Shown here: one piece after another, positions 1 through 32,000 of the stretch
How the letters are laid out: every line of letters begins with the position of its first letter
Position numbering within the stretch: position 1 is the first letter of the stretch
DNA from: an uncultured Planctomycetia bacterium
GTDB taxonomy: Bacteria > Omnitrophota > Gorgyraeia > Duberdicusellales > 4484-171
Direction: 5' to 3'
Assembly (NCBI GenBank): GCA_964536865.1
Contig: CAZHYN010000010.1
Location: 1 to 32,000, forward strand
Length of the DNA stretch: 32,000 nt
Made by a program: the position numbers and the translations under genes
The notes under the pieces: generated by a model
Told to the model about the DNA's origin: nothing
The model's input: the letters and a program-made list of their open reading frames with translations, nothing else
Databases searched by the model: none

Positions 1-214
1 GTAGGTATTGAATATTAATTCTGTCAGAACTTCACCTTTTCTTAAACTTAAATCCTTACTCTTTTCATAATCTTTTCGTTTGCTATAATATTTATAAAGA
101 GATGTAGGATATATTTCTTACTTTCTAGAGATTTAAAAGCTTTAGAATGCTCCAAAGAGATTTTTTCTAGATATAGAGTTATCTCATAAAATAATTTTTT
201 GTTTGGGGGTAATA

Positions 215-1915
215 ATGAATAAGAAACTATCATTTTTCATCGTTCTGATATTTTTGATAGGAATGGGAATTTTTGTTAGTTTTTCCTTTAAAGCGGTGCA
301 CAAAAAGATTGAAGATTTGAGCACCTCTATTTTAAAGTTAGAGGATATATTGATCGTAGAAGAGTTGCGAGATAAGATTCAAAATAGTTTAGAGACTGCT
401 AAAAATAATCTTCTCTTTCTTTCTAACTTGTGTAGTCTTAAAAAGTTAATTACTGCTACCAGCCCTAGGGATAGAAAGGTTTTATTAAAAAATTTAAGAG
501 AAGATTTTCTAGCTTTTTCTCGAACTCATAGAGAGTTTTCTCAAATTCGTTATCTTGATGAGAATGGTAAGGAAATAGTTAGAGTAAATAGGGAAGGGGA
601 TTCTTGTTATTTAGTTCCTTTAGAGAAACTCCAGGATAAAAGCCATCGCTACTGTTTCGCGGAGTCTGTTGCCTTTTCTCCTGGCCAAATATATATTTCT
701 AATCTAGATTTAAATATGGAAAAGGGGAAGTTAGAGTGGCCCTATCGACCTACGGTAAGACTATCTACTCCCATTTTTACATCCCAGCACAATCTAAAAG
801 GGATAGTAGTACTGAATATTGAAGCAAAAGATTTCCTTTCTAAACTGGAGAGGCATAATTTATGGTTAGTAAATGAGAAGGGAATATTTTTTGTCGCTCC
901 TCAACCTAAACTTCTTTATAAGAAGTCAAATATTGAAGTTAGTTCTTTAGCTAAAGAAGTCTCTAGAGGGATATTTTTTAATCCAGGGATTTATCCTTTC
1001 CTTTATACTTACATAGACATAGGTAAGAGAAGGTGGCTCCTCGGAAAATTCTTTGATATGAAAAAAATTGCTCCTTTAATTCATACTCACCAGAATAACA
1101 TATATGGGCTACTTGTAGGATTTGCTATCTTTGTCCTTTTGATGGTTTTTATTATGTTTGGTTGGTATCACCGAATTAAAGAAGAAGAGAGAATTGAGAG
1201 AGAGTTGAGGTTAGCAGAAATTGGAAGGTTAGTTTCTACTATCTACCATGACATTGCTAATCCCCTTATGGTAATTATGAATATACCCCAACTAATTAAG
1301 GAAAACCTGAGAGAATGTTTAGGGAGAGAACTTTCTACTGAGGAAAAGATAGAGATTCTAGAGAGTGCTCAGAAGGATTTAGATGAAATTACTAAGGCAG
1401 CAAGTAGGCAAGAGAAGTTAATTGGAGAGATTAAAGACACGGTAAGAGGTAAATTTGAGCCTCTTTTTGAAGAGGTTGATCTAGAGGTATTTTTTAGTGA
1501 GATTTTAGAAAATTGTAAAAGATACGTTGAGGAGATCAAGTTGGATTTAACTTATAAGGGTAAGTTGACTTTAGACAGGGGTAGATTTGAAAGAGTATTT
1601 TTCAATTTGATAAAAAATGTAGGAGAAGCCAGTAAGGGCAAAGCCACCGTTACTATTACTTCCTCTCAAGAAGATGATTATATAAAGTTTACCATTAGCG
1701 ATAATGGTCCAGGTATGTCTAAGAAGATGTTAAAGACTCTATTTAAGCTTGGAGGGACTTACGGTAAAAAAGAAGGCACAGGTTTAGGTTTATATATTGT
1801 GAAAAAGATAGTAGAGTTACATAGGGGAAAGATAACTTGTAGTTCTTACCCTGGAAAGGGGACAATCTTTACTATAAAGATTCCTAAGCGAATTCCTAAT
1901 AAGAAATTTACCTAA
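215..1915 (+). CDS. Transmembrane sensor histidine kinase (orphan, no adjacent response regulator)
   Basis: The track ORF starts at TTG 203, but ATG 215 lies 5 nt after a GGGGG Shine-Dalgarno. Two hydrophobic segments (about res 10-30 and 300-325) bracket a ~270-aa extracytoplasmic region. H-box 'YHDIANPL', N-box 'FFNLIKNVGEA', G1 'DNGPGM', G2 'GTGLGL'. Confidence 0.85.
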   Translation: MNKKLSFFIVLIFLIGMGIFVSFSFKAVHKKIEDLSTSILKLEDILIVEELRDKIQNSLETAKNNLLFLSNLCSLKKLITATSPRDRKVLLKNLREDFLAFSRTHREFSQIRYLDENGKEIVRVNREGDSCYLVPLEKLQDKSHRYCFAESVAFSPGQIYISNLDLNMEKGKLEWPYRPTVRLSTPIFTSQHNLKGIVVLNIEAKDFLSKLERHNLWLVNEKGIFFVAPQPKLLYKKSNIEVSSLAKEVSRGIFFNPGIYPFLYTYIDIGKRRWLLGKFFDMKKIAPLIHTHQNNIYGLLVGFAIFVLLMVFIMFGWYHRIKEEERIERELRLAEIGRLVSTIYHDIANPLMVIMNIPQLIKENLRECLGRELSTEEKIEILESAQKDLDEITKAASRQEKLIGEIKDTVRGKFEPLFEEVDLEVFFSEILENCKRYVEEIKLDLTYKGKLTLDRGRFERVFFNLIKNVGEASKGKATVTITSSQEDDYIKFTISDNGPGMSKKMLKTLFKLGGTYGKKEGTGLGLYIVKKIVELHRGKITCSSYPGKGTIFTIKIPKRIPNKKFT

Positions 1916-1920
1916 AACTC

Positions 1921-1983
1921 CATCTCACTTTCAGTATCACAAAGCTTAAATCTCTCACCACCCCAGAGAGTCTCTGTGCTCGG
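1921..1983 (+). repeat. 63-nt intergenic repeat, copy 1 (60/63 identical to 7097-7159)
   Basis: Direct alignment by eye: cat/cacc-tcactttcag-(t/c)-atcacaaagcttaaatctctcaccaccccagagag-(t/c)-ctctgtgctcgg. The three mismatches are at 1923, 1935 and 1971. Confidence 0.9.
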
Positions 1984-2023
1984 GGCTCAACCCGAAGTTT
2001 CGGGGTTCGCCTGCCTGCGTTTA

Positions 2024-2061
2024 CCCCGTAGCAAACTAACGAAGTAAGTTTTGCTATGGGG
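2024..2061 (+). other. Long imperfect stem-loop in the GC-rich tail of repeat copy 1
   Basis: ccccgtagcaaact (2024-2037) pairs with agttttgctatgggg (2047-2061) across a 9-nt loop, with one bulge and one G-U pair. A smaller hairpin, cccga-agtt-tcggg, sits at 1991-2004. There is no U-tract, so it is not called a terminator. Confidence 0.6.
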
Positions 2062-2123
2062 CTCAAAGTCTGTCTTCCCCCTAAAAAGAGGAGGAAAAAG
2101 ATACCTAAATTTTCAGAAAAATC

Positions 2124-2152
2124 TTGACAACTGTAAATTATTACAGTATCAT
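2124..2152 (+). promoter_or_regulatory. lexA promoter (TTGACA-17 nt-TATCAT)
   Basis: Consensus -35 TTGACA at 2124-2129 and TATCAT at 2147-2152 after a 17-nt spacer. A TATAAT at 2152-2157 would need a 22-nt spacer. Only 8 nt separate the -10 from ATG 2161 and no Shine-Dalgarno is present. Confidence 0.6.
2129..2148. promoter_or_regulatory. LexA operator (SOS box) of the CTGT-N8-ACAG type
   Basis: aaCTGTaaattattACAGta lies exactly between the -35 and -10 of the lexA promoter. Compare the E. coli-type consensus TACTGT(AT)4ACAGTA. Confidence 0.7.
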
Positions 2153-2160
2153 ATAATCAA

Positions 2161-2826
2161 ATGAATACAGTTAATAAACCCCAGATAAATTCAACATTAA
2201 CGCAACGCCAGAAAGAAATATTAGAGTTTATTATCTCTCATATAAAGCAATACGGATACCCGCCTTCTATTCCTGAAATTCAAAAGAATTTCTCTTTTAA
2301 GTCTCCCAACGCAGTTAGTGACCACCTTGAAGCCCTAGAAAGGAAAGGCTATATAGCCCGCCGTCCTCATAAATCGAGAGGCATAGAGGTGTTAATTCAA
2401 CCAAAATCAGAGAATGGTGGAAACCTTAATGGCGGAAATGTTGCAGAGGTGCCTATTGTTGGCAGGGTTTCTGCCGGGGTTCCTATCCTTGCCGAAGAGA
2501 ATTTAGAAGGCACATTGTTTGTAGATAAAACTATTGTCCGAGACCCTAAAGGGGTTTTTGCTTTGCGCGTGCAGGGCGAAAGTATGGTTAACGCAGGAAT
2601 TCTTGATGGTGATTTTGTATTGGTTAAGCAGCAGCCTGTAGCAGAACAAGGAGAGATTGTAGTTGCTTTGATAGAAGATGAAGCAACGGTTAAGAGGTTT
2701 TATAAAGATAAAAATAAAATAAAACTTAAACCGGAAAATGATACAATGAATCCTATAATCGTTGACCCCCAAGATAGTAGTGTTAGAATAATTGGGAAAG
2801 TAGTGGGAGTGGTGAGGAGGATATAA
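2161..2826 (+). CDS. lexA: LexA repressor (S24 self-cleaving)
   Basis: N-terminal winged HTH ('LTQRQKEILEFI...GYPPSIPEI'). Ala-Gly cleavage site in 'GRVSAGVPI', Ser in 'QGESMVNAGI', Lys in 'ATVKRFY'. Gly/Asn-rich linker insertion 'ENGGNLNGGN'. Confidence 0.93.
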   Translation: MNTVNKPQINSTLTQRQKEILEFIISHIKQYGYPPSIPEIQKNFSFKSPNAVSDHLEALERKGYIARRPHKSRGIEVLIQPKSENGGNLNGGNVAEVPIVGRVSAGVPILAEENLEGTLFVDKTIVRDPKGVFALRVQGESMVNAGILDGDFVLVKQQPVAEQGEIVVALIEDEATVKRFYKDKNKIKLKPENDTMNPIIVDPQDSSVRIIGKVVGVVRRI

Positions 2827-2830
2827 ATTT

Positions 2831-3013
2831 ATGAAGAATGTTTTTACAATTAACAGAGAAGATGTGCAACGAATAGCTATGAAAAAACTAGGACGCAAAT
2901 TGACTACAGAGGAGATAGAACGAGTTAAAAAAGGAGTAGAGTTTGGGTTAGAATGTTGGGAAGAAGTTGTAGTTTATGCAATTGAAGAAGTTATGAAAGA
3001 AAATAAAGGTTGA
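2831..3013 (+). CDS. Hypothetical 60-aa helical protein, probably co-transcribed with lexA
   Basis: Starts 5 nt after the lexA stop, with GGAGGAGGA about 9 nt upstream. No transmembrane segment and no motif I recognise. Confidence 0.5.
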   Translation: MKNVFTINREDVQRIAMKKLGRKLTTEEIERVKKGVEFGLECWEEVVVYAIEEVMKENKG

Positions 3014-3130
3014 GAATACTTTATACTTCATTTATGGTGTGTAGACTATAGTTTATAACGGATAGGGAAAAATAAATTTCTGATACTGCCTCGCATGAGG
3101 GCATAGAATAGGAAGAAAGGTAGCTGTTGT

Positions 3131-3268
3131 ATGATGCCAACATTATTGGAGACTGAGAAAAAAGAGAAGGTTATAATTAAACCTGAACCCTTTTTGAAAT
3201 GGGCAGGAGGCAAATCTCAACTTTTAAAGCAGTTCTTTTTAAATTTCTTTCCTTTAAAATTGAATTAG
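3131..3268 (+). pseudogene. 45-codon N-terminal stub of a Dam-type (D12 class) N6-adenine DNA methyltransferase
   Basis: My own translation is MMPTLLETEKKEKVIIKPEPFLKWAGGKSQLLKQFFLNFFPLKLN*. 'PFLKWAGGK..LL' is the hallmark N-terminal motif of Dam-family methyltransferases. The frame stops at TAG 3266-3268, before any SAM-binding or DPPY motif. It is below the 60-aa track cutoff. Confidence 0.65.
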
Positions 3269-3282
3269 AGAAGTTATAAACA

Positions 3283-4263
3283 ATGAATCGAAAATCATAT
3301 TTTTTAATTTCTGTATCAAATAGAAAGAATTTAGATTTATGTGTAAAATATGCATTGGCAGGATTTACAAATAGCATAAATGTAGTATGGACTTTTTTAG
3401 ATATAAAAGAGGGAGATTTTGTCTCATTTTTATATGGAGCAAAGGCATATAATCTTTATGTTGTTGAGTCAAAGGAAGCAATTAAAAATGCAGAAAATCT
3501 ACCCCCTTGGCCACCTGTTACATTTAAACAATCTGGCAATACTTATTATTTCCCGTTTCGTTTAAAATTGAGACCTATAAGAAAATTTGAAGAGTCTTTA
3601 GTAAGAGTTGAGTTTAATTATGTTGCTGAGAACTTACTTCTTCGTGGAGGATATAGAAGAACCCATTTCCAAGCGGATCAGACTACTTTACAGGCAGTAT
3701 CTCAAATGGGAGTTATTTGGAATAATAGGGTAGATAAATTAGTTCTTCCAAATAAAGGAATTTTCATTCCCAGATTTACAAAAAGGCGAGATGTAATTTC
3801 TATCCCAGAGATTTTCCAGTTTAAAGAGCTAATTTTGCAGGCTCTCATTAGACAATATTTAAGTGTAAAAGACAATTTATATATTTTATTACAACAAAGT
3901 GGAATTTCCATCAATCCGAATAACTTAGAGGTTTTAGGAGAAAAAGCATTTCCTGAAGGTTTTGTAGATATCTTGATAAAGGAAGCCACTCCTTTAGGTA
4001 TTTCAAGGGAAATTATTATAGAAGTAAAAACAGGTGTTGCAAGAGAGCAGGATATAAGTCAACTCGAAGGTTATGCAAATGAAATTGGCAAAGAATGTAT
4101 AGTAGCAATTTTAATTGCCAATAAGTTCCCAAAAAAAGTGATTAAAAATGTAAATAGTGAAAAGATAAAATTTTTCAAATATAGTATTGACAGGTTGATT
4201 GACGGAGATTCGTGTTTTACTTTTGAAGAATTATTAGAGAAGTTGAGAATAAGTAGAATATGA
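3283..4263 (+). CDS. EVE/PUA-like N-terminal domain fused to a NucS/Mrr-like PD-(D/E)xK nuclease domain (putative modification-dependent endonuclease)
   Basis: The N-terminus 'YFLISVSNRKNLDLCVKYALAGFTNS...IKEGDFVSFLYG..AYNLYVVES' follows the pattern of short EVE/PUA-like domains. The C-terminus 'LEVLGEKAFPEGFVDILIKE-x14-IIIEVKTGVAREQDISQLEGYANEIG' gives a D...ExK nuclease core followed by Q..L..Y, as in NucS/Mrr-type domains. Confidence 0.6.
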   Translation: MNRKSYFLISVSNRKNLDLCVKYALAGFTNSINVVWTFLDIKEGDFVSFLYGAKAYNLYVVESKEAIKNAENLPPWPPVTFKQSGNTYYFPFRLKLRPIRKFEESLVRVEFNYVAENLLLRGGYRRTHFQADQTTLQAVSQMGVIWNNRVDKLVLPNKGIFIPRFTKRRDVISIPEIFQFKELILQALIRQYLSVKDNLYILLQQSGISINPNNLEVLGEKAFPEGFVDILIKEATPLGISREIIIEVKTGVAREQDISQLEGYANEIGKECIVAILIANKFPKKVIKNVNSEKIKFFKYSIDRLIDGDSCFTFEELLEKLRISRI

Positions 4264-4278
4264 AGGAGGTTCGAAATT

Positions 4279-4545
4279 ATGAAGGTGAAAAATTATATAT
4301 TTCTAACAGCAGAAGGTTATACCTTTCAACCTCAAAGCGAATCTACAGAACCTGATATCGAGAATCTTCAAGTAATAGGATTTGCAAAAGGAACTAATTC
4401 GCAGGAAGCATTTTATAATTTGGTAAAAAATAATGAATATTTACTCAAGACTACATTTGAAGAAGTATTTTGTTATGAACTAGCTGAGAATTATAAAGAG
4501 ACCAAAGCTTATTATAATTTAATAGATTTTAGGGAGGAACTGTAA
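4279..4545 (+). CDS. Hypothetical protein, 88 aa
   Basis: Strong Shine-Dalgarno (AAGGAGG) 8 nt upstream, and the start is 15 nt after the previous stop. No recognisable motif. Confidence 0.6.
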   Translation: MKVKNYIFLTAEGYTFQPQSESTEPDIENLQVIGFAKGTNSQEAFYNLVKNNEYLLKTTFEEVFCYELAENYKETKAYYNLIDFREEL

Positions 4546-4570
4546 ATTCTTATAACAAGAGAGGTGAGAT

Positions 4571-4771
4571 ATGGGTCAATGGAAGGATGATTATATTGAG
4601 TTAAAGCTGACATTAGAAAAATTGGGTTGGAAGTGCGTTAAAGATGAAGTGAGCGGTTTAGAAAGCTGGTACAGTCAAGGTGTATTATATTCTAACTTTG
4701 TTAAAAATAACAAAGCTATTCATATTGAGTATGGAGATGAAGATTGTGTTTTCGGGGAGGTAGTTGAATAA
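4571..4771 (+). CDS. Hypothetical protein, 66 aa
   Basis: GAGGTGA Shine-Dalgarno 4 nt upstream of the ATG, tightly following the 88-aa gene. No recognisable motif. Confidence 0.55.
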   Translation: MGQWKDDYIELKLTLEKLGWKCVKDEVSGLESWYSQGVLYSNFVKNNKAIHIEYGDEDCVFGEVVE

Positions 4772-4892
4772 TAAACATAATTAAACATCAATGAAACTGC
4801 AAGACAACACCTTATTGGAGTAGAATGTCAAAAAATTATAATTTCTTACTTATAATGCATGAGCATTTGTTTGTGTTTGAGAAATTTTAAAA

Positions 4893-5681
4893 ATGGAAAA
4901 GTATATTTTTGATACCGTAGCATTTTTAAAAGATTTAAATAGAAGATTTGAAGAAGAGGAGTTAATTTATGACTTTAAGGTATTTATCGATTATATCGTA
5001 AAAAATAAAATAAAACTTACTCCTAAAAATGGCTGGATTCCCCGGAAGCATATATATGCGATAAATTCTTTATTCAAAAGTCCCAAACAACTTGAAGATA
5101 AGGTAGGGGATAAGATTTTTAAACTTAGAGAGGAGCTGCAGTACCCTCGTTTTTATTTTCTGGACCTTTTGGCAGGAGCCAGTGGATGTATAGAGCTTAG
5201 TGAAAAGAATATGCTGATTGAAGGTAGAGAGTATAAATATTTTATGCAGATGGAGGGTATTGATAAGAAAAGATGGTTAGTTTTGTCTTGGTGGTTTGCG
5301 ATGGATTGGGAAAACTGGATGCTAGAAGGTGATTTTGGAGGATTGATGCAGAAGAAGAAATTTTTATTGGGTAGTTATTTACAATCGTGGTTAGATAAAA
5401 GAGGCAGGGTTGATTTTAAAAAGATATGTAAAGATTTAAGGAATGGTTTAAGCCTTAGATGGGAAGCTCCTTCTCAAGATTATACAAAGGAATTGATAAA
5501 CTGGGGGATAGAGCGTTGTTTACTTTTACCTCTAGTTTATTTTAATATTATAGAAATTGTGCGCAAAAAAGGTAAGTTTGATATAGAAGAGACAATAGGA
5601 TTTTACATTAAACCCTTAGGGAGAATTTTCTTAGAAGAAATAATTGAGATAATGAGGAAGAATCAAGCCAGGCAAAATTAA
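4893..5681 (+). CDS. Hypothetical Trp-rich protein, 262 aa
   Basis: Long open frame after a 121-nt gap containing promoter-like TTGGAG-16 nt-TATAAT. It has a W-rich core ('RWLVLSWWFAMDWENWMLEGDFGG'). No catalytic motif recognised. Confidence 0.6.
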   Translation: MEKYIFDTVAFLKDLNRRFEEEELIYDFKVFIDYIVKNKIKLTPKNGWIPRKHIYAINSLFKSPKQLEDKVGDKIFKLREELQYPRFYFLDLLAGASGCIELSEKNMLIEGREYKYFMQMEGIDKKRWLVLSWWFAMDWENWMLEGDFGGLMQKKKFLLGSYLQSWLDKRGRVDFKKICKDLRNGLSLRWEAPSQDYTKELINWGIERCLLLPLVYFNIIEIVRKKGKFDIEETIGFYIKPLGRIFLEEIIEIMRKNQARQN

Positions 5682-5690
5682 AGAAAGAAT

Positions 5691-5750
5691 TTCCGTTGGA
5701 GGTTCCACCCGAGGTGGATTCGCCTCAGGCGAAGGATTCTCCCTTGGAGG
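5691..5750 (+). other. GC-rich cluster of two abutting 6-bp/3-nt-loop hairpins flanked by TTGGAGG direct repeats
   Basis: TCCACC-cga-GGTGGA (5704-5718) is immediately followed by TTCGCC-tca-GGCGAA (5719-5733). TTGGAGG occurs at 5696-5702 and 5744-5750. There is no U-tract. Confidence 0.6.
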
Positions 5751-5757
5751 ATAAATT

Positions 5758-5771
5758 ACAGATTATAGATT
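5758..5771 (+). repeat. Two solitary units of the ACARATT heptamer family (acagatt atagatt)
   Basis: The same unit and phase as the arrays at 7466, 8100 and 8351, placed directly before the ATG at 5773. Confidence 0.55.
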
Positions 5772-5772
5772 T

Positions 5773-5802
5773 ATGAAGGTTTATATTAGAAGTTTTGGCT
5801 GA
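5773..5802 (+). pseudogene. 9-codon stub resembling the N-terminus of a MiaB/RimO-type methylthiotransferase
   Basis: ATG AAG GTT TAT ATT AGA AGT TTT GGC TGA translates to MKVYIRSFG*. Compare miaB at 8153, MKLYIKTFGCQMN; 22 of 30 nt are identical. Both are preceded by heptamer units. Confidence 0.4.
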
Positions 5803-5954
5803 GCGTTGGGGTAAGTACCGAGAGATGATTTTAGGAAAATATTGAGGAGCTTGGATGGTTAATAACAGATGGAGGAAAAGTAAAAAAGAAATTGGATAAA
5901 CTCATTATCATAGCTTGCATTATTATAAGTATAAAAAGATTTAAAAACCATATC

Positions 5955-5971
5955 TTCGTTACAATAACGAA
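5955..5971. promoter_or_regulatory. Operator palindrome 1 (TTCGTTAcaaTAACGAA)
   Basis: Perfect 7-3-7 palindrome, repeated exactly at 5994-6010. Confidence 0.7.
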
Positions 5972-5975
5972 AAAC

Positions 5976-6004
5976 TTGACAAAAAGTCCATAATTCGTTA
6001 CAAT
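5976..6004 (+). promoter_or_regulatory. Promoter of the HEPN-like/MNT operon (TTGACA-17 nt-TACAAT)
   Basis: TTGACA at 5976-5981 and TACAAT at 5999-6004, followed by AGGAG (6011-6015) and ATG 6027. The -10 lies inside operator palindrome 2. Confidence 0.7.
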
Positions 6005-6010
6005 AACGAA
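5994..6010. promoter_or_regulatory. Operator palindrome 2 (TTCGTTAcaaTAACGAA), overlapping the -10
   Basis: An exact second copy, 39 nt centre-to-centre from palindrome 1. The two copies bracket the -35. Confidence 0.7.
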
Positions 6011-6026
6011 AGGAGAAAAGACGAGA

Positions 6027-6395
6027 ATGGGTAATTTCAATAAGCATCTGAAACTGGCAAAAGAAAAATTAAAGGCAACCGTTACTGCTTACCAGAATAA
6101 ACAAACGACAGTAGTGGGTGATCTAGGCATAAAGGTGGTGGAACAGTTAATAGAGGCTGATGCTGCAAAACATGGTGAGCATTTTGGTGATCATAAATCA
6201 AGACATGAATATTCCAACAGGAATTTTCCTTCTCAGGTAAATAAAGCAATGCGAAAAGTGTGGTTTGCATATGGTGATTTGGGTTATGACGGGATTAATG
6301 GCAAGAGGGCGAAGATTGTAATGGATAATCTCAAAATAATAATCAGATTTTTTGAAAAAAGATTTGGAGTAAAAATTTATGAAGAGGATACTTAA
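6027..6395 (+). CDS. HEPN-like helical protein (putative toxin partner of the downstream nucleotidyltransferase)
   Basis: 122 aa, all-helical in character. 'VVEQLIEADAAKHGEHFGDHKSRHEY' resembles PF05168-type HEPN helices. It overlaps the MNT gene by 17 nt. A clean Rx4-6H motif is not evident, so the call leans on context. Confidence 0.5.
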   Translation: MGNFNKHLKLAKEKLKATVTAYQNKQTTVVGDLGIKVVEQLIEADAAKHGEHFGDHKSRHEYSNRNFPSQVNKAMRKVWFAYGDLGYDGINGKRAKIVMDNLKIIIRFFEKRFGVKIYEEDT

Positions 6396-6957
6396 GAAGA
6401 TAGCAAAGAAACTTTCTGAGATAGAAGATGTAAAGGCTGTTATCCTTTACGGCAGTCTTGCCAGAGACGAATATACATCGCGTTCTGATATTGACTTGTT
6501 CATACTTACTACCAAGAGCGAAACGCAGGATTTGATACATAATAAGATAATAGAGCTTGAGAATGAAACAGGAAGAAATATACAACCTACGATAAGAACT
6601 CTGAATGAATTACATAAGACGGATACAGGACTTCTGCAGAACATTTTCCAGGAAGGGAAAATTTTGTATCTTAGAGAACCATCTGATATACCCTCTGCAA
6701 TACTGCTTCAGCAGAAACCTTATCTCATTTATTCTTTTCAGATAAGCAGTCTGCCACAGAAAGACAAAGCGAGGTTCAACAGACAACTTTATGAACAGAG
6801 AAGAAAAGAATACAAATATAATGGTCTACTGCAGGAAATAGGTGGCAGGAGACTTTCGTCAGGCTGTGTAATGATTCCTTATGAACATAAAGAAAGAATA
6901 GAGAAGTTTTTCAGGAAATTCAGGGTTAAATTCGAGCAATTAAAAGTGTGGAGATAA
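6379..6957 (+). CDS. Minimal nucleotidyltransferase (MNT/MntA-like) with an ~85-aa C-terminal extension
   Basis: 'VILYGSLARDEYTSRSDIDLFILT' matches the GS-x9/10-(D/E)xD nucleotidyltransferase motif. Residues ~105-192 form an extra domain of alternating beta/alpha character that I cannot assign. Confidence 0.8.
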   Translation: MKRILKKIAKKLSEIEDVKAVILYGSLARDEYTSRSDIDLFILTTKSETQDLIHNKIIELENETGRNIQPTIRTLNELHKTDTGLLQNIFQEGKILYLREPSDIPSAILLQQKPYLIYSFQISSLPQKDKARFNRQLYEQRRKEYKYNGLLQEIGGRRLSSGCVMIPYEHKERIEKFFRKFRVKFEQLKVWR

Positions 6958-7096
6958 TTCATCTTTAAATGGCTTCCAGCACTGATATTGGGCTCAGATT
7001 GTTCATATAACCCGAACGAAAAGTTCACAGATTACCAACAGTTTGTTTGCAGAAAAAGTTTTTAAAAGGTTGAGGATTTTTGCTCGGTCAAGTCCG

Positions 7097-7159
7097 CACC
7101 TCACTTTCAGCATCACAAAGCTTAAATCTCTCACCACCCCAGAGAGCCTCTGTGCTCGG
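7097..7159 (+). repeat. 63-nt intergenic repeat, copy 2
   Basis: 60/63 identical to 1921-1983. It is followed by the hairpin TCCCGAC-ctatt-GTCGGGA (7165-7183), the palindrome TCTGCGCGCAGA (7191-7202) and a tail 'ttcccccctaaaa' like that of copy 1. Confidence 0.9.
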
Positions 7160-7233
7160 ATTTCTCCCGACCTATTGTCGGGATCCATTGTCTGCGCGCA
7201 GAGCCAATTTATTCCCCCCTAAAATAATTTTTG

Positions 7234-7262
7234 TAGACAAAAAGTGTAAAAAGAGGTAAAAT
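7234..7262 (+). promoter_or_regulatory. Promoter of the HTH gene (TAGACA-17 nt-TAAAAT)
   Basis: TAGACA at 7234-7239 and TAAAAT at 7257-7262. Only 10 nt separate the -10 from ATG 7273 and there is no Shine-Dalgarno. Confidence 0.5.
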
Positions 7263-7272
7263 CACAAAGCCT

Positions 7273-7458
7273 ATGAAAGATAAACGCTATAATATGAGAG
7301 AGGCAGCAAAGGAGTTAGGTGTTACGCGCCAGACTCTTTATTATTGGTTTAAGAAAGGGTGGATAAGGCCTAAAAGGGATTACAGGAATTATCCGGTATT
7401 TACTAAAGAAGATATTAAGAGTATTAAAGATTGGCGAGAAAGGTTAAAGGAGGGATGA
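7273..7458 (+). CDS. Small excisionase/MerR-type helix-turn-helix DNA-binding protein
   Basis: 61 aa. 'NMREAAKELGVTRQTLYYWFKKGWIRPKRD..NYPVFTKEDI' is the typical HTH_17/excisionase-family pattern. Confidence 0.7.
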   Translation: MKDKRYNMREAAKELGVTRQTLYYWFKKGWIRPKRDYRNYPVFTKEDIKSIKDWRERLKEG

Positions 7459-7465
7459 GTTATTT

Positions 7466-7591
7466 ACAAATTTCAAATTTCAAATTACAAATTACAAATT
7501 ACAAATTACAAATTACAAATTACAGATTACAGATTACAAATTACAAATTACAGATTACAGATTACAGATTACAAATTACAGATTTCAGATT
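7466..7591 (+). repeat. Heptanucleotide tandem array 1: 18 units of ACAAATT/ACAGATT, with TCAAATT/TCAGATT variants
   Basis: Unit-by-unit count with K=acaaatt, R=acagatt, F=tcaaatt, f=tcagatt gives K F F K K K K K R R K K R R R K R f. Confidence 0.95.
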
Positions 7592-7625
7592 AAATTTGAA
7601 ATTTGTAATTGGCTAATCTGTAATT
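7592..7625 (-). repeat. Inverted-orientation heptamer units closing array 1
   Basis: aaatttgaaatttgtaa (7592-7608) is the exact reverse complement of ttacaaatttcaaattt (7464-7480). aatctgtaatt (7615-7625) is the reverse complement of aattacagatt. Confidence 0.8.
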
Positions 7626-7641
7626 AATTGAAAGGCAAGCT

Positions 7642-8097
7642 ATGGCCACTTATAATTCTTTTGAGGACTTACCTGTATGGAGAAGCGCTAAAGATTTGGC
7701 TATTTTGATTTATAGAGTTACTTCGCAAGGTAAAATAAGTAGGGATTATGGATTGAAAGACCAAATTCAAAGGGCAGCGGTTTCAGTGTCAAGTAACATT
7801 GCTGAGGGGTTTGAGCGAGGCACAAAGCAGGAATTTATTCAGTTTTTATATATTGCCAGAGGCTCCTGTGGAGAGTTACGCTCTCAGCTCTATATTGCTA
7901 AAGAGATTGGCTATTTAAATGGTGAAGAATTTAGAAAATTATGTGAGGCTACCAGAAAAGTATCTAAACAGATAAATGGATTTATTGAATATTTGAAAGG
8001 AGCCAAAATTTTAGGGCAGAAGTTTTTTGACAAGAAGTTTAGAAGTCAGAGGGAATTTTTGAAAAAGTTGAAAGAGATAAGAAATAAAAATAGATAA
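7642..8097 (+). CDS. Four-helix-bundle protein (23S rRNA intervening-sequence protein / Avd-like family)
   Basis: 'FEDLPVWRSAKDLAILIYRVT...DYGLKDQIQRAAVSVSSNIAEGFERGTKQEFIQFLYIARGSCGELRSQLYIAKEIGYL' matches the characteristic pattern of this family (PF05635/TIGR02436). Confidence 0.88.
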   Translation: MATYNSFEDLPVWRSAKDLAILIYRVTSQGKISRDYGLKDQIQRAAVSVSSNIAEGFERGTKQEFIQFLYIARGSCGELRSQLYIAKEIGYLNGEEFRKLCEATRKVSKQINGFIEYLKGAKILGQKFFDKKFRSQREFLKKLKEIRNKNR

Positions 8098-8099
8098 TT

Positions 8100-8148
8100 A
8101 CAAATTACAAATTACAAATTACAGATTACAGATTTCAGATTACAGATT
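8100..8148 (+). repeat. Heptanucleotide tandem array 2: 7 units (K K K R R f R)
   Basis: Starts 2 nt after the stop of the four-helix-bundle gene and ends 4 nt before the miaB ATG. Confidence 0.95.
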
Positions 8149-8152
8149 AAAT

Positions 8153-9298
8153 ATGAAATTGTATATTAAAACATTCGGCTGTCAGATGAATGATCGGGAT
8201 TCCGAAGCTTTGGCAGGGTTATTTCTTGAAAAGGGGTGGTCATTAACAGTTGAGCCTAAAGATGCGGATGTGATTTTAGTTAATACCTGTTCAGTCAGAG
8301 AGCATGCCGAGAATAGGGCAATATCTTTTCTGGGTTCATTAAAGAAAATTACAGATTACAGATTACAAATTACAAATTACAGATTACAGATTACAGATTG
8401 TAAGAGGATTATTGGTCTTATTGGCTGTATGGCTCGTAACAGAGGCAAGGAGTTATTTAAGAAGATGAATCATATCGATTTAGTCTGTGGTCCTGGCTCT
8501 TTTGATAAAATCTTTGAGTATGTAGATAAAATTAAGAAGGAAAGGATTCGAATAATAGATTTAGAGGACCGGGTTCGTAATGAAGATTTCTATCGCGCTA
8601 CTTTTAGAGTCGATGCTTACCATGCGCAAGTAGTAATCTCTACTGGTTGCTCAAACTACTGCTCTTACTGTATAGTGCCTTTCGTTAGAGGAAATTTGCG
8701 TCTTCGCCATCCTGAGGATATAATAAGAGAGATAGAAAAAAACTTATCATTGGGAATAAGAAGAATTACCTTATTGGGGCAGAATGTTAACGACTATAAT
8801 TACGCTGGTACTGATTTTGTGAAGCTTCTGGAGAAGATAACCAAGATTGAGGGGCTTAAAGAGATAGATTTTGTTACTAGCCATCCTAAGAATACATCAA
8901 AAGAGTTATTCTATCTTATGGCAAGTTCACCAAAAATTAGAAAGCATCTCCATCTTCCCTTTCAATCCGGTTCAAATAGGATTTTAGCCCTTATGAATCG
9001 AGGTTATACTCGAGAATTCTATCTTAATTTAGTAAAAGATTATAAAAAGATTGTGAAAGGTTCATTAAGTACAGATGTTATAGTAGGATTTCCTTATGAA
9101 GATGAAGAAGATTTTAACTTTACCAAGCAGATCTTAGAGGAAGTCAGATTTAGGTACGCTTATATCTTTAAGTACTCCCCTCGTCCTAATACTAAGGCTT
9201 ATTTATTAGGTGATAATATCCCTAAAAGAGAAAAAGAAAGGAGACACGCGATTTTACTTACCCTTCAGAAAGAGATAAGCAAAACCTATGATAATTAG
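8153..9298 (+). CDS. miaB: MiaB-type radical-SAM methylthiotransferase with an in-frame heptamer-array insert and no TRAM domain
   Basis: 'MKLYIKTFGCQMNDRDSE' is the MTTase N-domain. Radical-SAM CxxxCxxC occurs in 'GCSNYCSYCIVP'. The protein ends at 'LQKEISKTYDN', where family members continue into a ~65-aa TRAM domain. miaA lies 750 nt downstream. Confidence 0.8.
   Translation: MKLYIKTFGCQMNDRDSEALAGLFLEKGWSLTVEPKDADVILVNTCSVREHAENRAISFLGSLKKITDYRLQITNYRLQITDCKRIIGLIGCMARNRGKELFKKMNHIDLVCGPGSFDKIFEYVDKIKKERIRIIDLEDRVRNEDFYRATFRVDAYHAQVVISTGCSNYCSYCIVPFVRGNLRLRHPEDIIREIEKNLSLGIRRITLLGQNVNDYNYAGTDFVKLLEKITKIEGLKEIDFVTSHPKNTSKELFYLMASSPKIRKHLHLPFQSGSNRILALMNRGYTREFYLNLVKDYKKIVKGSLSTDVIVGFPYEDEEDFNFTKQILEEVRFRYAYIFKYSPRPNTKAYLLGDNIPKREKERRHAILLTLQKEISKTYDN
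8351..8399 (+). repeat. Heptanucleotide tandem array 3: 7 units (R R K K R R R) inside the miaB reading frame
   Basis: Encodes 'TDYRLQITNYRLQITD'. Coordinates 8346-8399 are identical over 54 nt to 7517-7570 of array 1. Confidence 0.95.
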
Positions 9299-10028
9299 GA
9301 TTTTTGTTTTTGGAATATTTCTTTTATTTACCCTGCCAGTTTTTGCTCAATCCTCCTTAGAAGAAGCCTATAAATCTTATCTTTTAGGTGATTGGAGTAA
9401 CTCCTTATTTGAGGGGTTAGAGATAGAAAGAAATTCCTCTAATCCCCAAATCTTCTATCTCCTGGGGATGAATTATCTTAAGTTGGAAGATTTCCCTAGA
9501 GCAAGAGATTATTTCCGTAAAGTTATTAAGAATTTTCCTCAATCTGAGCTGTATGAATCTTCGTTTATCAAGTTAGGCGATGCCTACTTCTTAGAAGGTA
9601 ATTTTGATAAAGCTACCCTTACCTATAACTATGTTTTGAAGAATTTCTCTTCCACTCAATTTAAACCCCTTATCTATCTTCGCTTAGCTCAAAGTTATGC
9701 CAAACAGGGATTATGGAGAAAAGAGAAGGAATACATAGGTAAGATAAAGAGAGAATATCCGGAAAGTGTGGAAAAAAAGTATGCTGAGATTTTAGAGAAG
9801 AGGGGATTTTTCTTTACTATTCAAGTGGGTGCTTTTTCTCATAAGAAAAATGCTCTTAGGGTTGTAAAAAGGTTAAAGAAGCGTTACCCTGTTTATTTAG
9901 TGAAAGAAAGATTTGGCGACCTTCTTCTCTATAAAGTTAGGGTGGGAAAATTCAAAGAGAGAAAGCGTGCGGAAGATATTGCCTCTTCTCTAATAGATAA
10001 AGGATACCCTGCCCGAATATATCCTTAA
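9288..10028 (+). CDS. Secreted TPR-like protein with a C-terminal SPOR peptidoglycan-binding domain
   Basis: Signal peptide 'IFVFGIFLLFTLPVFAQS' and TPR-like helices. The C-terminus 'FTIQVGAFSHKKNALRVVKRLKK..YPVYLV....LYKVRVGKFKERKRAEDIASSL' is SPOR-like. Confidence 0.75.
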   Translation: MIIRIFVFGIFLLFTLPVFAQSSLEEAYKSYLLGDWSNSLFEGLEIERNSSNPQIFYLLGMNYLKLEDFPRARDYFRKVIKNFPQSELYESSFIKLGDAYFLEGNFDKATLTYNYVLKNFSSTQFKPLIYLRLAQSYAKQGLWRKEKEYIGKIKREYPESVEKKYAEILEKRGFFFTIQVGAFSHKKNALRVVKRLKKRYPVYLVKERFGDLLLYKVRVGKFKERKRAEDIASSLIDKGYPARIYP

Positions 10029-10043
10029 ATGTGACTCTATAGG

Positions 10044-10970
10044 ATGATGAGTAAGATAATTTTCATTGTAGGACCCACTGCTACTGGTAAAACTCAAGTA
10101 GGTTTTCTTTTAGCTAAAAAGATAGGAGGCCAGATTATTTCTTGTGATTCTGCTCTCATTTATCGAGAACCCAAGATAATTACTTCTAAACCACCTTCTT
10201 ACATGCTTAAGGAGATACCCCATCACTTTGTGGATATAATTTCGGTAGAGACTAGCTACGATGTATTTACTTATTATCTCCAGGCAAGGGAAGTAATTAA
10301 GAATTTATGGAACAGAGGAGTTCCTATAGTTGTTTGTGGAGGAAGCGGTCTTTATTTTCAGGCTATTTTAGATGGAATTTTTGAGGGAGCAGGGAGCAGT
10401 TTCCCTTTAAGAGAGAAGTTACGTAAAGAGGCGGAGCTAAAAGGTAATCTTTATCTTTACAATAAACTGAAAGAAGTAGATTCTCAGGCAGCAGAAAGAA
10501 TTTCTCCCAATGATTTAAAGAGAATCATAAGAGCATTAGAAGTTTACTATACTAGCGGTGAACCTATTTCCCAGAGACAAAAGAAGCGGTGGGGAATTTG
10601 GGGGAGGTATCCAGTAAAGATATTTGGCTTTTTCTTAAGGAGAAATCTACTCTATGAAGTTATAAATCAGCGGACAGAAGAAATGTTTAAGAAAGGAGCA
10701 GTTAAAGAAGTAAGTGAGCTCATTAAACTGAATCTCTCTATTACGGCTAGGAAGATTATAGGGATAAAGGAAATAAAAGCATTTTTGGAGGGGAAATCTA
10801 GTTTAGATGAGGCCAAGGAGACGATGAAGAGAAATACCCGCCGTTTTGCTAAGAGACAGTTTACTTGGTTTAATAGAGAAGAAAGGTTAGAATGGATAGA
10901 TATAGAAGGTAAAACTTCCTCGTATTTGGTGGAGTATATTTTAAGAAATGTACGAAACTCAAAAAACTGA
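10044..10970 (+). CDS. miaA: tRNA dimethylallyltransferase
   Basis: P-loop 'IVGPTATGKT', 'ISCDSALIY', 'HHFVDI', and the C-terminal 'RRFAKRQFTWF' motif. Confidence 0.92.
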   Translation: MMSKIIFIVGPTATGKTQVGFLLAKKIGGQIISCDSALIYREPKIITSKPPSYMLKEIPHHFVDIISVETSYDVFTYYLQAREVIKNLWNRGVPIVVCGGSGLYFQAILDGIFEGAGSSFPLREKLRKEAELKGNLYLYNKLKEVDSQAAERISPNDLKRIIRALEVYYTSGEPISQRQKKRWGIWGRYPVKIFGFFLRRNLLYEVINQRTEEMFKKGAVKEVSELIKLNLSITARKIIGIKEIKAFLEGKSSLDEAKETMKRNTRRFAKRQFTWFNREERLEWIDIEGKTSSYLVEYILRNVRNSKN

Positions 10971-12252
10971 GAGAGCTCTTCTGGTAATAGTAGAGGTTGA
11001 AGGAGAAAGACAGCCTTGGTCTTTTCAAGAGTTAGCTGAGGAACTCAAGAACTTAGTTATCTCTACAGGTATAGAGGCAGGAGATCTTATATTTGTAAAG
11101 CGGAAGGAGATTAATCCATCTCTCTACATTGGGAGAGGTAAGGCTTTAGAGTTAGCTAAAATTGCCCAGCAGAAGAGTGTGGATGTTATTATTTTCAATA
11201 ATAACTTAAGCTTTACCCAACAGAGAAATTTAGAGGAGATAATAGGGATTAAAACTATCGATCGTACCCAATTGATTTTAGATATATTTGCCCGCCATGC
11301 TCATACTCAAGAAGGAGCGTTACAAGTAGAACTTGCCCAGCTAGAATATCTTTTACCCCGTCTTAAAGGTAAAGGAATAATGCTTTCTCGTTTAGGAGGA
11401 GGGATTGGTACCCGTGGACCGGGAGAAAAAAAATTGGAGGTAGATAGAAGGCGTATCTCTGACAGAATCACAAAATTAAAAAAAGACCTAGATCATTTAA
11501 AGAGTCATCGCCAACTTCTTCGAAAAAAACGAGAGAAAGAGAAGATTCCTATCTGTTCCTTAGTGGGATATACTAATGCAGGCAAAACCACTCTCTTAAA
11601 TGTACTAACAGGAGAACATCAAAAAACTTCTTCCTATCTTTTTACTACTTTAGATCCTATAAGCAGAACTCTTCATTTAGAAGGTAATCTTAAAGCAATA
11701 GTTACCGATACTGTAGGTTTTCTTTATAAATTACCTCCCAACCTTATCGAAGCTTTCAAAGCTACGTTAGAGGAACTTCGCTATGCTCATCTTCTTCTTC
11801 ACATAGTAGATGGAAGCAATAAAAACTATACTAAATTGATTGATGCCGTTAATACCATCTTAAAGGATTTATCTCTTCTAGATAAAAATACCATTTTAGT
11901 TTTTAATAAAATAGACAAGCTCACTGAGGAAGAATTAGAGATCCTAAAGAATAAATTTCCTGAGGCAATATTTATCTCTGCCTTAAAGAAATTAAATTTA
12001 GATTCTCTCCTTAAAAGGGTTGAGAAGGTTCTTTTTGGGGAGACAATAAAGATAAGTTTAAATATCCCCTTAGAAAACTTAGACCTTTTAAATTGGATTT
12101 ATGAGCATACCCAGGTTATAAGCACTCACTATCACCAAGATGGGGCAGAAGTAGTAGTTCGGATAAAGGAGGGATTTCTCCCCTTTTTGAATAAAGAAGG
12201 AGCTTTTTTGAAAAAATCTAATAATTTCAACAAAAAACAAAAATTTTTTTAA
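10948..12252 (+). CDS. hflX: GTPase HflX
   Basis: HflX N-domain ('IFARHAHTQEGALQVELAQLEYLLPRL...GGGIGTRGPGEKKLEVDRR'). G motifs 'GYTNAGKTT', 'DTVGF', 'NKID'. Overlaps miaA by 23 nt. Confidence 0.92.
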   Translation: MYETQKTERALLVIVEVEGERQPWSFQELAEELKNLVISTGIEAGDLIFVKRKEINPSLYIGRGKALELAKIAQQKSVDVIIFNNNLSFTQQRNLEEIIGIKTIDRTQLILDIFARHAHTQEGALQVELAQLEYLLPRLKGKGIMLSRLGGGIGTRGPGEKKLEVDRRRISDRITKLKKDLDHLKSHRQLLRKKREKEKIPICSLVGYTNAGKTTLLNVLTGEHQKTSSYLFTTLDPISRTLHLEGNLKAIVTDTVGFLYKLPPNLIEAFKATLEELRYAHLLLHIVDGSNKNYTKLIDAVNTILKDLSLLDKNTILVFNKIDKLTEEELEILKNKFPEAIFISALKKLNLDSLLKRVEKVLFGETIKISLNIPLENLDLLNWIYEHTQVISTHYHQDGAEVVVRIKEGFLPFLNKEGAFLKKSNNFNKKQKFF

Positions 12253-12282
12253 GAAAAAAATAAAAAAATTTTTAAAAAATAC

Positions 12283-12311
12283 TTGACAAAATTTTGGTTT
12301 TATGTTATATA
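12283..12311 (+). promoter_or_regulatory. Promoter of the MerR-like gene (TTGACA-17 nt-TATATA)
   Basis: TTGACA at 12283-12288 and TATATA at 12306-12311. ATG 12321 follows 9 nt later. Confidence 0.55.
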
Positions 12312-12320
12312 AAAATCGGA

Positions 12321-12626
12321 ATGAAGAGAGAGAAAAGAGAATACCCAAGTTGGGAAGAGTTAGAAGAGTTATTAGACATAGAAATCCCTGAGGATGAGCC
12401 TCTTTATCCTTTGAATATTGTTTGTAAGCTTTTGAAAATGCATTCTTGGACAGTTAATGAGGTCATTAGAGAAGGTCTTATAAAGCCCAAGAAAGTAGGG
12501 AAAAGAAAGAAACTTTTCTCTTACCAGGATATAAAACGTCTTAAATATGTAAAGTATCTTATGGAGGTAAAGGGAGTGAATATTAAGGGAGTTAAAGTGA
12601 TCTTTGAGATAAGAAAAGAAATTTAA
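12321..12626 (+). CDS. MerR-family (HspR-like) transcriptional regulator
   Basis: The track start 12294 is a TTG inside the promoter, so ATG 12321 is preferred. The HTH 'YPLNIVCKLLKMHSWTVNEVIREGLIKPKK...LFSYQDIKRLKYVKYLM' and its position directly upstream of hsp20 support the call. Confidence 0.7.
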   Translation: MKREKREYPSWEELEELLDIEIPEDEPLYPLNIVCKLLKMHSWTVNEVIREGLIKPKKVGKRKKLFSYQDIKRLKYVKYLMEVKGVNIKGVKVIFEIRKEI

Positions 12627-12643
12627 TTTTTTTTCTTGTTTTC

Positions 12644-12670
12644 TTAGCAGATACGCTTAGGGAGTGCTAA
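12644..12670. promoter_or_regulatory. CIRCE-like inverted repeat upstream of hsp20 (TTAGCAgaT-N9-GAGTGCTAA)
   Basis: The right arm is perfect and the left arm matches 7/9 of the consensus TTAGCACTC-N9-GAGTGCTAA. Confidence 0.65.
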
Positions 12671-12702
12671 CTAAGGAAGCTAAAAAGAAGGGAGGTGAGA
12701 CT

Positions 12703-13146
12703 ATGAAGCTAGTAAGATACAGAAAGGATCCTTGGAAGGCTCTGGAGGATTTACAGAATGAGATTAACAGGTTATTTGATTTCTCCTTTGCTAAATTGCC
12801 TACCTTAAGAGAAGAGGTATTAGCACCCTCGGTAGATATCTATGAGGATAAAGATAACATCTATGTAGAGAGCGATCTCCCAGGATTTGAGCAGAAAGAT
12901 ATAAATATCTCTTTAAAGGGAAATACTCTCACTATTTCTGCCCAAAGAGAGGAGAAAAGAGAGGAGAAAAAGAGAGATTACTATCACTGTGAGCGTTTCC
13001 AAGGAAAGTTCTACAGAGAATTAGACTTGCCTACAACTGTGGAGACAGATAAAATAAAAGCTAATTACAAGAATGGAGTTCTAAAGATCACTCTTCCTAA
13101 GAAAGAGGAAGAGAAAGATAAGGAGATTAAGATCAATGTGGAATAG
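12703..13146 (+). CDS. Small heat-shock protein (Hsp20/alpha-crystallin family)
   Basis: ATG 12703 lies 7 nt after GGAGGTGA; the track start 12664 is a GTG inside the CIRCE arm. Alpha-crystallin core 'PSVDIYEDKDNIYVESDLPGF...RFQGKFYRELDLP......A.YKNGVLKITLPK'. Confidence 0.9.
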   Translation: MKLVRYRKDPWKALEDLQNEINRLFDFSFAKLPTLREEVLAPSVDIYEDKDNIYVESDLPGFEQKDINISLKGNTLTISAQREEKREEKKRDYYHCERFQGKFYRELDLPTTVETDKIKANYKNGVLKITLPKKEEEKDKEIKINVE

Positions 13147-13154
13147 AGAAGAAA

Positions 13155-13172
13155 CCTTAGTTAGCACTCCCT
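13155..13172. repeat. Right arm of an 18-nt perfect inverted repeat bracketing hsp20 (partner at 12659-12676)
   Basis: ccttagttagcactccct is the exact reverse complement of agggagtgctaactaagg (12659-12676). It contains a perfect CIRCE left half-site, TTAGCACTC (13161-13169), with no local right arm. Confidence 0.9.
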
Positions 13173-13193
13173 GGTTAAGATTAAGGAGAGAGA

Positions 13194-13853
13194 ATGATAC
13201 CTTTAAGAGATGACATTCCTCATATAAGAAAACCTGTGGTAACTATAATAATACTAATTATCAATATCTGTGTTTATCTTTATGAGCTCTTTTTAGGTAG
13301 AGGTTTAGATAGTTTTGTTTTTAATTACGGTTTCATTCCTTATAAACTCATTATGCCTTTAAGTCTCCATGCGAAATTAATTCCTTTATTTACCAGTATG
13401 TTTATGCATGCAGGATTTTTGCACCTTTTAGGTAATTCTCTCTACCTTTGGATTTTTGCTGATAACGTGGAGGATAGATTAGGTCATTTTAATTTTCTAA
13501 TTTTCTATCTTTTGTGTGGAATTTCTGCAAGCTTAATTCATGCTCTTTTTAATTGGGGTTCTAAAGTTCCTGCTGTAGGAGCTTCAGGTGCTATCGCAGG
13601 AATTTTAGGAGCATACTTTCTAATGTTTCCTAGGGCTAGAGTATTAACTTTGGTACCTTTATTTCTGTTTTGGGAAATAGTGGAAATTCCTGCGTTCTTC
13701 TTCTTAGGGTTCTGGTTTTTATACCAGTTCTTATTAGGACTGGTTTCTTTAGGAAGGATGGGCGCAGGTATTGCCTTTTGGGCTCACATTGGTGGATTTC
13801 TTAGCGGAGTAGTTTTCTTAAGATTTTTTCTTAGGAGAAGAACTTACTGGTAA
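13194..13853 (+). CDS. Rhomboid-family intramembrane serine protease
   Basis: Polytopic membrane protein with 'HAGFLHLLGN', catalytic 'GASGAIAG' and 'AHIGGFLSG'. Confidence 0.85.
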   Translation: MIPLRDDIPHIRKPVVTIIILIINICVYLYELFLGRGLDSFVFNYGFIPYKLIMPLSLHAKLIPLFTSMFMHAGFLHLLGNSLYLWIFADNVEDRLGHFNFLIFYLLCGISASLIHALFNWGSKVPAVGASGAIAGILGAYFLMFPRARVLTLVPLFLFWEIVEIPAFFFLGFWFLYQFLLGLVSLGRMGAGIAFWAHIGGFLSGVVFLRFFLRRRTYW

Positions 13854-13879
13854 ATCTTAGGAGATTTTAGGAGGTAGGT

Positions 13880-16468
13880 ATGAACTTAGATAATTTTACT
13901 CTACGAGCACAGGAAGCAATAAATAACTCGGTAAGTTTAGCAACTAAACTTAAGCATCAAAGTCTTTTGCCCGAACATCTCCTCTACTCCTTGCTGGATA
14001 CTCCTCAAGGAGTTGCTATGGAGATTTTATCCCATTTAGGATTAGATATAGGAGAACTAAAGGTTAAAGTTCAGGAGTTTTTAGATAATCAACCTAAGGT
14101 GTTAGGTACTACATCAGGAGTTTATGCCTCATCTCGTTTTACTCAGGTAATTAATGAAGCTAAAGATTTCTCTAAAGATTTAGGAGATACCTTTATAAGT
14201 AGTGAACATTTACTTTTAGGAATAGCCAAAGATAGAGAAGGGTGGTTGTTTAGGTATCTGAATCAGCAAGGAATTACTTTGGACGATCTTGTTCGAGCAA
14301 TTAAGGAAATAAGAGGAGTTAGCTCTGCTCAGTCACCCGATGCTGAGGCTACCTACCGAGCTTTAGAGAAATTTGGAAGGGATCTGACTGAACTGGCAAA
14401 AAAAGGAAAACTAGATCCAGTGATCGGCAGAGACGAGGAGATTAGAAGAGTAATTCAAGTACTTTCACGAAGAACAAAAAATAACCCTGTTTTAATTGGT
14501 GAACCAGGAGTAGGTAAGACTGCTATTGTAGAAGGATTAGCTCAAAGAATTGCCTTAGGAGATGTTCCTGAAGGGCTTAAAGAGAAAAAAATTATAGCTT
14601 TGGATTTAGGGAGCTTGGTAGCAGGAACAAAGTTTCGAGGAGAGTTCGAAGAACGCCTTAAGGCAGTATTAAAAGAAATAGAAGCTAAGGAAGGTCAGAT
14701 TGTTCTCTTTATCGATGAGTTACATACCTTAGTAGGAGCAGGGGAAGCTCAAGGTGCTATTGATGCCTCCAATATGTTCAAACCTGCTTTAGCTCGGGGA
14801 ATTCTAAGATGTATTGGAGCTACAACTTTGGATGAATACAGAAATCATATCGAGAAGGATGCTGCTTTAGAGAGAAGATTTCAACCTGTACTAGTCAGTG
14901 AACCTACGGTAGAGCAGACAATCGCCATTTTGAGAGGTTTAAAAGAGAAATACGAAGTTCATCACGGTATTAGATTAGCAGATTCAGCACTGATTGCTGC
15001 TAGCCAACTTTCCCACCGTTATATTACCGGAAGGTATCTACCCGATAAGGCTATTGACCTTGTCGATGAGGCTGCTTCTAAATTACGGATAGAGATTGAC
15101 TCTAAGCCTGAAGAGATAGATAAGTTGGAGAGAAAGAAGATGGAGTTAGAGATTCAAAGGGAGGCTTTAAAGAAGGAGAAAGATTCTGCATCATTAGAGA
15201 GGTTAGAGAAGTTAAAGAAGGAAATAGAGAATTTAAACAAAGAACTAGAAGTTTTAAAACAGCACTGGCAAAAGGAGAAGGAGTTAATTACTAGTATCAG
15301 AAGGATAAAAGAGGAGATTGAGAAGTTAAAAATTGAATCTATTGAGTATCAAAAACAGGCTCAATTAGATAAAGTAGCTCAGATAAGGTATGGTAAGATT
15401 CCCCAACTTAACCATGAGTTAGAGGGATTAAATAAAAAGTTAGGTGAGCTCCAGAAAACAAAAAAAATGCTTAAGGAAGAGGTAGATGAGGAAGACATCG
15501 CTGAGATTGTCTCTAAGTGGACAGGCATTCCTGTAGCTAGATTAATGGAAGGAGAGGTAGAGAAACTTTTGAAGATGGAGAAAGAGCTAAAAAAACGTGT
15601 GGTAGGTCAAGATGAAGCAATAAGACTTATATCTGACTGTATAAGAAGAGCACGCTCAGGGTTAGCCGATCCTAATAGACCTTTAGGATCTTTTCTTTTC
15701 TTAGGACCTACAGGAGTAGGCAAAACTGAGCTGGCTAAAACCCTTGCCTGGTTTCTTTTTGACAGTGAATATAATCTTATAAGAATAGATATGAGCGAGT
15801 ATATGGAGAAGTTTTCTGTTTCCCGCCTGATCGGTGCCCCTCCTGGGTATGTAGGATATCAAGAGGGAGGTCAGCTTACTGAGGCGGTGAGGCGCCGGCC
15901 TTATTCAGTAATTCTCTTCGATGAGATTGAAAAAGCTCACCCTGAGGTATTTAATCTACTTTTACAGGTTCTTGATGAAGGTCGTCTTACAGATTCTCAA
16001 GGCAGGGTTGTGAATTTTAAAAATACCGTTATAATAATGACTTCTAACATAGGTAGTGAGTATTTCAGTGACCCCACAGTTACTAAAAAGAGTATAGAGG
16101 AGAGGATAAAGGTTGAGCTTAAAAGATACTTTCGCCCTGAATTTTTAAATCGCTTAGATGAAATTATCATCTTTAATCGCCTTACCATAGAAAATATAAA
16201 GGATATCGTGGAGATTCAATTTGATACATTGAAGGAGAGATTGAAAGATAAAAAGATTGGAGTAGAGTTAACATCTCAAGCCAAGGAGTTTTTAGCAGAG
16301 AAAGGGTTTAGTCCACAGTATGGAGCAAGACCTATCAAAAGAACTATCCAGAAGTTAATTATAGATTCTTTGAGCAAAAAAATTTTAGAGGGAACATTTA
16401 AGGAAAATGACACAGTAATAGTAGATGTTAAAAATAGAGAGATAGTTTTTTCTAAAAAGGAGAGTTAG
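13880..16468 (+). CDS. clpB: ATP-dependent chaperone/disaggregase ClpB
   Basis: 862 aa with a Clp N-domain, two AAA+ modules ('[15 protein letters not shown]', '[15 protein letters not shown]') and a long coiled-coil middle domain between them. Confidence 0.95.
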
Positions 16469-16470
16469 CC

Positions 16471-16791
16471 ATGCGTGTAGATGTTTCTATAAAAAATTTA
16501 GAAAGAACCGATACCTTAGATGAGGTAATTGATAAGAATATAAAAAAGGTGGAAAGGAGGGTAAAGCTTTTTAAGAAAGAAGTCCCTGTACATCTTTCTC
16601 TGCATCTAGAGAAAAATCCTCACAGAAGTCAGTATTTCGTGTGGGTAAATCTTTACTTGCCTTTTAAGGTACTGAGGGCCGAATCTACTTTTTCTAATGT
16701 GGACAAAGCCATAGGAGAATGTTTTTCTGCTTTGATAAAGCAGATAGATAAATTTAAGCATAGATTGGAGAAACATTTAAGAAAAAGGTAA
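16471..16791 (+). CDS. hpf: Ribosome-associated inhibitor / hibernation-promoting factor family protein
   Basis: 106 aa. 'MRVDVSIKNLERTDTLDEVIDKNIKKVER' follows the short HPF/YfiA pattern, and the gene starts 3 nt after clpB. Confidence 0.65.
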   Translation: MRVDVSIKNLERTDTLDEVIDKNIKKVERRVKLFKKEVPVHLSLHLEKNPHRSQYFVWVNLYLPFKVLRAESTFSNVDKAIGECFSALIKQIDKFKHRLEKHLRKR

Positions 16792-16801
16792 CCTTATGCT
16801 C

Positions 16802-16830
16802 TTGACAAAAAAGTTACCTGTGATAGGATA
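16802..16830 (+). promoter_or_regulatory. hrcA operon promoter (-35 TTGACA; weak -10 around TAGGAT)
   Basis: TTGACA at 16802-16807 and TAGGAT at 16824-16829 (16-nt spacer), immediately upstream of CIRCE. Confidence 0.5.
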
Positions 16831-16831
16831 T

Positions 16832-16858
16832 TTAGCACTCAAGGTGATAGAGTGCTAA
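16832..16858. promoter_or_regulatory. Perfect CIRCE operator (TTAGCACTC-N9-GAGTGCTAA)
   Basis: Exact match to the HrcA operator consensus, 13 nt upstream of the hrcA ATG. Confidence 0.92.
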
Positions 16859-16871
16859 AAAGGAAGAGATA

Positions 16872-17609
16872 ATGAGGCATGTAGATATCCGAGAGAGAGA
16901 AAATCAGATTTTGGAGTTGGTGGTAAAAAGTTATATTAGAGAATCAAGACCTATAAGTTCCAGCTATCTTTGTGATAAGTTTAACCTTTCTTGCTCTACC
17001 GCTACGGTGAGAAATATTATGGAATCCTTAGAGAAAAAGGGTTTACTTTCTCATATTCATACTTCTTCAGGTAGAGTTCCTACTAAGGAAGGATTTAAAC
17101 ACTATATAGAGAATATAAGAGATGGGCTGTTAAAAAGAGGCGAACCATCCTTGGATGTGGATATCAATATGGCTCAGGATATTGAGGAAGTTTTTGATAA
17201 GGCTTTAGATATATTAGCTACTCTTACTAGATACATTTCTCTTATAGCGATTTCAGGATGGGAGGAAAGATTTCTCCTTCGGGGAGTAAGGTATATTTTT
17301 GATCAGCCAGAGTTTGAAGATATTAATAAGCTGAAAGCTCTCTTTTATGTTTTAGAAGTTAAAATAGGTGCCATTCAAGAGCTACTCTTTGGATATGTGG
17401 ATGAACAGTTTAAGGTATTGGTAGGGGATGAAATTGGATGTGAGGAGATTTCTGAATGCTCGTTAGTTATTTCTGGTTTTCATCAAAAGAAGATTTCTGC
17501 TAGTTTAGCTCTCCTTGGTCCAATGAGAATGGATTATGTAAGAGCAATTCCTACTCTTTATGCAGTGAGGAAAAAACTGGAGGAGTTTATAATAAGGAGG
17601 GATTTTTAA
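16872..17609 (+). CDS. hrcA: Heat-inducible transcription repressor HrcA (compact, 245 aa)
   Basis: N-terminal wHTH ('RERENQILELVVKSYIRESRPISSSYLCDKF...STATVRNIMESLEKKGLL') and C-terminal 'LLGPMRMDYVRAI' signature. CIRCE lies upstream and grpE-dnaK-dnaJ downstream. Confidence 0.85.
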   Translation: MRHVDIRERENQILELVVKSYIRESRPISSSYLCDKFNLSCSTATVRNIMESLEKKGLLSHIHTSSGRVPTKEGFKHYIENIRDGLLKRGEPSLDVDINMAQDIEEVFDKALDILATLTRYISLIAISGWEERFLLRGVRYIFDQPEFEDINKLKALFYVLEVKIGAIQELLFGYVDEQFKVLVGDEIGCEEISECSLVISGFHQKKISASLALLGPMRMDYVRAIPTLYAVRKKLEEFIIRRDF

Positions 17610-17610
17610 G

Positions 17611-18237
17611 ATGCCTTCTAAAGATAAAAATAAAGAAAAATCATCAGCGATGAAGGAAGAGGAAAAAGAACTTATAAAAGAAAATAGGTCTTTGGAGGAA
17701 AAGAAAGATAATTCCCAGTCTCCTCAAGAGACAGTTCTTTCGTTAGAGGAGATTAAAAAGAAAGCTTCTGAGTACGATGCTTTGTGGGATAAGTATTTAA
17801 GAGTTTGTGCGGATTTTGACAATTCTCGTAAACGCTGGGAAAAGGAAAGACAAGAAGTTGTAAAGTTTTCTAATTTTAAGTTAATTAGGGATATAATTCC
17901 TATCATTGATGAGTTGGAGCAAGCAGTAAAGGTTGTGAAAAAAGATACTTCTTTAAATAAAATTTGTGAGGGTATAGAGATTACCTATAAAAAGTTATTA
18001 GGAATTCTAAATAACTATGGAGTAAGGTCTATTAGAGCGGAAGGGGAGAAGTTTAACCCTTATCTTCATGAGATTGTGGGCCAAAAAGAGGTAGAGGATA
18101 ACCAAGAGCATACCATTGTAGAGGAAGTCCAAAAGGGATATCTTTTAGAAGATAAAGTGTTGAGGGCATCTAAAGTTATTGTAGGTGTAAAAAAGAAACA
18201 CACAACTAATAGCGCCAAGGAAAATCCCAGGAGGTGA
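17611..18237 (+). CDS. grpE: Nucleotide exchange factor GrpE
   Basis: '[18 protein letters not shown]' and the C-terminal 'FNPYLHEIV...[20 protein letters not shown]' are GrpE motifs. Confidence 0.9.
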
Positions 18238-18242
18238 TAAAA

Positions 18243-20123
18243 ATGGCACGGATTATCGGTATTGATTTAGGAACTTCCAATTCTGCAGCAGCAGTAATGG
18301 AGGGCGGTCGTCCAGTGATTATTCCTTCTGCAGAAGGAACGACTGTTGGCGGTGGTAAAGCCTTCCCTTCTTATGTGGCTTTTACAAAAGAGGGTCAGCT
18401 CCTTGTAGGAGAACCAGCCCGACGGCAGGCAGCGATCAATCCTGAAGGGACAGTTACAGGATTTAAAAGAAAAATGGGAACAACTTTTAAGTATAAAATT
18501 TTAGACAAGGAATTCACTCCTCAACAGCTCTCTGCGTTTGTACTCCAGAAAATAAAGAAAGACGCAGAAAGTTATTTAGGTGAACCAGTAAATGAGGCAG
18601 TAATTACCTGTCCTGCTTACTTTAATGATAACCAGCGTCAGGCGACCAAAGACGCAGGAGAAATTGCTGGGTTTGGTGTCCTGCGAATTATAAATGAACC
18701 TACCGCTGCTTGCCTTGCTTACGGATTAGGTAAAGAGAAAGATAGAGAATATAAGATTATGGTTTTTGACTTTGGAGGGGGCACTTTGGATGTTACTATA
18801 ATGGAGATGGCTCAAGGGGTATTTGAAGTAAAATCAACCAGTGGAGATACCCAGCTTGGGGGACGAGATATGGATGAGGTTTTAATGAATTACATAATTG
18901 AGGAATTTAGGCGCGATACAGGGATAGATTTAAGAACCGATTCCATGGCTATGCAGCGCTTAAGGGAGGCAGCGGAGAAAGCAAAGATAGAGCTTTCCTC
19001 TACTATTACTACCGAGATAAACTTACCTTTTATTACTGCTGATAATAGTGGTCCTAAACACTTAGTGATGAGCATAACCAGAGCGAAATTAGAAGAACTG
19101 GTCAGACCGATAGTAGAGAAGACAAGAGTTTCTATGGAGAGAGCATTAGAAGACGCCAAGCTTAAGCCTTCAGATATCGACAAGATAATTATGGTAGGAG
19201 GACCGACACGCATGCCTTGTGTGCAGGCATTCGTAGAGAATTTCGTAGGTAAAAAGATTGAGCGAGGAGTCGATCCTATGGAGTGTGTAGCATCTGGTGC
19301 TGCTATTCAGGCAGGGATAATTAAGGGAGATGTAAAGGATGTACTTCTTTTAGATGTTACACCTCTCTCCTTAGGGATAGAGACATTAGGAGGGGTTTTT
19401 ACTAAATTGATTGAGAGAAATACTACCATTCCTACTAAAAAGTCACAAATTTTTACTACTGCTGAGGATAACCAGACTGCAGTCACTATAAGGGTTCTTC
19501 AGGGTGAGCGTCCTATGGCTAACGATAACACAGAATTAGGGAGGTTTGACCTTATAGGAATTCCTCCTGCTCCCAGAGGGGTCCCTAAGATAGAGGTAAC
19601 CTTTGATATCGATGCTAATGGGATAGTTCATGTTTTAGCAAAAGATCTAGGTACTGGGAAAGAACAATCAATTAGGATTACCGCTCCACAAAAGTTATCA
19701 AAAGAAGAAATAGATAGAATGGTAAAAGAAGCAGAAATGTATGCTGAGGAGGATAAAAAACGAAGGGAATTAGCTGAATTGAGGAATAAAGCAGATAACT
19801 TACTCTATACTACTGAGAAGTCTTTGAAGGATTTTGGGAATAAGGTTTCTGAAAGCGATAGGAAGAATATAGAGGAAAAGTTGAACAACTTAAAAGAGAT
19901 TCTCAAGAAAGCCAATCCTACTAAGGAAGAAATTGAAAAAGCTATGGATGAGCTTACTCACGCCTCCTATAAGTTAGCAGAGCAAGTATATAAGGCCAGT
20001 GCACAGAAGCAAGCAGGTGCTCAACAGGGTCCTTCTTCCGCAGGGGGCAAGCAGAGTTCTCAGGAGAAACCGAAAGAAGGAGAGGTAATTGATGCTGAAT
20101 ATAAAGAAGAGGATGATAAATAA
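18243..20123 (+). CDS. dnaK: Molecular chaperone DnaK (Hsp70)
   Basis: ATG 18243 follows GGAGG; the track start 18234 is a GTG overlapping the grpE stop. Motifs '[10 protein letters not shown]', 'DFGGGTLDV', 'VGGPTRMP'. Confidence 0.96.
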
Positions 20124-20131
20124 AATAAGAG

Positions 20132-21244
20132 ATGATGGGCACAAAAAGAGACTACTATGAGATTTTAGGTGTTTCTCGTGATGCAAGTTTAGAAGAAATT
20201 AAAAAAGCTTATCGTAAACTTGCTTTACAGTATCATCCAGATAGAGTTCCTCCAGAGAAGAAAAAAGAGGCGGAGGAGAAATTTAAAGAAATATCCGAAG
20301 CTTATGCCGTGTTAAGTGATCCTAATAAACGGAGATTATATGATACTTATGGTCATGCTGGGATAGATTCCCACTACACTACTGAGGATATTTTTAGAGG
20401 AGCTGACTTTAGCTGGGTCTTTCGTGATTTAGGAGAGTTTGGTTTTGGGGAGAGTATCTTTGAGGATATTTTTTCTGATTTAGGTTTTGATATTTTTGGC
20501 ACTAAACGAAGGAAAAAAAGAGTTTTAAGGGGAGAGGATATTCATTCTAAGCTTACTATAGAGTTAGAAGAAGTTGCTAAGGGAGTGGAAAAGACCCTTA
20601 CTTTCAATCGCTATGAGAGGTGTAACCACTGTAAGGGGACTGGGGCTTACCCAGGTACCTCTAAAACCGTATGCCCCCTCTGTAAGGGGAGAGGAACTGT
20701 TTCTACTGGTTTTGGATTTATAACCTTTTCAGAGACTTGTCCTCAATGTAAGGGGGAAGGAGAAGTTATTACTAAAGTTTGCCCTCGCTGTAAAGGTTCA
20801 GGGAGAGAGAGAGTTTCCAAGAAGTTAAAGGTAAGCATACCTGCTGGCGTAGATTCTGGGTCGGTTATCCGTCTCCGAGGAGAAGGACACTTTGGCGAAG
20901 GTGGCTATGGAGACCTTTATCTTCATATTCAGGTTAAAGAGCATTCTATATTTCAGAGAGAAGGTAATAATATAAGGTGTAAGGTGAAGATTCCTATGGT
21001 TAAAGCTTGCTTAGGAGCAGATATAGAAGTTCCTACTCTCAATGGTAAAGTAGTGGTAAGAATTCCTCCTGGCACTCAACCTCATACTATACTCCGCCTA
21101 CGCTCTAAAGGTCTTCCTGATGTGAGGAGCAAAAGAGTGGGTGATCAGTTGATAGAGGTAGAGGTAGAGATTCCTAAATCTCTCTCATCCCGGGAGAGGG
21201 AACTCCTTTTAGAGTTTGGCAGGTTAAGAAAAGAATTAAAATAG
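20132..21244 (+). CDS. dnaJ: Co-chaperone DnaJ
   Basis: J-domain 'DYYEILGV...YHPD', a G/F region and four CxxCxGxG zinc-finger repeats. Confidence 0.95.
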
Positions 21245-21247
21245 ATT

Positions 21248-21529
21248 ATGCCTACATACGAGTATCAATGCCTAAATTGTGGAAAGAAATTTGAGGTTTT
21301 TCAAAAAATCAATGATTCCCCTCTTGAGGAATGCATTTTTTGTCGAGGGAAGGTAAAAAGACTAATTGGAGGAGGTTGTGGATTAATCTTTAAGGGGAGC
21401 GGATTTTATATAACCGATTATAAGAGGAGTAATAAAAATAATACCAACAAGTTTCCTTCCCAAAATAAGGATAATAAAAAAAACTCACCTTCCTCTACTA
21501 AGGATGCCTCTTCTGAGAAAGAGAGATGA
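21248..21529 (+). CDS. FmdB-family zinc-ribbon protein with a low-complexity Asn/Lys/Ser tail
   Basis: 'MPTYEYQCLNCGKKFEVFQKI......C..C.G.VKRLI' is the CxxC...CxxC FmdB pattern. Confidence 0.8.
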   Translation: MPTYEYQCLNCGKKFEVFQKINDSPLEECIFCRGKVKRLIGGGCGLIFKGSGFYITDYKRSNKNNTNKFPSQNKDNKKNSPSSTKDASSEKER

Positions 21530-22731
21530 ATTTAATAAAACCTTTCTCAGCTTTTTACTATAACCCAGAGAAATTTAAAAACCTTTCTTCTTTAATAACC
21601 CCCCCTTACGATGTAATAAGTGAGAAGGAGAAAAAAACTTTAAGAAAAAAATCCAAGTACAACTTCTCTTACATTCTTCTCGTTGATGAGGATAAGAACT
21701 ATAAGTTAATAGGGAAAAGATTTAATGATTGGATTAAGAGGAAAATTCTTGTTCAAGATAGTAGTCCTCACCTTTACCTTTATGAACAGAGATTTAATTT
21801 TCAAGGAAGGATTTTAAAGAGAGTGGGATTTCTATCCCTTCTTAAGCTGAATAAAAAAGAGACAGTTTTTCCTCATGAAACCACTCTTAGAGGACCTAAG
21901 AAAGACCGCTGGTATATCCTGAAAGAAACGAGAGCTAACCTCAGTCCAATCTTTGTTATCTCTTATAAGAAGTTAAAGTCTCTTCAGAATCTATACCTCT
22001 TTTATAATAGGAAAAAGCCATTTATAGAATTTAAAAATTCTGAAGGGGTTTCCCATTGCCTTTGGAAGGTAGAGGAAAAGGGTTGGGAAGTAGATTTGTC
22101 TCAAGAATTAGAGAAAAGCAAACTTTTTATTGCTGATGGTCATCATCGTTTTGAAGTTGCTTACCGTTATTTTAAACTTAATGGTAATAGGTACAGAGAA
22201 GCAAATTATATTTTAGCTTATCTTACCGATCCTTCTACAGGTCTAATTATCCTTCCTACCCATCGGGTGGTAGATTTGGAAGAGGATTTGGGAAAAGTTA
22301 TAAAAAAGTTATCTTTGTATTTTTTGATTAGACGTACTAACGAGAGAGAACTTCTTTTTTCTTTGGAAAAGGAAGTTTTATTTTCTTTTGGTATATATGC
22401 CAAAGGCTTTTTTTACTTTCTAAAATTGAAAAATGAGAAAATTTTAGATAAAATATTTAGAAATAAAGAAGAAAGGAACTATCAGAAGTTAGATGTTTAT
22501 ATTCTCCATAAACTCGTATTGGGAAAGTTCAAAGTGAAAAATATTCTTTATGTCCACTACCTGAAGGAATTAAAAAGGATGGTAGGCTCCTCAAAAATAG
22601 GATTCATTTTAAGGCCCACCTCTCTGAAAATACTCTTCTCCCTTGCCAGTAAAGGCTATCTTCTTCCTCAAAAATCCACTTACTTTTACCCTAAACTTCC
22701 TAGCGGGTTAGTGATAAGGAGGATTAGCTAA
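21526..22731 (+). CDS. DUF1015 family protein
   Basis: 'IKPFSAFYYNPE....LITPPYDVIS' and 'FIADGHHRFEVA' are motifs typical of DUF1015. Confidence 0.75.
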   Translation: MNLIKPFSAFYYNPEKFKNLSSLITPPYDVISEKEKKTLRKKSKYNFSYILLVDEDKNYKLIGKRFNDWIKRKILVQDSSPHLYLYEQRFNFQGRILKRVGFLSLLKLNKKETVFPHETTLRGPKKDRWYILKETRANLSPIFVISYKKLKSLQNLYLFYNRKKPFIEFKNSEGVSHCLWKVEEKGWEVDLSQELEKSKLFIADGHHRFEVAYRYFKLNGNRYREANYILAYLTDPSTGLIILPTHRVVDLEEDLGKVIKKLSLYFLIRRTNERELLFSLEKEVLFSFGIYAKGFFYFLKLKNEKILDKIFRNKEERNYQKLDVYILHKLVLGKFKVKNILYVHYLKELKRMVGSSKIGFILRPTSLKILFSLASKGYLLPQKSTYFYPKLPSGLVIRRIS

Positions 22732-23574
22732 GTGAGAATATTTAGAAAACGATTACGTTACACCACGGTAAAACCAAGGAAGAAGGAAATTCCTGATGGG
22801 CTATGGAGTAAGTGTCCTCGATGTAACCAATTTATATTTAAGAAGATTTTAGAGGAGAGCTTAAAAGTATGTCCTAAATGTAATTATCATTTTCCTTTAA
22901 CTTGTTGGGAAAGAATAAATCTTATTACTGATGAGGCCAGCTTTAAAGAGTTCCATTCAAATCTACAGTCTCTTGACCCTTTAGAATTTAGTGGTCCTAA
23001 ATCTTATAAAGAAAAATTGAAAGAAGAGATAGAGCGGACTTCTTTAAAGGAAGCCGCGGTGGTAGGGGAGGCGAAGATTAAAAAAGTCAAAGTGGCTTTA
23101 GGTGTTACCGATTCTCATTTTATTATGGGTTCTATGGGATCGGTGGTAGGAGAGAAAATTACTCGTATTATTGAATATGCTTTAGAGAAGAAAGTTCCTT
23201 TAGTAATTATCTCTGGCTCTGGAGGAGGAGCTAGGATGTATGAAGGTATGTTATCTCTAATGCAAATGGCAAAAACTAGTGGAGCCTTAGCTAAGTTAAG
23301 AAGGGAAAGTATCCCTTACATTTCTGTTCTTACTCACCCTACTATGGCAGGAGTAATGGCTTCCTTTGCTGGCTTGGGAGATATAATAATTGCGGAACCC
23401 GGTGCTTTAATTGGATTTACTGGACCGAGAGTAATAAGCCAAACAATAAAGCAGGAATTACCTCCTGGCTTCCAGACTGCCGAGTTTAGCTTAGCCCATG
23501 GTTTGATAGATATGATTGTCCCTCGTAAAGAATTGAAAGAAACAATATCTAAGTTACTGTTTTATCTAGCTTGA
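22732..23574 (+). CDS. accD: Acetyl-CoA carboxylase carboxyltransferase beta subunit
   Basis: GTG start directly after the previous stop. Zinc ribbon 'CPRCNQ...CPKCNYH', 'GGSMGSVVGEK'-type region and 'SGGARMYEG'. Confidence 0.9.
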   Translation: MRIFRKRLRYTTVKPRKKEIPDGLWSKCPRCNQFIFKKILEESLKVCPKCNYHFPLTCWERINLITDEASFKEFHSNLQSLDPLEFSGPKSYKEKLKEEIERTSLKEAAVVGEAKIKKVKVALGVTDSHFIMGSMGSVVGEKITRIIEYALEKKVPLVIISGSGGGARMYEGMLSLMQMAKTSGALAKLRRESIPYISVLTHPTMAGVMASFAGLGDIIIAEPGALIGFTGPRVISQTIKQELPPGFQTAEFSLAHGLIDMIVPRKELKETISKLLFYLA

Positions 23575-23606
23575 CTTATTAATTTTAGAAGTTAAAATTT
23601 AAATCT

Positions 23607-24713
23607 ATGGCGCAGGTAAGCTTACGTAATGTTACTAAAATCTACTCCAAAAAAATCGTAGCTATAGATCAGATTAATTTAGGGATAGAGAGTAAAGAAT
23701 TTGTAGTTTTGGTTGGACCTTCTGGGTGTGGAAAATCTACTACTTTAAGGATAATTGCTGGTTTAGAGGAGCCTACCTACGGGGAGATCTATATTGGAGA
23801 TAAACTAGTTAATAACGTTCCTGCTAAAGATAGAAATATTGCTATGGTTTTTCAGAATTATGCTCTTTATCCTCATATGACCACTTATGAAAACTTAGCT
23901 TTTGCTTTAAGATTAAGAGGATACTCTAAACAAGAGATTGATAAGAGAGTAAAAGAAGCAGCACAGATATTAGGAATTACTCATCTTTTAGATAGAAAGC
24001 CTCGCCAGCTCTCTGGAGGAGAACGCCAGCGGGTAGCTGTAGGCAGGGCAATTGTAAGAAAGCCTTTAGTATTTTTATTCGATGAGCCTTTAAGTAATTT
24101 AGATGCTAAGATGCGCGTTCAGATGCGTACCGAACTGCACAGGCTTCACCAAAAGATTCAAACTACAATGATTTATGTAACCCATGATCAAGTGGAGGCT
24201 ATGACTTTAGGTGATAGAATAGCAGTAATGAGGAATGGAAAGGTTCAACAATTTGATACTCCTTTGAATGTTTACGAAAAACCAGTGAATAAGTTCGTAG
24301 CAGGGTTCATTGGTTCTCCCTCTATGAATTTTATAGAGGGAAGGATTATTAAAAAAGATGGCTACCTCTATTTTGATGAAGGAGAGTTTCGGGTGAAGAT
24401 TCCTCCTGAAAAGTACCCTCCCTTAGAGAAGGAGTATATAGATAGGAAGATAATTTTTGGAATAAGACCAGAAAATATTTATGATAAGCTATTTGCTTCT
24501 ATGGCTACTCCTGATAATACGGTGAGAGCTCATTGTGAAGTGTTAGAGACTATGGGCTCAGAGAATCATGTTTACTTATCTGTAGGTAGGCATACTATTG
24601 TTGCTGTATTGGAAGCAGATAATAAACCTCCTGTGGGGGGTATCTTAGAGGTAGTATTTGATATGCAGAGGTCTTTATTTTTTGACCCTTCTACAGAAGA
24701 GTCCATTGTTTAA
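23607..24713 (+). CDS. Sugar-type ABC transporter ATP-binding protein (MalK/UgpC/MsmX family), with no adjacent permease
   Basis: Walker A 'GPSGCGKST', signature 'LSGGERQR', Walker B 'LFDEPLSNLD' and a C-terminal MalK-like regulatory domain. Confidence 0.9.
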   Translation: MAQVSLRNVTKIYSKKIVAIDQINLGIESKEFVVLVGPSGCGKSTTLRIIAGLEEPTYGEIYIGDKLVNNVPAKDRNIAMVFQNYALYPHMTTYENLAFALRLRGYSKQEIDKRVKEAAQILGITHLLDRKPRQLSGGERQRVAVGRAIVRKPLVFLFDEPLSNLDAKMRVQMRTELHRLHQKIQTTMIYVTHDQVEAMTLGDRIAVMRNGKVQQFDTPLNVYEKPVNKFVAGFIGSPSMNFIEGRIIKKDGYLYFDEGEFRVKIPPEKYPPLEKEYIDRKIIFGIRPENIYDKLFASMATPDNTVRAHCEVLETMGSENHVYLSVGRHTIVAVLEADNKPPVGGILEVVFDMQRSLFFDPSTEESIV

Positions 24714-25965
24714 TTTTTTTTCCTATATTTTTATTATCCTGATAGTGAGTGTATCCTTTATCTTTTTTTCTTTTGGATTTTTATCTTTAGGGAACCTATT
24801 ATGGATTTTGACAGTAGTTGTAATAGTAGAGTTTTTCTTTGCCAAAGCCAAAAAAGAAATTATTAAAAGATATATTCCTCCTATGGAGGAGGTAGAGGAG
24901 AAGATAAATTTATTAGAAGAGGAATTGAAAGAGAAGAATGAATTATTTTTAATCTTACCTAGGAGAGCGAGAAAAATTCTTTCTCTTTCCAAGGTTATAG
25001 ATAAATTTGTATCTTATATAGATAAAGAAAAAGTATACAATTTTCTTGGAGAGAAACTGGTAGATTTTTTCCCCCAAGCAGACAATATTTTGATATTTCA
25101 CTTTGATAGAGAGGATAATTTCTTGGAGCTCACCTATTCTTTCAAGAAACATGATGTGATCATAAGAGAGAAGAGAGGAGACATTATGGATTTCTGGGTG
25201 TTAAAACATAATCAGTCTCTTATTGTAGATGACCTTTCTCAAGATTTTCGTTTTGATTGTTCTCAGAGCATAGCTTTCCAAGAGAGAAATATTCACTCTT
25301 TTATATCCAGTCCCCTTTCTTTAGGAGAATATATCTTAGGGATAGTGAGAATAGAAAGCAGGAAGAAGAATGCTTTCTCTATGGATGAACTCCGCCTCCT
25401 GCGAATATTTACTGATGTAGGAGCAGCGGTTTTAGAAAGAGCGATTTTGTTTCAGAAAACCAAAATCTTAGCAATGAATGATGCACTTACTGGGATACTC
25501 TTGAGAGAGCCCTTTTTAGAGAGATTAAAAGAAGAATTAATGAGGGCAAGAATTACTGAGAGTAAATTAGCCTTAGGATTGTTAGATGTTGATGATTTTA
25601 AGAAGATAAATGATACTTATGGGCATAGTGTAGGAGATTTAGTTTTGAAAAAGTTAGCTAAGATTTTAGAGGAAGAGGTGGGTGATTCTGGTAATGCTGT
25701 GGCTCGTTTTGGAGGCGAAGAATTTATTTTCTTTCTCGTATACACTAGCCGGGACGAAGCAAAGAGGTTCGCTAAAGGAATTAAAGAAAGATTATCCTCT
25801 ACCCGTTTAAGATTTAGAAGGAAGAGTATTGGTTTTTCCATATCTTTAGGAGTGGCGGTCTTTCCTGAAGATGCTCGGGATTTCCTGTCTCTTATAGAGG
25901 TAGCTGATTCCTTACTTTATAGAGCAAAGAGAGAGGGCAAAAACAGAGTATGCTTTACCTATTAA
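24658..25965 (+). CDS. Membrane-anchored GAF-GGDEF diguanylate cyclase (start uncertain)
   Basis: N-terminal transmembrane helices, a GAF-like middle region, and a GGDEF domain with 'RFGGEEF'. No RxxD I-site precedes the motif. ATG 24658 overlaps the upstream gene by 56 nt; TTG 24706 and GTG 24745 are alternative starts. Confidence 0.8.
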   Translation: MICRGLYFLTLLQKSPLFNFFSYIFIILIVSVSFIFFSFGFLSLGNLLWILTVVVIVEFFFAKAKKEIIKRYIPPMEEVEEKINLLEEELKEKNELFLILPRRARKILSLSKVIDKFVSYIDKEKVYNFLGEKLVDFFPQADNILIFHFDREDNFLELTYSFKKHDVIIREKRGDIMDFWVLKHNQSLIVDDLSQDFRFDCSQSIAFQERNIHSFISSPLSLGEYILGIVRIESRKKNAFSMDELRLLRIFTDVGAAVLERAILFQKTKILAMNDALTGILLREPFLERLKEELMRARITESKLALGLLDVDDFKKINDTYGHSVGDLVLKKLAKILEEEVGDSGNAVARFGGEEFIFFLVYTSRDEAKRFAKGIKERLSSTRLRFRRKSIGFSISLGVAVFPEDARDFLSLIEVADSLLYRAKREGKNRVCFTY

Positions 25966-26915
25966 TAGTAATCTTTCTGCTTTTGGGAATAATCTCTTTA
26001 AAAATTCGCAGTATCTCTTCATTAAGAAAGTACTACAAAAAAAAGTTAGCTTCTTTGAAGGAGAGAGCAACTAATTTGGAGGAAACAGTAGATGCGTTTC
26101 GTAGACAATTTCGAAAAATAGAAGAGGCGGTTTCAGAGACCTTCTTTATTTATGAATTGGCAGGTAAACTTTCTTCTCTTTTAGATAGAGAGAAAGTTGT
26201 TTCTACTTTTGAAGAAGAATTAAACTTCCTTTCCTCTATAGATGAGATAGTTCTTTCTACTCGGCCAAAGGACAGTTATCTCATTTTTAGGTTAGCTACC
26301 CAACCCCCTAAATTTTTAAATATAAAAACGAATTATCCTCAGATAAAAGAGAATTTGAAAGCTATCGTAAAGATGGTTAACCTTTGTTTAGAACGAATCT
26401 CTCTATACGAAAAGCTTCATAATCTATCTATACATGATACCCTTACAAATATTTATAATCGTCGTTATTTCTCCTCTAGATTCGATGAGGAGTTTGAGAG
26501 AGCAAAAAAATACAAACTGACCTTTTCTCTTCTAATGATAGATATTGACCATTTCAAAAAAATAAATGATAATTATGGCCACCTGGTAGGTGATGTAGTT
26601 CTTAAGGAAACTGTAAAACTTATAAAGGAGAGCATAAGAGAGGTTGATTTCCTTGCTCGCTATGGAGGAGAAGAGTTTGTGGTTATTCTTCCTCAAACTG
26701 ATAGAGAAAGAGCACTTCTTGTAGGAGAGAGAATTAGAAAGAGTATAGCTTCCGCATCGATAAAAGCTTTTGACGAAGTGTTAAATGTTACAGTAAGCAT
26801 TGGCGTGGCTAATTATCCCGTGAATTCAGTTTACCCCAATCTTCTCACTGAGGTAGCAGATAAAGCTTTATATAAAGCCAAACAAAAGGGGAGAAACAGA
26901 GTAGAGTATTTCTGA
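25950..26915 (+). CDS. Membrane-anchored GGDEF diguanylate cyclase with an RxxD I-site
   Basis: One N-terminal transmembrane helix and a coiled region. 'REVDFLARYGGEEF' places RxxD five residues before GGEEF. Overlaps the previous cyclase gene by 16 nt. Confidence 0.85.
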   Translation: MLYLLIVIFLLLGIISLKIRSISSLRKYYKKKLASLKERATNLEETVDAFRRQFRKIEEAVSETFFIYELAGKLSSLLDREKVVSTFEEELNFLSSIDEIVLSTRPKDSYLIFRLATQPPKFLNIKTNYPQIKENLKAIVKMVNLCLERISLYEKLHNLSIHDTLTNIYNRRYFSSRFDEEFERAKKYKLTFSLLMIDIDHFKKINDNYGHLVGDVVLKETVKLIKESIREVDFLARYGGEEFVVILPQTDRERALLVGERIRKSIASASIKAFDEVLNVTVSIGVANYPVNSVYPNLLTEVADKALYKAKQKGRNRVEYF

Positions 26916-26920
26916 GTATC

Positions 26921-28336
26921 ATGGATAAGAAAGTAATTAGATTTCTCTTAGATTGTGCTGGGAAAAATAAGGTAAAAGTTGCTTTAGATAATCCTTTTCG
27001 TAGAATTGCTTTTGATGGAGACCAGCCTCGTTTAGGTTGGGTAAGTCCTCCTATTTGGGAGGAATTAAGAGCTTCTTTAAAGCGAATAGAAAAACTTATA
27101 GAAGGGAAGGAAGAGTTTATTTTCTTAGGGATGGGAGGATCTATAAATGGGATAAAAGTATTGAATTCACTTTCTTCTCAGGTTCCTTTATATTTTTTAG
27201 ATAGCTTAGATCCTTCTGCCTTGGAAACTGTTTTGGATAAAATAAAGAAGTTAGAGAAAGTTATGGTTATTCCTATCTCCAAATCGGGTTCTACTTTGGA
27301 GACACAACTTTTAGCTACCACTCTTAAGGAATTGTTCCCTGGCAAGTGCAAGAGCCATTTTCTTTGGTTAAGTGATAAGGAGTCTTTTTCTAAATTAGAT
27401 AACTTAGGATGGAATAGTTACCCTAAAGTCACTATCCAGGTTAATGAGAATTCCGATATCGGAGGTAGATTCTCTTGCCCGCACACTCTTATTTTTCTCT
27501 TGCCTTTATTTTTACTTCTGGATAGAGATATTAAAAAAATACAGAAATTATTTTTTCAATATCTTTCTTTAAGAGAAAAGGTTCTAAAAGAAGCATATGA
27601 GGTTGCTCATTCTTATCAGAGTATAGAGAGTGGATTTTTTTCTATCATAGATAAAGAGGTTCCTCTCCCAGGATTTACTATTTGGGCTACTCAGCTTTTT
27701 CAGGAAAGCTTGGGTTCGAAAAAAGACAACTTTTTCGTTAAGACTGCTGTGGGAAGAAGCATTGAGGGATTTTATCCAATTAAGCTTTCTCTCTCTTGCG
27801 AAGACAAATTTCTCTATCTTATGACTCTTATGTATTACTTGGAAATGTTTGTAGCCTTCTTTGCCTACTTTAAAGAAATAAATTTTGTGAATCAACCTTA
27901 TGTAGAAAGATATAAACAGATGATGCCCCAGCTAAAACAAGAGGATACCTCCTTCCCTTCTACTAACTTAGAAAGGATAGTTAAAGATCTCAAAAGTGGA
28001 CTAGATTCGCAAATAAAATTCATTGAAGTTGTCCTTTACTTCTATCCTTCACTGTCTTTTATAGAAAAGTTGGAGTCTATTTTGAAAGAAAACTTTCCTC
28101 AGTATCCTTCTTTTGTGTTTTTGGGAAGTGATTGGAATCACCATTCTTATCAAGCTGCTTATCTAGATAAGAAGACCCTTTATCTGATTCTCACCTTAAA
28201 TAGTTATAAGATTACTGACCTTCCTATAAAGGAGGAGTTACTTCAGAAAAATGTTAATACTCTTAGACTGATAAGTGCAGCTACATATAATACTTTAAAG
28301 GCTAAGAAGTTGCATTTTAGTGTTCCTAAATCTTAA
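26921..28336 (+). CDS. pgi: Glucose-6-phosphate isomerase family protein (divergent)
   Basis: 'FLGMGGSINGIK', 'ISKSGSTLET' and 'DIGGRFS' match the PGI SIS-domain motifs. Confidence 0.65.
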   Translation: MDKKVIRFLLDCAGKNKVKVALDNPFRRIAFDGDQPRLGWVSPPIWEELRASLKRIEKLIEGKEEFIFLGMGGSINGIKVLNSLSSQVPLYFLDSLDPSALETVLDKIKKLEKVMVIPISKSGSTLETQLLATTLKELFPGKCKSHFLWLSDKESFSKLDNLGWNSYPKVTIQVNENSDIGGRFSCPHTLIFLLPLFLLLDRDIKKIQKLFFQYLSLREKVLKEAYEVAHSYQSIESGFFSIIDKEVPLPGFTIWATQLFQESLGSKKDNFFVKTAVGRSIEGFYPIKLSLSCEDKFLYLMTLMYYLEMFVAFFAYFKEINFVNQPYVERYKQMMPQLKQEDTSFPSTNLERIVKDLKSGLDSQIKFIEVVLYFYPSLSFIEKLESILKENFPQYPSFVFLGSDWNHHSYQAAYLDKKTLYLILTLNSYKITDLPIKEELLQKNVNTLRLISAATYNTLKAKKLHFSVPKS

Positions 28337-28350
28337 GGAGGTGGATTTAT

Positions 28351-28848
28351 ATGGAGGTAAAGTTAGAAGTAGTAAGAATAGATAAGCCTCCTGAGGCAAA
28401 CATTATTATTGGCCAGGCTCACTTTATAAAGACTGTAGAAGATTTATATGAAACGTTAATTGAAGCTAGCCCCAACATAAAATTTGGAATAGCTTTCTGT
28501 GAGTCCTCAGGAAAAACTCTGGTAAGGATAGAGGGTAACGATGAAGAGTTAAAGAGTATTGCTGGAAAGAATGCTTTAAATATTCGCTGTGGTCATCTTT
28601 TCCTTATTCTTCTAAAGGACAGTTACCCTATAAATGTACTCAATCGAATTAAGGGAGTTTCAGAAGTATGCACTATTTTCTGTGCTACTGCCAATCCTGT
28701 AGAGTTAATCGTTGGTATAACTTCTCAAGGAAGAGGAGTTTTAGGGGTTGTTGATGGTATTCCTTCCAAGAGTATAGAGAAGGATGAAGATATTCAGTGG
28801 AGGAAACAGTTTCTGAGAAAGATTGGATATAAGTTGAGTAACCCTTAG
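28351..28848 (+). CDS. PF04008-like protein (the family annotated 'adenosine-specific kinase')
   Basis: 'NIIIGQAHFIKTVEDLYE', 'IKFGIAFCESSG..LVRIEGNDEEL', 'PINVLNRIKGVSEVCTIFCATANP' and 'GRGVLGVVDG' match my recollection of this family. Confidence 0.65.
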   Translation: MEVKLEVVRIDKPPEANIIIGQAHFIKTVEDLYETLIEASPNIKFGIAFCESSGKTLVRIEGNDEELKSIAGKNALNIRCGHLFLILLKDSYPINVLNRIKGVSEVCTIFCATANPVELIVGITSQGRGVLGVVDGIPSKSIEKDEDIQWRKQFLRKIGYKLSNP

Positions 28849-28873
28849 AAAAGAGCAAGATAAGGATTTCCTT

Positions 28874-29812
28874 ATGGAGAAAGAAAAAAGAAAATTCTTA
28901 AGGAGGAATTTAGGTTGGATTTTTCTAAAGACTTTTGCTCTCACTATAGGGATTTTCCCATTAAAGTTTATTTATTTTTTAGGAAGTTTCTTAGGGAGGT
29001 TGGGATTTTTATTTGCTTTTACCCATCGCAGAATTGTCTTAGAGAATCTAAGTATTGCTTTTCCCTATCTTTCTCTTAAGAAGAGAAAAGAGATCGCTCA
29101 AGATTCTTTTAAGTTCATGATTCAGGCTTCTTTGGAACTTCTTTATTTTCTAAAACATCCTTCTCTTTTAGAGAGAGTTAGAATAGAAGGATTAGAGTAC
29201 TTAGTTCAGGCTTTAGAAAAAAAGAGAGGAGTTATCGCTCTTACCGCTCATTTTGGCAATTTCCCTCTTATTTCTTTAAAGTTTGCCTCTCAAGGATATA
29301 AGATTAATGTGGTTGCTCGTCCTATGCGAGATAGGAAAACAGGAGACTACATCCATCAGCTCAGGACTAAGGTAGGGGTTAAGACTATATTTTCTTACCC
29401 TCGAAAGGAGTGCGTAACTGGAATTATTAGGGCTTTGCGCAATAACGAAATTGTGATGATTCAGATGGATCAAAATTTTGGCACAGGAGGAGTTTGGGTA
29501 AAATTTTTTGATAAGTTAGCTGCTACCCCTACCGGTCCGGTGGTGTTAGCCATGCGTACCAAAGCGGAGATAGTTCCAATGTACATAGTAAGAGAGTTTT
29601 TAGGAAAACATCTTATCAAGATTTTCCCTTCTGTGGCACTTGATTATACCAAAGATAAAGATGAGACAATCCTTATCAACACTGCTAAGTTTACGAAGTT
29701 AACAGAAGATTGGATTAAAAAATATCCTCCTCTTTGGGGATGGATACATCGGAGATGGAAATCTCAACCATCAGACGAGGTTCTAAAGAGAAGATACAGA
29801 ATCCAGAATTAA
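28874..29812 (+). CDS. Lipid A biosynthesis (LpxL/HtrB-family) acyltransferase
   Basis: N-terminal membrane anchor, 'ALTAHFGNFP' (Hx4-type acyltransferase motif) and family-like length. Its presence implies a diderm envelope. Confidence 0.75.
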   Translation: MEKEKRKFLRRNLGWIFLKTFALTIGIFPLKFIYFLGSFLGRLGFLFAFTHRRIVLENLSIAFPYLSLKKRKEIAQDSFKFMIQASLELLYFLKHPSLLERVRIEGLEYLVQALEKKRGVIALTAHFGNFPLISLKFASQGYKINVVARPMRDRKTGDYIHQLRTKVGVKTIFSYPRKECVTGIIRALRNNEIVMIQMDQNFGTGGVWVKFFDKLAATPTGPVVLAMRTKAEIVPMYIVREFLGKHLIKIFPSVALDYTKDKDETILINTAKFTKLTEDWIKKYPPLWGWIHRRWKSQPSDEVLKRRYRIQN

Positions 29813-29825
29813 AATGAGGAAACTA

Positions 29826-29854
29826 TTGACACCAATACAATTATATGCTATTTT
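29826..29854 (+). promoter_or_regulatory. Possible promoter (TTGACA-17 nt-TATTTT) abutting ATG 29862
   Basis: TTGACA at 29826-29831 and TATTTT at 29849-29854, with ATG 7 nt later. It lies within the 5' extension of the track ORF. Confidence 0.4.
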
Positions 29855-29861
29855 TAAAAAA

Positions 29862-30692
29862 ATGAAGAAATTTGCTGTTTTGTTCCTTTTGTTGATTCCT
29901 CTTTGTGTTTACTCTCAAGTTTCCCAACAACTAAAAGAACAAGCATATTCTTATCGTAAGGAAGGGTATCGTCTCCAAAATATGGGAGATCTAGAGGAAG
30001 CACTTACTTACTATCAGAAGGCAATTCAAATTTACCCTTATTATTATCAAGCGTATAATGATTTAGGTATTGTGCTTGAGGAAATGGGTAATGATGAGGA
30101 GGCAAAGAAGATGTATGAACAAGCTTTAGTTATCAATCCTCATTATTTGCCTCCCTACACTAATCTTGCTCTTCTTTATGAAAAGTTGAATAATAAAAAG
30201 AAAGCAATCTTTTATTGGACAAAAAGGCTCCTTTTAGGGAAGGATAAAAGGGACCAATGGTGGTATGAGGGGCGAGAACACCTTCTCAGATTAGGTATGC
30301 CTTTCAAGCTTAAAAAGGAACTTTTTAGTGGAGAGATTTCTTCTCTCTCCCAGAAGTTGATTTATAAACGAGAACAGGAGAGGTTAAAACTTTTAGAAGA
30401 AGTACAGCTTCATTTTAATTTAGGAAAGAAAGCTTTTGATAATCAAGACTATTCTAAAGCAGAGGAAGAATTTAAAATAGCTCTTTCTTTGAATCCTCCG
30501 GATAAGAACCTTCAGATGGAGATTAACTCTTATTACCAGAAAGCCAAAAAAGAAAGATTTAATGCAGAAGTTAAAGCTAAGTTACGTTCTCATATTCAGG
30601 AAGCATTGCTCTACATTGAGAACAACGAATTTTCTCTATGTGCGAAGAAACTTAGAGATGCTCTATCTGTAATTTTCAGTATTCAAGAATAG
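29862..30692 (+). CDS. Secreted TPR-repeat protein
   Basis: The track ORF starts at 29814, but the second Met gives a clean signal peptide, 'MKKFAVLFLLLIPLCVYSQ'. There are several TPR units ('AYNDLGIVLEEMGNDEEAKKMYEQALVINP'). Confidence 0.75.
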   Translation: MKKFAVLFLLLIPLCVYSQVSQQLKEQAYSYRKEGYRLQNMGDLEEALTYYQKAIQIYPYYYQAYNDLGIVLEEMGNDEEAKKMYEQALVINPHYLPPYTNLALLYEKLNNKKKAIFYWTKRLLLGKDKRDQWWYEGREHLLRLGMPFKLKKELFSGEISSLSQKLIYKREQERLKLLEEVQLHFNLGKKAFDNQDYSKAEEEFKIALSLNPPDKNLQMEINSYYQKAKKERFNAEVKAKLRSHIQEALLYIENNEFSLCAKKLRDALSVIFSIQE

Positions 30693-30733
30693 CCATCCTT
30701 TACTTTTGAGTAGATATTCTACTGACTTAAATA

Positions 30734-32000
30734 ATGGATAAAATTTTGTATCTTGTAGATGGTACTTCTATATGCTATCGCTCTTTTTTTGCTATAAGAC
30801 TTTCTACATCTAAAGGAGTTCCTACAGGAGCAATTTATGGATTTGTTAATACCTTAAAAAAAATTATTAAAAAATATCAACCTCACTATTTGGCTGTTTG
30901 CTTTGATGTTTCTCGCAAGACTTTTCGTCAAGAGATGTTTAGAGATTATAAAATCCAAAGACCGCCTCCTCCCAGCCCTCTTAAGAAGCAGATTCCTGTG
31001 ATTAAGGAGTTAACTAAAGCTTTAGGTGTAGAAATTATGGAGAAGGAAGGTTGGGAGGCAGATGATCTTATAGCTTCTCTGGCAAGGAAAGCGAAAAAGG
31101 GAAATTTTAAAGTAGTAGTTATAAGTTCAGATAAAGATGTTTTTCAACTTATTGAAGATAAGAAAATATGTGTTTACGACCCTGTGAAAGATATTTTCTA
31201 TGATGAGGAGGTTTTCTTGAGAGAATTTGGTTTCCATCCTTCCCAGATGGTGGATTATCTCTCTCTGGTAGGAGATCCTACTGATAATGTTCCTGGAGCT
31301 AAAGGTATAGGAAAAGTAGGTGCTACCAAGTTAATAAGGAAGTTTAAGTCTATAGAGAACCTTTTTGATAACTTAGATAAAGTTTCCCCTTCAGTAAGGG
31401 AGATTTTAGTTTCCAATAAAGAAAATATTTTTCTCAGTAAGGATTTAGTAAAATTAGCTTACATTGACTTAGATTTTTCTTGGGATGACTTAGTAGTAAA
31501 GGAACCCGATTATTCCCAAGTTTATAAGTTCTTTAGAGAGTTAGAATTTAAATCTCTTCTCAAAGAGATACCGCCCCCTTCTTTGAACATTAAAGTAGAG
31601 GTAACCAAAGAGTTTCCTTCTCAACTTATAGAGAAAATTAAAAGCGAGCAAGAGTTAATCTTCTATCCCTTTCAAGATAAGATATATATTACCTTCAAAA
31701 ATAATTCTTTCGTTTATGAGTCTTCTATAGAGAAGGTAAGAGAGCTCCTTCAGGATTCTAATGTAAGAAAAGTATCTTATGATTTTAAGAATATTCTTCA
31801 TGGATTAGAGAGAAAGGTTAGGTTAGAAGGTATTTGGTTTGATACTAAAATTGCTGCCTATACTCTAAATCCTACTCTGGGAGATTTTTCTCTTAAGAAT
31901 CTGATAGCTCATTTCTTAAATGAGTTTACTCAAGATTTCTCCCCTTTCGTAGCCTGTTACTTCATACGCAAATTATACAAAACTCTCTATAATCAAATAA
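30734..32000 (+). CDS. polA: DNA polymerase I, 5' portion (runs off the window)
   Basis: Absent from the ORF track because it has no stop in the window. My translation from ATG 30734 begins MDKILYLVDGTSICYRSFFA...GVPTGAIYGFVNTLKKI...LAVCFDVSRKTFRQEMFRDYK...GWEADDLIASLA...LVGDPTDNVPGAKGIGKVGATKLI. These are 5'-3' exonuclease motifs. Confidence 0.9.
   Translation, partial: MDKILYLVDGTSICYRSFFAIRLSTSKGVPTGAIYGFVNTLKKIIKKYQPHYLAVCFDVSRKTFRQEMFRDYKIQRPPPPSPLKKQIPVIKELTKALGVEIMEKEGWEADDLIASLARKAKKGNFKVVVISSDKDVFQLIEDKKICVYDPVKDIFYDEEVFLREFGFHPSQMVDYLSLVGDPTDNVPGAKGIGKVGATKLIRKFKSIENLFDNLDKVSPSVREILVSNKENIFLSKDLVKLAYIDLDFSWDDLVVKEPDYSQVYKFFRELEFKSLLKEIPPPSLNIKVEVTKEFPSQLIEKIKSEQELIFYPFQDKIYITFKNNSFVYESSIEKVRELLQDSNVRKVSYDFKNILHGLERKVRLEGIWFDTKIAAYTLNPTLGDFSLKNLIAHFLNEFTQDFSPFVACYFIRKLYKTLYNQI

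Follow-up and report, generated by a model that had tools for sequence, protein, structure and literature searches.

Our analysis indicates that the hsp20 gene of an Omnitrophota genome is enclosed by two complementary arms, one in its leader and one just past its stop codon, which very probably form an RNA helix that is maintained by selection. The window, by which we mean the whole stretch of 32,000 nt that was analysed, belongs to a MAG of Candidatus Omnitrophota (1.29 Mb, 94% complete). The 18-nt perfect inverted repeat around hsp20 that had been predicted from the DNA was found to be exact: AGGGAGTGCTAACTAAGG (12659-12676) is the reverse complement of CCTTAGTTAGCACTCCCT (13155-13172) over all 18 nt (100%), with a separation of 478 nt, and the 3' arm does start 9 nt past the hsp20 stop codon. 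Two flanking G.U pairs extend the repeat to a 20-bp duplex of -34.5 kcal/mol. Its 5' arm (12657..12676, forward strand) covers part of the spacer and the entire right half-site of a CIRCE-like element, followed by 6 nt past the half-site, and pairs with the 3' arm (13155..13174, forward strand) in the 47 nt that separate hsp20 from the next gene. The complementary segments bracket the start and the stop of hsp20 on the same strand, which is the geometry of a 5'UTR-3'UTR interaction.

The cistron inside the helix, hsp20, encodes 147 aa (12703..13146, forward strand; ATG at 12703, TAG at 13146; Pfam HSP20, 1.5e-26). The N-terminus of the protein, MKLVRYR, is common to the relatives, and the closest public Hsp20, from a Guaymas MAG, shows 97% identity. 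Directly upstream lies the gene of an HspR-like regulator of the MerR family (12321..12626, forward strand; Pfam MerR_1, 5.5e-09), for which HspR was the top NCBIfam match with 52.7 bits, under the cut-off of 105. The mechanical ORF of the regulator starts with a TTG at 12294, and the ATG at 12321 was taken as the start. The adjacency of regulator and hsp20 is kept in the relatives. Downstream, a rhomboid protease gene (13194..13853, forward strand; Pfam Rhomboid, 2.3e-33) begins 19 nt past the 3' arm, with the SD AAGGAGAG at 13183-13190, and is probably co-transcribed with hsp20. It is followed by clpB (13880..16468, forward strand), an 862-aa ORF that was named by eye from its translation and is part of the same heat-shock block. 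The co-directional order is hflX, HspR-like regulator, hsp20, rhomboid, clpB, hpf, a perfect CIRCE and hrcA-grpE-dnaK-dnaJ, where hrcA (16872-17609) stands behind the perfect CIRCE at 16832-16858.

Between the stop codon of the regulator and the CIRCE-like element, there is a T-tract with a TTG motif (12627..12643, forward strand), for which a promoter or UP-like role may be asked. Among 29 CIRCE-anchored loci, the T-tract motif has the consensus aAatTTTTTTg and is found 8-10 nt ahead of CIRCE. A consensus scan called no sigma-70-like promoter upstream of hsp20, and no consistent -10 element was found in the CIRCE-anchored alignment of the relatives' hsp20 upstream regions. Right after the 5' arm and inside the loop, an A-rich unpaired spacer with a strong SD follows (12677..12702, forward strand; SD GGAGGTGA at 12691-12698). 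Neither a terminator nor a promoter was called in the hsp20-rhomboid spacer of the window or between the arms.

It had been argued that an 18-nt perfect match at this distance cannot be a chance event. For the window this nearly holds, for a single genome taken alone it lacks rigour, and it is the comparative data that decide. We found seven perfect inverted repeats whose arms measure at least 18 nt, at a spacing of 100-3000 nt, in the 1.29-Mb genome, compared with 0, 0 and 1 in three Markov-2 shuffles. Scaled from the shuffles, about 0.01 such repeats are expected by chance per 32-kb window. The remaining six repeats are palindromic or belong to IS-like elements, whose repeats measure 92 nt and 55 nt, and no further copy of the arm with fewer than three mismatches is present in the genome, so that the arm pair is a feature of this single locus. 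Two other origins were tried and rejected. A general habit of bracketing genes is out, as the hsp20 pair is the sole gene-flanking inverted repeat of its class genome-wide, and an origin of the arms from REP, MITE or PATE elements is out, as the arm is single-copy.

The strongest evidence comes from the relatives, in which the pairing is kept while the sequence is not. For this comparison, 93 non-redundant hsp20 loci from the relatives' genomes and from GTDB species genomes were used, and later 67 from metagenomes; the latter contained few close relatives and were informative only in L114, L116 and L177. In 18 of the 31 related loci, the leader at or adjoining the right CIRCE half pairs with a stretch located 1-30 nt past the stop codon, and two more arm-bearing loci were found in metagenomes, giving a total of 20. 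The arm helices of the relatives, in 17 loci beside that of the window, comprise 13-30 bp and range from -21 to -41 kcal/mol. About 15 mutually unrelated arm sequences occur among the arm-bearing loci, as can be seen from the 5' arms AAATTCCTCCTGCCAGCC in L007, GCCAGCCCGGGGCAGAA in L018, ATAGAAAGGTCGGCCATG in L022, GAAAGGGGGAAAGGGA in L024, AATTTAGATTAGACAGA in L025 and ACACTTAAGCCTTGCGGACAT in L033. Since pairing is maintained across these unrelated sequences, the two arms covary.

In a flank test, the best complementary stretch between positions -200..-1 and +1..+90 was determined with a strand-symmetric ungapped score, and the own pair of each locus was compared with 8556 non-cognate pairs. 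Among the loci with an upstream CIRCE (at most four mismatches), 17 of 30 reached the 99th percentile of the non-cognate pairs and 10 the 99.9th, while only 2 of the 63 loci without an upstream CIRCE reached the 99th. Loci from Verrucomicrobiota, Zixibacteria and other phyla gave no signal in this test. RNAduplex on long flanks and a gapped, wobble-weighted Smith-Waterman alignment were dropped as too permissive and replaced by the strand-symmetric ungapped scoring, because they built long T-rich spurious alignments.

Nine loci could be anchored at the right CIRCE half. Their alignment leans towards structure because its 3' coordinates come from the pairing, a weakness of which the flank test is free; both sides change in 17 of its 24 pairs, the covariation count is 44 cells compared with 14.0±3.1 in shuffles (0/500), and the covariation score of 0.523 exceeds the 0.08-0.18 obtained after shifting the partner by 1-3 columns. 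The P values in this study are overstated, since the relatives are kin. Individual compensatory changes can be followed between L032 and L033 (GGACAC/GTGTCC versus GGACAT/ATGTCC), and two further ones between L007 and L008. Between the window and the same-genus locus L005, the 5' arm shows 0/22 and the 3' arm 0/18 changes, as compared with 19.6% of third-codon positions and 4/14 positions of the adjacent spacer. Just outside the 3' arm, four differing bases in L005 extend the helix to 22 bp. The comparison of orthologous hsp20 loci, which had been proposed as a check, thus shows at the level of sequence that pairing is kept, that the complementarity is under selection and that the arms covary.

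The mismatches within the significant arms tell on which strand this selection would act. With strand-symmetric scoring, 17 of them are G.U-compatible on the sense strand, three on the antisense strand only, and five are transversions; L114 and L116 add three further mismatches of the sense type. The bias of 17:3 (one-sided binomial P ~0.001, which is indicative only, as the loci are kin) argues for pairing in RNA, and the substitution pattern shows selection to act on the sense-strand RNA. Moreover, the helix is part of the MFE fold in 18/18 loci (RNAs of 525-680 nt), with a pair probability of 0.7-1.0 at 37 and 60 °C. In Rfam, no family matched the region, the known thermometer families included. 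Taking covariation as a proxy, 5'UTR and 3'UTR would therefore pair at the RNA level. Of the meanings that the original prediction had offered, the long-range 5'-3' RNA duplex is the one that is strongly supported, namely by the kept complementarity, the sense-strand G.U pairs and the predicted MFE folds.

What such a helix could do depends on the nucleases of the host. No RNase III was found in this 94%-complete MAG with TIGR02191, PF14622 and PF00636 or by tblastn with the RNase III-domain ORF of a relative. Matches were obtained in 3 of 41 relatives (MAGs), as short catalytic-domain-only ORFs, one of them with an in-frame TAG. RNase J, RNase E/G and RNase R were also not found in the 94%-complete MAG. 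RNase Y is present (720 bits) and was found in 40 of 41 genomes, and PNPase is present in this genome. With regard to the RNA 3' of hsp20, the best local hairpin within 80 nt past the stop codon reaches -11.1 kcal/mol among the 18 arm-bearing loci, whereas local 3' hairpins of -17 to -35 kcal/mol, in several cases with a U-tract, are present in 6 of 16 arm-less loci (one-sided Mann-Whitney P = 0.001, with loci that are kin). Arms and local 3' hairpins thus appear to be complementary in their distribution.

On the whole, these data are best explained by a long-range 5'/3' RNA helix that stabilises or delimits the hsp20 cistron, a reading that we consider reasonably likely; its functional part, the role in stability or as a boundary, is a tentative assignment. 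The hsp20 leader at or just past the right CIRCE half would pair with the spacer just past the stop codon, so that spacer, SD and ORF come to lie in a loop of about 480 nt. The helix may then act post-transcriptionally as a stability and boundary element, taking over at long range what a local 3' hairpin or terminator does in the arm-less relatives. It could block 3'-to-5' decay by PNPase that comes from the downstream rhomboid-clpB RNA and could shield the leader from RNase Y. As a result, the hsp20 mRNA would outlive the remainder of the transcript and have a lifetime of its own. A long perfect duplex would be tolerable here because the lineage appears to be without RNase III. A local hairpin would, however, protect equally well, and the stability model gives no reason for a partner 480 nt away. 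Moreover, the helix is dispensable, since 13 of the 31 related loci have no arms and the Hsp20 tree requires at least five gains or losses of them.

A wider version of this idea is rather doubtful. In a lineage without RNase III, the pairing of the ends could be a dedicated device for hsp20 expression: a single helix would terminate or delimit the transcript, guard it at either end and bring the stop codon to the RBS for re-initiation. This would be a functional analogue, in bacteria, of mRNA circularisation, kept by selection in three or more Omnitrophota families and perhaps with more than one origin (L116, L177).

It is unlikely that the arms are a split long-range intrinsic terminator or attenuator, in which the 3' arm, on emerging from RNA polymerase, pairs with the leader and, helped by a subsequent U-tract, ends transcription past hsp20 and so sets the read-through into rhomboid-clpB. 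Such a function would fit with the T-rich run directly past the 3' arm in about 10 of 18 arm-bearing loci (e.g. L006, L014, L018, L019 and L054) and with the ordinary terminators that the arm-less loci L012, L013 and L023 carry at the same place. However, the spacers are AT-rich in any case, and L005, L021, L022, L024 and L025 have no U-tract. The window has none either: its 3' arm is followed by the tail TTAAGATT, so that a stem with a subsequent U-tract is absent and no terminator was called. Folding across a 480-nt loop may also be too slow, and no terminator hairpin with a loop of this size is known to us. In addition, the next gene of the relatives begins 17-55 nt beyond the 3' arm, without a visible promoter.

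We also regard it as improbable that the helix is a translational device, which would either place the stop codon beside the SD and favour re-initiation in a closed loop or sense temperature through the access of ribosomes. The positions of the arms are in line with this, since 16 of 18 loci have the end of the 5' arm 18-30 nt ahead of the ATG and the 3' arm begins 1-30 nt past the stop, so that the arms would abut the footprints of the initiating and the terminating ribosome. Some arms also contain SD-like or anti-SD-like runs (L007, L054, L177). But the predicted accessibility of SD and AUG hardly depends on the helix (0.51 for the intact helix, 0.48 after removal of the 3' arm, 0.45 when the arm is shuffled), and the 5' arms of L010 and L014 are 127 and 69 nt away from the ATG and yet adjoin CIRCE. 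An RNA thermometer of the ROSE or fourU kind, or another occlusion of the SD, was rejected in silico, given the unchanged SD accessibility, a helix that still forms at 60 °C and the lack of a match to known thermometer families in Rfam. For the downstream RBS, an effect shows as a weak trend only (0.53 versus 0.45), to which no weight was given.

A processing stem, cut in both arms by a double-strand-specific nuclease to release a monocistronic hsp20 RNA in the way RNase III acts on rRNA precursors, appears quite unlikely; it comes near to the processing switch of the original prediction. The length of the helices, 16-26 bp, and their mostly perfect pairing would suit RNase III. Furthermore, hsp20 of L032, L033 and L114 has neither its own CIRCE nor a visible promoter and should therefore lie inside a longer transcript. 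Against this stands the nuclease inventory: none of the three profiles nor tblastn revealed RNase III here, the same holds for 38 of 41 relatives, and the three matches are the short catalytic-domain ORFs mentioned above. RNase III-type cuts at the arms, for which end mapping had been suggested, are thus unlikely.

The overlap of the 5' arm with CIRCE had given rise to the idea of a DNA loop around hsp20, formed by HrcA that sits on the proximal CIRCE and touches the distal half-site as well; we consider this highly improbable. The proximal site (12644..12670, forward strand) reads TTAGCAGAT-N9-GAGTGCTAA and is a CIRCE-like HrcA operator with a degenerate left half. It matches 15/18 consensus positions, and its three mismatches are all on the left, in agreement with the description of the upstream arm as the right half of a local element with an imperfect left half. 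In relatives, the CIRCE at the same place has 0-2 mismatches. CIRCE-like sites occur three times in the whole genome, at hrcA, groES and hsp20. The upstream arm contains GAGTGCTAA and the downstream arm TTAGCACTC, and in favour of a loop, TTAGCACTC or a form with one mismatch is present in the distal arm of the window, L005, L006, L035, L011, L021 and L019. When the 5' arm overlaps the right CIRCE half, however, the distal arm necessarily holds a TTAGCACTC-like sequence. The distal site of the window consists of a left half only (13161-13169), with GATTAAGGA in the position of the right half, where 4/9 positions match, so that it does not form the operator TTAGCACTC-N9-GAGTGCTAA.

In the arm-bearing loci, 11 of 20 distal arms are without a CIRCE half-site, and three of these loci (L032, L033 and L114) have no CIRCE at all. 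These three have no T-tract either, and their 5' arm follows directly after the stop codon of the regulator. The conserved property is therefore the complementarity and not the HrcA half-sites. A loop held by HrcA would also leave the 9 nt that the arms match beyond the half-site and the RNA-type G.U bias unexplained. In all CIRCE-bearing loci, the 5' arm starts between about 25 nt before and 10 nt after the end of the right half, and its distance to the ATG in relatives varies from 18 to 127 nt. We conclude that the CIRCE overlap in the window is a by-product of the position of the 5' arm. In 9-10 lineages, including that of the window, the 5' arm overlaps the right CIRCE half and the predicted fold displaces the local CIRCE hairpin; in eight lineages the arm adjoins CIRCE, the distal arm has no half-site, and helix and CIRCE hairpin coexist. 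The proposed mutual exclusion of the two structures hence holds in about half of the lineages and is not conserved.

Very unlikely, too, is an hsp20 cassette that was once mobile or invertible and had the arms as its terminal inverted repeats, as are arms that persist as a functionless remnant of chance or duplication. In favour of this, a perfect inverted repeat flanks a single gene, and the genome does contain IS-like elements, whose inverted repeats measure 92 nt and 55 nt. However, order and orientation of regulator, hsp20 and rhomboid are kept in all loci, the arm is single-copy, hsp20 is the sole gene between the arms, with no recombinase or transposase between or beside them, and arms that differ among genera with pairing kept are predicted neither by mobility nor by chance.

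With respect to known systems, stabiliser hairpins and rRNA stems are stable duplexes at cistron boundaries through which part of a polycistronic RNA can acquire a lifetime of its own. Like rRNA processing stems, the hsp20 helix encloses a whole gene. Stabiliser hairpins differ in being local, and rRNA stems in their need for RNase III, which was not found in the hsp20 host. Ahead of a heat-shock gene, and in a genome with hrcA and a perfect CIRCE at the hrcA operon, the proximal element is a CIRCE-type operator, but the distal arm is not an operator.

Intramolecular pairing of 5' and 3' UTRs is a kind of regulation that is already known. In the hbs mRNA of B. subtilis, a 14-bp pairing between the UTRs limits the cleavage of the leader by RNase Y (Braun, Durand and Condon 2017, PMC5737220), and this pairing was reported not to be conserved among close relatives (review PMC7821165). 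The hsp20 case resembles it in that the gene is short and highly expressed, the host relies on RNase Y, and a helix of about 14-20 bp joins leader and 3' UTR of one mRNA. It differs by the pairing being kept with covariation across three families, by its intercistronic 3' arm, which in hbs lies beside a terminator, by a 5' arm on or next to an HrcA operator, and by being a computational case only. In icaR of S. aureus (Ruiz de los Mozos 2013, cited in PMC7821165), according to the summary in the same review, the pairing of the 3' UTR with the SD prevents translation and gives rise to a site for RNase III. Here, too, intramolecular pairing of 3' UTR and 5' UTR controls the fate of an mRNA, whereas the SD of hsp20 is predicted to stay free and RNase III was not found in its host.

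The bacterial 5'/3'-UTR pairings known from experiments (icaR, hbs, RNAIII) are few and have been reported as not conserved even in close relatives (PMC7821165), so that their generality is in doubt. The hsp20 helix is one pairing held by compensatory evolution over many genera around the same gene, and the covariation of its arms is evidence that is usually available only for structured non-coding RNAs. In full-text searches of the literature, we came across no earlier description of a feature of this type, be it at small heat-shock genes or in Omnitrophota. New are the enclosure of a cistron, the intercistronic location, the covariation across families and the position on an HrcA operator while the lineage shows no detectable RNase III. 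The helix is tied to an unusual nuclease set, in which RNase Y and PNPase were found and RNase III, RNase J and RNase E/G were not. With two arms and one gene of 147 codons, it offers a short testable model for a cistron-enclosing helix. The case also calls for caution, as CIRCE half-sites away from promoters need not be HrcA sites.

The arms are distributed over three families of one order, with at least 12 genera, and were also seen in the distant Omnitrophota or metagenome loci L054, L116 and possibly L177. In the Hsp20 tree, which is short and poorly resolved, the order of the gains and losses of arms cannot be read. The ORF directly past the 3' arm of L116 reads ClpB-like by eye. In L177, a clear promoter, TTGACA-17-TATATT, puts the predicted +1 where the 5' arm begins, which hints that the helix can include the very 5' end of the RNA.

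The CIRCE-like element of hsp20 (12644-12670), the presumed operator of HrcA, has two unequal halves. Across the clade its left half (12644-12652 in the window) is systematically imperfect, reading TTAGCAGTC in nine loci and carrying GAT, GAC or GAA variants in some others. In the groES CIRCE of the source genome, the imperfection is likewise confined to the left half (TTAGCAAAC). Judged from these sequences, the asymmetry looks conserved rather than a product of decay. A further conserved motif, aAaTTTTTTTG (12627-12643), lies 8-10 nt 5' of the CIRCE and immediately past the HspR-like gene's stop codon, and it recurs at this position in 29 related loci. It may act as an UP-like or -35 element; no consistent -10 was found downstream of it in the window or in these 29 loci.

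The hrcA gene of the window (16872-17609) encodes a product of only 245 aa. Two stretches of the protein match TIGR00331, the better one (residues 8-125) scoring 161.6 bits, which is below the cut-off of 197 bits. HrcA usually has 340 aa, and here its middle portion appears to be absent. Despite its short product, hrcA is preceded by a perfect CIRCE.

Four Omnitrophota hsp20 loci (L046, L058, L065 and L075) have a CIRCE, and long-range arms were found in none of the four. Here the next ORF follows hsp20 within ~10-80 nt and, judged by eye, appears to be a second hsp20; two of the loci, L046 and L058, have a textbook sigma-70 promoter upstream as well. A more distant hsp20 without CIRCE, locus L177 on the metagenome contig Ga0209635_10020376, is preceded by a clear TTGACA-17-TATATT promoter. 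Its purine-rich 5' arm starts at the predicted +1 of this promoter and is imperfectly complementary, with a 16-nt core, to a stretch immediately past the hsp20 stop codon. L177 may represent an independent instance of pairing between the 5' end and the 3' end.

Among the nucleases looked for in the whole source genome, which is 94% complete, there was no match for RNase III, RNase J, RNase E/G or RNase R. RNase Y (contig C1, 41075-42613) and PNPase (contig C2, 27782-29830) were found, both outside the window, and RNase Y was also detected in 40 of the 41 relatives. An RNase III domain was detected in only three of the 41, each time as a short ORF comprising the catalytic domain only. One of these matches (L113; genome G011, contig C91, 7318-7710) may be a pseudogene, since it contains a TAG in frame. 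The hsp20 locus of the same genome, L010, bears long-range arms. mRNA decay in this Omnitrophota order may depend on RNase Y and PNPase alone.

Outside the window, the source genome contains perfect inverted repeats of 92 nt (contig C4, 84439-84530 and 86543-86634) and 55 nt (contig C21, 8879-8933 and 11824-11878). With arms spaced ~2-3 kb apart, these repeats probably form the termini of insertion-sequence-like elements.
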